A stretch of DNA of 64,000 bases from Bacillota bacterium (GTDB lineage Bacteria > Bacillota > JAAYKD01): NCBI GenBank assembly GCA_963666425.2, contig OY762825.2, positions 288,001 through 352,000 of the forward strand, given 5' to 3'. Made by a program: the position numbers and the translations under genes. The notes beneath the pieces were generated by a model. It saw only the letters and a program-made list of their open reading frames with translations, made no database searches and had not been told where the DNA came from. Shown here piece after piece: positions 1 to 64,000 of this stretch. Every line of letters starts with the position of its first letter. The first letter of the stretch is position 1.

Positions 1-1787
1 TGGATAAAGCGATCCGGGACACCAAAGAGTCTGCATTTTGGGTATATTTGATTTGCCTGACAGAATTCCAGGATTGCCGAACCAAAACCACCGCAGGTTG
101 TGTTTTCTTCTACAACAGCAATTTCTGCCGCTGTTGAAAGCAAGGCTAAGAGCGGTTCTGTCGGCAGTGGTTTGACTATGCGCAGATTGATTAAGCCGAT
201 CTCCTGATCATTTTCTTGTTTTAAACGCTTTAAAGCAGCTTCAGCTGCAAAGGTGACCGGTCCGCAGGCGATAACCCATTTCTTCTCTGCGGGGATGAGA
301 ACCTGCGGCAGAGCGATTTCTGTCGGCTTTAAAGCACGCTCCTCTTTTGTTTCATTTTCAAAAGCGCCTTTCGGAAAGCGCAGAGCGACAGGTGCATTCA
401 GCTGCAAAGCGTAGCGCAGCATTGCAGTAAGATCGGAAGGTTTGAGGGCAACCAACAGCGTCATATTGGGGATCAGACGCAGATAGGATAAATCAAAGAC
501 ACCATGATGGGTCTCGCCATCCTCCCCCACCAAACCGGCGCGGTCCAATACCAGTATAACAGGCAGATTCTGCATGGCAACATCCTCGATGATTTGATCG
601 AAAGCGCGCTGCAAAAAAGTGGAATAGATGGCGACAATCGGCTTTAATCCCTGCACAGCCATACCGGCAGCAAAAGTAACGGCATGCTGTTCCGCAATCG
701 CAACATCAAAAAAGCGAGCAGGATAGCGTTCGGCAAAGGCGCTCAAACCGGTTCCATCCGGCATCGCTGCAGTAATTGCCACCACACTGGCATCTTCTTC
801 CGCAATTTCCAGCAGACTCTGGCTGAAAGCATCAGTAAATCCAAGCTTGGCAGGCAGAGTACTCTTGCCGCTGGCAAGATCGAAGGGACCGGTGCCATGG
901 AAACGCCGCGGTGATTTTTCTGCCGGCGGGTAACCTTTGCCTTTGGTTGTAATCACATGCAGTAAAACAGGCGACTCCGAACGTTTGGCTAATTCCAACG
1001 CTTCCAGCAGCTGACCGATGTGGTGACCGTTGACCGGCCCCAGATAAGTAAATCCCATTTCCTCAAACAGCATACCGGGAACAAAAAATTGTTTGACCGA
1101 TTCCTTGACACGATCGATCAAATCAATCGCCGGTTGTCCAATCGCAGGAATCCGTTCCAGAATGCGTTTGGCATCATCCTTCGTACGGTAATAACGCGGT
1201 GCAGTTCGAATATTGTTAAGATATTCCGATAAAGCACCCACATTTTGCGCAATTGACATTTCATTATCGTTCAGAATCACGATCAGCTTCGTATGATTTC
1301 TGCCGGCGTGATTCATTGCTTCCCAGGCCATACCGCCGGTCATGGAGCCGTCACCGATCACAGCTACCACCTGAAAGTCTTTTTTTTGTACATCACGAGC
1401 CAAGGCGATTCCCAAGGCGGCTGAAATTGAAGTGGAACTGTGTCCGGCGTTGAAGATGTCATGTACGCTCTCTGAACGTTTAGGAAAACCGCTGAGACCG
1501 CCGAATTGCCGCAGGGTGGGAAAGTCAGCATAGCGCCCGGTCAGCAGCTTATGGATATAGCTTTGATGCCCAACATCCCACACGATTTTATCGGACGGCG
1601 ATTGGAAAGCTTTATGCAGCGCAATCGTCAGCTCGACGACACCCAAATTGGAAGCCAGATGACCGCCTGTTTTACTGACGGTTTCTAAAAGATAGTTTCT
1701 GATTTCAACTGCCAGCAGAGTCAGATCGCTTGTGCTGAGCATTTTCATTTTTTTAGGAGAGATAGTGGGCAGCAGTTTATAATTCAT
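1..1787 (-). CDS. dxs: 1-deoxy-D-xylulose-5-phosphate synthase (3' end runs off the window)
   Basis: Manual translation from ATG at 1787 (RBS GAGGT): MNYKLLP...GGHLASNLGVVELTIALH...IVWDVGHQSYIHK...GDGSMTGG...DVAIAEQH...GEDGETHHG. Not in the ORF track because it has no stop in the window. Confidence 0.95.
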   Translation of the reverse strand, partial: MNYKLLPTISPKKMKMLSTSDLTLLAVEIRNYLLETVSKTGGHLASNLGVVELTIALHKAFQSPSDKIVWDVGHQSYIHKLLTGRYADFPTLRQFGGLSGFPKRSESVHDIFNAGHSSTSISAALGIALARDVQKKDFQVVAVIGDGSMTGGMAWEAMNHAGRNHTKLIVILNDNEMSIAQNVGALSEYLNNIRTAPRYYRTKDDAKRILERIPAIGQPAIDLIDRVKESVKQFFVPGMLFEEMGFTYLGPVNGHHIGQLLEALELAKRSESPVLLHVITTKGKGYPPAEKSPRRFHGTGPFDLASGKSTLPAKLGFTDAFSQSLLEIAEEDASVVAITAAMPDGTGLSAFAERYPARFFDVAIAEQHAVTFAAGMAVQGLKPIVAIYSTFLQRAFDQIIEDVAMQNLPVILVLDRAGLVGEDGETHHGVFDLSYLRLIPNMTLLVALKPSDLTAMLRYALQLNAPVALRFPKGAFENETKEERALKPTEIALPQVLIPAEKKWVIACGPVTFAAEAALKRLKQENDQEIGLINLRIVKPLPTEPLLALLSTAAEIAVVEENTTCGGFGSAILEFCQANQIYPKCRLFGVPDRFI

Positions 1788-1797
1788 AGTTGTGACC

Positions 1798-2250
1798 TCA
1801 TACCGAAAATCCAATGATGATTCCCAAAAGTCCGCCGGCAAGAACTTCAATTGGCGTGTGACCAAGAATTTCTTTCAATTGCTTGATCTGCAGCTCCTTC
1901 AAATCCGGGATCGTATAGAGAATGGAATTAAGAAGTTTCGCCTGATCACCGGCGGCACGCCGCACACCGGAAGCATCGTACATCACAATAATCGAGAACA
2001 CGGTGGAGACAGCAAAAAGCACGCTGTCGACCCCTTGATATCGTCCGATTGCGGTTGTTAAAGCAACGACCGCCGCTGTATGAGAACTCGGCATACCGCC
2101 GGATTTGGAAGCTAACCGCCAATTCCAATGGTGATCCAATAAAAAATAGACAAAAACTTTTAAAACTTGAGCCAGGACACTTCCGATTAAAGCAGCGACG
2201 ATATAACGATTTGATAACAGCTGATTCCAAACGTTCATTTCATTCACCAC
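1798..2250 (-). CDS. Divergent PAP2 family (DUF212) membrane protein
   Basis: SGGMPSSH, YDASGVRR and LGHTPIEV motifs; usual position between ispA and dxs. Confidence 0.9.
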   Translation of the reverse strand: MVNEMNVWNQLLSNRYIVAALIGSVLAQVLKVFVYFLLDHHWNWRLASKSGGMPSSHTAAVVALTTAIGRYQGVDSVLFAVSTVFSIIVMYDASGVRRAAGDQAKLLNSILYTIPDLKELQIKQLKEILGHTPIEVLAGGLLGIIIGFSV

Positions 2251-2264
2251 ATATTTTCATAAAA

Positions 2265-3158
2265 TTATGACTGCCTTTGGTGCAGCCAATCAAATAACAG
2301 CAAAAGCGGCTCTCGCCTGACAGGCAGCGCCTGCAGCAGCAACAGCAGCTTCTCATATTCTTTTTCATACAGGCTTTGCGCCTGAGGCAAACCAAAACAG
2401 CTGACATAAGTCAATTTACCGTTTTTCAGATCACTGCCAATCGGCTTACCTAAGAGAGCTTCCTCCCCGATTACATCCAAAATATCGTCCTGAATTTGAA
2501 AAAATAAGCCAAAATGAACGCCTAACTCCTGCCATTGCTTTTCCTCTGCCGTATCGACCTGTGCCAGGATAGCCCCGATCAGGAAAGCTGTCTTCAACAA
2601 AGCGCCGGTTTTTAATTCATGCATCCGGCGCAGATCTGCCGCTTGTTTGGCAGTGGAAGATTGAATATCCAAAACTTGGCCGCCGATCATGCCATATCGA
2701 CCGGCCGAGCTGGCAAAAAGCTGTACCAAGCGTAAGGCAACCGCAGCATCATAGGCATTCTGCTGCACGCCAAGCGCTAAAATCTGAAATGCTTCGGTTA
2801 AAAGCCCATCTCCGGCCAGTAAAGCCAGCGCTTCGCCGTAGACCTTGTGATTGGTTGGTTTGCCCCGGCGCAGATCGTCGTTGTCCATACAGGGCAAATC
2901 ATCATGAATTAAAGAGTACGTATGAATGCATTCCAAAGCACAGGCTGGGTAGATCGCCCGATGCCAATCAGTACCATACGTATCGAGCACCAAAAGAGGA
3001 ATCAATGCCCGCAGACGTTTGCCGCCCGAGAGCAGACTGTAGGACATAGCCGAATCGATGGACTGCAGATCTGTCGGTGTGTTTTGAAAAAACCGCTGCA
3101 ATTCCAATTCAATCTCTGCCAGCATTGTTTCAAACTGTTTGGGGATCATAATTCTCAC
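2265..3158 (-). CDS. ispA: Farnesyl diphosphate synthase / geranyltranstransferase
   Basis: [27 protein letters not shown] and FQIQDDILD Asp-rich motifs. Confidence 0.95.
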
Positions 3159-3402
3159 CTGTTAAGGGAAAGGGCTGCAGAACCACTTCTCCCTGTTCAT
3201 TCACTGTGACTTTCTCGATTTTCTGTTGTGCCAAATTCAGATCATTTTGACAAAAGCGGGACAATTTCACCCCTTCTTCAAAACATTTCATCGCTTCTTC
3301 CAAAGAAAGGTTGCCGGCTTCCAATTGGCGGACAATATTTTCCAATTGCTGCAATGCTTCCTCAAAAGTCAGTTGTTCCTTTTTCTTTGTCATGCTTGCC
3401 AC
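3130..3402 (-). CDS. xseB: Exodeoxyribonuclease VII small subunit
   Basis: [17 protein letters not shown]...[13 protein letters not shown]; follows xseA. True start may be 3393. Confidence 0.93.
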
Positions 3403-4621
3403 CTCCCGTCAATTGATCATCCATTTCTAAAATTCGTGCGACAGCGCTGCCGTCGGAAAAATGAATTATAATCTCATCACCTAAAACAATTTGCACCAGA
3501 GAAGAAATCACTTCCCTGCTCACTGTATTCTGACACATGGTATAACCGCGTGAGAGAATGCGTAAGGGACTCAAGGTATCCAGTTTTCCGTTCAACATGG
3601 CGAAGAGAGAATTTTTTTGAGCCAGAAAAATCGTCATCGCATGCTGTAAGCGTTGGCTGGGGTCATGCAAGGCATCTTGTTTTCGGCGTAACCAACTGAG
3701 AAAAAGCTCCGGTTCCAGTTTATTCTGATAAAACAGCAGCTTTTCTTGCTTTTGTCTGAGGACATTGGTGGCAACAGATTGCAAACGCACTTGGAAGTCC
3801 GCGACTTCGTCTCTTAAGTCAGCCAATTCCGGTACGACTAATTCAGCCGCTGCCGAAGGAGTGGGGGCGCGCAAATCAGCGGCAAAATCTGCCATGGTAA
3901 AATCCGTTTCATGTCCGACTGCGGAAACAATGGGAATTTGTGATGCCGCAATGGCACGTGCCACCACTTCCTCATTGAAAGCCCACAATTCCTCAAGAGA
4001 ACCGCCGCCGCGTCCGACAATCAAGACATCGGCTAATTGCCGGCGATTAAAAAGCTGGATGGCTGCCGCGATTTGTTCTGCCGCACCAGGTCCCTGCACC
4101 AAAACCGGCGCCAATAAAATAGCGACACCGGGGCAGCGTCTGGTAATCACGTTGACAACGTCGCGAAAAGCGGCGCCGGTTGGAGACGTAACAACACCGA
4201 CTCGTTTTGGTAAGAAAGGCAATGATTTTTTTCGGTCCGCGTCAAATAAACCTTCCGCAGCCAGCCGCTGTTTCATTTGTTCCAAAGCCAGCGCCAGGGA
4301 ACCCATCCCCAACGGTTCCATCTGTGTGGCGTAAAGCTGATATTGACCGTCTCTTTCATACAGCGAAACAGACCCGCGCAGCAGAACTTTCATGGCGTTA
4401 TCCGGTCGAAAGCGAAGCATCCGTGCTTTGGTACTGAACATCACGCAGCGGATGCTGGATTGAGCGTCTTTCAATGAAAAATAAAGATGTCCGGAATTCT
4501 GTAATTTGAAATTGGAAATCTCGCCTTCCACCCAAATATCTTTTAGAATCGGAACTTCATCGAGCAAAGATTTCACAAATTGATTCAGCTGTGAAACAGT
4601 TAGGTGCTCCCTTGCTTCCAT
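3362..4621 (-). CDS. xseA: Exodeoxyribonuclease VII large subunit
   Basis: [12 protein letters not shown] fold; [16 protein letters not shown]; AVGHETD; [10 protein letters not shown]. Confidence 0.96.
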
Positions 4622-4634
4622 GCCATTCTCCTTC

Positions 4635-5600
4635 CTATTCCTGCAAGCAGCCGTTTGAAAATGCTTCAGCCGCTAAAAAAGCGATACCGACCGCATTATC
4701 ACTGCTCAATTCCGGTGAGGCAAAATAGAGATGCGCACCGACAGCAGGATGCTCCAGTTTATGCCGCAGCCGGTCGCGCAGATAACGATTCGCCGTGACA
4801 CCGCCAACCAACAGGACATTCTTAATTTTTTCTGTTTCTATAACGCTGCGGATCATTTTTTCAAGAGAATTCACCACACAGTTTTCTATGGCGCGGGCGA
4901 CTTCGGCAGGCGCTGCTGCAGACTGCAGCAAGCGCAGCGCTTGGTTTTCCGCACCGGAAAAGCTGAGTTTTCCCTGGTGATAAGCAGCTGGAATGGTACT
5001 CAGGTTTTGCTGGGAGGTTTGTGCCAGTTGCTCCAAAGCAGGTCCGGCCGGGAATGGGAGACCCATAGCCACCCCGATCCGATCAATCAATTGTCCGGCG
5101 CTGATATCGGAGGTTGCCGCCAGGATAGTTTCGCTGAAGTGGTTCTCCTTTTTCTGCACCAACAGCAGTTCGGTCGTCCCCCCAGAAAGATGCACCGCCA
5201 GAAATTGTGACAGTTCGGGTTCGCCGGCACTGTATAAACCGGCTTTGATATGCCCTTCCTGATGACTGTAAGTAAAGAGGGGTACCTTCAGCATCTGACT
5301 CAAGACAGCGGCAAATTGATGGCCCACCAAAAAGACAGGCATATAGGAATCGGGCAGCGAGCGAGGTTTGTTACTGACACCAATGGCAACTGGCGGATAA
5401 TCCGGCCTTTTTAACTGCGCAAACAGCTGATTGATACCACGTAAATGAGCAAAGACCGCTTCAGATTGCCGCAATCCACGATCTCCCAGAGCAACGGGAA
5501 GCAATTGCCTTTGCTGCTGCAGCAGTTGATGATCCAAAGTAACAGCCGCCAAAGAAGTGGTATAGTTGCTGGTATCAATACCCAAAACCCATTCATTCAT
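4635..5600 (-). CDS. TsaD/Kae1-like ASKHA protein (family often annotated O-sialoglycoprotein endopeptidase)
   Basis: LGIDTSNYTTS, HQEGH metal motif, LSGGTTE, GGVTAN, SDNAVGIA. Confidence 0.8.
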   Translation of the reverse strand: MNEWVLGIDTSNYTTSLAAVTLDHQLLQQQRQLLPVALGDRGLRQSEAVFAHLRGINQLFAQLKRPDYPPVAIGVSNKPRSLPDSYMPVFLVGHQFAAVLSQMLKVPLFTYSHQEGHIKAGLYSAGEPELSQFLAVHLSGGTTELLLVQKKENHFSETILAATSDISAGQLIDRIGVAMGLPFPAGPALEQLAQTSQQNLSTIPAAYHQGKLSFSGAENQALRLLQSAAAPAEVARAIENCVVNSLEKMIRSVIETEKIKNVLLVGGVTANRYLRDRLRHKLEHPAVGAHLYFASPELSSDNAVGIAFLAAEAFSNGCLQE

Positions 5601-6051
5601 TTTCTGTTCCGTCCGGTTTTATTTCTTCCCCAGGCTTGTTTTGCAATACTTTCATATGCTGAATGACATTGCCTAAAATACCGTTAATGAAACGGGAAGC
5701 ATCCTGCGTACTGTAAATTTTAGTAATTTCAATCGCTTCGTTCACCGTCACACCAACCGGCACGTCATCCATAAACATCAGTTCAAACAAAGCAAAGCGC
5801 AAAATGGAACGCTCCAGTTTCGCGATCCGCTCCATTTTCCAATCTACCGCAAACTCATTTAAGGTGGCATCCAATTGAGATTGGTGAGAAATCACACCGT
5901 CAATCAGCTGTTGGGCGAAGATCATGTCGTTCTCGGTCAGGTCAGCCGCATCTTCTAAGGCCAATGGTAAAGCATCTTTCGGCGAAATATCATGAAATTC
6001 CCTTTGAAACAAGGTCTTCACTGCTGTTTCACGGGCAACACGTCTGGACAT
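5593..6051 (-). CDS. nusB: Transcription antitermination factor NusB
   Basis: SRRVARETAVKTLF N-terminus; NEAIEITK; FINGILG. Confidence 0.95.
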   Translation of the reverse strand: MSRRVARETAVKTLFQREFHDISPKDALPLALEDAADLTENDMIFAQQLIDGVISHQSQLDATLNEFAVDWKMERIAKLERSILRFALFELMFMDDVPVGVTVNEAIEITKIYSTQDASRFINGILGNVIQHMKVLQNKPGEEIKPDGTENE

Positions 6052-6115
6052 AAAACACTCTCCTTAAACGTCGCCACACCAGGATTTTCATGGTTGCAGC
6101 GGTCATTAATAATTT

Positions 6116-6144
6116 ATTATAGCAAATTCCATTTTGGAAAGCAA
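6116..6144 (-). promoter_or_regulatory. Sigma-A-type promoter of the nusB operon
   Basis: Minus strand TTGCTT-N17-TATAAT with extended TG. Confidence 0.65.
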
Positions 6145-6252
6145 CTGAATCCAACTCGATTTTTCAAATATCTTCTTAATATGCATAAAGATACAGGTTA
6201 TTCAAACAGACAAATCACTGATAGACTGCGGTTTTCAGATTGATTTCGACAG

Positions 6253-6283
6253 AAAAACGGTCATCGCTGCAAACGATGACCGT
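6253..6283 (-). terminator. Intrinsic terminator after efp
   Basis: ACGGTCATCG/CGATGACCGT 10-bp stem with U-run on the minus strand. Confidence 0.8.
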
Positions 6284-6306
6284 CAGTTTCAATAAAACAG
6301 TTGCTG

Positions 6307-6864
6307 CTAAACTCTGGAAAGATAATCGCCGGTGCGGGTATCAATGCGGATCTTATCCCCCTCGTTGATAAAGAAGGGTACCTTCACCGCAGCGCCGGTT
6401 TCCAATTTGGCTGGCTTGGTACCGCCGGTGGCAGTATCGCCTTTGACACCGGGTTCACATTCAGCAATCTTCAGCTCGACAAAATTCGGCATTTCCACAC
6501 CGATGACTGTCTCGTCGAAAATCTGAATCATCAAATTCATATTTTCGATCAGATATTTGATGCCATCACCAATTTGCTCCGCAGTCAATTCCATCTGTTC
6601 GTAAGTGGTAGTATCCATAAAGGTATAAAAATCACCGGAAGCATAGAGATACTGCATTTCATGCGTATCAATTCTGGCTTTGTTCAATTTTTCTCCGGCA
6701 TTAAACGTCTTTTCCTGCACGGCACCCGTTTTAACGTTTTTCATTTTGGTCCGCACAAAGGCAGCACCTTTGCCTGGTTTTACATGCTGGAACTCCACAA
6801 CAGACCATACATTGCCATCAATTTCTACGGTAACACCATTTCTTAAATCGTTTGTACTTATCAT
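6307..6864 (-). CDS. efp: Translation elongation factor P
   Basis: [12 protein letters not shown] (Lys type); PGVKGDTA; VPFFINEG. Confidence 0.98.
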
Positions 6865-6896
6865 TGGCTTCTCCTCCGCATCATAATTTATTTTTA

Positions 6897-7976
6897 TCAG
6901 TCAATTGAATCCGAAAGACAAATCAATGCCTTGTTGGTATGGTTAAAATTCTGATATCCTGTCTCTGTCACCATCACCATGTCTTCAATTCGAACCCCAC
7001 CCCATTGAGGAATATAGATCCCCGGTTCAATCGTAATCACGTGTCCTGCTTGTAAAACCACGTTGCCTGTTTTGCCGCAGCTTGGTGCTTCGTGCACATT
7101 TCTGCCAACACCATGACCCAAACCATGACCGAAATAGTCTCCATAACCTGCTTTGGTGATCACAGCGCGGGCGATCTGATCAAGCTCTTTGCCCATCAGA
7201 CCAGGTTTCACGGCTGCCAGTGTTTGCATATGCGCATCCAAAACAATCTGATAGATTTTTTTCTGTTCCTGGCTGGCTGTTCCGATCACCACGGTGCGTG
7301 TCATATCGGAACAATAACCTTGGTACTTGGCACCAAAATCCAACGTAAAGAAATCACCGTTTTGCAAGATTCGATCCGTCGGCTGACCATGCGGTAAAGA
7401 AGCGCGCGGACCGGAGGCAGCAATGATCTCAAAAGCCAAGCCATCGGCTCCCTGCTCCCGCATAAAGCGTTCCATTTCCAGAGCAACTTCACGTTCTGAG
7501 AGTCCGGCATGCAGGAAACCAAGAAGATGTAAGAAGGTACGCTCACTGATATCAGTGGCAGCCTGCATTTTAGCCAGTTCGTCTGTTGTCTTCACCATGC
7601 GAAGATTTTCTATATAACCGGTGAGCGGTATAAAAACAGACTGCGGGTTTTGTCTGATCATAGAAGTTGCCTGCGCATAGGTCAGGTTATCTTGTTCAAA
7701 ACCAATCTGGGTTATGTTTTGCTGCTGCAATAATTCCTTTACCGTGTTTTCCAATGATTCGTTTTGCCGAATCAGTTCGAAATCCGGCGCCTGCAGCGCT
7801 GCTTGTTCATAATAGCGAAAGTCTGTAATCAGAAAGCTGTGTTCCGCCGTAATCAGCAGCCAGCCGGATGTGCCGTTAAAGTTGCTCAGGTAAGCGCGGT
7901 TTTCCGGGTGCGTGACTAAAATCGCTTCGTACTGATTCTGCTGCATCGCTTGCCGCAGCTGCGATAAAAAGCTCAT
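6897..7976 (-). CDS. Xaa-Pro aminopeptidase (M24B)
   Basis: [37 protein letters not shown]. Confidence 0.93.
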
Positions 7977-8014
7977 AATGATCCTCCTTCTCTGCAGTGA
8001 TCAAATCACAGTCA

Positions 8015-8043
8015 ATTTTACCATATTCTTGCTTGGGCTTCAA
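8015..8043 (-). promoter_or_regulatory. Sigma-A-type promoter of the peptidase-efp operon
   Basis: TTGAAG-N17-TAAAAT with extended TG. Confidence 0.55.
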
Positions 8044-8081
8044 CCAGAAAATTAAGATAGTAAAGCAGGAAGGCTGTCAGA

Positions 8082-8579
8082 TTATGTGGAGAATGCATTT
8101 TCTCTGATCACAACCCGGCCGGTCACCGGCTGGATGACAATTTGCAGTGTCTCACCCTGACGATTGCGGAGCGTAATACTGCCGCCTAAATTGATATTAC
8201 CATTGGCAAGAAAAGTAAAATCAAGCCTGCTTACCGTCACATCACTGCAGATCGTATAAGTTGGCTTGATCACAAAGACACCCCGGTAGCGGGCGAGCCG
8301 CTGCAGACCATCGGAACTTGTTGAACAAAGGATACGGATGCTGCAGTTTTCTTTGAGGGCTATCAACCTGGTCTGACGAATTTGCGCGGCGATTTCATGC
8401 GCTGTACTTTGCAGCTGCAGACTCGCCTGCATCCGCTGATAATTTGGCAGAGCCAGAACCAACAGCATAGCGAGCAACGCCAAGACAAGCAAGAGTTCAA
8501 TCAGCGTATAACCTAATTTAGCGCTGTGCAAAGGGGTCCCGGTTCGATAACCCAGAGAAAACGTCTTTTGCGTCCGCAT
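8082..8579 (-). CDS. Minor pilin, FimT/GspH-like
   Basis: Class III signal KLG|YTLIELLLVLALL; C-terminal GGSITL...IQPVTGRV. Confidence 0.8.
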   Translation of the reverse strand: MRTQKTFSLGYRTGTPLHSAKLGYTLIELLLVLALLAMLLVLALPNYQRMQASLQLQSTAHEIAAQIRQTRLIALKENCSIRILCSTSSDGLQRLARYRGVFVIKPTYTICSDVTVSRLDFTFLANGNINLGGSITLRNRQGETLQIVIQPVTGRVVIRENAFST

Positions 8580-9159
8580 CGGATAAACCTCCCCGATCGA
8601 TCAGTATTTTGCCGTCCGATTCAAAATGAAGCAAATGGTCCTTCTCCGTTTCAGCTTCTGATTCATAGATCCCCCAGCTATCCGATAGTATCAAACATTT
8701 ATAAGCATACCAGCACTTTAGAAACTGCATTGTCTCTGTATAACTGCCCTTGGTTTCCAGACGAAAAGTAACTTCACGGCTGGTTTGAGCAGGATCCAAA
8801 GCTTTTGGATCACTTAATTCAATCAGTTGGATGACGACGCCGCTTGCTTTTGCTGTATCATCCATGAATTGCAGGAATGCTGCGATAGAAAAAAAGGCAC
8901 CCGGACTGCACGCCGAGTTCGCTAAAGCTTGCTGCAGCTGTTCAATTTCCAGACTCAATTGTTCCTTTTGTGCTTGATCAAGTCCTGATTGACTGGCAGT
9001 CAGTGTCTGTTGGTAAAAATTTTCACTAGAGCGATATTCCTGCAGGATCGGCAAATAGAAATGGTTCAGCAGAGTGATGCTGAGTATAAGCAAAAACAAG
9101 CCGAGCAGAAAGAGCTCCCGTTTGGATAAATGTAGTGGTTTGCGCGCGTCGGTATTCAT
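8518..9159 (-). CDS. PilO-like pilus assembly protein
   Basis: LSKRELFLL, TM, coiled coil, GSYTETMQFL; ATGA-coupled to the PilN-like gene. Confidence 0.65.
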   Translation of the reverse strand: MNTDARKPLHLSKRELFLLGLFLLILSITLLNHFYLPILQEYRSSENFYQQTLTASQSGLDQAQKEQLSLEIEQLQQALANSACSPGAFFSIAAFLQFMDDTAKASGVVIQLIELSDPKALDPAQTSREVTFRLETKGSYTETMQFLKCWYAYKCLILSDSWGIYESEAETEKDHLLHFESDGKILIDRGGLSDADAKDVFSGLSNRDPFAQR

Positions 9160-9704
9160 GACACGTCCCTGTTTTTGCTTAAATTCAAACGCAGCGTGAA
9201 CTCCCAATTTTGGTTTTCTGTCTTGAAAGCAGGATTGCTTCTCTGCAGCTTCGTCAAGTTACATTCAGCATAAAACGCATGCAGTTCCATATTTTGCAGC
9301 AAGAGAACAACCTCCTGCAGCTGCTCGCTGGTTCCGGACAGTTCAATTTCATTTTCGTGATAATCAAGCCGCTGCAAAGTAACTGTCGTTGGCAGGAATT
9401 GCATCATCTGTGCCAGCAGCGGCAACGCATGCCGCTCTGCAGAAACATTTGCCTGCACCATTTGAACCGCGATCTCTTGCTGCAGGCGATCGCGCTCTGC
9501 CAACAAAATACTAAGTTCCTGCTGCGGGTCGCTCTGCAGCAGCAGGTTGGTCTGCTGCTGCAGCTTTTTACTCTCCAACTGCAGCAGAAAACTGCTGCCA
9601 AGTAGAAAGAAAAGCATGCCGATGATCAAACAAACAAGCAAATAAGTCTGCCAGGTGCATTCCGGTTGACGGTGCAAAGACTGCGGTAAAAAATTGATTT
9701 TCAT
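9156..9704 (-). CDS. PilN-like pilus assembly protein
   Basis: MKINFLP N-terminal motif, TM, coiled coil, IELSG. Confidence 0.75.
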   Translation of the reverse strand: MKINFLPQSLHRQPECTWQTYLLVCLIIGMLFFLLGSSFLLQLESKKLQQQTNLLLQSDPQQELSILLAERDRLQQEIAVQMVQANVSAERHALPLLAQMMQFLPTTVTLQRLDYHENEIELSGTSEQLQEVVLLLQNMELHAFYAECNLTKLQRSNPAFKTENQNWEFTLRLNLSKNRDVS

Positions 9705-10681
9705 CACCACTCCTCCTGACCAAGAGAATTCAGCATTAAGCCATAGGCTGCGATTGCGCTGGGATTCCATTCCCGACCTAACAACTGCTTCGTTTGAAAA
9801 AAACGTTCCTGAAGAAACGCAGCCAATGAAATCAAGCGCGTGGCAGTGCTGTCAATCAGCAATTTGCGTAATTCTGTCGCTAACGCTGCAAATTGATCTT
9901 CACTATCCTGCGGCAACAGCAAATAGAGCTCACTCAGCAAGGCACTCTTCGTTTCAGCTCGGTAAAAGTTCAAAAAGGCTGCCGCGTCTGGCAGGAGATG
10001 CAGAAAAACAGGTGATTGCAGATTGGTCAGAATATCACTTGAGGTCAGATTATGCTGTCTGCGCAGAATACCATCATAAAAAATACTGCATTCAATCGGG
10101 TCACTGGTGAAATCCAAAATTGCCTGATAAGCAGCAGCCTTTTCTGCTGACACTGGCAAACAGCGATAGAGAGCATTTGAGCGCAGATCCAGCGTCTGCA
10201 GTTGCCGCCCCGTTGATTGCAGGTGCAGCAGCAAAGTGTAAATCGGCTCTTTTGGCAGTGCATATAAGAAAAGCTGAATTTGATTGAGTGCTTTCCTTTG
10301 TTTTTCTTTGAGCGGGTAAACAGCAAAATCAAAAAGACATTCCTGCGTAGTCCAATTGAAATATTGTTCGATTTCGTTAGCAGCGACCTTTTTTAAATCG
10401 CTTTCTTTCATATAAGGCATCAAGGGCAATTCTTTCAGCCTCGACGGATACCCCGTGGCACACAGAGAAATCGTCGCTTGCCTGCCCGGGTCAAATTGAT
10501 CCAGCTGCTGACAAAGAGCAGTCAAAGAATCGCTGTCCTGCCATAGATTGAAGCCGGCAGAAAAAGAACGGAGGCAGACGCCTTGCTTTCGATTTAATTC
10601 CCGCAAAACACCATATTGCTTTTTCGCGCCTAAATCAAGACCAAACTGCAGCAAATTGTGTGAAAAATTCTTCCATCTCAT
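9704..10681 (-). CDS. PilM-like pilus assembly protein (divergent)
   Basis: FGLDLG N-terminus, LDLRSNALYR, AILDF, AAYGLML; position before the PilN-like gene. Confidence 0.65.
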   Translation of the reverse strand: MRWKNFSHNLLQFGLDLGAKKQYGVLRELNRKQGVCLRSFSAGFNLWQDSDSLTALCQQLDQFDPGRQATISLCATGYPSRLKELPLMPYMKESDLKKVAANEIEQYFNWTTQECLFDFAVYPLKEKQRKALNQIQLFLYALPKEPIYTLLLHLQSTGRQLQTLDLRSNALYRCLPVSAEKAAAYQAILDFTSDPIECSIFYDGILRRQHNLTSSDILTNLQSPVFLHLLPDAAAFLNFYRAETKSALLSELYLLLPQDSEDQFAALATELRKLLIDSTATRLISLAAFLQERFFQTKQLLGREWNPSAIAAYGLMLNSLGQEEW

Positions 10682-10685
10682 GGCT

Positions 10686-11252
10686 TCACCTCGTTACTTT
10701 CAGACAATTTCGCAAATAGAAGGATTGCTCTGCCCGGAAGGGCCGCTCCGTTGCGGCAGTGAAAACAACCTGCAATAATCGTCTGCCATTACGGCTGAAA
10801 ACACCGACAGTGAATTCCTCCATATAAAGTGCAGCTTGAATTTTCCCGGATGTGGAAGCGGTATGAATTTCTTCATAGAAAATCTGCGTAGCCGTATTTA
10901 AGTAGAAATCAACCCTCTTGTTCTTCTGATCTATACTGTCCCAATAATACATACGCAGGATAGGACTCGATAGCATACTTTGCGGTAAAACTTCTACGCT
11001 CTGCGCAAAGGAAGCATAATGTGCAATGCGTTCCAATGCTGCGTCGGCCTGTTGTTCTACCTCATTGCTCACACTCTCCTGCCGCCAAAGCTGAAGGTTA
11101 CTTTTCACTGCATCTGTCAAAATGTAAAAGATCATCGCCGTGATTGCCAAAGCCAAAAGCAATTCCACCAGGGTAAAACCATGTTTAGTGCGAATAGAAA
11201 AAATCGAGCCAGGTTTCTGCATGCTCTTTCGTGCCTCCGATCTGAGCAACAC
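10686..11252 (-). CDS. Minor pilin, PilW/GspJ-like
   Basis: KHG|FTLVELLLALAI class III signal; start may be 11222. Confidence 0.8.
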   Translation of the reverse strand: MLLRSEARKSMQKPGSIFSIRTKHGFTLVELLLALAITAMIFYILTDAVKSNLQLWRQESVSNEVEQQADAALERIAHYASFAQSVEVLPQSMLSSPILRMYYWDSIDQKNKRVDFYLNTATQIFYEEIHTASTSGKIQAALYMEEFTVGVFSRNGRRLLQVVFTAATERPFRAEQSFYLRNCLKVTR

Positions 11253-11592
11253 GCAGGCGCAGGATGACTAAATTTCCGTCTGCCTTGACCTCTAGGATTT
11301 GCCATGTTTTGCGGTATTCTGCTGTGTTGGTGGTTTGTGTTTCCACCAACTTATGTTCTGACGAAGATTCAATTTGTTCCAAGACGCTCGGAGCGGAAAA
11401 GGCATAAAATTCTTCTAAAGCAGAACGGATGATCATGTCAAGCTGTTCCGTAGAGAAAGCGGTTCTCAAATCTTGGTTGCTCTGATTGTTCAGTAATAAG
11501 ACTGGAATCAGTAAAAAACCGATCAACGCTAATGAGAGGACTGCTTCCAAAAGCGCGATCCCCTTTTTTGGCCCTGGTTGTTTCATCTTCAT
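11185..11592 (-). CDS. Minor pilin, PilV/GspI-like
   Basis: KKG|IALLEAVLSLAL class III signal with E5. Confidence 0.75.
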   Translation of the reverse strand: MKMKQPGPKKGIALLEAVLSLALIGFLLIPVLLLNNQSNQDLRTAFSTEQLDMIIRSALEEFYAFSAPSVLEQIESSSEHKLVETQTTNTAEYRKTWQILEVKADGNLVILRLRVAQIGGTKEHAETWLDFFYSH

Positions 11593-12665
11593 TCACCTGC
11601 CAGTGCAGAGAAAATATGCCGGTATTCGGTGCAATAAACAAAATTTTGCCAAAACAAGACTTCATCCGTCGTTACTCCGCTGAAATTGAACCAATAAAGC
11701 AAGTCCGCTGTGGTATTTGGATCGGGTACTAAGCTCAAGTTCGCCTGCCGCAGAATCAGCCTGTCAGCGTAGAGGAAACCAGTGCAGTGAATGGTCTGCT
11801 CCGGCCGCGCCAGAATGGTCAGAGATCCAAGACAATAGAGCGAAGGCAGGCTGATCTCATCGTCTGCTGAGGTCAGATCAAGCATTAGGTTTTCTGCAGC
11901 CAGCAGGGTATCCACCGGCTGTTCCAAGTGATATTCCTGTTCGTTCGCAATATAGAACAATTTCCTCGCTTGTAAGCCATTCTGCGTCAGAACAGAATAG
12001 GTCAGCAACCGATTCTCGCTCGGCAGTACCTCTCCTTCGCTGAGGATCCCGGACGCCGTTAAAATCGGCTGAAATAAAATTTCTGTCGGTTCGATTTCTC
12101 TTTTCAGCTGCAATCGGCTGAGCAAGGGCTGATAAGATGCTGCCAAAAGGAATTCGATCGATTCTGTGTCAGTAGTCAGAATTACACCTTCCTGCAGCGC
12201 AAGGTCCGAGGTAAAAAAAGAACCGGTGCCTGTGACAGGATATGTCACCCAGGCAACCGGCCGTTTGACCTCGGTGGCAGCAAGCAACAAAACACCGTGC
12301 AATCGGTAGTAAGTTTGCTGATACTGACCGATGGTATCGATGGTTAATTCTTGTCTACTCGGGTTATAACTGATATTTGCCTGGCAACTGCCATCGTTCA
12401 GGCTGAATTCCGCCGTTATTCTTGCTTCACCGCTCCAACCTTTGGCTTGACAGTTTTGCTTGACAGACGTCATCGCCCATTCCCAAGCACTTTGAGCATT
12501 ATAAAGAGCCAAGGTCTCCGCGTGTTGGTTGTGGGCGAGCCAGATTTGCATGCGGTCGTAACCGAAAACAGTAACGGCAAGAAAAATCAGTAAACCGCAG
12601 GAAATCAAGGTCAGGCTAAGGATACTGCCTCGCTTTTGCTGATCCGGTGTTATAAATCTTTTCAT
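11589..12665 (-). CDS. PilX/GspK-like large minor pilin
   Basis: KRG|SILSLTL signal lacking E5, as typical of PilX/GspK; ALYNAQSA helix. Confidence 0.7.
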   Translation of the reverse strand: MKRFITPDQQKRGSILSLTLISCGLLIFLAVTVFGYDRMQIWLAHNQHAETLALYNAQSAWEWAMTSVKQNCQAKGWSGEARITAEFSLNDGSCQANISYNPSRQELTIDTIGQYQQTYYRLHGVLLLAATEVKRPVAWVTYPVTGTGSFFTSDLALQEGVILTTDTESIEFLLAASYQPLLSRLQLKREIEPTEILFQPILTASGILSEGEVLPSENRLLTYSVLTQNGLQARKLFYIANEQEYHLEQPVDTLLAAENLMLDLTSADDEISLPSLYCLGSLTILARPEQTIHCTGFLYADRLILRQANLSLVPDPNTTADLLYWFNFSGVTTDEVLFWQNFVYCTEYRHIFSALAGE

Positions 12666-13042
12666 TGCAGTCTTTTTTGCTCAAAAATTAAAACCGCAAA
12701 AAACAAAATCAGTGTCACCAAACATGTTGAGATCAGCAATGCCAAGGGAGACGGTGATAAAAGCCAGCAGAGTGACCACGCCGCAACGCTGCCAACCTCT
12801 AGCCAAAAATAGCGCGCTGCGATCGGCTGCTGACAATAACGGCAGCGTCCCTTTAGAAACAACCAACTAAACACCGGAACCAGATCCAGCGGTGCCAAGA
12901 GGTGACCGCAGTCGCAGCAATGCGAACGTCCCATCAGCGATTCATGATGCGGCAAACGCCAGACCAGCATATTAAGAAAAGAACCGATACAGGCGGCCAA
13001 TACTAAATAGAACGGTAAAAAAGGGATGTAGATGCTATTCAT
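12662..13042 (-). CDS. Prepilin peptidase N-terminal Zn-binding domain only
   Basis: IGSFLNMLVWRLP, RSHCCDCGH, PVFSWLFLKGRCRYC; only 126 aa and no C-terminal A24 peptidase domain. Confidence 0.85.
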   Translation of the reverse strand: MNSIYIPFLPFYLVLAACIGSFLNMLVWRLPHHESLMGRSHCCDCGHLLAPLDLVPVFSWLFLKGRCRYCQQPIAARYFWLEVGSVAAWSLCWLLSPSPLALLISTCLVTLILFFAVLIFEQKRLQ

Positions 13043-13422
13043 TCTGTAAAATTCACCCTGCTTATTTCAGTTTCTCCATCTTTGATGATGATTTGTTTTG
13101 GTTTTGAACTCTTGTCGAGGATATAAATCAAGCTAAGATCCTTTACTTCCACCTGATAGGCAGCAAAATCCGCTTGATCGAGAGCACCATTTTCCGGCAG
13201 CACAGGACTGATCCCTTTCAATTCATCAACGAGCATGGCTCGTTCGATGGCGGCTATAATCTGATACGCATCCAATTCTGCTTTTTTTAGCCGCGCTTCC
13301 TGATAAGTAGCAAGTACTTTTGGCACCGCCAAAGTGCAAAGCAGCGCTAGAATTCCTAACACAACGAGAATCTCAATCAATGTGAAACCGGATTTTACCT
13401 TTCGCTTTTTCCTCATAACCAC
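13039..13422 (-). CDS. Probable major type IV pilin
   Basis: KSG|FTLIEILVVLGILALL; short; directly after the platform gene. Confidence 0.85.
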   Translation of the reverse strand: MVMRKKRKVKSGFTLIEILVVLGILALLCTLAVPKVLATYQEARLKKAELDAYQIIAAIERAMLVDELKGISPVLPENGALDQADFAAYQVEVKDLSLIYILDKSSKPKQIIIKDGETEISRVNFTE

Positions 13423-13432
13423 CCTTCTTTCT

Positions 13433-14656
13433 TTATCCTACCAGATCAATTCCTTGCCACTGGTTCAGCATCGGCAGCAGAATCGAGATGGCAATCCAGC
13501 CAATAAAAAGAGAAATCATTAAAATCAGAATTGGTTCGAGCAGACGGTTGATTTTTTCATAGGTCATCCTAATTTCCAGATCGTAATAAGCAGCCGCTTC
13601 CTGCAGCAGTGGTGCTAAACTGCCACCGTTCTCACCAACACGCAGCAGTGAGATGAAACCCGGGGGAAGATTAGGTATCAATGCTAAACTCGCGCTGAAA
13701 GATCGGCCCAACCGCACCTGCTGACTCGCAGCTGCAATCCCTTGCCGCAGCAGCAGAGACCCCATTACCTCAGCCGCCAAATCCAGTGAAGAAAGCATTT
13801 CGCTGCCGCTCTCCAGCAAGAGAGCCAGCGTGCGGGAAAAATGACTCCACTCTTGTTTGCAGGCGAGCGATCCCAAGAGTGGCCACCGATAAAGGATTGC
13901 TTCCGCTCTGCAGCGGAAGCTGGCTTGTTCCCAGAAGAAACGAATCGTCAAAGCAGCAAGCAGGATCAGCAGCAGAAGCAGAGGCCAAAAGTTTAGTAAA
14001 AAAGCAGAAGTCTGCAGCAGCAGCCGTGTGGCAAAAGGCAGCGTCTCCGGAGTTGCTGCCGATAGAGTAAGCAAGCTTGGGATCACAAAGGTAATCAGAA
14101 AAATACAGACTGTGATGGCCACCATCAATAAAACAACCGGATAAAGCATAGCATTCTCAACTTTGCGTTTCATTTCGTCTTCCTGTAAATAATAAGCCGC
14201 CAACTGCCGAAAGACACTTTCCCAATGACCGCTTATTTCTCCCGCCTTCAGCGAACTAACGAAGAATTGCGGTACGTTGGGGACCCAATGCTGTAAGCTT
14301 TGCGCAAAGCTTTCTCCTCTGTCCAAAGCCGCGATCAGATTGGCATAAAAGGAACGCCGATTCGGCTGATTGGCTTCCTCACTGAAAATAATCAGAGCAT
14401 CTCGCAAAGTCACTCCTGCTGACAGCAAATGAGCCAGTTGTTTGGCGAAAATGTGCAGTTCATAGAGAGTGAAAGAGCGGTTTCGCTGCCAATGAGCAAG
14501 CCATTGCCGTCCAGTAGTGGCCGCATACACAGTCACAAGATAATTATGTTCCTGCCACAATTGTTTAGCTGCAGTCTGTTGTGAATCTGCCCAAAGTGTC
14601 CCTTCCCGTACTGTTCCGTCCGGACGGATGATACGATAACAGAATAATCTCTGCGT
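13433..14656 (-). CDS. Type IV pilus platform protein PilC/GspF
   Basis: Two GspF repeats (GEISG...AMLYP; GENGG...LLEP). Start extended from the track's TTG 14560 to an in-frame ACG at 14656 (see findings). Confidence 0.88.
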   Translation of the reverse strand, partial: TQRLFCYRIIRPDGTVREGTLWADSQQTAAKQLWQEHNYLVTVYAATTGRQWLAHWQRNRSFTLYELHIFAKQLAHLLSAGVTLRDALIIFSEEANQPNRRSFYANLIAALDRGESFAQSLQHWVPNVPQFFVSSLKAGEISGHWESVFRQLAAYYLQEDEMKRKVENAMLYPVVLLMVAITVCIFLITFVIPSLLTLSAATPETLPFATRLLLQTSAFLLNFWPLLLLLILLAALTIRFFWEQASFRCRAEAILYRWPLLGSLACKQEWSHFSRTLALLLESGSEMLSSLDLAAEVMGSLLLRQGIAAASQQVRLGRSFSASLALIPNLPPGFISLLRVGENGGSLAPLLQEAAAYYDLEIRMTYEKINRLLEPILILMISLFIGWIAISILLPMLNQWQGIDLVG

Positions 14657-14660
14657 CTCC

Positions 14661-16334
14661 TCACCTTCTCTTGTTTTGACTCTGCTGCGGCAGCAGCTTG
14701 AATACTTCCGTCAGTGTTGTATCACCATGAAAACACTTTTCCAAAGCATCCAGATAAATCGGTACCATACCGGCGCTGCGGGACGCTGCTCTTAAGGTTG
14801 AGATATCTGCCTTCCTCAGCGTCAATGCCCGTAATTCTTCCGTATATGGCAGCAATTCAAATACACCGGTACGACCGATATAACCCGTACCGCTGCATTT
14901 GCTGCAGCCAATCGTTTCACGAATCAGCGTCAAAGGCAGTTTCTTATCCGCCGGAAACAGATCTGCATAAGAGCTGCTTTCGGCAGCCGTCAAGACAGAA
15001 CAATGCGGACATGCCAAACGGACCAGGCGCTGTGATAAAATACCGATCAAAGAAGAAGCAATCAAATAAGGTTCCAACCCCATTTCCAACAGTCGGGTGA
15101 TGGCTCCCGGTGCATCATTGGTATGCAGCGTGCTGAAGACCAAATGGCCGGTTAAAGCCGCCTGCAAGGCAGCTTCAGCCGTCTCAGTGTCTCTGATTTC
15201 CCCAACAAAAATAATATTGGGATCCTGGCGCAAGACCGATCGCAGACCACGGGCGAAACCAAACTCAATTTTTGGATTGACCTGTACTTGATTGATGCCA
15301 GCCAGGCGGTATTCGACCGGATCCTCAATGCTGACTACGTTGTTTTTTTCGCGATCCAATTGCTGCAGTGTGGTATAAAGAGTTGTTGTTTTACCGGAAG
15401 CAGTGGGCCCGCAAACCAGAATGATGCCATGAGTGCTCTGAATTAATTTTTGAAAGGTGGCTGTCACCTGCTCCGACATGCCAAGTTGATGAAAATTACT
15501 CAAGAGGAACTCTCGCCGCAGCAGCCGCACGACTGCTTTTTCACCATGAATTAAGGGTAAGGTGGAAAGGCGCATATCAATTTCTTCCATTTGAATCAAT
15601 TGGCTAAACTGACCATCCTGCGGCAGCCTTCGCTCTGCAATGTTCAAACCAGCCCATAATTTTAATCTGGATAGAAAAACAGACTTGTATTCCTCAGCAT
15701 AGAGACGATGGATATGCAGTTCACCGTCAACCCGGAAACGAATGCGCAGTCCCTTTTCCAAAGGCTCAAAATGAATATCGGTTGCTCGTTCGATGACAGC
15801 AGCCAAAAAAATAGCTGTCAATTCATCCTGTTCCGCACCAAGCGTTGAAAAAGCGGCAGTTGGTGCCTGATTTTCAGCGTTTTGTTCAGCAAACAATGCC
15901 GGTGCAGTCTGCTGATATAACTGCTGATAGATCCGCTGCCAATCTTGGCGAGCAATCAAAATCGTTGACACCTGCAGATTATAACTAAATTGAATCGTTT
16001 GGAAAATTTGTAAATTGAATGGATCATCAACCGCAATTTTCAGAACATTGCCTTGCAGAGCCAGCGGCAGACAAATCCATTTTGCCGCCATATCTGCATC
16101 AATCCAGCGTGCCAATTTCTCATCGGCAAGAAAATCGCGAAAATAAAATACTTCCAGGTGCAGACTCTGGCTATAGAGTTCTTTCAGATCCTCTTCTTTC
16201 AATTTCAGCGTCTGCAGCAGATACTGCGTAACGGAGTGGCCTTGACTTTGCGTTTCGATTAAATCCTGATGAAATTGTTCCGTCAGTGGGAAACGAGTCA
16301 ATAAAAAGGAGAAAAGAGTATCGATTGAAAACAT
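14661..16334 (-). CDS. Type IV pilus assembly ATPase PilB/GspE
   Basis: ATDIHFEP, RRLPQDG, GPTASGKTT, IEDPVEY, LRQDPN, STLHTND, two CxxC motifs. Confidence 0.95.
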   Translation of the reverse strand: MFSIDTLFSFLLTRFPLTEQFHQDLIETQSQGHSVTQYLLQTLKLKEEDLKELYSQSLHLEVFYFRDFLADEKLARWIDADMAAKWICLPLALQGNVLKIAVDDPFNLQIFQTIQFSYNLQVSTILIARQDWQRIYQQLYQQTAPALFAEQNAENQAPTAAFSTLGAEQDELTAIFLAAVIERATDIHFEPLEKGLRIRFRVDGELHIHRLYAEEYKSVFLSRLKLWAGLNIAERRLPQDGQFSQLIQMEEIDMRLSTLPLIHGEKAVVRLLRREFLLSNFHQLGMSEQVTATFQKLIQSTHGIILVCGPTASGKTTTLYTTLQQLDREKNNVVSIEDPVEYRLAGINQVQVNPKIEFGFARGLRSVLRQDPNIIFVGEIRDTETAEAALQAALTGHLVFSTLHTNDAPGAITRLLEMGLEPYLIASSLIGILSQRLVRLACPHCSVLTAAESSSYADLFPADKKLPLTLIRETIGCSKCSGTGYIGRTGVFELLPYTEELRALTLRKADISTLRAASRSAGMVPIYLDALEKCFHGDTTLTEVFKLLPQQSQNKRR

Positions 16335-16356
16335 ACTCTTCCCTCCTGTAAACAAT

Positions 16357-16752
16357 TTATATTTTTGGTTTTTTTACTTTTTTCAGAGGCAACTCGCTGC
16401 TTTTTTCCTCAGTTTTCTGATTCACTTTTGGCTTTTTATCTTCTTTTTTATCTGCCTGTCGATCACCGAGCCGGCTGAATTTACCGGGTTCTCTAGGCAT
16501 GAACAGCAGCATGATGCCAATTGCCAAGGTTTGAACCACAACAGGCCCCCAAGTAGGATTGATCCAGTCTTTTCCAACCAAATAAGTACTGACAACATTC
16601 ACCAGTATGGTGGAAAGGAACATGCCACCAAACCAATAAATCCAAGAAGTCATCGGCTTAACATATTTCCGAAACAAAAGGTTAATGCCAATAGAACCTA
16701 CCAGCATAATAGAAATTTGTGTGATTGCGTCCATGCGATTCCATCCTTTCAA
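16357..16752 (-). CDS. Hypothetical 3-TM membrane protein with Lys-rich tail
   Basis: Three hydrophobic stretches; ends just upstream of pilB, probably co-transcribed. Confidence 0.7.
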   Translation of the reverse strand: MKGWNRMDAITQISIMLVGSIGINLLFRKYVKPMTSWIYWFGGMFLSTILVNVVSTYLVGKDWINPTWGPVVVQTLAIGIMLLFMPREPGKFSRLGDRQADKKEDKKPKVNQKTEEKSSELPLKKVKKPKI

Positions 16753-16892
16753 TCAATCGATTTACCCTATGCAAAGCAGCCTGTTATCCCAGCGCTGCAA
16801 ATTCTTTGGATTACATTCGGAATGATTTCTATTTCGGCATTCCTCCTTCCTCTTCCTTCCATGATTGGTATTAAAATGTTATTTATTTTTAT

Positions 16893-18731
16893 TTATTTTC
16901 TTAGCAAAAAAGGGAACTCGGTCAAGCGCAGGTTACTGCAGCCATAGGGAATCATTTTTACCAAGTGAGATGCTCCCTGCGGCTCGAGGCTGTCCGGCAG
17001 CAGATGGCAGATCCTATTCTCCTGCGCCCAGGCGATCCTAACCATCTGAGCCAAAAGAACAACAGGAGGATTTATACTTGAAAAACCTGCCTCAAACGCC
17101 GGTAGATCGACACTAAAATTTGCATCAGTTAAAGCATAGTTCCAAGCGGAATCTGCGAAGATTTCATAATCACAATAAGGGAATTTGCGCATGACTCCTT
17201 TTTTCTCATACTCTCTTTTCAGCCAGCGTTCTGCTATTGCCACACTATAGAGCAAGGGACCGCGTTCAACACAGACCAGATCCCTGGGACGTTGGCGAAT
17301 CTTCGTCTCAAAACGCAGTATAACCTGGATTTCTATACTGCCCTGCCAGAGTTGATCGAGATGGTAATAGCTGCCTGGTTCTGCTTGTCTGCCATTGACA
17401 GTAGCAGCGACCGCAGCAGCGGGAATGCGCAAAGTCAACTCAAAACGCAGCGGTTGCTCTACTGTAATTGTATAATGCAGTTCTTCCCGGAAAGGATAAT
17501 TCGTTTCCAGGCGGCACTGCACCGGCACTCCCTGTACGTTTGTGCTTAATTGTGAAGGCAGCGGCAGCACAGAAGTAATTCCCTGTTCGGTTTGCATCCA
17601 GGCGGATAAGGCAAGCTTGGGCCAGCCTTGCCCAAAATTCGCCGTACAACAGCCGTAAGTCGGCTCTAAACCGTATAGATGAGATTCACCGCCGTTCGTA
17701 CCAAACACAACATGCTCCTTGTCCAAAATTGAGCATTCAATCTGATTGGTCTGCTGATCATACTGATGTGACCACATATCAGGCGAAATCGCTGCCGGCA
17801 GTGCATTGAACGCCAGCTTTTCCAGCCGTTCCGCCCAATAGGCATTACCGCTAATACTGAGCAATTGTTCATAGGAATACATGGCTTCCACAACCCCGCA
17901 GAGTTCGGAACCCTGCAGCGGACTGTCTCCGGCCAAGCATTCATCACCGGTAAAGTGTCCGTTGGCCATACCGTGTTTTTCATCCAGGAAATGCAGAGCC
18001 TGTAGCGCGAATTCATCCGCATTCCGCCCGTCGAGACGTGACATCAGGGCTTCAGATTTCAGCATCATCGCGATATTGACGACATGAGTGAGAAAATTCC
18101 ATTCTCTTTTCGGCTGATCCAAGAAGCCGGAATGCAGGATTTTTGACCAGTCAAATCCCTGTAATTCTAATTTGTGAGCCAAGGTCAACAGCCAGTCGGC
18201 CGGTTGACGCTGATACAGCCAGAAAATAGGGATCAATCCTTCAAACCAGCGGCTGGCACCCCAATCAAAGAGAGTGTTGCTGTTTAAATGCTGATTCAGC
18301 TGATACAAAACTGCAGTCAGAGCAGGCTGAATTCGTGGATCACCGGAACAATCCGCATAAACGGTCATAACTTTAGCGATTAGCAGGACAGCCCAGAGAT
18401 CGTAATTCTTTCTCTCTTCCGGTTTACAGGGACAGATCCAGCCATCTTCGGCTTGCTGAGCCAATATCGCATTCATATATCGTTTGGCTCTGACGATCAG
18501 TTGTTCATCCCGCAGCAAATATGCCATTGGGATGAAACCATCCAACCAATAGGGGACTCGTTCCCATCCTTCGCTCTGACCGCCCAGCCAGGCACTGTCT
18601 CGGACATCAGGCCAAACCAAGTCCAAATTGCCACATAAACCCTCAGCTTGCAGCTGCAATTGTTTAGCCAACCATCCCATTGGCTGAATTGCAGCGCATT
18701 CGAAAGGTGTCATTGCCAATTTCCTCAACAT
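16893..18731 (-). CDS. GH127/GH146-like beta-L-arabinofuranosidase family protein
   Basis: GWLAKQL N-terminus, TGDE, SELCGVVE, AFNALP, YGCCTANFGQGWPK, RGPLLY. Confidence 0.85.
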   Translation of the reverse strand: MLRKLAMTPFECAAIQPMGWLAKQLQLQAEGLCGNLDLVWPDVRDSAWLGGQSEGWERVPYWLDGFIPMAYLLRDEQLIVRAKRYMNAILAQQAEDGWICPCKPEERKNYDLWAVLLIAKVMTVYADCSGDPRIQPALTAVLYQLNQHLNSNTLFDWGASRWFEGLIPIFWLYQRQPADWLLTLAHKLELQGFDWSKILHSGFLDQPKREWNFLTHVVNIAMMLKSEALMSRLDGRNADEFALQALHFLDEKHGMANGHFTGDECLAGDSPLQGSELCGVVEAMYSYEQLLSISGNAYWAERLEKLAFNALPAAISPDMWSHQYDQQTNQIECSILDKEHVVFGTNGGESHLYGLEPTYGCCTANFGQGWPKLALSAWMQTEQGITSVLPLPSQLSTNVQGVPVQCRLETNYPFREELHYTITVEQPLRFELTLRIPAAAVAATVNGRQAEPGSYYHLDQLWQGSIEIQVILRFETKIRQRPRDLVCVERGPLLYSVAIAERWLKREYEKKGVMRKFPYCDYEIFADSAWNYALTDANFSVDLPAFEAGFSSINPPVVLLAQMVRIAWAQENRICHLLPDSLEPQGASHLVKMIPYGCSNLRLTEFPFLLRK

Positions 18732-18985
18732 AGGCTGCTTCCCTCCTCACAATCAGAATTGCTTCTTCTTTCTAAAGATACAACAAGTCCATTATACAGA
18801 ATATCATCAAAAAAGCAATCTGCCCTGCGATATTTCTGCTTTCATACTCTGCTGTGCGCATAGCAGCATTAGCACCTTTGTTTTTCCGCTCGACTGCTGT
18901 TTTTGCTACTATTCTGTTGCTTTTTATCTGCTTATTATTTTTAACTGTTATAATTGGCCTGTTTACGTAAACTGGGGAAGAGCAC

Positions 18986-19030
18986 TTGACATTAGGTAAC
19001 ATGTTTCGTATTATATGGGTAACATATTAC
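18986..19030 (+). promoter_or_regulatory. Sigma-A promoter with two palindromic operators
   Basis: TTGACA-N17-TATTAT (18986-19014); GTAACATGTTTC (18996-19007) and GTAACATATTAC (19019-19030). Confidence 0.75.
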
Positions 19031-19049
19031 TATTTAGGGAGGTAAGTAA

Positions 19050-19523
19050 ATGGAAGAATTAGCAGAAAACGCTTACATTTTCGGCACAATTTTCACCCTA
19101 GCCAACAAACTGCAGGTGCTGGGAGACGATTTCGACAAGGAGATTACGATCAAGCAGTGGCTTTTTGTGGTTGGGGTTTCCCAATTCCAGGAACCACCAA
19201 CCGTGAGCGAAGTAGCGCATTTCATCGGTTATTCCCGACAAAATGCGAAGCGGATCGCAATTGCTTTAAACGAAGCTGGTTTTGTCAGTATCAAAAAAGA
19301 TGATCGCGATGCGCGCGCGCTGCGTATTTTGCTTTCTGCCAAATGCAGCGACTATTTTAGTAAGCGCAGCCAAAGAGAAATTGAATTTTTACAACAGCTT
19401 TTCCTTGGTTTTGACTCTGAATTATCCCGCAATGTCTATGACGGGCTGAAACGATTGGAACAAAACATCAAAGACATGCTGAAAGCAAAAGAGGACAAGG
19501 AAAATGGAGAAGAAAATGAATAA
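19050..19523 (+). CDS. MarR family transcriptional regulator
   Basis: ITIKQW, SRQNAKRIA helix, DDRDARAL wing; RBS GGAGGT. Confidence 0.9.
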   Translation: MEELAENAYIFGTIFTLANKLQVLGDDFDKEITIKQWLFVVGVSQFQEPPTVSEVAHFIGYSRQNAKRIAIALNEAGFVSIKKDDRDARALRILLSAKCSDYFSKRSQREIEFLQQLFLGFDSELSRNVYDGLKRLEQNIKDMLKAKEDKENGEENE

Positions 19524-20382
19524 AAGTAGGTGGCAGAAAAAAATGTTGATCTTGATCGGCAGCTTAAGTTTCGTGTTCGGAGCTATTCTTCTGTTTTGGT
19601 ATCTCCCCTTTTCCCAGACAAAAACAGAATTTAATCGCATTGCTGCCGGGTTCATCAGCGAAGCGAGTCATTCGCAAGACGTGTTCAGCGAAGCAGACAT
19701 TGCAGCACTGCCGGCTCCCATCCAGCGCTATTTCCGATCTTGCGGTTACCTTGGCCAGCCAAAAATGTCGTATCTCAAAATTGAGTATCCGGATGTTGAT
19801 TTTATTTTCAGTAAAGATCAGCCGACCATGAAGATCGCTTACACGCAATACAATTTTCTTGACGAACTGAACCGGATCGCTTATATCGACAGTGCCAAGT
19901 ACGGAATTCCCTTTGAAGGGCTGGATGCCTTCCTTGGCGGTTCCGGATCGATGAAAGGGGTACTGGCGAAAATATTCACCTTGTTTGATCAAAAAGGTCA
20001 AAGCATGGACCAAGCATCCCTGGTTACATATCTTTCTGAAAGCCTTTTTCTGCCCAGTGCTGCCTTACAGGACAGCATAGAATGGGAAGCAATGGATGAC
20101 TTGCATGCCAAAGCAACGCTCAACGCTTATGGCATGTCTGTTTCGGGTGTTTTTGGTTTTGATCCAAACGGAGAAATGCGCTCGTTCCTCACAGCAGACC
20201 GATCAGCTGTTGCCAGCGATGGCTCCAGTCAAAAACTTCTTTGGTCGGTGACTTGCGGCGAATACTCCGAGGAAAATGGTTTAAAGAGACCCACATCTTT
20301 TCAGGCGATTTGGCATTATGCCGACGGTGATTCAGTCTACTTCAACGGTAAAGGCGTGATTACAACGCCTACCGCACCATAA
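19516..20382 (+). CDS. Membrane-anchored protein resembling DUF6544/DUF6920
   Basis: N-terminal TM; DIAALPAPIQRYF; YLSESLFLPSA; IEWEAMDD. Family assigned from memory of motifs. Confidence 0.6.
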   Translation: MNKSRWQKKMLILIGSLSFVFGAILLFWYLPFSQTKTEFNRIAAGFISEASHSQDVFSEADIAALPAPIQRYFRSCGYLGQPKMSYLKIEYPDVDFIFSKDQPTMKIAYTQYNFLDELNRIAYIDSAKYGIPFEGLDAFLGGSGSMKGVLAKIFTLFDQKGQSMDQASLVTYLSESLFLPSAALQDSIEWEAMDDLHAKATLNAYGMSVSGVFGFDPNGEMRSFLTADRSAVASDGSSQKLLWSVTCGEYSEENGLKRPTSFQAIWHYADGDSVYFNGKGVITTPTAP

Positions 20383-20430
20383 AAGAACCAAATTGAAGAG
20401 AAAATTTTAAAAATGTCTTCTGTCCATCAA

Positions 20431-20460
20431 TACAAAATCCTTTCTAGGAAGGATTTTGTA
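20431..20460. terminator. Inverted repeat / probable terminator
   Basis: TACAAAATCCTT/AAGGATTTTGTA 12-bp stem; no clear U-tail. Confidence 0.5.
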
Positions 20461-20548
20461 CTGATAAAGTGTAATAGAATGCAGATACAGTCAAACCCGG
20501 CTGACAGCCTTTTTATCTGCTGTTGCGACCGGAAAAAGAAATAAAGGA

Positions 20549-21271
20549 GTGAAATCTGTGCTTCGAATTGAACAATTGACTAAAATATACAAAGGCGGCA
20601 AAAAGGCGGTAGATAATCTCAGCTTACACGTAGAGGCGGGGGATATTTATGGTTTTATCGGCCACAACGGGGCTGGTAAGACGACGACATTGCGGGCTTG
20701 TGCCGGAATCATTGAATTTGACCAGGGGAAAATCTCTATCAACGGCCATTCCATCGTGGAAGAACCGGTGCTTTGCAAGCAGCAAATGGCTTTTATTCCG
20801 GACAATCCGGATCTTTATCAATATTTGACCGGCATCCAATATCTTAATTTCATCTGTGACATTTATGGTGTCAGCCAACAGGAGCGGGAACAGCGGATCA
20901 ACGATTACAGCAAACGGCTGGAGTTATACTCAAACTTAGGTGATTTGATCTCTTCTTACTCCCATGGCATGAAACAAAAATTAGCTGTGATTGCGGCCTT
21001 GTCGCACAAGCCTAAGCTTTTGCTCTTGGACGAACCTTTTGTCGGCCTCGATCCCAGCGCATCTTTTTCACTGAAAACGATGATGCAGGAAATATGCGCC
21101 GAGGGCAGTGCGATTTTCTTCTCCACCCATGTTTTGGAAGTGGCTGAAAAACTTTGCAATAAAATAGCCATCATTAAAGACGGTAAACTGATTCGCTCCG
21201 GAACGACTGCGGAAGTTCGCGGTGACGAAAGCCTGGAAACCGTTTTCTTGGAGTTGATTGATCATGAATAA
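20549..21271 (+). CDS. ABC transporter ATP-binding protein
   Basis: GHNGAGKTT, YSHGMKQK, LLLLDEP, FFSTH. Confidence 0.95.
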   Translation: MKSVLRIEQLTKIYKGGKKAVDNLSLHVEAGDIYGFIGHNGAGKTTTLRACAGIIEFDQGKISINGHSIVEEPVLCKQQMAFIPDNPDLYQYLTGIQYLNFICDIYGVSQQEREQRINDYSKRLELYSNLGDLISSYSHGMKQKLAVIAALSHKPKLLLLDEPFVGLDPSASFSLKTMMQEICAEGSAIFFSTHVLEVAEKLCNKIAIIKDGKLIRSGTTAEVRGDESLETVFLELIDHE

Positions 21272-22868
21272 CATATTGTCATTGGTAAAGCTCTATTATA
21301 CCGGTGTCTTGGGCATTAATAAAGTCATTCACAGCAAAGACAAAAAAGAAAAGCGCAATGCGCTTGGTATGTCGGGTATGATTCTCTTCACTGTGGTAAT
21401 CATGATCGTCTATGTCTTTACCTATTGCTTTGGCATTGCGGACAGTTATGGCGTAATCGCCGGGTATCAGGTCATCATCGCCATGATGATGGCGATGACC
21501 AGCGTGATGTGCTTCATCAATACCGCGCTGAAAGGCAGCGGAATGCTATTCCGTTCCCATGATGACGACCTTTTAACTTCTCTGCCCATCTCCTTTGGTC
21601 AATTGATTACAGCTAAACTGATTAACCTCTATTTGTATAATCTGTTTTTTTCCGCTTTCATCATGATTCCCACCGCGATTGTTTACAGTTTGCGGGTTGC
21701 AGTCGGCTTACCCTTCCTGCTTTTTTCAAGCATCGGTATTCTTTGCATACCAATCCTACCAATGATTGTTGCCAGCGGTGTCAGTATTCTGATTGAGCTC
21801 TTCTCCAACCGATTTCGCTATAAGAATCTGATCAATCTGGTTTTAACCTTTGCTTTTGTTAGCCTGATCATGCTCGGTTCTTTCTCGATGCAATCGATGA
21901 GCATGGATAAAATCATTAATTTAGCTGATTTTATCATGCAAAAAATCTACACGCTTTATCCCCTGACAAAACTTTTCACCTTGGCTGTTATCAACAACAA
22001 CACTCTGTATTTGTTGCTCTTTTTTCTCTCTGCTCTGCTGCCCTTTGCGGCATTTGCTTGGCTGACGGCTCGCTATCATAACAAGATCAACGAATTCCTG
22101 ACACCGATCAGCCGTCATACCGAATACCGCGATCAAACCCTGCAAACTTCTTCTGTGCTGCAAGCGCTTTATCGCAAAGATTTGAAATATTACTTTTCCT
22201 GTAATATCTATGTGTTCAATACGATTTTTGCTTCCATCATGATGGTTGGCGCGGCGGTTTACCTCTATCTACAGCGAACGCAGATTCTCTTAGGTTTAGC
22301 TCTCACACCGAAGCTGATCGAAGGTCTCTACGCCTTAGTTCCCATTGCGATTTCTGCCTTCATCGGCATGGCTTGCACGACTTCGGTAGCTCTTTCCTTA
22401 GAAGGACCGATGTATCCTTTTTTAAAAAGCCTGCCGCTGCCGCCAATCCAGGTCTATTTCAGTAAAATCCTGGTGAATTTAACGATCACGCTTCCGGCTG
22501 TGCTGATCTCTGTACCCTTGGTTGCTTTGGCAGTCAAATTATCTCTCTTTCACATCGTAATGAGTTTCCTCATTCCCTGTCTGTTTGCTTTCTTCATGGC
22601 TCAGATGGGTATCTTCGTCAATTTGTATTTTCCGAAATTCGATTGGGCCAGCGAAGTCGTCATGGTCAAACAGAGTTTAAATGTGATCGTGGCCATGCTG
22701 CTGAACTTCCTGATTCTGGCAGCCATGGCGGTCCCTTTGATGAAAACAGCTCCCAGCCTGCATCCCACCTTGCTGCTCGTTGACACCGGTTTGCTTGTTT
22801 TACTCAATGGCGCCCTTTATCGCGGTTTAAAGAGTTGGGGCAGCAAGCTGTTTTACCAAATTGGCTAG
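21264..22868 (+). CDS. ABC-2-type multi-pass permease
   Basis: Many TM segments; LLTSLPI and SLEG...LKSLP internal repeats; overlaps the ATPase stop. Confidence 0.85.
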   Translation: MNNILSLVKLYYTGVLGINKVIHSKDKKEKRNALGMSGMILFTVVIMIVYVFTYCFGIADSYGVIAGYQVIIAMMMAMTSVMCFINTALKGSGMLFRSHDDDLLTSLPISFGQLITAKLINLYLYNLFFSAFIMIPTAIVYSLRVAVGLPFLLFSSIGILCIPILPMIVASGVSILIELFSNRFRYKNLINLVLTFAFVSLIMLGSFSMQSMSMDKIINLADFIMQKIYTLYPLTKLFTLAVINNNTLYLLLFFLSALLPFAAFAWLTARYHNKINEFLTPISRHTEYRDQTLQTSSVLQALYRKDLKYYFSCNIYVFNTIFASIMMVGAAVYLYLQRTQILLGLALTPKLIEGLYALVPIAISAFIGMACTTSVALSLEGPMYPFLKSLPLPPIQVYFSKILVNLTITLPAVLISVPLVALAVKLSLFHIVMSFLIPCLFAFFMAQMGIFVNLYFPKFDWASEVVMVKQSLNVIVAMLLNFLILAAMAVPLMKTAPSLHPTLLLVDTGLLVLLNGALYRGLKSWGSKLFYQIG

Positions 22869-22974
22869 ACTGAAATCGACAAATCTGGATCTCTCCTCAG
22901 AAACATTGAGCATGTTTTACGAAAACCTTTTCTCAAGTGTGTGAAAGTGAATTTGTTGGCCAGCCGCAAAACAT

Positions 22975-23050
22975 AAAAAACCCGGGACACGATTCCGAAG
23001 TGCTTACCGCCTTTTTAGGCAGTAGGACGACAGAATCTTGTCTCGGGTTT
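22975..23050 (-). terminator. Long interrupted hairpin with U-tail between convergent genes
   Basis: AAACCCGGGACAC...TGTCTCGGGTTT outer stem enclosing GATTC/GAATC and an apical stem. Confidence 0.65.
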
Positions 23051-23075
23051 CTTTCGTCTGTAAAACCAGACCAGA

Positions 23076-24287
23076 CTATTTCAACACACGGATGAGGCTA
23101 TCGACCGGGACCGGCTGCGCCATCGGTAAAAATACCATCATCTGAGCGTGCGGTGCTACCGTAATCGGCTGACCTTCCTGATTCAATAAATCTTTGGCGA
23201 TCATTTCCAACCGCTGCATGTCAGGCAGTAAAATTTCCAATCGGTCCCCTGCTGAAAAATGGTTTCTCTGTTCCAGCCAAACGCCCTGATCCGTTGTTTT
23301 GCGCACAATGCCAACGAAGGAAATACCGCGCTGCAGTGGTTCTCCCGTATAACTTTGCGCTTCGGCGCCTGGTTTGCCAAAATAGAAACCGGTCGTGAAG
23401 GCTCGTGTACCGGTCTTTTCAATTTCCTGCAGCCATTGCGGATCATACTGATAATGCTCCGGATCTGCACAATAGAGATCGATGGCGCGGCGATAAACGC
23501 CTATTACAGTCGCCACATAATGCAAACTTTTCATTCTGCCTTCGATTTTCAGGCCCTGTATCCCGCTTTGGATTAATTCAGGCAGATGCTCAATCATACA
23601 AAGGTCACGGGAATAAAAAATCGTGGTGCCGTTCTCATCCTGATTGACTGGAAAATATTCCCCGGGACGGTTTGCTTCCAGCAGATGATAACGCCAACGG
23701 CAAGGTTGCGTGCAGTCGCCGGCATTGGCGTCCCGCCCGGTCAGAAAATTAGAGATCAGGCAGCGTCCGGAATAAGACATGCACATGGCACCATGCACAA
23801 AGCATTCCAGTTCAGCGCTGCAGTTTTCCCGCATCACAGCGATTTCCTGCAAAGATAATTCCCGAGCTAAAATCAGGCGGGAAAACCCTTGCTCCTGCCA
23901 GAATTGTGCCGCGCGGTAATTGACCGTGTTTGCTTGCGTACTGAGGTGATAAGCGGTATGGGGAGCGTATTGTTTCGCGATTTGCAGCACGCCAGGATCG
24001 GAAATAATCAGAGCATCCACCTCAAGGCTCTCGAGCTGCTGCAGATAGGCCGGTAAATCATCAAGCGCATCGCTGTGCGGCATGCTGTTGACCGTGATAT
24101 AAACATGCTTGCCGAAGCGGTGTGCCCAACGGACGCCCTCTGCCAGTTCTTCCGCACTGAAATTGCTGGCTCGTTCCCGCAGACCGTAGCGCATTCCCCC
24201 GCAATAACAGGCATCCGCACCAAAAGCAAAGGCGATTTTCATTTTCTCCAGATCACCGGCCGGAGCCAGCAATTCAGGTTTCTGCAT
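23076..24287 (-). CDS. Peptidase U32 family protein (TrhP-like tRNA hydroxylation)
   Basis: KPELLAPAG, HLSTQAN, CMSYSGRC, CTQPCR, LKIEGRMKS; start re-called to ATG 24287. Confidence 0.9.
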   Translation of the reverse strand: MQKPELLAPAGDLEKMKIAFAFGADACYCGGMRYGLRERASNFSAEELAEGVRWAHRFGKHVYITVNSMPHSDALDDLPAYLQQLESLEVDALIISDPGVLQIAKQYAPHTAYHLSTQANTVNYRAAQFWQEQGFSRLILARELSLQEIAVMRENCSAELECFVHGAMCMSYSGRCLISNFLTGRDANAGDCTQPCRWRYHLLEANRPGEYFPVNQDENGTTIFYSRDLCMIEHLPELIQSGIQGLKIEGRMKSLHYVATVIGVYRRAIDLYCADPEHYQYDPQWLQEIEKTGTRAFTTGFYFGKPGAEAQSYTGEPLQRGISFVGIVRKTTDQGVWLEQRNHFSAGDRLEILLPDMQRLEMIAKDLLNQEGQPITVAPHAQMMVFLPMAQPVPVDSLIRVLK

Positions 24288-24294
24288 AATATGA

Positions 24295-25296
24295 TCACTC
24301 TCCGTAAATTTTGTTCGTCCAATAGAGATGTTCTTCATAGGTTTTGCTAAAATGATGCGTGCCGTCGGTATCAGCAACGAAATAATAATAATCGCTGACT
24401 GCCGGATGCAGCACCGCTTCAATGGCAGCAAGACTCGGATTCGCTACCGGCCCAGCTGGTAGGCCAGCATAAAGATAAGTATTATAAGGTGAATCAATTT
24501 CAGTATCGGCTATACTGAGTATGACTTTATGTTCCTTCAAGATATACTGTACCGTAGCGCAGGATTGCAGCGGCATGCCAATCGCCAGACGGTTGAAAAA
24601 GACGCTGGCAACCAAAGCGCGCTCTTCGGCATTTTGCGATTCTTTTTCAATGATGGAAGCCAGGGTAATAATTTCATCGCGGCTAAGCGTACAGTCCGTA
24701 GGAATCACAACTTCTTCCTGCATGACTTTGTCAAATTGTGCCCGTAATAAATCAATGATATCTGTTGCTGTCATATACTTCGCTAAATAATAAGTTTCCG
24801 GATAAAGATAACCTTCCAATGCGTAGATTACCTCCGGCGAAGCATCCGTCCGCTGATAGGTCCTGATGGCATCCAGAAACTGTGTTTTTGTCACCACACC
24901 GGTCTTCTCTACCAAGACAGCCAATTCATCGATGGTGGTTCCCTCAGGGATCGTCAGAGCATAGGCGTTCAAGATCATATCTCCCGTCACCATTTTATTA
25001 AGAATGGTATTGACCGACATGGCAGCCTTGATTTCATAACTCCCTGCTATGATACGGTTGCTTTTTCCGCTCAGATGAGCACTGATGCTAAACGCAGTGC
25101 TGCTGCGAATTAAGCCAGCATTTTTCAGGCCCACTGCGATCACACTAACGCTATCTCCCGGTTTTACCTCAAAGATCTCTTCTGCCGCGTTGTTGTTGGG
25201 TGAAAGCAAAAAAGCAAAGATCGCAAGCAACGAAAGCAAGAAAATTGAGAGCAAAAAAATCGCCCTGTATCTTTTTTTATTGGCAGCAAATTTCAT
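24295..25296 (-). CDS. mltG: Endolytic transglycosylase MltG
   Basis: LTIPEG, LEGYLYPETY, LASIIEKE, SPYNTY...GLPAGP. Confidence 0.95.
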   Translation of the reverse strand: MKFAANKKRYRAIFLLSIFLLSLLAIFAFLLSPNNNAAEEIFEVKPGDSVSVIAVGLKNAGLIRSSTAFSISAHLSGKSNRIIAGSYEIKAAMSVNTILNKMVTGDMILNAYALTIPEGTTIDELAVLVEKTGVVTKTQFLDAIRTYQRTDASPEVIYALEGYLYPETYYLAKYMTATDIIDLLRAQFDKVMQEEVVIPTDCTLSRDEIITLASIIEKESQNAEERALVASVFFNRLAIGMPLQSCATVQYILKEHKVILSIADTEIDSPYNTYLYAGLPAGPVANPSLAAIEAVLHPAVSDYYYFVADTDGTHHFSKTYEEHLYWTNKIYGE

Positions 25297-25391
25297 TTTT
25301 TCACGTTCCTTATCCTGCAGTTTTTTGTAACAATTTTTCTAATTGCACAGAGACCGCCCAGAATCCTTTATTAGCAAAAAATCGTGCGAAG

Positions 25392-25431
25392 AAAAACCCG
25401 ATTTGCATGATAACTCATACAAACCGGGTTT
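25392..25431 (-). terminator. Probable terminator after the DUF1292 gene
   Basis: AAACCCGATTTGCATGA...TCATACAAACCGGGTTT stem (G-U pairs on the minus strand) with U-run. Confidence 0.7.
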
Positions 25432-25448
25432 CAGCAAGCAATCGAAGA

Positions 25449-25805
25449 TTATTTCTTCTCTTCTTCTTCGTCTTCGTCTTCGCTGTCTTCGGCAACTAAT
25501 TCTTCCCAAGCAGCGACCACTTTGTTCCATTCGTCTTCATCGGTAATATCTACCAAGACGTCTTCGTCGTTTTCGTCGGCTTCAATACGAAGGATTACAG
25601 CTTCATCATCATCGTCGCCTTCCAACGGGAAGAGAACAGCATATTCCTGTTCTTCGATTTCAATGATTTCCACTAATTCAAATTCGTGTTCTTCGCCTTC
25701 ATCGTCGACTAAAGTAACAACTTCCATCTCTTCGTCTTCGTGTTCGCAATTGCATTCGGCATCTTCACAGCCGCAGGAGCAAGTAGGTTTTTTTTCGTCG
25801 GGCAT
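25449..25805 (-). CDS. DUF1292 domain protein with Cys/His-rich N-terminus
   Basis: VTLVDDEGEEHEFE...YAVL...DEDEWNKV; very acidic; usual neighbour of ruvX. Confidence 0.9.
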   Translation of the reverse strand: MPDEKKPTCSCGCEDAECNCEHEDEEMEVVTLVDDEGEEHEFELVEIIEIEEQEYAVLFPLEGDDDDEAVILRIEADENDEDVLVDITDEDEWNKVVAAWEELVAEDSEDEDEEEEKK

Positions 25806-25910
25806 TTTGTGCACCTTCCATTTCTGAATTTTTCTGTAAATTTCAACTTCACTTTAATCGGCAAAGTAAAAACAGTAGATTTCTATTTTGAGCTTTACTG
25901 ACTGAGCATC

Positions 25911-25939
25911 ATTTTACCATAGTAAATTCTGGTTGTCAA
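25911..25939 (-). promoter_or_regulatory. Sigma-A promoter for the DUF1292 gene
   Basis: TTGACA-N17-TAAAAT with extended TG. Confidence 0.7.
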
Positions 25940-25961
25940 TGCAAAAAAACCGTTTATCCAC

Positions 25962-26381
25962 TTAGAGGGAATCCATGTAGGACTGCAGAATCAGCGCGGC
26001 TGCCATCTTATCAATTACTTGCTTGCGCTTTTTGCGGGAGACATTGGCGGAAATTAAGAATTGCCGGGCACTCTTCGTGGTCAATCGTTCATCCCAAAAA
26101 AGCACGGGAAGAGCAAATCGTTCTGTCAGCTGCGCAGCAAATTCCTGGCTAAATACAGCCTGAGCTCCGATGCTGTTGTCCATATTTTTGGGCAGCCCAA
26201 CAACAAAGGCTGTGACCGCATATTGTTCTACCAGTTCCTGCAATCGGCCAAAATCATGTTCCGGATCGCTGCGGCGGATGACTTCCACCCCTTGCGCTGT
26301 GATCCCCAGCAAATCGGATACCGCTATGCCAATCGTATTACTGCCAACATCCAGTCCCATCAGGCGATTTGCAAATGTCAT
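25962..26381 (-). CDS. ruvX: YqgF/RuvX nuclease
   Basis: MGLDVGS..IGIAVSD, VVGLP, WDERLTT, IDKMAA. Confidence 0.95.
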
Positions 26382-26668
26382 ATTTTCTCATTTTCCTGTG
26401 GTTGATCCAATGGTTTTTGTTTTAAGTAGAAGCGAACCAATTCCTCCAAAACTTCATCCCGGTTCACAGTTCGGATTAAATTTCTGGCTCCTTTATGACT
26501 TGTGATATAAGCCGGATCACCGGAAAGAATGTAACCAACAATTTGATCAATTGGATTATAATTTTTCTCTTTTAAGGCTAGATTCACCTCGGCTAAAATA
26601 GTATGGATGCTTTTCTCTTCATTCTCCATTCCTTTGAAGCGCATGGTCTGATTATGAATGTCACTCAT
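26378..26668 (-). CDS. IreB/ReoM (DUF965) regulatory phosphoprotein
   Basis: QTMRF; [20 protein letters not shown]. Confidence 0.93.
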
Positions 26669-26758
26669 CGTATCAACCTCCTATTCTTTCGATTCGATTT
26701 GGTAAGGTGTAATTCCTCTCAAATCCAATTGGTATCGATATGAAATTTCTGTATTGCC

Positions 26759-28003
26759 TTAACTCTCACTCTGCAAATGCAGCGCGATTTCCAAAATGGC
26801 CAGTTTGATATGTTCATAGGTCAAGCCACCCTGAACATAGACCGTATAGGGAGCACGCAGCGGCGCATCCGCGCTGAGTTCAATGGAAGCGCCTTGCACA
26901 AACGTGCCGGCCGCCATGATCACCTGATGACTGTAACCCGGCATGTCCCAAGGTTCCGGCACCACATGCGCGTCGACCGGTGAAACCCGTTGCACCGCCC
27001 GGCAGAATTCGATCAGCGGTTTGCTGTCTGGAAAGCGAATTGCCTGAATGATATCGCTGCGCTCCGATTGCCAAGCCGGCGATACATCATAACCGAGTTC
27101 CTGCATGACAAAACCCAGCAAATGCATCCCCTTCACTGCCTGCGCGACCGTGTGCGGGGCTAGAAACAAACCCTGAAACATCAAGCGCTGGCTGTCGCCA
27201 AAGCTGGAGCCCATTTCCAAACCCAAACCGGGCATGCTGTAACGCGAAGCAGCCGCTGCAATCAATTCCTGAGTGCCGGCCAGATAACCGCCGCCGGGCG
27301 CTAAGCCGCCGCCGGGATTCTTGATTAACGATCCAGCAATCAGATCGGCGCCAACATCCGTTGGCTCCAGCAAATCGGTAAATTCACCATAACAGTTGTC
27401 AATAATCACTCGGGTTGTCGGCTGAAGTGCTTTGACTGCTTGGATCGCAAGCTTGATTTCGGCGATGCTGAAAGCATTGCGCCATTCATAACCGCGGGAG
27501 CGCTGAATCAGAACCGCTTTGACATCCGGCGTCAAGACAGCGGCGATGCCCGCAAGGTCAATCTGTTGCTCGGCATCAAGGTCCAGTTGCTTGTAACCGA
27601 TGCCGTAGGCTTTTAGGCTGCCCGCAGCGGACCCCTCCAAACCGATGACCTGCCGCATGGTATCATAAGGCAGCCCGGTCAGCGAAAGCAGACTGTCTCC
27701 CGGGAGTAACGCCGCAAAAAGTGCGGTGCCAACCGCGTGGGTACCGGAAACAAATTGCCCCCGCACCAAAGCGGCTTCGGTATGAAAGACCTTGGCATAG
27801 ACTTGATCCAATACTTCTCTGCCAACATTGCCGTAACCGTAACCGGTGGCCGGCTGCAGATGAAAATCCGAAACCTGACAGGTTCGCATCGCCTGCAAAA
27901 CCTTGCTTTGATTCTGCAAAGCGATTTTGTCCATCCGCTGAAATAGGAGTCTTAAACGCTCTTCCCCGCGCAGGATAATTCCTTCTATGTTTTCTTTAGT
28001 CAT
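26759..28003 (-). CDS. YnbB-like PLP enzyme (methionine gamma-lyase / aluminium-resistance family)
   Basis: TGYGY, VSGTHA, QRSRGY, DNCYGEF, GSLIKNPGGG. Confidence 0.9.
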   Translation of the reverse strand: MTKENIEGIILRGEERLRLLFQRMDKIALQNQSKVLQAMRTCQVSDFHLQPATGYGYGNVGREVLDQVYAKVFHTEAALVRGQFVSGTHAVGTALFAALLPGDSLLSLTGLPYDTMRQVIGLEGSAAGSLKAYGIGYKQLDLDAEQQIDLAGIAAVLTPDVKAVLIQRSRGYEWRNAFSIAEIKLAIQAVKALQPTTRVIIDNCYGEFTDLLEPTDVGADLIAGSLIKNPGGGLAPGGGYLAGTQELIAAAASRYSMPGLGLEMGSSFGDSQRLMFQGLFLAPHTVAQAVKGMHLLGFVMQELGYDVSPAWQSERSDIIQAIRFPDSKPLIEFCRAVQRVSPVDAHVVPEPWDMPGYSHQVIMAAGTFVQGASIELSADAPLRAPYTVYVQGGLTYEHIKLAILEIALHLQSES

Positions 28004-29288
28004 GCTCTGTTTCCTTACTCTGTTGTAAGCGGCTCAGGATACGCTCCTTAAATGCTTCGTTGCTCTCCAATAGGAGATGCATGCCGTCTTCTTCGGCTGT
28101 CCGCTGCAAAATCGTCGCATTTTCATGAATTAAGTTCAGCAGTTCTCCCTCCTGATAAGAGATGATCACCGCATAAACCGGCCGCTGGCTGGCGAAATAA
28201 TCCTGAATTGCCTGCAGCAGCTGTTCTTTGCCCTGGTTCTCTTTCACCGACACGGCTACCGCACTGGGGTATTCTGCCATGACTTTTTCTAAGACTGACG
28301 GTGTGGTCAGCGCATCGATTTTATTGAAGACGGGAATGATGGTCTGGGTTACCTTCAGCTCTTTCAGGAGATCGATGCAGGTATGCATTTGTTCTTCGTA
28401 ATTATTATCGCTAATATCGATCACATGCAGCAGCAGATCGGCATACTGCAGTTCATCCAGCGTAGAACGGAAAGCCGCAATCAGCTGATGCGGCAGATCA
28501 TGAATGAAACCAACCGTATCGGAAAGCAGAATTTCACGCTTATTGTTCAGACTGAAAGTCCGCGTGACAGAATCCAGGGTGGCGAATAACTTATTTTCCG
28601 CTAATACATTGCTGCCGCTGAGCCAATTTAAGATGCTGCTCTTGCCGGCGTTGGTATACCCCACCAAAGCAACCACTGACATGCAGCTGCGTTGACGCGC
28701 CCCTTTGATGACCTGCCGGCGCTTGCCGACTTCGTCGATTTCTTTCTGCAGAAAATTGATGCGGTCGCGAATAGTCCGTCTGTCCTGCTCCAGCTTGCTT
28801 TCACCGGGACCGCGTGTGCCGATACCGCCGCCTAAGCGGGATAAGGAACTGCCCATACCAGCCAAACGGGGTAAGGTATAATTCATCTGCGCCAATTCCA
28901 CCTGCAATTTGCCTTCGCTGCTTTGCGCACGCTGGGCGAAGATATCCAGAATCAGCTGATTGCGGTCGAGAACACGGCAAGTGATCACTTCACTGATGTT
29001 CCTTAATTGGGATGGGCTCAGCTCATCGTTGAAAATCACCAGATCTGCCTGCATTTCTTCGGCGTAGAGACCGATTTCCTCAGTTTTACCTTTGCCGATA
29101 TAAAAAGCGCTGTCCGGGTGCGGCAATCTTTGAATAAATGTCTGCAGCACTTCAGCACCGGCCGTATCTGCCAGTGCAGCCAATTCCTTGATGCTTTCGT
29201 TGATATCCCAACTTTGCTTTGGCAGCTGTAAAGCAACCAAAATGGCGATTTCTTTTTTATTTTCTTCTGTGTTTTGTGTTGTTTTCAT
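27996..29288 (-). CDS. hflX: GTPase HflX
   Basis: GGGIGTRGPGE, GYTNAGKS, LFATLD, DTVGF, NKID. Confidence 0.96.
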   Translation of the reverse strand: MKTTQNTEENKKEIAILVALQLPKQSWDINESIKELAALADTAGAEVLQTFIQRLPHPDSAFYIGKGKTEEIGLYAEEMQADLVIFNDELSPSQLRNISEVITCRVLDRNQLILDIFAQRAQSSEGKLQVELAQMNYTLPRLAGMGSSLSRLGGGIGTRGPGESKLEQDRRTIRDRINFLQKEIDEVGKRRQVIKGARQRSCMSVVALVGYTNAGKSSILNWLSGSNVLAENKLFATLDSVTRTFSLNNKREILLSDTVGFIHDLPHQLIAAFRSTLDELQYADLLLHVIDISDNNYEEQMHTCIDLLKELKVTQTIIPVFNKIDALTTPSVLEKVMAEYPSAVAVSVKENQGKEQLLQAIQDYFASQRPVYAVIISYQEGELLNLIHENATILQRTAEEDGMHLLLESNEAFKERILSRLQQSKETEHD

Positions 29289-29428
29289 AAATTCCTTTCC
29301 TTTGGCAGGGACTCTGTTCCCGTTCTGCTGCAATAGTTGCTCATCAATATCGTTCTATCTATTTTATATTCGACTCCTTGAGTCCAAATCCCTTTTCGAA
29401 CGGATCAGGCAGAATATGACTCTAGAAC

Positions 29429-29457
29429 TTTACATTTGTTAAAATCTGATGTAAAAT
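29429..29457 (+). promoter_or_regulatory. Sigma-A promoter for the oxidoreductase operon
   Basis: TTTACA-N17-TAAAAT; TTTACAT...ATGTAAA inverted repeat overlaps both boxes. Confidence 0.55.
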
Positions 29458-29529
29458 CCCCTTAGAATTCGTTTGACGTCATACGCTGTGATTACTTTTT
29501 TAGGTGATGAAAGAAAGGTGGGAAAAGGA

Positions 29530-30612
29530 ATGGCGAAATTGAAAGTTGGAATCATCGGCTGCGGCGGTATCGCCAATGGCAAGCATTTGCCGGCATTAGC
29601 TAAAAATCAGGATGTAGAAATGGTGGCTTTCTGCGATATCATCTTGGAGCGAGCTGAAAAAGCGGCTCTGGAATATGGCACCCCATCTGCGAAGATTTAT
29701 CGAGACTACAAAGAATTATTGGCGGATCCACAAATTGATGTGGTTCATGTGTTAACCCCCAACCGCGAACACAGCTTTATTTCCATCGATGCTCTCTACG
29801 CCGGCAAACACGTTTTGTGCGAAAAACCAATGGCCAAAAGTTACAACGAAGCGAAACAAATGTTGGAAGCAGCGCAAGCAACCGGAAAATTACTTTCCAT
29901 CGGTTATCAAACCAGATGCAGCGCGGCTTCGCTTTATTTGAAAAGCGCATGCGAAGCCGGCGAATTGGGAGAAATCTATTTTGCCAAAGCACATGCCATT
30001 CGCCGCCGCGCGGTACCGACTTGGGGTGTCTTTCTCAACGAAGAAGAGCAAGGCGGCGGTCCTTTGATCGATATCGGCACGCATGCCTTGGATCTCACGC
30101 TTTGGCTGATGGATAACTACCAACCGCAGCTGGTGGTTGGCACGACTTATCATAAGCTGGCTGATCAGCGTCAGACGGCCAATGCCTGGGGTGACTGGGA
30201 TCCGCAAGAATTCACAGTTGAGGATTCCGCCTTTGGTTTTATTAAGATGCAAAATGGTGCCACCATCATCTTGGAATCCAGTTGGGCTCTGAATACCCTG
30301 GACGTGAAAGAAGCGAAATGCAGTCTGTGCGGCAGCAAAGCCGGGGCTGACATGGAAAACGGGGTTCGAATCAATGGAGTCAAATTTGGTAAACAATACA
30401 TTGAAGAACCGAATTTGAAGAGTGGCGGGGTAGCTTTTTATGAGGGAGATGCGAATATTACTCCAGAAGATCTGGAAAATCGTAATTTCTATGATGCAAT
30501 CCTCTACGGCAAAGAACTGCGCGTCAAACCGGAACAGGCCCTTGTGGTGACCCGCATTCTGGAAGCTATTTACGAATCCGCCAAAAGCGGCAAAGCCGTT
30601 TATTTTAACTAA
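29530..30612 (+). CDS. Gfo/Idh/MocA family oxidoreductase
   Basis: GIIGCGGIA, HVLCEKPMA, GGGPLIDIGTH. Confidence 0.95.
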   Translation: MAKLKVGIIGCGGIANGKHLPALAKNQDVEMVAFCDIILERAEKAALEYGTPSAKIYRDYKELLADPQIDVVHVLTPNREHSFISIDALYAGKHVLCEKPMAKSYNEAKQMLEAAQATGKLLSIGYQTRCSAASLYLKSACEAGELGEIYFAKAHAIRRRAVPTWGVFLNEEEQGGGPLIDIGTHALDLTLWLMDNYQPQLVVGTTYHKLADQRQTANAWGDWDPQEFTVEDSAFGFIKMQNGATIILESSWALNTLDVKEAKCSLCGSKAGADMENGVRINGVKFGKQYIEEPNLKSGGVAFYEGDANITPEDLENRNFYDAILYGKELRVKPEQALVVTRILEAIYESAKSGKAVYFN

Positions 30613-30699
30613 AGATTCAGTCAGCCTCTCACTGCAGCAACGGCAAAAAAAAACGACCGTTTGCAGCCTGCGTTGATTTTTGATGAAAAGGATGGTGTT

Positions 30700-31674
30700 A
30701 TGATGAAACTTGGCGTCTTTACAACTCTTTTATCAGACCGTTCTCTTGATGATGCACTCAGTTTCCTGCACAAAAAAGGTGTAGAAGCCATAGAAATCGG
30801 CTGCGGCGGTTATCCGGGCACAGCGCACGCCGATCCGGCAATTCTGCTGCAGGATACAGCAAAACGAACTGCATTTCAGGCAACTGTTGCCAAATATAAC
30901 ATGACAATCAGCGGATTAAGCTGCCACTGCAATCCGCTTCACCCCAATGCAGAAGTTGCTCGTCAGGCAGATGAAACCCTGACCCGTACGATTCTGCTGG
31001 CAGAAAAGCTCAACATCCGTGTCATCAATACCTTCAGCGGCTGTCCCGGCGACAGTGCAGCTGCACAATATCCGAATTGGGTCACGTGTCCCTGGCCGGA
31101 AGATTTTCAAACGGTGCTGCAGTGGCAGTGGCAGGAAGTTTTGATTCCCTATTGGAAAAAGAAAACAGCCTTTGCCAAAGCGCATGCTGTAGATAAAATC
31201 GCTTTGGAAATGCACCCCGGTTTCTGTGTTTATAATCCGGAAACAGCCCTCAAACTGCGACAAGCTGTCGGACCGGAGCTTGGTGTCAATTTTGATCCAA
31301 GCCATTTGATCTGGCAGGGTATTGATCCGGTCATTGCGATTAAAAACTTAGGCAAAGCCGGTGCGCTCTTTCATTTTCATGCCAAGGACACTAAAATTGA
31401 CTGTGCAAATACCGCCTGTAACGGCGTACTTGACACCAAACCTTACAGCGATGAAATGAACCGATCCTGGATATTTCGCACTGTCGGTTATGGTAATGAT
31501 GCTTCTTATTGGAAAGAAATAATTTCCACTTTAGTTTTGATTGGATTTGATAATTCTTTGTCGATTGAGCACGAAGACAGCTTGATGAGCATCAATGAAG
31601 GTTTAAGCAAAGCGATTGATTTTTTGCGTGAAGTCATGATCCGCGAAAAAAAAGACGCCATCTGGTGGGCGTAA
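30700..31674 (+). CDS. Sugar phosphate isomerase/epimerase (IolE/xylose isomerase-like TIM barrel)
   Basis: ALEMHPG, NFDPSH, HFHAKD, LSIEHED metal ligands. Confidence 0.9.
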   Translation: MMKLGVFTTLLSDRSLDDALSFLHKKGVEAIEIGCGGYPGTAHADPAILLQDTAKRTAFQATVAKYNMTISGLSCHCNPLHPNAEVARQADETLTRTILLAEKLNIRVINTFSGCPGDSAAAQYPNWVTCPWPEDFQTVLQWQWQEVLIPYWKKKTAFAKAHAVDKIALEMHPGFCVYNPETALKLRQAVGPELGVNFDPSHLIWQGIDPVIAIKNLGKAGALFHFHAKDTKIDCANTACNGVLDTKPYSDEMNRSWIFRTVGYGNDASYWKEIISTLVLIGFDNSLSIEHEDSLMSINEGLSKAIDFLREVMIREKKDAIWWA

Positions 31675-31759
31675 AAGCGCGGGTCAGAATTTAAATTAGC
31701 ATAACATACAATCAGTTTTAAATTAAAGCAAACAAGCATTTCAGCTATTTCCAACCAAA

Positions 31760-32423
31760 AAAACCGCAGGCATCCTGCAGCGAAGCCTCACCCTTTAAGG
31801 TCGAGCTAGCGGAAGGATGCCCAGCGGTTTTGACATCAATGGTTCATCTAGACAATGAGTGACGCGGAATGGTCAAGACCATTCCCTACCTTGCACAATG
31901 TTTATAACATATCTGCAATAGTTTATATATAAATGCCAAAATACTCGGATAAAACGATTAAACACATGGGTCAAAACACCAAAATACTTGGATAATACTT
32001 GGACAAAACGATTAAACACATTGGGCAGATGTAGGGAACGGTCTTGACCGTTCCGCAACGTATCGCATTTATTAGCTTGATATGTTTATGAGTGCGCGGT
32101 ATTGGAACGAAACTACAAACAACGAGAGACAAGGTTATGCGGAATGGTCAAGACCATTCCCTATAATTTTTGGGTTGGTCAGAATTTAGACTTTCATGGT
32201 CTATTATATGTTTTTCAAAAAAGGTAATCATACAAGCATTTCATGATATTACAACCACAAAACCGCAGGCATCCTGCAGCGAAGCCTCACCCTTTGCGGT
32301 GGAGCTAGCGAAATTGATGCCCAGCGGTTTTGTCATGGTATTCCAACCAAAAAACCACAGGCATCCTGCAGCGAAACCTCACCCTTTGCGGTGGAGCTAG
32401 CGAAATTGATGCCCAGCGGTTTT
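31760..32423. repeat. Three direct copies of a ~72-nt hairpin element
   Basis: AAAACCGCAGGCATCCTGCAGCGAAGCCTCACCCTTT...GAGCTAGCG...GATGCCCAGCGGTTTT at 31760-31831, 32259-32331 and 32351-32423. Confidence 0.9.
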
Positions 32424-32481
32424 ATCATCAATGGTTCATCTAAACAATGAGTGAAGCGGAATGGTCAAGACCAGTCCCTAA
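31864..32481. repeat. Four GTAG-footed REP palindromes (REPIN-like cluster)
   Basis: GTAGGGAAYGGTCTTGACCRTTCCGC at 31864-31889 (rev), 32031-32056 (fwd), 32139-32164 (rev) and 32456-32481 (rev). Confidence 0.85.
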
Positions 32482-32486
32482 ATTTC

Positions 32487-33899
32487 TTAGACGCGGACAT
32501 GCTTCCACTTATTGGATTTGAAACGGTATTGAATCACAAGCGAACGTGCTGTTTGATCGACTGCCATGGCTATCCAGGCGCCAAGTAAACCCATATGCAT
32601 ATACTGCACTAAAACAAGTGCCAAACCAAGACGGAAAAACCAAACACCAATAATGGTAGAGTACAGCGGCCATTTTGTATCGCCTGCTCCGCGTAAAGCG
32701 CCAGCCAACACGAATTGGATCGACTGCAGCGGCTGCACCAAAGCGATCAACTTCAAAGCAACCGAAGCACTGGCGATGACAGAAGCATCATCGGTATACA
32801 GCAAAGCCACTTTATCACCTGCGAAGAACAGCAGAAATGCAACTCCCAAGGAAACCAACATCGACATATTGCCGGTAGCTTTGGCAAATTTCTCTGCCAT
32901 ATCCGGTTTTTTTGCGCCCAAACAGCGACCGACTAATGAAGTGGCAGACATACCAAAACCCTGACCGGTCGTAAACGATAAACTGGTAATATTGATCGCC
33001 ACCTGATGAGCAGCGAAGACAATCGTGCCCAAACCGGAAACCGTACGGGTGAAGAAAATCATTCCGATCCGCATCACAAATTGTTCGGCAGCGGCAGGCA
33101 TACCAACTTTCGCCACACGCTTAATCAAATCCCAATTAAAATGATATCCGCCTTTAAAAGAAACGGTTATCCGCTTACCCGGCACCAACACGAGGGAAAG
33201 AGCCATGATACAGCCCACCAAGCGGGAAAAAGCGGTCGCTACTGCCGCGCCGGAAACACCCATTCTGGGGAAAAACCAGATGCCGTTGATCAGAAGAAAA
33301 TTAAAGACAACGTTAATCAGATTGACTGCTGTGTTATTGATCATCGGCGCTTTGGTATCACCGGCGCCGCGGATCATGGAATTGACGCACATTTGGATTG
33401 TATTAAAAACCATGCTGACGGAGACAATCTGAAAATATTTTACGGCGTAAACCATGGTGTCTGCTTCCGCCCCCATAAACAGCAGAACAGGTTTCGCGAT
33501 GAAAAACATCACGGCGCCAACGAGCAGACCTAATAATGTGACAATGACCAAAGATTGACGGGCGGTTTCGTTCGCATTTTTCAAATCGTGGGCACCGATA
33601 AAACGAGCAACCACGGCCGTCGTGCCAACGTTGATCGCCATGAAAATCGCCATGGCAAACATCATCGGCTGATTTGTTAAGCCAACCGCTGTAATTGCGG
33701 CAGGCCCGATCCGGCTGACCTGGATCATATCGGCCATACCAACCAGTGCCATCAGTACTTGCTCCGCGACGGCAGGTCCTGCTAGTTTGAGGACGATTTT
33801 ATCCGCTTCCGCAGAAGTAAGCTCATCCTTTAACAAGAAACTCTGATCGTACTTATCTTTCACCGGAACCGATTCCTTTTTCCCTACTTCCTCACTCAT
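32487..33899 (-). CDS. MATE family efflux transporter
   Basis: Two repeats with RGAGDTK; about 12 TM; AAHQVA. Confidence 0.93.
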   Translation of the reverse strand: MSEEVGKKESVPVKDKYDQSFLLKDELTSAEADKIVLKLAGPAVAEQVLMALVGMADMIQVSRIGPAAITAVGLTNQPMMFAMAIFMAINVGTTAVVARFIGAHDLKNANETARQSLVIVTLLGLLVGAVMFFIAKPVLLFMGAEADTMVYAVKYFQIVSVSMVFNTIQMCVNSMIRGAGDTKAPMINNTAVNLINVVFNFLLINGIWFFPRMGVSGAAVATAFSRLVGCIMALSLVLVPGKRITVSFKGGYHFNWDLIKRVAKVGMPAAAEQFVMRIGMIFFTRTVSGLGTIVFAAHQVAINITSLSFTTGQGFGMSATSLVGRCLGAKKPDMAEKFAKATGNMSMLVSLGVAFLLFFAGDKVALLYTDDASVIASASVALKLIALVQPLQSIQFVLAGALRGAGDTKWPLYSTIIGVWFFRLGLALVLVQYMHMGLLGAWIAMAVDQTARSLVIQYRFKSNKWKHVRV

Positions 33900-34035
33900 A
33901 CAAAGACTCCCATTCTTATTAGAAATATTATAAGCTAACATTTCTATACTCGTAACAATTTTCCTTCTTGAAAAATCTGAAACTTTTCTTGCTTTTCTGT
34001 TCCATCATAAAGATTTTTGAGAAACTTCACTAAAT

Positions 34036-34076
34036 AAAAGAACCGCTTGAACTTTTTTGTTCAAGCGGCTGTTTTT
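34036..34076. terminator. Bidirectional-type intrinsic terminator
   Basis: CCGCTTGAAC/GTTCAAGCGG 10-bp stem flanked by A- and T-runs. Confidence 0.8.
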
Positions 34077-34083
34077 ATCTGCT

Positions 34084-35028
34084 TTATTTGCGGAGCGGAT
34101 TGATCGCCCGTAAATGCGACATCGAACCATAACCGTTGATCAGAGCTGCATATTCTGTCTGATTATAGAAGGAACACTTGTTCTCCCCGTAGTATTTGGC
34201 AACCTCAATGCAGAAACGTGCGGTTTCTTCGATATCAATTTCATGAGAAGCTCCGGTAGCACAGCCTGGCACGGCAGTTTCCGTCGTGATGGCTACTCCA
34301 ACCAAAGCGGCATCGGTCACAATGGACGGCTGCAGGATGCTGTTGACATGATAGATATCATTCCCATACGGCGTGATATCCTGCATGGTGACTGGCAGCA
34401 CCTTGGCTTGCTTGCCGGTAGTCCATTCCATAATCGAAAGCAAATCTTCACTGATGCGCAGAATCCAGCCATCCTTGATCGTTGGCGTAATAGCAAAACC
34501 ACGGGCATTTAAAACTCGATTGCCTTTGGTTGTATCAACCGATAAAATGGCATCGACGGAAGTATCCACTTCATACTTGTTCATGACCGCAATATCCACA
34601 GGAGAGCCCATAAATGGTACCGGATCGTGCGGTGAAGTGGGCGAAAAAGGAGCAATATGCGTGGAGACAATCACATCGCCGGATATCGTGTCGCCATTTC
34701 TCTGCATATCAACCAGTTTCAAGGCGACCGCCATGGCTGTAATCGCACCGTCTCCATCAGAAACCAAACCGATACGTTCCGGTCTGGCTCCAACCCCGCC
34801 TAATCGTCCAATAATACCTAAAGTTGGGGCTGTCCCTCCGCTTAATTTACCATTCTTCCCTTTAATCAAGACATGGATGAAATCCGTGCTGCCTTTATCC
34901 CCAATCACAGTCAGCCAATGACACTGCTCCGCCGGTAATCCTCTGGCAATCAATAACTCTTTTACTTTTTCGCCGCTGGCAAACGAACTATCCAGCAGTT
35001 CATGTATTTCCATTACTTGCTTCAGCAT
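34084..35028 (-). CDS. DUF1177 family protein
   Basis: GRLGGVGARP..IGLVSDGDGA, HDPVPFMGSP, DTTKGNR, GCATGA. Confidence 0.85.
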   Translation of the reverse strand: MLKQVMEIHELLDSSFASGEKVKELLIARGLPAEQCHWLTVIGDKGSTDFIHVLIKGKNGKLSGGTAPTLGIIGRLGGVGARPERIGLVSDGDGAITAMAVALKLVDMQRNGDTISGDVIVSTHIAPFSPTSPHDPVPFMGSPVDIAVMNKYEVDTSVDAILSVDTTKGNRVLNARGFAITPTIKDGWILRISEDLLSIMEWTTGKQAKVLPVTMQDITPYGNDIYHVNSILQPSIVTDAALVGVAITTETAVPGCATGASHEIDIEETARFCIEVAKYYGENKCSFYNQTEYAALINGYGSMSHLRAINPLRK

Positions 35029-35107
35029 CCCATCGATCTCCTTTTTTGTTAATCGTGCTGTTATTTCTCTGAATTATGGGTGATTTCCTGCAGTTCAACA
35101 ACCGATT

Positions 35108-35740
35108 TTACTCGGCTGTAGTCTGATAATGCGTCTTTTTCAAAAAGGACAGCCGATGCACAGGACTGTAACCATATTGCTCTAAAGCGCTGTAGTGCGC
35201 GGCGGTCGGATAACCTTTATGCTGCGCAAAACCATACTGCGGATATTTCTGATCCAATTCCAACATGATGCGGTCGCGTGTAACTTTGGCGATAATCGAG
35301 GCAGCTGCAATGGAGCGTACATAAGCATCCCCTGCGATGATGCCCATTTGATTTTCATTCCAGAAGGCAAGCACCCAAGCATCAATCAAAAGAAAATCCG
35401 GTTTGGGCTGCAGTGTTTCCACCGCTCGCTGCATAGCTAAATAATCGGCTTGGCGAATATTCAGCCGATCAATTTCCGCTGCCGTTGCCTGACCGACACT
35501 GTAACTGACTTCTGCGGTCAATTGAGCAAACAAAGCTTCCCGCTTCGCTGCAGTCAGTTTTTTGGAATCTTCCAAGCCAGCCAATTGATAAGCGGGTGGT
35601 AAGATGACAGCAGCCGCTACGACCGGACCCGCCAAGGGACCGCAGCCGGCCTCATCAATACCGGCGATGGCTGAAAATCCTTTTTGAGCGAGGCTTTCTT
35701 CCCATGGCAGCCAAATTTTTGGCGTTTTCACTTTCACCAT
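35108..35740 (-). CDS. rnhB: Ribonuclease HII
   Basis: GIDEAG, DSKKL, IAAASIIAKVTRD, HKGYPT, HRLSF. Confidence 0.95.
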   Translation of the reverse strand: MVKVKTPKIWLPWEESLAQKGFSAIAGIDEAGCGPLAGPVVAAAVILPPAYQLAGLEDSKKLTAAKREALFAQLTAEVSYSVGQATAAEIDRLNIRQADYLAMQRAVETLQPKPDFLLIDAWVLAFWNENQMGIIAGDAYVRSIAAASIIAKVTRDRIMLELDQKYPQYGFAQHKGYPTAAHYSALEQYGYSPVHRLSFLKKTHYQTTAE

Positions 35741-35742
35741 CG

Positions 35743-36615
35743 CTATTCCCCTGTTTTTTGACTGACAGGAGGCAATTCAAGTGAGATACGTCCAATTTTC
35801 CCAGAACGAAAATCGTCCAGAAGCATCTGTGCGGTGCGGTTGAGGTCAACCAGATTACCCGCGACCAGACAACCTTTATTGCGCCCGATTTGTTCCAACA
35901 AAAGCTCTCCATCCTTGATCAACGGCTCCGTCAAACGATATCGTTCTGTCAGTAATTTGGGATAAGCTGTGGCCAACCAGGCAGCCAAGAAGCGGCCGAC
36001 TTCTTCCAGATTGTATACTTCGTCCGAGATTGCGCCGGTCGCTGCTAATTTCATGCCAACCGTATGATCGTTGATTTTTGGCATCAGAATACCCGGCATA
36101 TCCAAAAGATCCAGATCGCCGCGAATACGGACCCACTGGATTTGCCGCGTCAGGCCGGGACGGTTGGCTGCTGCGGCCTTTCTGATTCCGATTAATTGAT
36201 TGATTAAAGAAGATTTCCCCACATTAGGAATACCAACCATCATCAAACGGGCTGCTCTGGGTTTTCTGCCTTTGTTAACCCATTTTTGTAACGCTTCTGC
36301 CGCCAAAGGTTGAACAGCCGCAGGCAGACGATTGAGATTTTCGCCTGTTGTGCTGGAAAGAGCAATCGGGATTTCCCCCTGCTCTGTAAACCATTGCAGC
36401 CAGCGTTTGGTCTGGATCGGGTCGGCTAAATCAGATTTATTCAGCAAAATTACCCGCGGCTTTCGCTCGGTCAGCGTTTTTATGTCCGGATTGCGGCTGG
36501 CTAAAGGTAATCTGGCATCCACCAATTCCATGATTACATCCACCAAACCAAGATTTTCTTCTACTAAGCGTTTCCCCTTGACCATATGTCCCGGGTACCA
36601 TTGAATTGTCGCCAT
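35743..36615 (-). CDS. rbgA: Ribosome biogenesis GTPase RbgA/YlqF
   Basis: IQWYPGHM, DARLP, NKSDL, GIPNVGKS, DMPG. Confidence 0.95.
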   Translation of the reverse strand: MATIQWYPGHMVKGKRLVEENLGLVDVIMELVDARLPLASRNPDIKTLTERKPRVILLNKSDLADPIQTKRWLQWFTEQGEIPIALSSTTGENLNRLPAAVQPLAAEALQKWVNKGRKPRAARLMMVGIPNVGKSSLINQLIGIRKAAAANRPGLTRQIQWVRIRGDLDLLDMPGILMPKINDHTVGMKLAATGAISDEVYNLEEVGRFLAAWLATAYPKLLTERYRLTEPLIKDGELLLEQIGRNKGCLVAGNLVDLNRTAQMLLDDFRSGKIGRISLELPPVSQKTGE

Positions 36616-36638
36616 TTGCCTCACCTGTTTTCCCAAAA

Positions 36639-37154
36639 CTACTGGATGATTCTGATCTGCCGCAACGGCCAATAAACTGCGATTACTTTACCGCGAATGT
36701 TTTCTCTGGGGATGGTACCCATCACCGAATCTCTGCTGTCCAAACTAACGGCACGGTTATCACCCATCACAAAATAATGATCTTCCGGAATGATCAGCGC
36801 TGCCATTGTCTGCTCAGAAGAAATGGAACCCAGATAAGTTTCCTGCAATAGAACGCCATTGATCGTAACCTGACCGCCAACGATTGAAATTTCTTCATTG
36901 GGTAACCCGATCACACGTTTGACAAAATAACGTCGGGGATCGGCAGGCAGCTTAAAAACAATAATGTCTCCTCTTGCGACTTCACCTACTTTTAAGCTGA
37001 TGATACGTTCACCGCTTTCCAAGGTCGGTCTCATCGTGGAGCCATCTGCTCGCAAGAATTCAGCTACATAAATCCGAAAAAGCAAAGCCGCGGCTGCCGC
37101 AATCAACAAGGCAACAATCCACTCGATGATTTCTTTTCGTCTTTTCTGTTCCAT
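36639..37154 (-). CDS. lepB: Signal peptidase I (atypical active-site motif)
   Basis: TM, then GSTMRPTL, RGDIIVF, YFVKRVIGLP, MGDNR..SLDSR; located between rplS and rbgA. Confidence 0.88.
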   Translation of the reverse strand: MEQKRRKEIIEWIVALLIAAAAALLFRIYVAEFLRADGSTMRPTLESGERIISLKVGEVARGDIIVFKLPADPRRYFVKRVIGLPNEEISIVGGQVTINGVLLQETYLGSISSEQTMAALIIPEDHYFVMGDNRAVSLDSRDSVMGTIPRENIRGKVIAVYWPLRQIRIIQ

Positions 37155-37170
37155 ATTACGTCCTCTGAAT

Positions 37171-37263
37171 AAAAAAACCGCTTCATTCGATTCGCCTTGT
37201 TCGATCTTCTTGTTCAGCACAAGTACCATCGAGGATAAGGAGTTAATCTATGAAGCAGTTTTT
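37171..37263 (-). terminator. Long (~90 nt) interrupted hairpin after rplS
   Basis: AAAACCGCTTCAT...ATGAAGCAGTTTT outer stem with nested stems; U-run on the minus strand. Confidence 0.6.
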
Positions 37264-37267
37264 GTGA

Positions 37268-37615
37268 TTAGCGAATTTCCTTCACGCGAGTAGCGGCTTT
37301 ACCAACCAATTTACGCAGATAATACAGGCGTGCACGACGGACAAGACCACGCTTCAATACCTCTATCTTTGCGACTCTGGGTGACTGCACCGGAAAGGTT
37401 CTCTCTACCCCGACGCCGTAAGAGATTTTACGCACTGTAAAACTCTCTCTGAGACCGTCACCGGAACGAACAATTACCAATCCTTCAAAAATCTGGATAC
37501 GCTCTTTTTCGCCTTCTACGACCTTAGCATGCACACGCACTGTATCTCCAACTTTAAAAGCCGGTAAATCAGAACGCATCATTCCTTTTTCAAGTTCCAC
37601 GATAGTGGGATGCAT
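37268..37615 (-). CDS. rplS: 50S ribosomal protein L19
   Basis: [33 protein letters not shown]. Confidence 0.98.
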
Positions 37616-37637
37616 AATGTAATTCCCCTTTCATCTT

Positions 37638-37675
37638 AAGTGTTCATACGCATCTTGAATGCCAGCGGAGCACTC
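37638..37675 (-). ncRNA. L19 ribosomal protein leader
   Basis: GAGUGCUCCGCUG...UGAACACUU hairpin just upstream of rplS, resembling the Firmicute L19 leader (GUUCCGCUG core). Confidence 0.65.
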
Positions 37676-37696
37676 GTATATAACATACGAATTATA

Positions 37697-38485
37697 TCAT
37701 AGATCTTCTTTGTTCACAAGTGGTGCAATCGAGAGGTTTTTGTATAATAAATCATTTTCCGCAAGAATTTCAGCGAGAAGAATTCTATCCTCCCGATTCA
37801 GCCGTGCTTTTACCAACAGATCGGGACGAACCTTCCAGGTTTTCAAAAGCGACTGTTTCCTGCGCCAAGCGGCGATTTTCTGATGATTACCCTGCAACAA
37901 AATCTCCGGAACCGCGAAACCTTCAAACACAGCTGGGCGGGTATACTGCGGATATTCCAATAAACCATCACTGAAGCTCTCGTCATCACTCGATTCATCG
38001 TGTCCCAGAACACCGGGCAGCAAACGAATTAAACCATCGGTTAAAACCATGGCAGGCAATTCACCACCGGTTAAAACATAATCTCCGATCGATATTTCCT
38101 CATCTGCCAGTTGATTAATGATTCTTTGATCAATTCCCTCATAATGACCACAAAGCAGTGTAATTTGCGGTTTTTGCGCTAATCTCTTCAAATCCGTCTG
38201 CTGCAGCTGTTTGCCGGATGGGCTGAGATAAATCAGATAGGGCGGCTGCGCTAACGTGCTGCGCAGTGCTTGCCAGGCTGCAAAGACCGGATCCGGCTGC
38301 ATCAGCATACCGACACCACCGCCAAAGGGATATTCATCCACTTTATGATGTTTTTCCAATGAATAAACACGCAGTTGGTGCAGCACGATTTCTACAAAAC
38401 CCTTTTTTTGTGCGCGTTCGAGGATGCTGGTATGCAGGGGGCCTTCAAACATTTCGGGGAATAAGGTCAGGATGTCGATACGCAT
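37697..38485 (-). CDS. trmD: tRNA (guanine37-N1)-methyltransferase
   Basis: LTLFPE, PFGGGVGM, CGHYEGID, SIGDYVLTGGE, LEYPQYTRP. Confidence 0.97.
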   Translation of the reverse strand: MRIDILTLFPEMFEGPLHTSILERAQKKGFVEIVLHQLRVYSLEKHHKVDEYPFGGGVGMLMQPDPVFAAWQALRSTLAQPPYLIYLSPSGKQLQQTDLKRLAQKPQITLLCGHYEGIDQRIINQLADEEISIGDYVLTGGELPAMVLTDGLIRLLPGVLGHDESSDDESFSDGLLEYPQYTRPAVFEGFAVPEILLQGNHQKIAAWRRKQSLLKTWKVRPDLLVKARLNREDRILLAEILAENDLLYKNLSIAPLVNKEDL

Positions 38486-38494
38486 CGCTTACAC

Positions 38495-39037
38495 CTACAA
38501 CAAGCCAGCCAGCAGCTTGACGGTGATGCGCTTGTTTTGCAGATCGGTGGCAAGAATTACCTCATCGATCGCCGGCAGCAACAGTTCGGTCTGTTCTTCG
38601 GTCGCAAGAGCGCGCCCTTCGTCACTCAGTTCCACAACATAAACATCGTTGGAACCGGGAGACAGCACATCTTTGACTTTTCCTAAATAAAGACCGTCAT
38701 CCTGATAAACATCCATACCAAGGATCTGATAAATATAATATCTGCCCTCCGGCAGCGGCATCAATTCATTTTCCGCAATGGTCAGCACCGCTTGCAGCCA
38801 GGGCGTTGTTTCGCTCACGTCTTGAAATTCCGCTACTTTCAGAATAATAAAACCTTTATGCATACGTGCTGCCAGCGGATGCAGCCAGATCTCTTTGCCA
38901 TTGGCAGCCTGGGCCAGCATTTGTTTGGTTTGGTCAAAGCGTTCCGGAAAATCCGTCAGTGGGAATACTTTGATCTCCCCTTTTAAACCATGCGTTCCGG
39001 TGATTTTACCAATTTGAAAGCGTTTTTCTTCTGACAT
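38495..39037 (-). CDS. rimM: Ribosome maturation factor RimM
   Basis: IGKITGTHGLKGE, YYIYQILG, GSNDVYVV, LLPAI. Confidence 0.95.
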   Translation of the reverse strand: MSEEKRFQIGKITGTHGLKGEIKVFPLTDFPERFDQTKQMLAQAANGKEIWLHPLAARMHKGFIILKVAEFQDVSETTPWLQAVLTIAENELMPLPEGRYYIYQILGMDVYQDDGLYLGKVKDVLSPGSNDVYVVELSDEGRALATEEQTELLLPAIDEVILATDLQNKRITVKLLAGLL

Positions 39038-39450
39038 TAAGTGCACCCCTTTCCCTGGCGAATTTCTACGATGACCCCATCTTTTAAGATGATTTCCTGG
39101 CTGGTTAGATCATGCCAGAGGTCGCCGACTGTCACTTCAAGACTGGCCTCGTTTTGTGAATGCAGCACTTCGCTGCCGAGCGCCAATTGAAAGCTTTCCT
39201 TCTTGCGTTCCAGCATTCTTTGCTGCGCGTCCAGTCGCTTTTGTTTTTCCAGTTCCAACTGCTGCAACTGCGCTGCGATTGGAGCTTTCGGATTTTTCGT
39301 TTGCTCTAAGGTCAACAGCTTTTGCTGATAGGAAATTTGATCGAGTTCGGTCAGCAAACGTCTGATCTGAGCATCGATCTCCACACGTAAGCTGGTTAAG
39401 AAAGGTTCGGTAACAATCACCTTGACGGTGACGGGATAATGAATTCGCAT
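39037..39450 (-). CDS. YlqD family protein
   Basis: VTVKVIVTE, coiled coil, EIILKDGVIVEIR; between khpA and rimM. Confidence 0.88.
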   Translation of the reverse strand: MRIHYPVTVKVIVTEPFLTSLRVEIDAQIRRLLTELDQISYQQKLLTLEQTKNPKAPIAAQLQQLELEKQKRLDAQQRMLERKKESFQLALGSEVLHSQNEASLEVTVGDLWHDLTSQEIILKDGVIVEIRQGKGCT

Positions 39451-39558
39451 GGGTTTGCCTCCCTTTCTGCCGGTGTAAACCTAAAAAAATGGCAAATAGG
39501 GAACTGTTCGGCAGGCGCATGGCCGGCTTCTGCAGTTCCCTAACGATCGATTTCAGTG

Positions 39559-39807
39559 CTATTCCGCCGTCACCTTGTCAATAATATCCAGATTGACACG
39601 TTTTTGTTCTTTGCCGGCAGCTGCCTTTAAAACAGTCCGCATCGCTTTGGCAATTTTTCCTTGACGGCCGATGATTTTACCCATGTCTTCCGGTGCCACC
39701 GAAAGCTCATAGCTAATATCTGTTTCCGTCTCGGTTTCATTAATCACGATTTGTTCGGGCTGATCAACCAACGCTCTTGCCATTACTTCTACTAAAGCTT
39801 TCATCAT
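39559..39807 (-). CDS. khpA: KH-domain RNA-binding protein KhpA (YlqC)
   Basis: DMGKIIGRQGKIAKAMRT. Confidence 0.93.
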   Translation of the reverse strand: MMKALVEVMARALVDQPEQIVINETETETDISYELSVAPEDMGKIIGRQGKIAKAMRTVLKAAAGKEQKRVNLDIIDKVTAE

Positions 39808-39828
39808 TTTTCTCCTATCACGAATCGC

Positions 39829-40071
39829 TTAGAGAAGACCGGCTTTTTGAAAAAGAATGCGAACCCGGTCAGAAAGCTGAACTCCTGTCGCCAACCAAGC
39901 TTTTGCTCTTTCATCTTGAATTTTCAGCGTAGCGGGTTGGGTTGTCGGATCGTAATAACCAATCTCCTCAATGAATTTACCATCGCGCGGTGCATGTGTA
40001 TCAGCAACAACCATACGATAGAACGGTGCTTTTTTAGCCCCTAAACGACGTAAACGAATTTTTGTAGCCAC
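39829..40071 (-). CDS. rpsP: 30S ribosomal protein S16
   Basis: [30 protein letters not shown]. Confidence 0.98.
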
Positions 40072-40129
40072 TTAAAACACCTCCTTTCCTGAATTTGTTC
40101 TATGAAACCGCTCCCGAGGTTGGCAGAAA

Positions 40130-41482
40130 TTAAAATTTAATTCTACTAAACGGGTTCAGCGAATTCCCCTTGCCTTGGTTTGTCTTCTGCATTTTACCGC
40201 TCGACCTGGTCATCTGCTGCATCATCTTCTTAGTCTCTTCAAAATCTTTCAGCATCCGGTTGACATCCTGCACCCTGGTACCGCTGCCGGCGGCGATGCG
40301 CTTCCTGCGGCTGGCATTGAGCAGTTCCGGTTTACGACGCTCTTCCATCGTCATCGATTGAATGATCGCTTCCATATTTTTCAAACCAGACTGATCCAGA
40401 TCCTCTTCTTTGATATCGGGCATACCCGGAATCATTTTCATCAGTTGGCTTAAAGGTCCCATCTTTTTGATTTGCTGCATATTTTTCAGGAAATCATCCA
40501 GATCGAGTTCATTCTTGCGCAGTTTCGCTTCCAGCGATTTTGCCTGCTCCAAATCGACGTTTTCCTGTGCCTTTTCAATCAATGTCATCACATCACCCAT
40601 ACCGAGGATGCGAGAGGCCAAACGGTCAGGATAAAATGGTTCCAATGTATCCATTTTCTCCCCGGAGCTAATAAATTTAATCGGTTTACCGGTGACCGTC
40701 TTGATGGATAATGCCGCACCGCCGCGGGTGTCACCGTCCATCTTGGTTAGAATCACCCCGTCGATGCCAATCTGATCGCTGAAGCTGCTGGCGACATTCA
40801 CCGCGTCCTGCCCGGTCATCGCATCGACTAAAAGCAGAATTTCATGCGGATGCACGCTGGCTTTGATGCGTTTCAGTTCATCCATCATGTTTTCATCTAC
40901 ATGCAGGCGGCCGGCTGTATCGAGCAGCACCGTGTCGCGTCCTTGGGAAAGTGCCACGGCAATACCAAGTTTAGCGATTTCTACCGGGTCACCCTGGCCT
41001 TGATCATAAACTGGAATACCGAGTTGTTTGCCTACCACGTGCAGCTGCTCGATGGCAGCCGGGCGATAAACGTCACAGGCTACGAGCAGTGGCTTCTTCC
41101 CCTGCTTGCGCAGGTAATTGGCGAGCTTGCCGGCAGCAGTCGTTTTACCGGCTCCCTGCAGACCCACCAGCATGATGATTGTGGGGATTTTGGAGGAAAC
41201 AGTCAGTTTCGACTGCGTTCCGCCGATCATATCTACCAGTTCGTCATAAACAATTTTTACCACTTGCTGCCCGGGTGTTAAAGACTCCAGGATTTCAGCT
41301 CCCATGGCCTTTTCCTTGATGCGGCCAACAAAATCACGGACCACTTTGAAATTGACATCGGCCTCCAGTAAGGCAACCCGCACTTCGCGCATGGCTTCAT
41401 TAATATCAGCCTCGTTCAGCCTGCCTTTGCCACGCAGACGTTTTAAGGTGTTTTGCAATTTTTCCGATAAGTTTTCAAACAA
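40130..41482 (-). CDS. ffh: Signal recognition particle protein Ffh
   Basis: GLQGAGKTT, DTAGR, TKMDGDTRGG, Met-rich M domain. Confidence 0.98.
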   Translation of the reverse strand: MFENLSEKLQNTLKRLRGKGRLNEADINEAMREVRVALLEADVNFKVVRDFVGRIKEKAMGAEILESLTPGQQVVKIVYDELVDMIGGTQSKLTVSSKIPTIIMLVGLQGAGKTTAAGKLANYLRKQGKKPLLVACDVYRPAAIEQLHVVGKQLGIPVYDQGQGDPVEIAKLGIAVALSQGRDTVLLDTAGRLHVDENMMDELKRIKASVHPHEILLLVDAMTGQDAVNVASSFSDQIGIDGVILTKMDGDTRGGAALSIKTVTGKPIKFISSGEKMDTLEPFYPDRLASRILGMGDVMTLIEKAQENVDLEQAKSLEAKLRKNELDLDDFLKNMQQIKKMGPLSQLMKMIPGMPDIKEEDLDQSGLKNMEAIIQSMTMEERRKPELLNASRRKRIAAGSGTRVQDVNRMLKDFEETKKMMQQMTRSSGKMQKTNQGKGNSLNPFSRIKF

Positions 41483-41498
41483 AGCGCCAGGCCCCCTT

Positions 41499-41861
41499 CT
41501 ATAACAAGCGGATCTTTTCTATCAAACAGCGCAGAGCGGCTGTTTCCTCTTCATTCAATTTAACAGCAACTTGCTCTAAAATCAGCTGAAATTCCTTCGC
41601 GATGGTCTCGGCAGCTTGATTGCGCTGTAACAGATGCAGTACCGCTTCATGCTGTTCCAGATGTGCGACCAAACGCTGCACCTGATCGTGCACTGCCTGG
41701 CGGGAGACGGCAAACGCTGCCGCCACTTCAGCCAACGTGTAATCATCGGAATAGTACATACTGAGCATCTCCTGCTGCCTGTCTGTAAAAAGCTCAGCAT
41801 AGCAATCAATCAGCTGATTGATCGTTTCAGTTTGCTGCAGTTTGTCCTCCATAACATTCAC
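41499..41861 (-). CDS. ylxM: YlxM family HTH protein
   Basis: YAELFTDRQ...YYSDDYTLAEVA...VSRQAVHD; immediately upstream of ffh. Confidence 0.9.
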   Translation of the reverse strand: MNVMEDKLQQTETINQLIDCYAELFTDRQQEMLSMYYSDDYTLAEVAAAFAVSRQAVHDQVQRLVAHLEQHEAVLHLLQRNQAAETIAKEFQLILEQVAVKLNEEETAALRCLIEKIRLL

Positions 41862-41875
41862 CCGTTGCTTTTTTA

Positions 41876-41937
41876 GTCAACTTATTTCTTTGACATCATA
41901 GCATGCTGGAATGAGCTTGTCAAGTATTTTTGTTGAC
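41876..41937 (-). promoter_or_regulatory. ylxM-ffh sigma-A promoter with two GTCAA-N9-TTGAC palindromes
   Basis: TTGACA (41918-41923)-N17-TATGAT (41895-41900); palindromes at 41876-41894 and 41919-41937. Confidence 0.7.
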
Positions 41938-41961
41938 AACACTATTTTTTATAAATAATGC

Positions 41962-41990
41962 TTGCCAAAGCTTGCCAATTGTGCTATATT
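41962..41990 (+). promoter_or_regulatory. Sigma-A promoter of the thr leader
   Basis: TTGCCA-N17-TATATT with extended TG. Confidence 0.7.
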
Positions 41991-42020
41991 ATTAAAAATC
42001 TTGATGAGGGAGATTTTCCT

Positions 42021-42080
42021 ATGATGAATTTCATTCAGTCTGCCAATACAACCACTACCCGAAAGGGCTTGCTTTTGTAG
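42021..42080 (+). CDS. Thr-rich leader peptide MMNFIQSANTTTTRKGLLL
   Basis: RBS GAGGGAG; ACA-ACC-ACT-ACC at 42048-42059; upstream of a terminator and the ThrRS gene. Confidence 0.8.
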   Translation: MMNFIQSANTTTTRKGLLL

Positions 42081-42147
42081 TTTGTTGCCACTGCAACCAA
42101 CGACAGAGGCTAAGTCCTCTTCGTCGTGTGGTTGCGAGGATAAAAGT

Positions 42148-42193
42148 AAACACCTTGCAAACACAAGTATTTTGTGTTGGCAGGGTGTTTTTT
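42148..42193 (+). terminator. Attenuator terminator upstream of the ThrRS gene
   Basis: AAACACCTTGC-A-AACACAA / TTGTGTT-G-GCAGGGTGTTT stem followed by TTT. Confidence 0.85.
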
Positions 42194-42217
42194 ATTGGAA
42201 AGGAGGTGTTTGTCCCG

Positions 42218-42367
42218 ATGCTGAAAGGAATTTGTCTGGTAAGCCTGCTGGAATCAGATTCCCAGGGACAATTGACCGTCAACTTCTTAAAAATTCCGAT
42301 CGAAAAAAATTTAAGGAGAGACGAAAAAAATGAACGAAAAAATGAATTTAGCCCATCTCTTGTCTGA
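42218..42367 (+). CDS. Small hypothetical protein (49 aa) overlapping the ThrRS start
   Basis: AAAGGAGGTG RBS 9 nt before ATG 42218; no recognisable family. Confidence 0.45.
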   Translation: MLKGICLVSLLESDSQGQLTVNFLKIPIEKNLRRDEKNERKNEFSPSLV

Positions 42368-43874
42368 TGTGGTGCAAGAACTCTTCCCGGAAGCAGTCGA
42401 TTCTGTTTACAAGGAAACAGATGAAGGGTTTTACTGCGATTACGATCTGGCAAGACCATTGAATCCGCAGCGTTTCGCTGCGATCATAGGCGGCATGAAA
42501 GGAAAAAATCCTTCCGCTGTTTATGAGCTTTCACATTTTTCCGGTGTCTATCTGGATGACGATGCAGCTAAAAAAATGTTGCAGCGGATTTATGTACTGG
42601 CATTCCACAGCCAAGTAGAATTAAACAATTACAAAGCTTTGGCAGCCGAAGCCGCGTTGCATGATCACAAGCTGCTGGGGCAGCAATTAAAGCTGTTTTC
42701 CAGTTGTGATGAAGTCGGACAAGGTTTGATCCTGTGGCACCCAAATGGCGCTATGCTGCGTCATATGCTGGAGAAATTTGGGCAGGAAGCGCATCTGCTC
42801 AATGACTATCAATGGGTGTATTCACCACACATCGGGAAAGCATCACTTTGGCAAACCTCCGGCCATCTGGATTTTTATCAGGATGCAATGTATCATCCCA
42901 TTCAAATCGATCAGGAAGCTTATTACCTAAAGCCAATGAATTGCCCCTTTCACATTTGCATTTACAACAGCGAGCTGCGCTCTTACCGCGAATTGCCCAT
43001 GCGGTTGGCAGAGTATGGCACCGTTTATCGCTACGAGTTATCCGGTACATTAAGCGGACTATCCCGTGTGCGTGGCTTTACTCAGGACGATGCTCACATC
43101 ATCTGCACAAAAGAACAGATCCAAGAAGAAGTTACCCGCGCCTTAAAATTCTCACTTTATATCCTGCGCAGCTTCGGTTTCGAGCAGTTCACGGCCTATA
43201 TCGCCACAAAACCGGTCAACAAGTCCATCGGAGCCATCGCAGACTGGGAGCAAGCCATTGCGGTTTTGCAGAATTCGGTGCTTGCCTGTGGCTTAAGCTA
43301 CCAAATTGACGAAGGTGGCGGTGCCTTTTACGGGCCGAAGATCGACCTGAAGCTGAAAGATTCGCTCAACCGGGAATGGCAATGCAGCACGATCCAGTTT
43401 GATTTTAATTTACCCAGCCGCTTTGCGATGTCATATATCGCGGCGGATGGAGAAAAACATCAGCCGCTGATGGTGCACAGAGCCTTATATGGCAGTTTTG
43501 AACGATTTATCTCCCTATTGATCGAGCATTACAAAGGTGAATTCCCCTTCTGGTTATCCCCTCTGCAATTCGGTCTGCTTTCTGTGCGGGAGACGCATAC
43601 GGCTGCCTGTCGGGCGCTGGCTGTGGTATTGAAAAAAAAGGGATTTCGGGTAGCAATCAATGCGGAAGACAGCAATCTGCGCAGCAAAATCAAAGCGTTT
43701 GAATTGAAAAAAACGCCCTATATGCTGATCATCGGCGATAAAGAGGCAGCGAATGGCACTTTCTCCGTTCGCAGCCGTCGGAATGGTGATTTAGGCGAAA
43801 TGACGGTGGAACGCTTGTGTGAGTATCTAAAAGATGAAATCGCTCAAGGGATCCCCCAGTATATCTTTGAATAA
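42330..43874 (+). CDS. thrS: Threonyl-tRNA synthetase, N-terminally truncated
   Basis: DHKLLG, TSGHLDFY, KPMNCPFH, RVRGFTQDDAH, GAFYGPKID, TIQFDF, VHRALYGSFERF; anticodon domain present. Confidence 0.93.
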   Translation: MNEKMNLAHLLSDVVQELFPEAVDSVYKETDEGFYCDYDLARPLNPQRFAAIIGGMKGKNPSAVYELSHFSGVYLDDDAAKKMLQRIYVLAFHSQVELNNYKALAAEAALHDHKLLGQQLKLFSSCDEVGQGLILWHPNGAMLRHMLEKFGQEAHLLNDYQWVYSPHIGKASLWQTSGHLDFYQDAMYHPIQIDQEAYYLKPMNCPFHICIYNSELRSYRELPMRLAEYGTVYRYELSGTLSGLSRVRGFTQDDAHIICTKEQIQEEVTRALKFSLYILRSFGFEQFTAYIATKPVNKSIGAIADWEQAIAVLQNSVLACGLSYQIDEGGGAFYGPKIDLKLKDSLNREWQCSTIQFDFNLPSRFAMSYIAADGEKHQPLMVHRALYGSFERFISLLIEHYKGEFPFWLSPLQFGLLSVRETHTAACRALAVVLKKKGFRVAINAEDSNLRSKIKAFELKKTPYMLIIGDKEAANGTFSVRSRRNGDLGEMTVERLCEYLKDEIAQGIPQYIFE

Positions 43875-43897
43875 GCTGCTTTGAAAAATTCAGAGAT

Positions 43898-43942
43898 CAA
43901 TCCCATTTTTAGCGAAGCAGAACCTTGCCAAGAATGGGATTG
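43898..43942. terminator. Hairpin between convergent thrS and ade
   Basis: CAATCCCATT...AATGGGATTG stem. Confidence 0.6.
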
Positions 43943-43948
43943 CTCTTT

Positions 43949-45745
43949 CTATTCTTGCACAAGCAAGTCCACAAATTCAAACTTGTTGCAGTCAACCAAA
44001 CCTCGGTCAGTCAAGCGCAGTTCCGGAATGCAGGGCAGGGAAACCATCGCCATCGTCATAAACGGTGAGGCCAAAGCACAGCCGATCTCTTTCCAGGCCG
44101 CATCCAAGGCTGCCACTTGCTTTGACATTGCTGCTGCCGACAGGTCATTCATTAAACCGGCGATGGGCAGAGATACTAAACCGAGCACCTTACCGTCCGC
44201 TGCTACAACCATACCGCCGCTGCTTTGGATCAGCGTGTTGGCAGCCAGCGCCATATCTTGATCATTGGTGCCGATCACCAGCAAATTGTGCGCATCATGC
44301 GCTACCGTGGAAGCCATAGCGCCTTTTTGAATTTGAAACCCCTGCACAAAGCCATAACCGACCTTGCCGGTGGCATGATGGCGCTCAAAAACAGCTGCTT
44401 TGAGCAGATCACGCCGGCAGTCTGCTTCTAACAATCCGTTTTGGGTCTGTATGGTTACTTCTTTCCCGGTTGTGCCGATTTGGGCGGCATGTACTTCGAT
44501 GACGCGTACCTTGGCCTGCAGCAGATCGCACGGGATGCCAAAAGAGGTTGCCGTGATTTGCTGCTTGATATGCATGGAATGAGTCGCCGCAGCAGGATAG
44601 GTATAATTCTTTCTGTCTTGCAGCATCACACCGTTTTCAGCGACAAGCATCCCATCGATGATTACCCGGAAAACGTCAATTTTCTGCAAATCATGGAAAA
44701 ACACCAAGTCCGCTGCTTTGCTGGGGGCAATTGACCCGATTTCCGTATCCATGTGAAAGCATTGCGCGCAATTAATCGTAACCATTTGAATTGCCGTCAG
44801 CGGATCCACTCCTTCTTCGATGGCGCGGCGCAGCAAGCGGTCGACGTGTCCCTCTGTCACCAGCGTATGCGGATGCGCATCATCCGTAACCAGGATTGCC
44901 ATTCTGCTGTCCACTTGATGCTCTGTAATGGCTTTGATCGTCGCTTTCAAATCCTGCCAGGCAGAACCCTCGCGGATCATGGCATACATACCCAGCCGCA
45001 TTTTAGCTAACGCTTCTTCTGCCCGGGTGGACTCATGACAACAGCGGATACCGGCAGCGACAAAAGCGTTTAAGCCTTTACCGGTCTCCGGCATCGCATA
45101 ATGGCCGGTAGCGATTTTGCCCGCCCGGTATGTTTCTGCCAGTTCGGCATGCGGTTCTGCGGCGGCGGCGAGAATACCGGGAGAATTCATCATTTCGCCT
45201 AGACCAACAACGCCCTGCCAAGTCATGCTCTCTTTGATATCCTGCGCATCAATAGCTGCGCCGGTATCTTCAAAACCCGGTACGGAAGGGACACAGGATG
45301 GCATGGTCGTCATGGTTTTTAAAGGTGTGTTTTTGGCATCTTCCATCATATATCGCACGCCCTCGGCACCCAAGACATTGCAGATTTCATGCGGATCCAT
45401 ATAGATGCCGGTGGTACCATGAGGAACCACCGCTTTGGCAAATTCTCCGACGCTGAGCATGGAAGATTCTACGTGAATATGGCCATCGAGAAAGCCGGGA
45501 GCGACATAACAGCCAGCCGCGTCGATAATTTTAGTATCGGTGCCAATACAATGACGGGCGTCGCCGACCAGGGCAATCCGGCCGCCCGCGATGGCAATGT
45601 CGGTCTGCGGCAGAATTTCCGCGGTATGCACATTGATCAGCTTGGCATTGCGAATGACTAAGTCGGCTGCTTGATTGCCCATTGCTACTGCAGACAGCAG
45701 TCTGGTCAGTTGATCAAGCGGTTGGGTGGCAAAACAGTTAAACAT
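43949..45745 (-). CDS. ade: Adenine deaminase
   Basis: PGFLDGHIHVESS, DPHEICNV, CCHE, IREGS, STVAHDAHN. Confidence 0.93.
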   Translation of the reverse strand: MFNCFATQPLDQLTRLLSAVAMGNQAADLVIRNAKLINVHTAEILPQTDIAIAGGRIALVGDARHCIGTDTKIIDAAGCYVAPGFLDGHIHVESSMLSVGEFAKAVVPHGTTGIYMDPHEICNVLGAEGVRYMMEDAKNTPLKTMTTMPSCVPSVPGFEDTGAAIDAQDIKESMTWQGVVGLGEMMNSPGILAAAAEPHAELAETYRAGKIATGHYAMPETGKGLNAFVAAGIRCCHESTRAEEALAKMRLGMYAMIREGSAWQDLKATIKAITEHQVDSRMAILVTDDAHPHTLVTEGHVDRLLRRAIEEGVDPLTAIQMVTINCAQCFHMDTEIGSIAPSKAADLVFFHDLQKIDVFRVIIDGMLVAENGVMLQDRKNYTYPAAATHSMHIKQQITATSFGIPCDLLQAKVRVIEVHAAQIGTTGKEVTIQTQNGLLEADCRRDLLKAAVFERHHATGKVGYGFVQGFQIQKGAMASTVAHDAHNLLVIGTNDQDMALAANTLIQSSGGMVVAADGKVLGLVSLPIAGLMNDLSAAAMSKQVAALDAAWKEIGCALASPFMTMAMVSLPCIPELRLTDRGLVDCNKFEFVDLLVQE

Positions 45746-45859
45746 GAAGAGAACCTGCCTTTGTTTTTTATTTCATTTTTACACTTTTTTCGGCGGAGAA
45801 GCTAAATCTCTCTCCTGCCTCAAAGCGATGGTTCTAAACCGCATCCTCAGCAGCTTCGT

Positions 45860-47185
45860 TTAGCGGCTGCTGATCCAGGCAGCGAGATCATCGATGACTG
45901 TCTGGTCAAGATGAGCGGCGATATTATAATCGCTGACATCTTTCGCACCCGTGGTTGGCATAAAGAGATGATTCAGACCCGGATAGACTTTGAATTGCAC
46001 ATTGGTGTGCCCCGCAAGGCATTCCTGCCAGGCTGCAAAATCCGTTTCGACTTTAACTTGAAAATCGGCATCTCCCTGCAGGATCAGCATCGGGATCTGC
46101 AGATCGGCAGCCAGTTTCGGCGTATCGATGGCGTTCAAACTCAGCCAATAAGAAGCCGGTTGTCCGGCTACGGTCGTGGCAATGTCTGCTTGGGTTAGCG
46201 CTTTGATTTTTGCTGTTTGGGCTTGGTTTTGCGTCAGCAGATCCGCTTTTTCTGCATCGCTGTATTCCGTAGAGGCTGCTAAGGCGTCAATTGTCTGATC
46301 CAACATCACATCTTCCAATTTGCGTGGTGTACCGGCCAGGCTCACGATACCATTCACTTGGGGGTTCTTGCTGGCAATATATGGTACCAGCATACCACCC
46401 ATGCTGTGACCGATGATGTAAAGATCTGAATCCGGCAGCTTTGTTTCGGCCAATTGAATCGCAGCCGCCACATCGTCGGTGATTTCCTGCTGCACAGTCA
46501 GATTGGTGAGAGCCGCCGCGTCGGCAGGCGGATATTGATAAAAACGTTTATTGTAGCGAATGGAAGCAATGCCCTTCTCTGCTAAACCGTGGGCGAGATC
46601 GCGGAATGGTTTGTTGCCGCCGATGCTTTCGTTCAAATCCGATTGACCGGACCCCTGCACGAGGATGACCACCGCCGGTTGCTCAACACCCAACGGCAGC
46701 GTGAATATACCGTCAATCGGTTGATTTCCATCTGCGTTAATTTGAATCTTGCTTTCTGCAAAGCTGCTGTTGGACACCAAGGGCATATCAATGGTGTAAT
46801 AATTCATCCAAAGACCGGCGATTTTGTAATCAGCTTCAAAAGTGAATTTAATCTGCAAACCGCTTGCTTCGTATTGCAGAATCACCAGGACGACGGCATA
46901 ATCGCTGCTGTAACTGACTGAGGTTTGATAGACAGACTGATAAGCGCCAATCGATCCAACCACCGAAGTCCAGGAGGCTGCCAAAGCTTCCTGCGATAAG
47001 CTTTTGGCAACCGTAGCGTTAAACGCTTTCACCACCGGAGCGAAATCTTGCTTTACCATGCTGCCGGCATAACTTTGGCCGAGTTCTAAGAGTTTCGTTT
47101 CATCATAGACCGGCGGTTTACTGCCGCAGCCCGTCAAAGACAAACTAAGAGCTAGCACCAATAAGAGTAGAACTGGTTTTTTCAT
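45860..47185 (-). CDS. Lipoprotein alpha/beta hydrolase with DUF3887-like N-terminal domain
   Basis: Lipobox LTGC; GHSMG nucleophile; DFQV; LNHLF. Confidence 0.85.
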   Translation of the reverse strand: MKKPVLLLLVLALSLSLTGCGSKPPVYDETKLLELGQSYAGSMVKQDFAPVVKAFNATVAKSLSQEALAASWTSVVGSIGAYQSVYQTSVSYSSDYAVVLVILQYEASGLQIKFTFEADYKIAGLWMNYYTIDMPLVSNSSFAESKIQINADGNQPIDGIFTLPLGVEQPAVVILVQGSGQSDLNESIGGNKPFRDLAHGLAEKGIASIRYNKRFYQYPPADAAALTNLTVQQEITDDVAAAIQLAETKLPDSDLYIIGHSMGGMLVPYIASKNPQVNGIVSLAGTPRKLEDVMLDQTIDALAASTEYSDAEKADLLTQNQAQTAKIKALTQADIATTVAGQPASYWLSLNAIDTPKLAADLQIPMLILQGDADFQVKVETDFAAWQECLAGHTNVQFKVYPGLNHLFMPTTGAKDVSDYNIAAHLDQTVIDDLAAWISSR

Positions 47186-47294
47186 GGATTTTCTCCTTTC
47201 ATTTGGACATATTTATCATCATTCTTGAGCAACAAAGGACAGTCGGCTTGCTGTTACGCTGCAAACTTTGCCTTGCAGAGCAAATCATCTGTTT

Positions 47295-48014
47295 TTATAA
47301 AAAATAGTTGCGGCCGATTTTATTTAATTGCTTCCTGCGTTCCGCATAGTCAGGTAAGATTTCAGCAACCACTCGCCAAAACTGTGGAGAATGATTCATC
47401 ACTCTGAGATGAGCCAGTTCATGTACCACCACATACTCGGTTAATTGCGGCGGTAAGAGCAGCAGTTTCCAATTAAAGTTTAGGTTGCCTTTACTGCTGC
47501 AACTGCCCCAACGAGTCTTTTGCGCTTTAATCGTAATCTTTTGATAACTGACCTGCAGAATGGAGGCGTAAAATGCCGCAGTTTGGCTGAATTCGCGCAA
47601 AGCAATTTGCCGCAGCTGTTTTTCGGCTTCGTGATGTACCTGCTCCGGCTCGCTTGATTTAACATGTAAAATCATTATACCTGCATCGGTCAGCTGCTGC
47701 AGTTCACTGAGAGCGACCTCCGGAGCAATAATAAGCAGCTTTTTACCCAAACAGAAATAACTTTGATTGCAGCGTAATTGAAATTGCGGTTTTGCTTCCA
47801 ACGTTCGCTGCACAGCAATCTGCCGTTTTTGCACAATCCAGTCTTTCTTACTCTCGACAAAACGGATAATTTGTGCGTCTTTCGCTTGCTTTGGCGCTCG
47901 AATCAACACTTCGGCATTTGGTTTTATCTCGATCGCCAATGTTTTTCTGGCACTGTAAAGCAGCCTGCATTCCAGCGTTTGCTGCGGCAGCTGCAGCAGA
48001 TAATTGCTTTTCAT
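47295..48014 (-). CDS. YgjP/DUF45 (M48-like) metal-dependent hydrolase
   Basis: RKTLAI, KTRWGSCS, YVVVHELAH, NHSPQFW. Confidence 0.9.
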   Translation of the reverse strand: MKSNYLLQLPQQTLECRLLYSARKTLAIEIKPNAEVLIRAPKQAKDAQIIRFVESKKDWIVQKRQIAVQRTLEAKPQFQLRCNQSYFCLGKKLLIIAPEVALSELQQLTDAGIMILHVKSSEPEQVHHEAEKQLRQIALREFSQTAAFYASILQVSYQKITIKAQKTRWGSCSSKGNLNFNWKLLLLPPQLTEYVVVHELAHLRVMNHSPQFWRVVAEILPDYAERRKQLNKIGRNYFL

Positions 48015-49609
48015 CGTGGTATCCTCAAAGCAGTTTCAATTTGCTGCCGCAGAGGCTGCAAGCGCAGGGCGACAGGAGCAGCCAATTCTCCATCGGCAAT
48101 CAGCAGATCCAATTCCTGCAGCGTCACCCATTTTACCTGCTCTGTCTCCCCTGGCTGCAGAATGATTTCCTGCAATGAGATATCTTTTCGCACCAGAAAG
48201 CTATCCATAAAACAACTTTCTTCTTTGTGGCTGCCTAAAAAGTGTAATTCTTCCGGCTGAACTCGGATGCCTGTTTCTTCCTGCAGTTCCCGCCTGGCAG
48301 CTTGCCGCGCATTTTCCCCACTGCGTGCCGCTCCGGCAGTATTTTCCCAAAAACCGCCATATTCTTTCTTCTGCAGACTGCGCAGCGTTAGCAATATTTG
48401 TCCTTGGTTGTTAATGGTCCATATTTCTACCACCTGATGATAAACCCCTGCGGGCAGCGGCAAACCACGGAATTGTTTCTTGTGCAGGGAACCGCGTTGT
48501 TCATCCAAGAGGTCAAAAATCTCCAAATCATCCAATGTCCAGATGGTATAAAGCAGCGCACATTTTTCACCGGCAGCCTGCTTTTGATAGTATGCCGTCA
48601 GTATGCTGCCATCCTGACGCTCGACCGATGAGGGGTAACCCAAGTCGCCATCCGGCGCTCCGGTAAACAGAATATATTCTTTCAGCCAGGTTTCACCGTC
48701 ATCGCAGCTGAGCATGGCACGTTCTCCATAAGGTTCCTCACGATGACCGTAAACACAGACGAGCACCCCGCTGGAATGGCGCAGAAGATGCGGCGGTGCA
48801 CCGGCTGTGTCCAAACAAATCGGCAAACTCCAGGTTTTGCCGCCGTCGTAAGAATCGGTCTGAAAAAGAGTGAAGGAACCATATTGTTTTTCATCGGCAG
48901 CCGTGTCGCTCTCCTGATAACGCAGCATGCCGATAATTTTCCCGCTCGGTAATTCCAAAGCGTGCGGTTCAAAGAAATGATCCCAACTGGCAGCCTGCGG
49001 CAGCTCAGGTCCTCCCAAACAAGACCAAGTCTCACCGCTGTCGGTACTTTCATAAGCCAAAATCCGCTTGCCGGCTGGACTGTTGATCCCTTTGCCCAGA
49101 TAGAGAATACTGCCATCCTGTTTTAAAATCGGACCGTGCGGTGCAGTGACCGCTACTTGTATTTTTTCACTCCAGGTCAAACCGCCATCCTTGCTCAGGC
49201 GCAAAAAGGAACCCCAGTCGTCTTTTCGGCTGCTAATCAGCGCAGTATAGTCTTGAATCAGATCATATTCGGCTGAAGAAAGGCGGCTGCGCAGTCGTTG
49301 ATCGTAAGCTTCTATGTAATGATAAGAATTGCTGAACCAACTCAGCAGCAACCTGCCTTTGCCAAGATTCAGCAGACCCGCATCGCGGTCATCCATATAA
49401 GTATCGTTGACTAAGATAGGCCGGCTCCAGGTGAGACCTTCATCTTTACTGATAAAGAGTAAGGTTTTACCAAAGGGGCAAATATGATAAAGCCGGTGAC
49501 CGGAACAAACTAAAGCCAAAGTAGCGGCATCCAGTCTCGCCAGCGTTCCCCAGCCATAATAACCGAAAACATCCTGAGTGGAATTGACAATCACACCATG
49601 CTGCAGCAT
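48011..49609 (-). CDS. BNR/Asp-box sialidase-like domain fused to a Nudix hydrolase
   Basis: Five Asp-boxes (SxDxGxTW), DLGYPSS; C-terminal Nudix box GAARSGENARQAARRELQEETG. Confidence 0.85.
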   Translation of the reverse strand: MLQHGVIVNSTQDVFGYYGWGTLARLDAATLALVCSGHRLYHICPFGKTLLFISKDEGLTWSRPILVNDTYMDDRDAGLLNLGKGRLLLSWFSNSYHYIEAYDQRLRSRLSSAEYDLIQDYTALISSRKDDWGSFLRLSKDGGLTWSEKIQVAVTAPHGPILKQDGSILYLGKGINSPAGKRILAYESTDSGETWSCLGGPELPQAASWDHFFEPHALELPSGKIIGMLRYQESDTAADEKQYGSFTLFQTDSYDGGKTWSLPICLDTAGAPPHLLRHSSGVLVCVYGHREEPYGERAMLSCDDGETWLKEYILFTGAPDGDLGYPSSVERQDGSILTAYYQKQAAGEKCALLYTIWTLDDLEIFDLLDEQRGSLHKKQFRGLPLPAGVYHQVVEIWTINNQGQILLTLRSLQKKEYGGFWENTAGAARSGENARQAARRELQEETGIRVQPEELHFLGSHKEESCFMDSFLVRKDISLQEIILQPGETEQVKWVTLQELDLLIADGELAAPVALRLQPLRQQIETALRIPR

Positions 49610-49670
49610 AAAACACCTCATTAAAAGAACCACTAGGCTCTTCTTTCATTGAAACCAAACAAGAATTTAC

Positions 49671-49710
49671 AAGGGACTATTCTCCAAAGCGAAGAATAGT
49701 CCCTTTTTTT
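49671..49710. terminator. Strong hairpin with T-run on the plus strand
   Basis: AAGGGACTATTCT/AGAATAGTCCCTT 13-bp stem. Confidence 0.65.
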
Positions 49711-49761
49711 AGAATTGAATTTCGGGAAGCGACGGAAGGCGCGGTCAAGACCCGCTGCAAG

Positions 49762-49794
49762 TCTGTGCCAACACCCCCGTCCCCTTGGCACATT
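49762..49794. repeat. REP-like palindrome, copy 1
   Basis: TCTGTGCCAACACCCCCGTCCCCTTGGCACATT. Confidence 0.8.
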
Positions 49795-52700
49795 AGATGA
49801 GATTTGATTTTTGCAACAGTTGCTGCGCAATCACTGCTACTTCTGCACGGGTAATGAAGTCCCGCGGTGCCAGTTCTGTACTGCTTCTGCCGGAGACGAT
49901 TCCTGTACTGAGACAGGCTGCCACATCCGCTTTGGCATAACCTGCAATGTCTTCGCTGTCGCGGAAACGAACAAAAAGGGTATTGACATCGTCCTGTGTC
50001 AGAATCGGATACAGTTTGGTCAACTTCATCGCAGAGCCAATCATGGTCATCGCCTGTTCGCGGCTGATTTTGTCCTGCGGTCCAAATTGGCCGTTGCTAT
50101 AACCGGCAACAATGCCATAGTTACTGGCGGTTTCAATATATCCGCTATACCAGACGCCTACTGCAACATCACTGAATCGGCTGCTGCCGATCGTCTCCTG
50201 TAAACCCAATGCCCGCACCAAAATGGCAGCAAATTCAGCTCGGCTGATCGAACGCTCCGGCTCATACTGCGTGGTGCTGACACCGCTGACAATCAATCGG
50301 GATCCCAGGTCGTTGATGGCTGCGCTTGCCCAGTGGCTGAGCGTATCCGCAAACTCCATCGGATGATAAATTACGGCATAGGTACTGTTGGTCAGACTAT
50401 TGATCTTCGCATAATATTTTCCTTCGATGACAACGATCGTGGTTGGCACGTGGCTGAAGCTGCCATCCGAATTCAGTACAATTCCCGTGGTGACTCTGGC
50501 GGGGTCGATGCCTTCCGGTATGGCGATCGTTCTCTCCACATAACCGTTGAATTTGGCAACCTCCACAGTTTTCTCACCGCTGGTGCAGGTGATTGCAAAA
50601 TCAACCGGTTCTACCACGATTTGATATTGATTTCGGCTGGCAGTGTCCCGCACGATTCTCGCTGTATCATTGGAGGAGGAAGAGATGGTAATGTTGACCT
50701 GAATGTCTTTTAATTCAATTTGCGTTCCAAATTGCTGCGATACATCGAGGATACTAATCTGATTTGCCGGCAATGTATAGGTGATATTTTCTGTCCTAAT
50801 CTGCAGGACGGCTTCTTTCTCTTCCATGGCTTTCACTGTTTGCCCATTCAGGTTGCTGACGAAGATATCCGAAGTATTCGCAAAAGGTATGGTAACAATG
50901 GCATGATTGCCTTCTTGCGCTAATAGTCCCTCCAGACGGGTGTCGTCTACTAAGATCGTCTCGACGGTTTTCTCCTCTACGGTTGTGATCGCTGAATTTC
51001 CGGCATCCTGTTTGACACCATTCACTTCAATTATCACCGGTGAAGGTGGTATTACTGCATCTTCCATATCGGTCGTAATCGATTCTGGTGTAAAGACTGC
51101 CATATTACCCGCTTCGTCTTTGACCAGAACATTGAGGTAATAGGTTGTATGGCTTCTCAAATTACTGACGGTCACTTCCGACAGATTCGCAGTCCAATCC
51201 GTGGCGACACTACCGCTGCGCATTGCTTCTGTCACAGTTGCAATCGTATCCTGTAAGCAATAGATTACCCGATATTGTAAAGTTCCTTGTGCACTGCAGC
51301 TGTCAGTGGCCGCAGTCCAAGTTAAAGCAGCGGAATTGACTGCAATCTCCCCCGTTGTAAGTGTTCCGCCGGCTCCTGTCTGCGGTGCGGTTTGGTCATG
51401 CAGCGTCAGGATACCGCTGGATGCGCTGAAGGCAACCGCATTTCCGGCAATATCCAACAGGGCCTGAGCATTGCTCGGTTTGATCTGAATGGTTTCCAGA
51501 CCGGCTGGAATCCCATTCAGTGTAATAAATACTCGTAAAACCGTTTCTTCGCCGCTAAGGTCACTGGCGCTGGCTTCCAACAAAGAATCCGCTTTTTTAA
51601 CAGAGCTGATCGCCGCCGTGAGCGCGGAGCCGTTATTTTGTGCGAAAACAAGATTCAATTCAGCAGGACTCACCAGCCTGGTTAACGTGACCGGACCAAA
51701 GATCCCTTCGGAGAAAGTCAGGTCAACAAAGGAATTGTCTGTGCTTAAAACAGCAGCCGTGATCGATGGCAAAATGGTGTCAATGAAAATCCCATCGGTA
51801 GCTGCGCTGTTGTTCAGGGTTAAAATCGCATCATTACCTGCTAAATCCTTGATACTGGCACCGTTTAAGGTAATCGAAGCTGTTAACGCAAGGCCATCGG
51901 CATCATTTTCTCCTGACGCAACAGTATAAACAAATCTTAAAGCAGACGAACCGCTGCCAGAGAGATAAGCTGTATCGGCCATACTATTACCAACAATCAC
52001 TCCCAGGATTGGGTTGCTGCCATTTGGAACAAAGATGGGTTCTGAAAAATCTACGATGAATTCCAACTCATCAGCCGCGATATAGTATCCATTTGCCGGT
52101 ACGCTGACACTGGTAATGTAGGGTGCTATCGCATCCAACAAGATTGCCGCCGTGCTGCTGACGTTGTGCAGACGAAGATAGGCCGGATTACCAACCGTAT
52201 CGTGAATGGATGAGCCAATGATTGTGATCTCCGGAGCCAACAGAATACCATCGCTGTCAGAATCACCGGCAGAGACCGTATAACGGAACAACAGCGTATT
52301 CGTGTTGCTGCCATTGACGTAATTTGCCTCTACTGTTCTGGAGTCAAGGGTCACTGTTAAAAATGGCTGTTCTCCTGAAATAAGGATGAAATCACCGACA
52401 TGAACGGTCTCGGAGAACTGCACATAAAAGTCCAGGTTCTCCCCTGTTTTGTAGGTCTTATTCGGGGGCAGTGTCACAGCAGTTACGACCGGTGCGATAC
52501 CGTCGATCAGGATCCCATCTGTGTTGCCTGCATTTTGTAGGGAAAGATTGGCCGGATTTCCTGCTGCATCTTTCAGGCTTGCACCTGATGTTGTCAGAGC
52601 AGCGGCCAAGCGGATCCCGTCCGAGTCAAAATCCCCTTCAGCAACCGTATAACGGAAGACAAGAGATTCCGTTCCGCTGCCATTAACATATTCTGCGTTA

Positions 52701-55700
52701 ACGGGTGCAGCAGTAATGGTCAAGCCTAATAACAATGAGGAATTCAAAGAATCCAACAAGGATTCCAATTCAACCGGTTCCGAAAACACAACCGTGAATT
52801 CAAGCAAGTCGCTAATTCCATAACTGCCATTCAGAGGTAGGATCAGACTGACAATATTCGGTGCAATGCCATCAATCAGAACACCGGTTGAAACTGGAAT
52901 ATTGCTGATTGCATTCACGGCATCATTACCTGCCAGATCTTTGATACTGCAGCCGTTCACTGAAAAATCGGAGTCAATGTCGATCCCGTCATCGTCGAAA
53001 TCTCCGGAAGCAACCAGATAGGCAAAATTCAAAGCCGTGGAATTGCTGCCAGTCGTGAATTCAGCCCGGACTACTTGATTACCGATCGTCAATGTCAAAT
53101 AGGGTTTCATGCTGAGACCCTGCGTTAAGTCTTCCACTTTGACAGTTTCTGAGAAATTGACAGTAAACGTCAAGACTGATCCTGCTTTATAATTGCTATT
53201 GACCGGTATCACGAGTGAAGTGACAAACGGCAGAACACCATCCACCCTGACTGCCGTGGTAGATGCCGCTTGATTGATCGTCAAGTTTGCGTGATTTCCC
53301 GCCGCGTCATATAGAAGATAAGTTCCGTTTATGATTGCGCTGGCCAGCACAATTCCATCGGTATCGAGATCACCCTCGCAAATCGTGTAGCCAAACAACA
53401 AGGCATTGCTGCCACTGCCGCTGAGATACTGCGCTTTCTGCTCCGCAGATCCGATTGTCAGGCTCAGGTATGGTTTTGTTTCCGATACTTGCAGCAGATC
53501 TTCCACAGTGATTGTTTCCGTGAAAGTAACCGTAAAGATTAGTGTCTCACCAATACAGTAAGTGTCGTCAAGCGGCACGCTGAGCGAAAGAACGGCAGGC
53601 GCGACTGCATCGACAGTCACGAAACTCGTACTGGTCATACCATGCAGGGTCAGCTCAGCCGGATTGCCGGCAAGATCACTGATCCCACTGCCTGCCGCTG
53701 CGATTGCTGCCGCATAGGCTATACCGTCTGTATCCAGATCATTTTCCTCAATGGTATATCGGAAAAGCAAGCTTGAGGAGCCGCTGCCGCTCGCATAATT
53801 GGCCTCCGCTTGTCTGCCGCCAATCGTCAAAAGCATATAGGGGGTGTTTGCTTCGATTTTGACCAGTTCTGAGAAGCGAACCATAAAGTCGAGTGTCTGA
53901 CCGGCTGTATAAACGCCATCGGCAGGAACAGACACACTGCTAACCGTTGGTGTGATGGCGTCTACCAAAACAGCTGTTGTGCTGCCGATATGATTCAGCG
54001 TCAGCGAGGCTGGATTGCCGGCCATATCCTGGATGGTTGTACTGATTGTAGAGATTGCATTCGCGAGCTGAATCCCATCGGTATCCTGCTCACCCGCAGC
54101 CACGGTATATCGGAAAGTTAAATTCTCTGTATTAATACCATCCAGGAAGCTTGCCAGCACCGGAGTGCTGCCAATGGTTAAACCAAGATACGCTGTACGA
54201 GTTACATACGGCAATTCTATTAAACTGATCGGTTCCGAGAAATGAACTGTAAAGATCAGGCTTTCACCGGTAATATAAGTATCTGGATCTGGCACGCTGA
54301 CGCCGATGATCACAGGGATGACTGCATCGACTTTGATGCCGACAGTTGGAGCAATTGCATTCAGCGTAAGGCTTGCAGCATTTCCTGCTGCATCTTTGAG
54401 ATTCTCGCCGACAGAGCGCAGTGCAGCTGCCAAAGCAATGCCATCTGTATCCAGCTGACCCGCTGTAACGGTATAATTAAACTGTAAAGCAGTCGTTCCG
54501 CTGCCGGAGAGATAAGCTGCATCGACTGTGCTTTCACCGACAGTGACGTTTAATACAAGGCTGCTTTCATTCGGCAGCAAGACAGGTTCCGAAAAATTGA
54601 CGGTAAAGCGCAGAGATTGCCCGATGATATAAATGCCATCGGCCGGAACATGAACAGACACGACCACTGGTTTGACTGCATCAACAAAAACTCCCGAAGT
54701 AGATGCAATTCCGGTCAGAGCAAGCTCGGCATCATTTCCGGCAGCGTCTTTCAGCGCAGAGCCAAGATTGAGCGCAAGCAAACCGACTGTGATACCGTCG
54801 GTATCCATCTGATTCTCCTGCACAATAGATGCAAAATTCAAAACAGTAGTTCCGCTGCCGGATGTATAGTCTGCGTTGACAGAACTGCCGCCGATGATCA
54901 GCTCCAACTTGAGACCGCTTGCTTCTGACAGCCAAACGATTTTAGAAAACTGGATGCTGAAATTCAAACTTTCACCGGCAAGATAGGTATCTGCGGCCGG
55001 CACACTGACACTCGTTACCTGCGGCAGAACTGCATCGACCAGAACAGCGGCTGTGTCACCCACTGAACTTAACGTCAAATCCGCTTCATTTGTCGCTAAA
55101 TCGCAAATCTTACTGCTTACAGCATCAATCGGTGAAAGGACGGTAATGCCGTCACTGTCAAAATCGTTCCTGACAATCGTATAAGAAAATACAAGAGCAT
55201 TCGTATTGCTGCCGCTGCGATATTCCGCCTCTACGGTATTACTGCCTATCCTGAGTGGAAGATAGGCTTGACTGACGCTTCCGCCCAACAGACTGGTCAC
55301 AGCGACCGGTTCCGAAAAATGAACGGTAAAGAGCAGCGTTTCTGCCAGCTTGTAAGTTTTGGCAGCAGGAACGGTAACCTGAGTTATTACTGGCCGCACC
55401 GCGTCCACCAGGACGGAGGCAGTAGATTCAAGCGGCAGATTCGGATTGATTGTATTACCGGCAGCATCAAAAAAATCATAGGTTAGTTTATTTAATGCGC
55501 CGGCAACGACGATTCCATCCGGATCCAGGTCGTTTTCTGCAATGGTATAACGGAATAAAAGCGCACTGCTGCCGCTGCCGCTGAGATAATCGGCTTTCAC
55601 TGTCGAACTTTCGAGAGTGAGTTCGAGGTAAGGATTACCCCCTAAATTCGGGGATGGATTATTCAGGAAGACGTCTTCCGAGCAGTTGAGGATGAAATCG

Positions 55701-58700
55701 AGTTGGCTGCCGATGCTATAAACTCCTGCAACGGGTAAACTGAGCGAGCTGACGGTTGGCACAATCGCATCCACATAAATCAGGTTCGTGTTAATGACTT
55801 CGTTCAGCACCCGGCTGGCTTCATTGCCGGCAGCATCGAAGAGACTTTCTCCCGTACCGCTGATCAGTGTGCCCAAGCCAATACTGTCCGTGTCCGTATC
55901 ACCAGACAAAACGGTATAACGGAATAAGATCGCATTGCTGCCGCTGCCGCTGAGATAGTTGGCATGAACAATGGATTGACCGATCGTTAGGATTAGGTGC
56001 AGCGGATCGGAGTCCGGTCGGGTTTCTGTTAGGGTGACATTTTCAGAAAAATACACCGTAAAATCCAGCGTTTCTCCCATCCGATAGGTATCTGCAGCAG
56101 GCACAGTCACACTGGTGATGGACGCTGCCACTGCATCGACGGTCACCAAACTCGTATTGCCCATGCCGTGCAGGGTCAGCTCAGCCGGATTGCCGGCAAG
56201 GTCTGTCAGCCAGCTTCCCGCCGTTGCAATCAGCGGTTCACAGCTGATCCCATCCATGTCGAGATCATTCTGCAGCACAGTATAACGGAAAAGCAGGTTT
56301 GGAGAACCGCTGCCGCTGCTATAATTTACTTGTACTTGCCTGCCGCCAATCGTCAGCAGTAAATAGGGATTATTCGTGCTAACCGATTCCGAAAACACCA
56401 CCGTAAAGTCGAGTGTTTGACCGGTTGTATAAACACCATTGGCAGGAACAGCTACACTGCTAACCGTTGGGATTATGGCGTCTACTAAAACAGCTGTCGT
56501 ACTACCAACGTTATTCAGTGTCAGCAACGCTTGATTGTTAGCAGCGTCCTGAATTGCAGCGCCCGCCAAGTGAATGGCAGTCGCTAGTTCTACGCCGTTA
56601 TCATCTGCATCATCGGCTGCAATGGTGTAAGTGAAAGTAAGGTTTTCCGAACCGCTGCCACTAAGGTAAGATACTTGCACGGTTGTAGAACCGATTGATA
56701 GGCTGAGATAAGCCTGACTGTCTTGATCTGCCAAAACAAGATTGACAGCTTCCGAGAAGTTCACGATAAAGGAAAGCCTGTTGCCAATAATGTAAGTATC
56801 CGGACTCGGTACCGTGACACTGTTGACCACAGGAGCGACTGCATCCACTTGGACCCCGGCAGTGGAGGCGATTGAATTCAGCGTCAGCAGCGCAGCATTG
56901 CCTGCGGAATCCGTGATATTTTCACCGATTGAGGAAAGGGAGGTAATAACAATCCCATCCGTGTCAAGCTGACCTTCTAAGACGGTATATATGAACTGCA
57001 AAGAAGACGTCGCGCTGCCGGAGGAATAGGCTGCATTCACCATGCTGCCGCCAATGTTGATTTCTAAAGCGGAGTTACTTCCATTCACCACCGCAACATT
57101 CTCAGAAAAATTCACGTTGAAAGAAAGGGTTGCTCCGGTACGGTAAGTCGCTGCAGCCGGTACGTTAACGGAAAGAACAGTCGGTGCTTGCTGATCGACG
57201 GTATAGATTTCTCCCGAGGTAAATGCAGCAGCTGCAATCGCATTGCCTGCGCTGTCACAGATACCGGTGCCGCCCGCATTCAGATCCAGACGCAAACTGC
57301 CGCTGCCGGACACGGAAGAAAGCGTGACATCATAAATCGCTCCGCTTACGGAAGATACAGAGATGATGCTGGCGCTGACTGTTCCACTCGTGACAAGTGC
57401 GAAATCGTTGGTATCCACACCGGTAACAATCTTACTGAAGGTCACACGGTAAACCAGATTGGAAGCATTGGTCAATGACCCTAGAGGCTGTTTGCGCAGG
57501 ATGGAAGCAACTGCAGGTGCTGTGTCATCATTAATGATTACTGTTATTACCTGCTGATCGCCGGACTCAATACCGTTTAATATTGCAGAGATATCGATCA
57601 GAATCGTCTCGTTCTCTTCCACCAAGCCGTCATCGGTTGAGGTAATCGTAAACCCGCCTTCTGTCATGCCGGCAGAAATAACAAGAGATGCTGCTGCGGT
57701 ATAATCGGTATCACGTGTTGCTGTTCCGCTGTAGCTGAATGAAACAGTGGTATCTTGGCTGTAGGCGGCAGACAGCGCCGCAGTGACGGTTGCCGTACCG
57801 CTGCTTTCCATTATTAACGAATTTTTGATGGATAATGTCACTGTCGGTATGGTAGGATTCCATTGAGCATAGAGCGTTGCATTACCGAAAACAAGATAAT
57901 CAGAACCTACAATATAATTTGTTCCCGAACCGTTGCTGAGCGTATTCCAGCCGCCAAATTCCGCGCCTGATTTTGCCAACTCACCGGAATTACCGGCAAC
58001 AGCAATCGTCAATCCGGATGGATAAAATCCAGTATCGATCGGAGCCGAACCGGTGGTGTTCAGATTACCGTCGTAAGTGATCCGATATAAGTTTGTGATG
58101 ACCGGAGGCGTGAAAGCAAGGATGGGGAAACCAAAATTCTTTAGACTGAGATCAGCGTTCCAGGTTGTGCTGCCGTGATTCAGTGTGGTCAAGAATGTAT
58201 TGCTCTGTAATTCAGCAACGGTTTGCGGGATGGAATCCCCAGTTAATTTTCCTGCCTGACTGGAACCGACTCCTTTTGCTGCTAAAACTGTTGCATTACG
58301 AACGTGCGCTGCTTGGCTATTATGATAGCTTCGGACGATCGTGCCACCATCGCTGTAACCAATCAGACCACCTAAGTATTCCGCTACGCTGCAGGTCACA
58401 TTACCTGTAGCATAACAAGCTGTGATGGTTGTAGAAGGTACACCTGCGCCATCAATGCCAAGGTATCCGATCAAACCGCCGGCAGAAGGATATTCTCCTC
58501 CGTTTGCGATTACACTGCTTGTTGAATAACAATCCGTGATCGTGCCGCTAATCTGCGCCATGCCGAGCAATCCACCTGCGCTTGCATCTGTACCACCTTT
58601 GATACTGCCGGACGAAGAACAATTGTTGATCGTACTATAGGCAAAGGAACCCGCTATACCGCCGACATAGGTATAGTTATCCGCACTGGAAATATAACCC

Positions 58701-60673
58701 GTCGTAAAACAATTGGAAATATGGCTTGTGATCCCGATATAACCGCTGACTGCTCCTGCCAAACCACCAACCGAAGCGCTATTATAACCGGAATAAATTG
58801 AAACATTCGCTAAACCAAGATTCTGGAGAGTGCCACCATAAATATAACCAAATAAACCAGCATTACCAAATGTTGTGTTAGGACTCGTGGATGTGCCAAT
58901 TGCTAAGTTAGTGATCATGTGATTGTTGCCATCAAAAACGCCATCAAAAAAAATCAGATTGCTGTTACTTGTGGCTATGGGTATCCATTGAATTTGCGCC
59001 AGATCAAGATTCGCCATTAATTTATACTGACAGCTGCGATAGGTCGCATTTGAATTGTTCAACAAATCAGAAAGATAAGCCAGCTGTTCCGCATTGCCAA
59101 TCAAATAGGGAGAAGCCACAGAACCATCGCCAGCGGCGAAGGTTGCTGCCTTCGATCCATCCCAAGTATCAGTAGCTGCATATACCGTTGCAGTAAAACT
59201 CTTAGTCGCAGTAGTGGAACCATCGCTGACCAGAATGGCAAAAGTATCACTGCCGCAATAACCTGCTGCCGGTGTATAAGAAATCATACCGCCTGGCGAA
59301 ATGTCCGCCGAACCGGTAGCTGCGGTTGCTGCAAAAAAGGATAAGCTGCCATGCGCAGGAGCGGATTGCTGTGACCAAGTCAAGCTTTGGCTCGCGTCGG
59401 TATCGCTGGCATGCAAATAGGGTTTGAGATCGAACGCCGATTCGCTGGCAAAGACGGTCACCGTTTTCACGGCGCTGCTATAGGTAGGTGTCGTATTCGA
59501 AATGTAGCCGACACCGATCCCAGTCAACATCGGGTATCCCTGATTGACATTGCCGCTGTCTTTCTGCCAGACATTTGAGCCGGTATTGGTGTTTAAAAGC
59601 TGATAAAAAGCATCACTCTGCATTTCAGTGCTGCTCTTTGCGAATGGTGCACTCGAACTGTTGTTCGTACCCACTCCAACGGCAATGACAGTGCTATTCC
59701 AGTAGCTTGTATTGGTTACTCCGGAAACCATAAAACCAACAAATCCGCCTACTTTGGTGGCTAACCCAGCAGCAGCGCTGACATTGCCGGTTGCGTAACA
59801 ATTAGTTATGATGGCATTTGTCTTGCCAACACTGCCCCAATAGCCGATCAAACCGCCAGCCATAGCGGATCCTGTACAGTTCACCGTACCCAACGCATAA
59901 CAATTAGTCACAGCAGCAGCAGTGTCATTGTTATTGCGCCCAATCAAACCGCCGGCTTGAGTGTATAGTGTTGTTGATGTGAGATCAACTGCAGTGCTGC
60001 CGGCACCAGTGATATCGACAACAGTATAAGATGAGGTTACTGTTGCAGGGTTAACATGCCCAATCAATCCACCGATATAGCTGTTGTCTGCCAAACTGCT
60101 GATCGTTCCGGTCGCGTAACAATTGCTGACTGTTCCGTTTATATACCCAACTAGACAGCCAATTCTGCTGCCAACAGTTGAATAATTCACATAAATAGCT
60201 GCATTCACTACACCTATATTGCGGATAGACGCGGTGTTCTGCGTAAAGCCAGTATAACCGAACAAGCCGTTGAATTTCAGTGTGGTTACATAAGAAGACG
60301 AAGTCCCGATCGCAAGATTACTTACTTTATGATTCTGACCGTCAAAATTGCCGTAAAAATCCTTTGTCGCTGTTCCAATCGGAGTCCATTGCAAGTGATT
60401 CAGATCAATATCGGCGGTAAGCTGATAATATGCATTCTGATAAGCTGCATTCCCACCACTGACTAAGGTAGCCAAATACGCCAACTGCTCTCCGGTGGCA
60501 ATTTGATAAGGCTCGCCCACTGTTCCCGTTCCACCGGAAAATGAAGCGGCGACGCTGCCATCCCATACATCCGTTGCAGCTGATACTGTAGGTAATAAAT
60601 TGGCATTTAAACCCCAGAAAAGAAAAACAGATAAAAGTAAGATCAGAACTTTGCTGGATAAATGGTTTCTCAT
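49793..60673 (-). CDS. Giant secreted SLH-anchored surface protein (GLUG-type regions, Ig-like repeats)
   Basis: Signal peptide; two GLUG-like regions; Calx-beta-like segment; 15 tandem ~120-aa repeats; FN3-like segment; three SLH motifs (ISRAE, ISREQ, ITRAE). Confidence 0.9.
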   Translation of the reverse strand: MRNHLSSKVLILLLSVFLFWGLNANLLPTVSAATDVWDGSVAASFSGGTGTVGEPYQIATGEQLAYLATLVSGGNAAYQNAYYQLTADIDLNHLQWTPIGTATKDFYGNFDGQNHKVSNLAIGTSSSYVTTLKFNGLFGYTGFTQNTASIRNIGVVNAAIYVNYSTVGSRIGCLVGYINGTVSNCYATGTISSLADNSYIGGLIGHVNPATVTSSYTVVDITGAGSTAVDLTSTTLYTQAGGLIGRNNNDTAAAVTNCYALGTVNCTGSAMAGGLIGYWGSVGKTNAIITNCYATGNVSAAAGLATKVGGFVGFMVSGVTNTSYWNSTVIAVGVGTNNSSSAPFAKSSTEMQSDAFYQLLNTNTGSNVWQKDSGNVNQGYPMLTGIGVGYISNTTPTYSSAVKTVTVFASESAFDLKPYLHASDTDASQSLTWSQQSAPAHGSLSFFAATAATGSADISPGGMISYTPAAGYCGSDTFAILVSDGSTTATKSFTATVYAATDTWDGSKAATFAAGDGSVASPYLIGNAEQLAYLSDLLNNSNATYRSCQYKLMANLDLAQIQWIPIATSNSNLIFFDGVFDGNNHMITNLAIGTSTSPNTTFGNAGLFGYIYGGTLQNLGLANVSIYSGYNSASVGGLAGAVSGYIGITSHISNCFTTGYISSADNYTYVGGIAGSFAYSTINNCSSSGSIKGGTDASAGGLLGMAQISGTITDCYSTSSVIANGGEYPSAGGLIGYLGIDGAGVPSTTITACYATGNVTCSVAEYLGGLIGYSDGGTIVRSYHNSQAAHVRNATVLAAKGVGSSQAGKLTGDSIPQTVAELQSNTFLTTLNHGSTTWNADLSLKNFGFPILAFTPPVITNLYRITYDGNLNTTGSAPIDTGFYPSGLTIAVAGNSGELAKSGAEFGGWNTLSNGSGTNYIVGSDYLVFGNATLYAQWNPTIPTVTLSIKNSLIMESSGTATVTAALSAAYSQDTTVSFSYSGTATRDTDYTAAASLVISAGMTEGGFTITSTDDGLVEENETILIDISAILNGIESGDQQVITVIINDDTAPAVASILRKQPLGSLTNASNLVYRVTFSKIVTGVDTNDFALVTSGTVSASIISVSSVSGAIYDVTLSSVSGSGSLRLDLNAGGTGICDSAGNAIAAAAFTSGEIYTVDQQAPTVLSVNVPAAATYRTGATLSFNVNFSENVAVVNGSNSALEINIGGSMVNAAYSSGSATSSLQFIYTVLEGQLDTDGIVITSLSSIGENITDSAGNAALLTLNSIASTAGVQVDAVAPVVNSVTVPSPDTYIIGNRLSFIVNFSEAVNLVLADQDSQAYLSLSIGSTTVQVSYLSGSGSENLTFTYTIAADDADDNGVELATAIHLAGAAIQDAANNQALLTLNNVGSTTAVLVDAIIPTVSSVAVPANGVYTTGQTLDFTVVFSESVSTNNPYLLLTIGGRQVQVNYSSGSGSPNLLFRYTVLQNDLDMDGISCEPLIATAGSWLTDLAGNPAELTLHGMGNTSLVTVDAVAASITSVTVPAADTYRMGETLDFTVYFSENVTLTETRPDSDPLHLILTIGQSIVHANYLSGSGSNAILFRYTVLSGDTDTDSIGLGTLISGTGESLFDAAGNEASRVLNEVINTNLIYVDAIVPTVSSLSLPVAGVYSIGSQLDFILNCSEDVFLNNPSPNLGGNPYLELTLESSTVKADYLSGSGSSALLFRYTIAENDLDPDGIVVAGALNKLTYDFFDAAGNTINPNLPLESTASVLVDAVRPVITQVTVPAAKTYKLAETLLFTVHFSEPVAVTSLLGGSVSQAYLPLRIGSNTVEAEYRSGSNTNALVFSYTIVRNDFDSDGITVLSPIDAVSSKICDLATNEADLTLSSVGDTAAVLVDAVLPQVTSVSVPAADTYLAGESLNFSIQFSKIVWLSEASGLKLELIIGGSSVNADYTSGSGTTVLNFASIVQENQMDTDGITVGLLALNLGSALKDAAGNDAELALTGIASTSGVFVDAVKPVVVSVHVPADGIYIIGQSLRFTVNFSEPVLLPNESSLVLNVTVGESTVDAAYLSGSGTTALQFNYTVTAGQLDTDGIALAAALRSVGENLKDAAGNAASLTLNAIAPTVGIKVDAVIPVIIGVSVPDPDTYITGESLIFTVHFSEPISLIELPYVTRTAYLGLTIGSTPVLASFLDGINTENLTFRYTVAAGEQDTDGIQLANAISTISTTIQDMAGNPASLTLNHIGSTTAVLVDAITPTVSSVSVPADGVYTAGQTLDFMVRFSELVKIEANTPYMLLTIGGRQAEANYASGSGSSSLLFRYTIEENDLDTDGIAYAAAIAAAGSGISDLAGNPAELTLHGMTSTSFVTVDAVAPAVLSLSVPLDDTYCIGETLIFTVTFTETITVEDLLQVSETKPYLSLTIGSAEQKAQYLSGSGSNALLFGYTICEGDLDTDGIVLASAIINGTYLLYDAAGNHANLTINQAASTTAVRVDGVLPFVTSLVIPVNSNYKAGSVLTFTVNFSETVKVEDLTQGLSMKPYLTLTIGNQVVRAEFTTGSNSTALNFAYLVASGDFDDDGIDIDSDFSVNGCSIKDLAGNDAVNAISNIPVSTGVLIDGIAPNIVSLILPLNGSYGISDLLEFTVVFSEPVELESLLDSLNSSLLLGLTITAAPVNAEYVNGSGTESLVFRYTVAEGDFDSDGIRLAAALTTSGASLKDAAGNPANLSLQNAGNTDGILIDGIAPVVTAVTLPPNKTYKTGENLDFYVQFSETVHVGDFILISGEQPFLTVTLDSRTVEANYVNGSNTNTLLFRYTVSAGDSDSDGILLAPEITIIGSSIHDTVGNPAYLRLHNVSSTAAILLDAIAPYITSVSVPANGYYIAADELEFIVDFSEPIFVPNGSNPILGVIVGNSMADTAYLSGSGSSALRFVYTVASGENDADGLALTASITLNGASIKDLAGNDAILTLNNSAATDGIFIDTILPSITAAVLSTDNSFVDLTFSEGIFGPVTLTRLVSPAELNLVFAQNNGSALTAAISSVKKADSLLEASASDLSGEETVLRVFITLNGIPAGLETIQIKPSNAQALLDIAGNAVAFSASSGILTLHDQTAPQTGAGGTLTTGEIAVNSAALTWTAATDSCSAQGTLQYRVIYCLQDTIATVTEAMRSGSVATDWTANLSEVTVSNLRSHTTYYLNVLVKDEAGNMAVFTPESITTDMEDAVIPPSPVIIEVNGVKQDAGNSAITTVEEKTVETILVDDTRLEGLLAQEGNHAIVTIPFANTSDIFVSNLNGQTVKAMEEKEAVLQIRTENITYTLPANQISILDVSQQFGTQIELKDIQVNITISSSSNDTARIVRDTASRNQYQIVVEPVDFAITCTSGEKTVEVAKFNGYVERTIAIPEGIDPARVTTGIVLNSDGSFSHVPTTIVVIEGKYYAKINSLTNSTYAVIYHPMEFADTLSHWASAAINDLGSRLIVSGVSTTQYEPERSISRAEFAAILVRALGLQETIGSSRFSDVAVGVWYSGYIETASNYGIVAGYSNGQFGPQDKISREQAMTMIGSAMKLTKLYPILTQDDVNTLFVRFRDSEDIAGYAKADVAACLSTGIVSGRSSTELAPRDFITRAEVAVIAQQLLQKSNLI

Positions 60674-60955
60674 ATTGCTTCGCTCCTTATTCTTCAATTG
60701 CTTTAAACTCCAAGGGCAGATTCTTCAGCTGATCATATTTAATTCAAAACAACAAGAACAATTAACCCTAAAATCTCAACTAGCTTTATTCTTAATTCTA
60801 CGAATACAGAAATAATCCTTGTTAAAAAATCTAAATACAAAAATATATTTCAAATAAAAAAGCATAATTCTTATACGCAAACAGCGTGTTTAAGAATTAT
60901 GCTTTTAGCTACAATGCAAGAAGTATCCGTCCTCATATTTGCCAGATGATGCAGG

Positions 60956-61471
60956 TCACGACAAAAGATCTGTGCCAACACCCCCGTCCCCCTGGCTCAT
61001 TTCAAGCAATTTCTCCCCTGCCACACGATAAACGGTCCAATCCTGCATCTTTTCCGCTCCCATGGCCAAATAAAACTCAATACTGGGCAGATTCGTATCC
61101 AGGCACCACCATTCCAAACGTCCACAGCCTCTTGCTACAGCAAGAGCTGCTAATTTTTTTAAAAAAGCTTTGCCGTAGCCTTTGCCGCGAAAAGCAGGCC
61201 GGACATAGAGATCTTCCAGATAGATACCTGCTCTGCCCAAAAAAGTGGAGAAATTATGAAAGAATAGGGCAAAACCGATGGGTTGATCCTCTATTTCGCC
61301 GATCATAACTTCAGCTTTTTGTTTTTCAAATAACCATTCCTGCAGTAATTCTTCTGTGGCAATGACTTCACTGAGCAGACCTTCATAATCGGCTAACTCT
61401 TTGATCAGGCTCAAGATCAAAGGGATATCCTTGGGGTTCGCAGTCCGAAACATTAAGACAGGCTGATTCAT
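60956..61471 (-). CDS. GNAT acetyltransferase (spermidine/diamine acetyltransferase-like)
   Basis: LIKELADYE, FSTFLG, YLEDLYV..FRGKGYG, SIEFY..MGA. Confidence 0.9.
   Translation of the reverse strand: MNQPVLMFRTANPKDIPLILSLIKELADYEGLLSEVIATEELLQEWLFEKQKAEVMIGEIEDQPIGFALFFHNFSTFLGRAGIYLEDLYVRPAFRGKGYGKAFLKKLAALAVARGCGRLEWWCLDTNLPSIEFYLAMGAEKMQDWTVYRVAGEKLLEMSQGDGGVGTDLLS
60969..61000. repeat. REP-like palindrome, copy 2 (within the GNAT 3' end)
   Basis: TCTGTGCCAACACCCCCGTCCCCTGGCTCATT. Confidence 0.8.
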
Positions 61472-61536
61472 TTCAATCACTCCTCTGTTATTAAAAAAAC
61501 GATAGCACAGCATGACAGCAGGGCTATCGTTTCAAG

Positions 61537-61740
61537 TTATTTCTTCACCAGGATGGACAGTATGGCAGCTACGGTGAAAAGTGCAAAGGAAGCAGCGATA
61601 TAACCGGGCTGATTATTCACACCGCCCAGGTAAGCAAAAGCGAAACCAGGCCAAAACAAAACAAATGCGATCCGCAAAAACAAGACACGGTATCTTTTCC
61701 GCCAACTGACGGGAAGGGATTTCTTCTCTTTCTCAGTCAT
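61537..61740 (-). CDS. Small 2-TM membrane protein (67 aa)
   Basis: RBS AAGGAG; ATG 61740; two hydrophobic helices. Confidence 0.65.
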   Translation of the reverse strand: MTEKEKKSLPVSWRKRYRVLFLRIAFVLFWPGFAFAYLGGVNNQPGYIAASFALFTVAAILSILVKK

Positions 61741-61760
61741 GATTTTTCTCCTTTTTGTCG

Positions 61761-63350
61761 CTATATGTAGAAAATATTGGATAGAATCAAGACGAAGATG
61801 CCAACGATCAGCGTATTGATCAGACAATATTTCATCGTTACATTCATAATTTCATTCTCTTTGCCATTCATGCCAACATTGGCAGCTCCGGTCATGATGG
61901 TGGAGGGTGACATCGAGACGCCCAGTGAACCGCCGACGGATTGCGCTGCTGCCATGAGGACTGCGCTCTTGCCAAGCACCAGTGCGGTTTCTTTTTGCAG
62001 GACACCAAACATGACATTGGAATTGGTATTGCTGCCGGTAATGAAGGAACCCAGGACACCGATAAAAGGTGCCATCACCGGATAAAGCACACCGAAAACC
62101 GTTGCCACTCCGCGGGCAATCATATTGGTCATGCCGGAATCACTCATAATCAAGGCCATCATGACCATCGTGGCGATTCCCACACCGGAAGGGACGTTTT
62201 TTTCCACGGTTTTTTTCAGAGAAATCTTCATGATGTTGGGGTTTGCCCCGGTTTTCAGGACATAAATGACATAACCGAGCAAGGCTGAGAAGAGTAAAAT
62301 CGGTGCCGGGTGGGAGAAAAACTGAATTTTGGAATATTTACTGGTTGCAGTTACAACATAACCCAGGGCTGTCTGCACTTCCGGATAATTCAAGCCCCAA
62401 TTATAAGCAGACAAGGCGGTTTTGATCGGCTTGAGCTGCGAAAGAACGGAGATCAGGATCAAAGCGTAATACGGTGAGAAGGCAACGGTAAAACTCATTT
62501 TTTGTTTTTCTGCGTCTTCGTTTGTTTTGGCCTTGATGGTATGCTTTTTTCCGAGGTAGGCCCAGATCATCATTACAACACAGCCTGCTAACCCTGCCAT
62601 CAGCGTCGCCAGCTGCGGTGTGCCGATATAGACAGTCAGCCAGAGTGTAAAGGACATCACAGCACCGGTGCTCAAAATTTGCGGCACACTCTTTTTCACA
62701 GCAAACCAGCCGCCGAAAATATGCGCCACACAGAAACCGGTAGCGAAAATCGCTGCACTGAAGATAATCGCCATCCAGGGACCAATTACTTCACCCGGAA
62801 TATTCGTCACCAGTTGTATTGAATTATAAGAAGAAGCCATGGAACCGAAAGAAATCGACCAGGAATGACCGACCAGACAAGCAGCGACTGCCACCAATGG
62901 TGAAAAGCCCATGACGACCATGATCGGCGCAACGACAGCCACCGGGATACCGAATCCAGCCAAACCTTGCAGCACAGGCGCAAAACACCAGGCTAATAAA
63001 AGGCACTGCAAACGCTGATCATCGGAAATGCCGGCGATTTTTTTACCGATCACTTTGATGGCACCGGCTCCGTCGGCAATGTTATACATAAAAACGGCTC
63101 CCCAGATGATCAGCAGGACATATAAAGAAAGACTCATTCCCTTGCTGTTGGCCAAGGCCATCAAGCGGAAATCCGTGCCAAAAAAGAAATAAGCATCTGC
63201 TACGGCAACCAGCCAGGAAATGGCGCCTACTTTGGCTGCTTCCCATTGAAAAACTAAAATCCCTGTTACCAAAACCAAGACCGGCAAAATGGCCAGGAAC
63301 CAATTTGCCAGTGTCAAAGGCATGTTCACGATCGCTTCAATCCCTTTCAC
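61761..63350 (-). CDS. L-lactate permease family transporter
   Basis: GLAGFGIPVA, SFGSMA, GSFITGSNTNSNVMFG, AAQSVGG. Confidence 0.9.
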   Translation of the reverse strand: MKGIEAIVNMPLTLANWFLAILPVLVLVTGILVFQWEAAKVGAISWLVAVADAYFFFGTDFRLMALANSKGMSLSLYVLLIIWGAVFMYNIADGAGAIKVIGKKIAGISDDQRLQCLLLAWCFAPVLQGLAGFGIPVAVVAPIMVVMGFSPLVAVAACLVGHSWSISFGSMASSYNSIQLVTNIPGEVIGPWMAIIFSAAIFATGFCVAHIFGGWFAVKKSVPQILSTGAVMSFTLWLTVYIGTPQLATLMAGLAGCVVMMIWAYLGKKHTIKAKTNEDAEKQKMSFTVAFSPYYALILISVLSQLKPIKTALSAYNWGLNYPEVQTALGYVVTATSKYSKIQFFSHPAPILLFSALLGYVIYVLKTGANPNIMKISLKKTVEKNVPSGVGIATMVMMALIMSDSGMTNMIARGVATVFGVLYPVMAPFIGVLGSFITGSNTNSNVMFGVLQKETALVLGKSAVLMAAAQSVGGSLGVSMSPSTIMTGAANVGMNGKENEIMNVTMKYCLINTLIVGIFVLILSNIFYI

Positions 63351-63367
63351 TGTATTTCAACTGCTCC

Positions 63368-63396
63368 ATTATAATAGGAATCGCCCTGTTATGCAA
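63368..63396 (-). promoter_or_regulatory. Sigma-A promoter for the lactate permease
   Basis: TTGCAT-N17-TATAAT. Confidence 0.65.
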
Positions 63397-63449
63397 GCTT
63401 TTCGCCTTCCGAAGAAAGGCTTTCTTACGTGATAACAGGGCGTTTTTCG

Positions 63450-63875
63450 TTATTTTAAGTATTCTGTTTTGGGATAATCCGCATGACACAAAAGACAAAG
63501 CGGTCGATGAGCAGAAACAATACTGCCACATTGCGGACAGGTCCACCGTTTTATCTGTTGCTCCAAAAAAACTGTCAGACCATTAGTTTTGATGTTCTGT
63601 AAATTTTCCAGCATGCTCATATGATACTTGCCACGGTAGCGTTTATCCAGAGCCTTCAGACGAAGGCAAGGAAATTTGTCGCATTCGTAGCAAAAACCGG
63701 AAGTGTTATGCTGAATGGTCGGACAATTCTTAATCACACAGCGACGGCAGCTGATTGCATCGGGTAAGTCTTTTGATCTGCATCCGGGGCAGGGCTTTTT
63801 AGCTCTTTTGTATGCGAGACACAGCCGACAGTTCATCCCGCAGGCGGCAATCTGCTCCGGTTTCATTTCATTCAT
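63450..63875 (-). CDS. DUF3795 Cys-rich protein
   Basis: IAACGMNCRLC, CPGC, CYECDKFPC, C-terminal CPQC...CLLC. Confidence 0.85.
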   Translation of the reverse strand: MNEMKPEQIAACGMNCRLCLAYKRAKKPCPGCRSKDLPDAISCRRCVIKNCPTIQHNTSGFCYECDKFPCLRLKALDKRYRGKYHMSMLENLQNIKTNGLTVFLEQQIKRWTCPQCGSIVSAHRPLCLLCHADYPKTEYLK

Positions 63876-64000
63876 CGATCGACACTTCCTTTGTTGATAT
63901 GCGAGGGAGTCAAACCTTTTCTCTTCGACTAATTTTGAAAAACAGCTGTCGAGCCGTTCATAATCAAGTCTGTTCAGGTTTTACTGCCAAATCAGCCAAA

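Follow-up and report, generated by a model that had tools for sequence, protein, structure and literature searches.

In the textbook view, aminoacyl-tRNA synthetase genes of Bacillota use T-boxes, and leader-peptide attenuation is chiefly a feature of Proteobacteria and Actinobacteria. What, then, controls a threonyl-tRNA synthetase (ThrRS) gene in a Bacillota genome that stands behind a short open reading frame with four consecutive threonine codons? We addressed this question in a stretch of 64,000 nt, here called the window, whose first letter is position 1. Our analysis indicates that the gene, a second and editing-deficient thrS, is most probably governed by a ribosome-mediated leader-peptide transcription attenuator sensing charged tRNA-Thr; in this reading we infer where the ribosome sits, the kinetics and how the switch responds to threonine.

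Elements of the thrS leader

A first-pass annotation of this DNA had listed a promoter, a ribosome-binding site, a leader frame (42021-42080) with Thr codons at 42048-42059 and a terminator, and all of these were located in the sequence, followed by the thrS paralog, all on the forward strand. The putative promoter (41962-41990) combines a -35 element TTGCCA, a 17-nt spacer and an extended -10 element TG-n-TATATT, agreeing with the consensus at 10 of 12 positions; judged by eye, a TGnTATAAT-like -10 element also lies about 25-35 nt 5' of the leader ATG in orthologs. The ribosome-binding site GAGGGAG (42006-42012) stands 8 nt 5' of the ATG at 42021, and GAGG-type sites are found 8-10 nt 5' of the leader ATG in orthologs. 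It precedes uORF1 (42021-42080), a leader peptide of 19 codons plus TAG (MMNFIQSANTTTTRKGLLL), in which a conserved run of four consecutive Thr codons, ACA ACC ACT ACC (42048-42059), is the proposed sensor.

The central hairpin (H2, 42060-42123) is built of strand 2a (42060-42088), which contains the uORF1 stop codon, and strand 2b (42093-42123). Segment 3 (GUGUGGUUGCGAGG, 42126-42139) has three alternative partners: strand 2b at 42094-42103 (H3), the Thr codons at 42049-42055 (H1) and the terminator 5' arm at 42153-42166 (H4, the antiterminator). The intrinsic terminator (H5, 42149-42196), an 18-bp interrupted stem (42149-42189) followed by the U-tract TTTTTTATT to 42196, was overlooked by a simple terminator scan and recognised by RNA folding. 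The window leader folds at -78.3 kcal/mol (z -6.9), and 0 of 200 shuffles were as stable.

No Rfam family was recognised in the whole window at gathering score or in 41940-42360 at E<=10, where matches in the leader stood at chance level (for example RsaD, 21 bits, and bglG-cis-reg, 21 bits). This holds for the threonine leader of Rfam (Thr_leader, RF00506) and, as the first-pass annotation had expected, for the T-box (RF00230), which was also without a match in 20 leader-type loci.

The gene behind the leader is a second ThrRS

The thrS paralog (42330-43874, 514 aa) comprises a catalytic core and an anticodon-binding domain, with the TGS domain absent and the editing domain truncated. It scores 541 bits against TIGR00418 (cut-off 383.65; model positions 126-564) and matches PF00587 and PF03129, with no match to the TGS and tRNA_SAD Pfam domains. 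Residues 66-505 align with residues 197-633 of the E. coli enzyme and residues 6-51 weakly with 74-119, so that about 63 residues equivalent to E. coli 120-196, most of the editing domain, are missing. C205, H256 and H383 are invariant across the paralog family and align with E. coli residues that we take to be the zinc ligands. The view that this is a second ThrRS is borne out by a full-length ThrRS behind a T-box in the same genome, where RF00230 matched 18 times; a check of 5 other carrier genomes likewise showed a second, full-length ThrRS in all 5. The idea of a threonine-poor enzyme was discarded: the paralog has 15 Thr in 514 aa. Counted over the last 400 residues it has 14, the full-length ThrRS of the same genome has 16, and five other full-length enzymes have 10-12.

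Conservation of the threonine codons

The same arrangement was found again in 32 distinct orthologous leaders, which places it beyond chance. In 31 of them uORF1 carries 3-7 Thr codons in a row, and the remaining leader reads T-T-I-T; loss of the run among orthologs had been named beforehand as evidence against a threonine sensor, and the run is kept. The 135 run codons comprise 79 ACC, 39 ACT, 10 ACA and 7 ACG: positions 1 and 2 are invariant or nearly so and position 3 varies, giving a three-base period of conservation, while outside the run the uORF1 peptide is variable. A start codon and ribosome site precede the run in 32/32 leaders. In 10/32 the stop codon follows the run by only 0-1 codons, so that the positions of a stalled and a finished ribosome would there be only a few bases apart.

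Built from the 32 leaders, a covariance model, R1, scored 71-154 bits at 35 of 66 family loci, the non-seed loci L060 and L065 among them, and matched none of the 13 T-box loci, although such counts overstate the independent support because the sequences are related. In the source genome its single match was the leader itself. The other nine genomes of the class yielded nothing further at E<=1e-4 and one match of 23.6 bits (E 0.007, G002), and 150 sampled genomes of the phylum yielded none beyond a match of 35.6 bits, which lies inside a coding region on the opposite strand and is spurious. A further match of 29 bits, considered as a copy of the attenuator, proved to be a terminator between convergent genes. 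The attenuator is missing from Rfam, and full-text literature searches gave no description of it; R1 could serve to annotate it.

These searches also bear on whether uORF1 and its terminator might simply be an independent small gene or small RNA, with thrS transcribed from its own downstream promoter and no attenuation at all. As such a layout would have it, the terminator is strong, equilibrium folding of the full-length window leader always yields it, and between it and thrS lie 133 nt that include a very strong ribosome site. Nevertheless, the element's synteny with the thrS paralog is fixed across 35 loci, and it occurs once in the source genome, was not met again at E<=1e-4 in the nine class relatives and gave only spurious matches in the 150 phylum genomes; no promoter-like site was reported in 42197-42329, and the conserved alternative helices described below would be purposeless in a free-standing gene. 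We regard this as the least probable of the explanations considered here.

A chain of alternative helices

The architecture predicted from the aligned leaders, and conserved among them, links four mutually exclusive helices in a chain: 2a:2b, 2b:3, 3:4 and 4:5, the last being the terminator. This chain can be traced in 32/32 leaders; its dependence on the ribosome is modelled. Three of the helices, 2a:2b, 2b:3 and 4:5, have strong comparative support, and 3:4 has weaker support in the subgroup of the window. The 2a:2b duplex beats shuffles in 32/32 leaders, with about 90% of cells paired and 12 pairs showing compensatory changes across the two subgroups, and 2b:3 does so in 29/32. In the terminator, 95-98% of cells are paired and 11 pairs show compensatory changes. 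Pair counts for the helices (90-98% paired) lie far over those of slid controls, and RNAalifold, unaided, returned 2b:3 and the terminator, with compensatory change in 15 of 23 pairs. The antiterminator 3:4 beats shuffles in 14/15 leaders of subgroup B and beats composition shuffles in 3/17 of subgroup A, to which the window belongs (mean z -0.96), and its six core pairs show no covariation at all. Within subgroup A, segment 3 is nonetheless the sole upstream stretch strongly complementary to the terminator 5' arm (-12 to -14 kcal/mol, against -2 to -8 kcal/mol elsewhere).

This chain revises the switch first proposed, in which 42063-42078 was to act as antiterminator strand by pairing with 42140-42156. 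That pairing is present in the window, at -12.2 kcal/mol with p 0.015 relative to shuffles, and some masked folds contain it, but it beats shuffles in only 2/32 orthologs and costs the terminator only 1-2 bp. The segment 42063-42078 belongs instead to the central hairpin, a conserved element whose 5' strand it forms; the terminator 5' arm has its conserved partner in 42126-42139.

Ribosome positions were modelled by masked folding of the 32 leaders, cut ahead of the terminator 3' arm. With a ribosome on the first or middle Thr codon, the central hairpin and the antiterminator were predicted in 32/32 leaders each and 2b:3 in 0/32; the former count for the antiterminator is poorly discriminating, since an antiterminator of at least 5 pairs still formed in 510 of 640 folds with segment 3 shuffled. 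With a ribosome at the stop, the central hairpin was predicted in 2/32, 2b:3 in 21/32 and the antiterminator in 13/32. Full-length folds free of a ribosome contained the terminator in 30/32 leaders, and, given its presence in every equilibrium fold of the window leader, read-through must depend on kinetics.

We therefore propose the following sequence of events only as a model. Transcription would start near 41997, and uORF1 would be translated while the polymerase makes the segments of the chain. When Thr-tRNA is scarce, the ribosome would stall on the Thr codons just 5' of 2a, so that the central hairpin forms and holds 2b, and the stalled ribosome would at the same time keep the Thr codons from an alternative pairing with segment 3. 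With 2b held and the Thr codons covered, segment 3 would be free for the terminator 5' arm (42153-42166), and this pairing would let the polymerase read through into uORF2 and thrS. When Thr-tRNA is plentiful, the ribosome would reach the stop inside 2a and melt the central hairpin, 2b would capture segment 3, and the terminator would form, ending transcription at about 42190-42196. If no ribosome is present, the Thr codons and the central hairpin would sequester segment 3, and termination would again result.

Part of the same evidence could be read as a real attenuator switched not by the ribosome but by a protein such as ThrRS, a tRNA or a small molecule acting on the central hairpin, the Thr codons being kept only for pairing. 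The sequence of the central hairpin is indeed conserved beyond the needs of pairing, with invariant and near-invariant columns, full-length folds of 30/32 leaders show complementarity between segment 3 and the stretch of Thr codons, and E. coli ThrRS binds its own leader. That enzyme is also cited as regulating its own expression by Naville and Gautheret (2010, PMC2965389). For the pairing of Thr codons with segment 3, however, covariation was looked for and none was seen; it beats shuffles in 8/32 leaders and, in a separate test by subgroup, in 10/17 of A and 2/15 of B. The third positions of the Thr codons vary freely and the first two do not, which is a coding signature and not a pairing signature; the run varies from 3 to 7 in steps of one codon; every leader retains a start codon and ribosome site before it; and neither a riboswitch nor a T-box of Rfam was matched. 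Control by such a ligand thus seems unlikely to us, and we retain the ribosome-mediated attenuator.

Replacement of the T-box within one gene family

A T-box is present in 13 of 20 family loci lacking the Thr frame and in 0 of 20 possessing it, and the specifier is ACC in 3/3 sister loci read. A ThrRS tree of 59 rows places the leader-bearing genes in a single clade of 36 rows (SH-aLRT 98), which adjoins two T-box clades. Thirty-one rows of this clade have the Thr run and three more an R1 match; the two without an element are L147, whose locus is cut at its 5' end, and L067, which lies directly behind another gene and keeps only the uORF2 unit. The leader has taken the place of the T-box within one gene family, in which sister clades of the same paralog use Thr-specific T-boxes; together with the run in 31/32 leaders, this upholds the first-pass reading of a Thr-codon attenuator standing in for a T-box.

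Compared with the corresponding site of a same-genus genome, the 2-kb cassette is in its entirety an insertion, and it is absent from 40/40 relatives. Its base composition is not foreign (G+C 0.43-0.50 across the cassette against 0.44-0.55 around it), and the cassette looks acquired. Acquisition, and the fact that the cassette encodes a divergent copy of an antibiotic target, would also suit a leader sensing translation stress or antibiotics in general, like those before inducible resistance genes, in which any slowing of ribosomes in uORF1 induces. Such a leader would hardly account for the sole conserved feature of the peptide being codons for the amino acid of the regulated enzyme, and the sister-clade T-box, tRNA-Thr-specific by its ACC specifier, points to the same signal; we consider general stress sensing very unlikely compared with sensing of charged tRNA-Thr.

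Relation to known systems

In the E. coli thr operon, charged tRNA-Thr is sensed by ribosome stalling on the thrL leader, whose codon run mixes Thr and Ile. The window leader resembles this attenuator (RF00506) in its short translated Thr-codon frame, alternative hairpins and intrinsic terminator. It differs in failing to match the Rfam model at a threshold as lax as E<=10, in containing only Thr codons, in targeting a synthetase and not biosynthetic genes, and in having one more helix in its chain, through which the ribosome would act by sparing or melting the central hairpin. In the E. coli pheST attenuator, with its leader peptide pheM, a synthetase is controlled through codons for its own amino acid, as proposed here, although pheST is a proteobacterial housekeeping gene and our target an accessory paralog. 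B. subtilis thrZ has a T-box leader. The T-boxes of B. subtilis thrS and of the source genome's own full-length thrS share with our leader their position, the gene family regulated and the signal of tRNA-Thr charging, but a T-box reads uncharged tRNA directly, by RNA-RNA contact independent of translation, and its defining motifs are absent from the window leader.

A direct precedent for the kind of exchange is provided by bacilli, in which hisS paralogs (hisZ, hisS*) are preceded by His leader peptides in place of T-boxes (Naville and Gautheret 2010, PMC2965389): there too a leader-peptide attenuator in Firmicutes precedes an aaRS paralog with relatives under a T-box. The amino acid, gene family and lineage differ, and thrS is not reported in that paper ('thrS', 0 occurrences). 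As for the enzyme, Rubio et al. (2015, PMC4787780) describe Anabaena T2 as a second, stress-induced ThrRS with impaired proofreading. Both are duplicated ThrRSs with defective editing, and our paralog would, like T2, be expressed only when stress disables or overloads the main enzyme; T2, however, is induced by low zinc and not through a Thr leader, and in our paralog the editing domain is largely deleted, not degenerate.

The attenuation mechanism itself is thus classical. What is new here is the exchange of a T-box for a leader within one gene family and a conserved uORF2, in which an in-frame Thr codon adjoins a hairpin predicted to hide the thrS ribosome site. With both solutions present in one family for what is probably the same signal, there is a clear-cut example in nature from which to ask why an RNA that senses tRNA was swapped for one that senses the ribosome. 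Moreover, an accessory ThrRS predicted to be devoid of proofreading travels with its control region as a self-contained 2-kb cassette, which bears on how bacteria cope with threonine starvation or inhibition of the main ThrRS, and on the cost of mistranslation.

A second small frame upstream of thrS

Downstream of the terminator, invariant columns mark an extended ribosome-site-like sequence, GGAAAGGAGGUG (42197-42208), the strongest such site of the region, of which 42198-42208 is complementary to 11 nt of the 3' end of the genome's own 16S rRNA. It precedes uORF2 (42218-42367), a conserved putative frame of 49 codons that overlaps the thrS start out of frame; the distance from its conserved GUG to an in-frame Thr codon, ACC (42275-42277), is a multiple of three and free of stops in 32/33 loci. 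This ACC is predicted to pair with GGU at 42205-42207, a pairing possible in 23/23 cases, and the adjoining helix of GUCCC (42212-42216) with GGGAC (42265-42269) covaries (CG 11, UA 9, UG 3). Beginning about 8 nt past the ACC in most loci, the 5' arm of a further hairpin (CUUCUUAAA / UUUAAGGAG, 42283-42318) is predicted to contribute to sequestering the thrS ribosome site AAGGAGAG (42313-42320): in minimum-energy folds of 21 leader-type loci, the gene-proximal purine-rich ribosome site lies inside the hairpin in most and largely outside it in L055 and L048.

The uORF2 peptides matched no Pfam or NCBIfam family and had no homologue among predicted proteins of 23-74 aa, the latter being weak evidence because small frames are rarely called. 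We raise only tentatively, as a possibility on the doubtful side, that two ribosome-read threonine sensors are stacked on the thrS paralog: the attenuator, followed by uORF2 as a translational attenuator or arrest peptide. Were a ribosome held on or close to the uORF2 Thr codon, both the thrS ribosome site and that of uORF2 itself would stay accessible, the ACC otherwise pairing with the anticodon-like GGU in the latter. The uORF2 module would then be the older of the two sensors. A frame homologous to uORF2 also stands behind the T-box in sister clades, encoding a well-conserved peptide of 30-42 aa that ends in ...SDCxGxITR, and the module is kept in a locus with neither T-box nor leader; uORF2 is in this sense a candidate for a new translational control element.

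Leader and synthetase in the window

The Thr-codon attenuator that the first-pass annotation had proposed upstream of a ThrRS gene, in place of a T-box, is real and conserved, but shuffle tests on 32 leaders indicate that its antiterminator had been mis-assigned. The leader region is flanked by the divergent ylxM-ffh operon (ylxM, 41499-41861, minus strand) and an open frame of 514 aa at 42330-43874. A promoter scan of the sequence placed a promoter-like site, TTGCCA-17-TATATT with TG, at 41962-41990; direct reading gave a ribosome site, GAGGGAG, at 42006-42012 and a 19-codon frame, uORF1, at 42021-42080, with ACA ACC ACT ACC as codons 10-13. Next in order come a long hairpin and the terminator, a stem-loop at 42149-42189 followed by TTTTTTATT. 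Read element by element, the coordinates first assigned to these features were correct, or off by a few bases at most. At -78.3 kcal/mol, the leader RNA is far more stably folded than its shuffles (z -6.9).

The 514-aa product belongs to the threonine--tRNA ligases (TIGR00418, 541 bits against a cut-off of 384), with a match that begins at model position 126. It is not a threonine-free enzyme. Pfam recovered the class II core and the anticodon-binding domain, and gave no match to the TGS and editing domains. Residues 66-505 align to E. coli ThrRS 197-633 and residues 6-51, weakly, to 74-119, so the protein lacks the TGS domain together with some 63 residues of the editing domain, a portion that holds editing-site residues. 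C205, H256 and H383, which align to the zinc-ligand positions of E. coli ThrRS, are invariant across the paralog family. Since these positions are kept while part of the editing domain is gone, the enzyme is probably active but unable to proofread. It is a second copy, because the same genome also encodes a full-length ThrRS (740 bits), immediately upstream of which lies a T-box (70.9 bits, full length, yet under the Rfam gathering score). A second, full-length ThrRS was likewise present in all five further carrier genomes checked, and a T-box was detected upstream of three of the six full-length thrS copies, the window's genome counted in. The paralog family also includes forms of about 404-411 aa, with the catalytic core and anticodon-binding domain alone, and of 573-588 aa, lacking the TGS domain alone (shorter and longer forms at loci L064, L066, L067, L080-L082, L101, L166 and L174-L176); the N-terminus has thus been trimmed to differing extents.

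Conservation of the threonine run and replacement of the T-box

No ortholog of the paralog was found in 40 related genomes, where every match was a full-length enzyme with 38-51% identity. A large protein collection yielded a big family of 510-520-aa ThrRS (57-70% identity), mainly from Clostridia-type metagenome bins; 32 of these proteins were aligned (A1), and family loci were taken from genome and metagenome contigs. An upstream Thr frame (ATG start, no more than 50 codons, three or more Thr codons in a row) occurred in 32 of the 62 family loci examined. Removal of duplicates (L132 = L130, L136 = L056) and inclusion of the window gave a set of 32 distinct leaders, with Thr runs of 7, 6, 5 (ten leaders), 4 (thirteen), 3 (six) and 2 (one) codons; the leader at locus L047 reads T-T-I-T. 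ACC or ACT accounts for 118 of the 135 run codons, and the stop codon follows 0-6 codons past the run. Outside the run the peptides diverge freely. Within it, the alignment shows little or no change at the first and second positions of the Thr codons and variation at the third, a coding signature.

An Rfam T-box was found at 13 of 20 family loci without a Thr frame, against none of 20 with one, and the specifier was ACC then A in all three T-boxes read. We placed the leaders on a quick maximum-likelihood tree of ThrRS (last 400 residues, 59 rows, SH-aLRT support without bootstrap), from which we omitted duplicates, incomplete genes and T-box loci that were nearly identical (e.g. L149, L150, L152, L154, L155, L175, L176). 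The paralog family groups together (48 rows, support 99) and splits into two T-box clades of 5 and 7 rows and a 36-row clade (support 98) into which all 31 leader-bearing rows fall. R1, a covariance model of the leader seeded with the 32 sequences, recovered 35 of the 66 loci with scores of 71-154 bits, including two outside the seed, L060 (Thr at three of six codons) and L065 (two Thr codons); L160 scored weakly, at 32.9 bits. The element was absent from two members of the leader clade, L147, whose 5' end is cut, and L067, which lies behind another gene. The simplest reading is that the leader arose once inside a T-box-regulated family; the tree leaves the direction unproven.

Origin of the cassette

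The promoter, uORF1, terminator, uORF2 (a second upstream frame) and thrS form a stretch of about 2 kb between ylxM and an adenine deaminase gene. In a genome of the same genus, 185 nt separate ylxM (84% identical) from the adenine deaminase gene, its direct neighbour, and comparison with L225 1498-3359 places the insertion at about 41862-43948 of the window. As this site lacks the cassette and none of the 40 relatives has the paralog, gain of the complete cassette is the simplest reading. The base composition of the cassette had no anomaly and gave no sign of gain, and no mobile-element genes were seen at the insertion. The host lineage is small and poorly sampled in its phylum, since only 10 of the species genomes collected belong to its class. 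Nearly all other cassette carriers are labelled as Clostridia-type bins.

Helices of the switch

Aligned with MAFFT (A2), the 32 leaders fall into two subgroups, A (17 leaders, window included; A3) and B (15; A4). Conservation extends over the run of Thr codons, the central hairpin 2a:2b, segment 3 and a terminator made of arms 4 and 5. Unaided, RNAalifold yielded the alternative helix 2b:3 together with the terminator; of the 23 pairs, 15 showed compensatory change. In structures derived from per-sequence duplexes, about 90% of cells were paired in 2a:2b (12 pairs with compensatory change), 87-96% in 2b:3 (7 pairs) and 95-98% in the terminator 4:5 (11 pairs), against only 25-58% in slid controls. 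Helix 2a:2b was better than shuffles in 32/32 leaders and 2b:3 in 29/32.

The antiterminator originally drawn, which joins 2a with the linker and first terminator bases (42063-42078 with 42140-42156), beats shuffles in just two of the 32 leaders. How segment 3 pairs with arm 4 (antiterminator 3:4) depends on the subgroup. Subgroup B has a duplex of 10-16 bp (mean -19 kcal/mol), better than shuffles in 14 of 15 leaders, and subgroup A a 6-bp invariant core plus 3-4 pairs (mean -11.4 kcal/mol), better than shuffles in only 3 of 17. Segment 3 is nonetheless the sole upstream stretch in subgroup A that is strongly complementary to the terminator 5' arm (-12 to -14 kcal/mol, with other stretches reaching -2 to -8), and the 3' arm has no good upstream partner there. 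Full-length folds pair the Thr codons with segment 3 in 30 of the 32 leaders, a pairing with no covariation and weak shuffle support across the set.

Each of the 32 transcripts, ending at the terminator loop, was folded with its 5' portion masked to stand for ribosome cover, which was set to reach 12 nt beyond the first base of the A-site codon. With the ribosome at the first or middle Thr codon, the central hairpin and the antiterminator 3:4 formed in 32/32 and 2b:3 in none; at the last Thr codon the counts were 25, 27 and 5, and at the stop codon 2, 13 and 21, respectively. A sobering control tempers the modelled antiterminator, which still appeared in 510 of 640 folds when segment 3 was shuffled (2b:3 in 166/640). 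Full-length, ribosome-free folds contained the Thr-codon pairing (30/32), the central hairpin (32/32) and the terminator (30/32). Because every full-length equilibrium fold of the window leader keeps the terminator, read-through would have to be kinetic, as in other attenuators, at ribosome positions and with a timing that we infer.

A second conserved unit before thrS

Between the terminator and thrS lies a second conserved unit (42197-42329), absent from the first-pass annotation, whose frame, uORF2, extends to 42367. Positions 42198-42208 are complementary to 11 bases of the genome's own 16S rRNA 3' end, the strongest ribosome site of the region, and from the ATG at 42218 the frame passes through an invariant ACC at 42275-42277. 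From a conserved GUG to this ACC there are 39, 45, 51, 54, 57 or 69 nt, stop-free in 32 of 33 loci; by our own reading L128 also fits, L057 is the exception, and L066 is without the unit. Candidate starts in subgroup B are CUG or UUG at the right spacing. RNAalifold paired the ribosome-site GGU with ACC in 23/23, and the adjoining GCYC:GRGC helix, which surrounds the uORF2 start, covaries (CG 11, UA 9, UG 3).

In minimum-energy folds for most of 21 loci, the ribosome site of thrS is enclosed in a hairpin whose 5' arm starts about 8 nt past the ACC (L055 and L048 being partial exceptions). Translation of uORF2 may, by opening this hairpin, couple thrS translation to itself; alternatively, uORF2 may be a second, translational threonine sensor or an arrest peptide. 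A ribosome of usual dimensions with ACC in its A site reaches just the first base pair of the hairpin, so a simple hunger-codon version is not obviously right.

In the sister clades the frame sits after the T-box with a normal ATG start and encodes a well-conserved peptide of 30-42 aa ending ...SDCxGxITR; ACT replaces the ACC in one such locus. L067, which has neither leader nor T-box, retains the unit. No uORF2-like frame precedes the genome's full-length thrS, and the peptide matched no Pfam family, NCBIfam family or predicted protein.

Relation to known systems

Attenuation here follows the classical mechanism. The closest precedent found is the study of Naville and Gautheret (2010; PMC2965389), who described His leader peptides upstream of two hisS paralogs in bacilli and stressed 'regular' leader peptides that substitute for T-boxes in Firmicutes, without mention of thrS. 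A stress-induced ThrRS with impaired editing is described from Anabaena (Rubio et al., 2015; PMC4787780). Full-text searches outside subscription journals and supplements turned up no paper on a Thr-codon leader upstream of thrS in Clostridia, nor any on the short ThrRS family. Added interest comes from the swap of T-box for leader inside one family and from the conserved uORF2 unit.

Elsewhere in the window, an open frame of 3634 aa (49793-60697, minus strand) carries many repeated domains and has a C-terminal region that, judged by eye from the translation, resembles surface-layer homology repeats, and it probably encodes a giant cell-surface protein.
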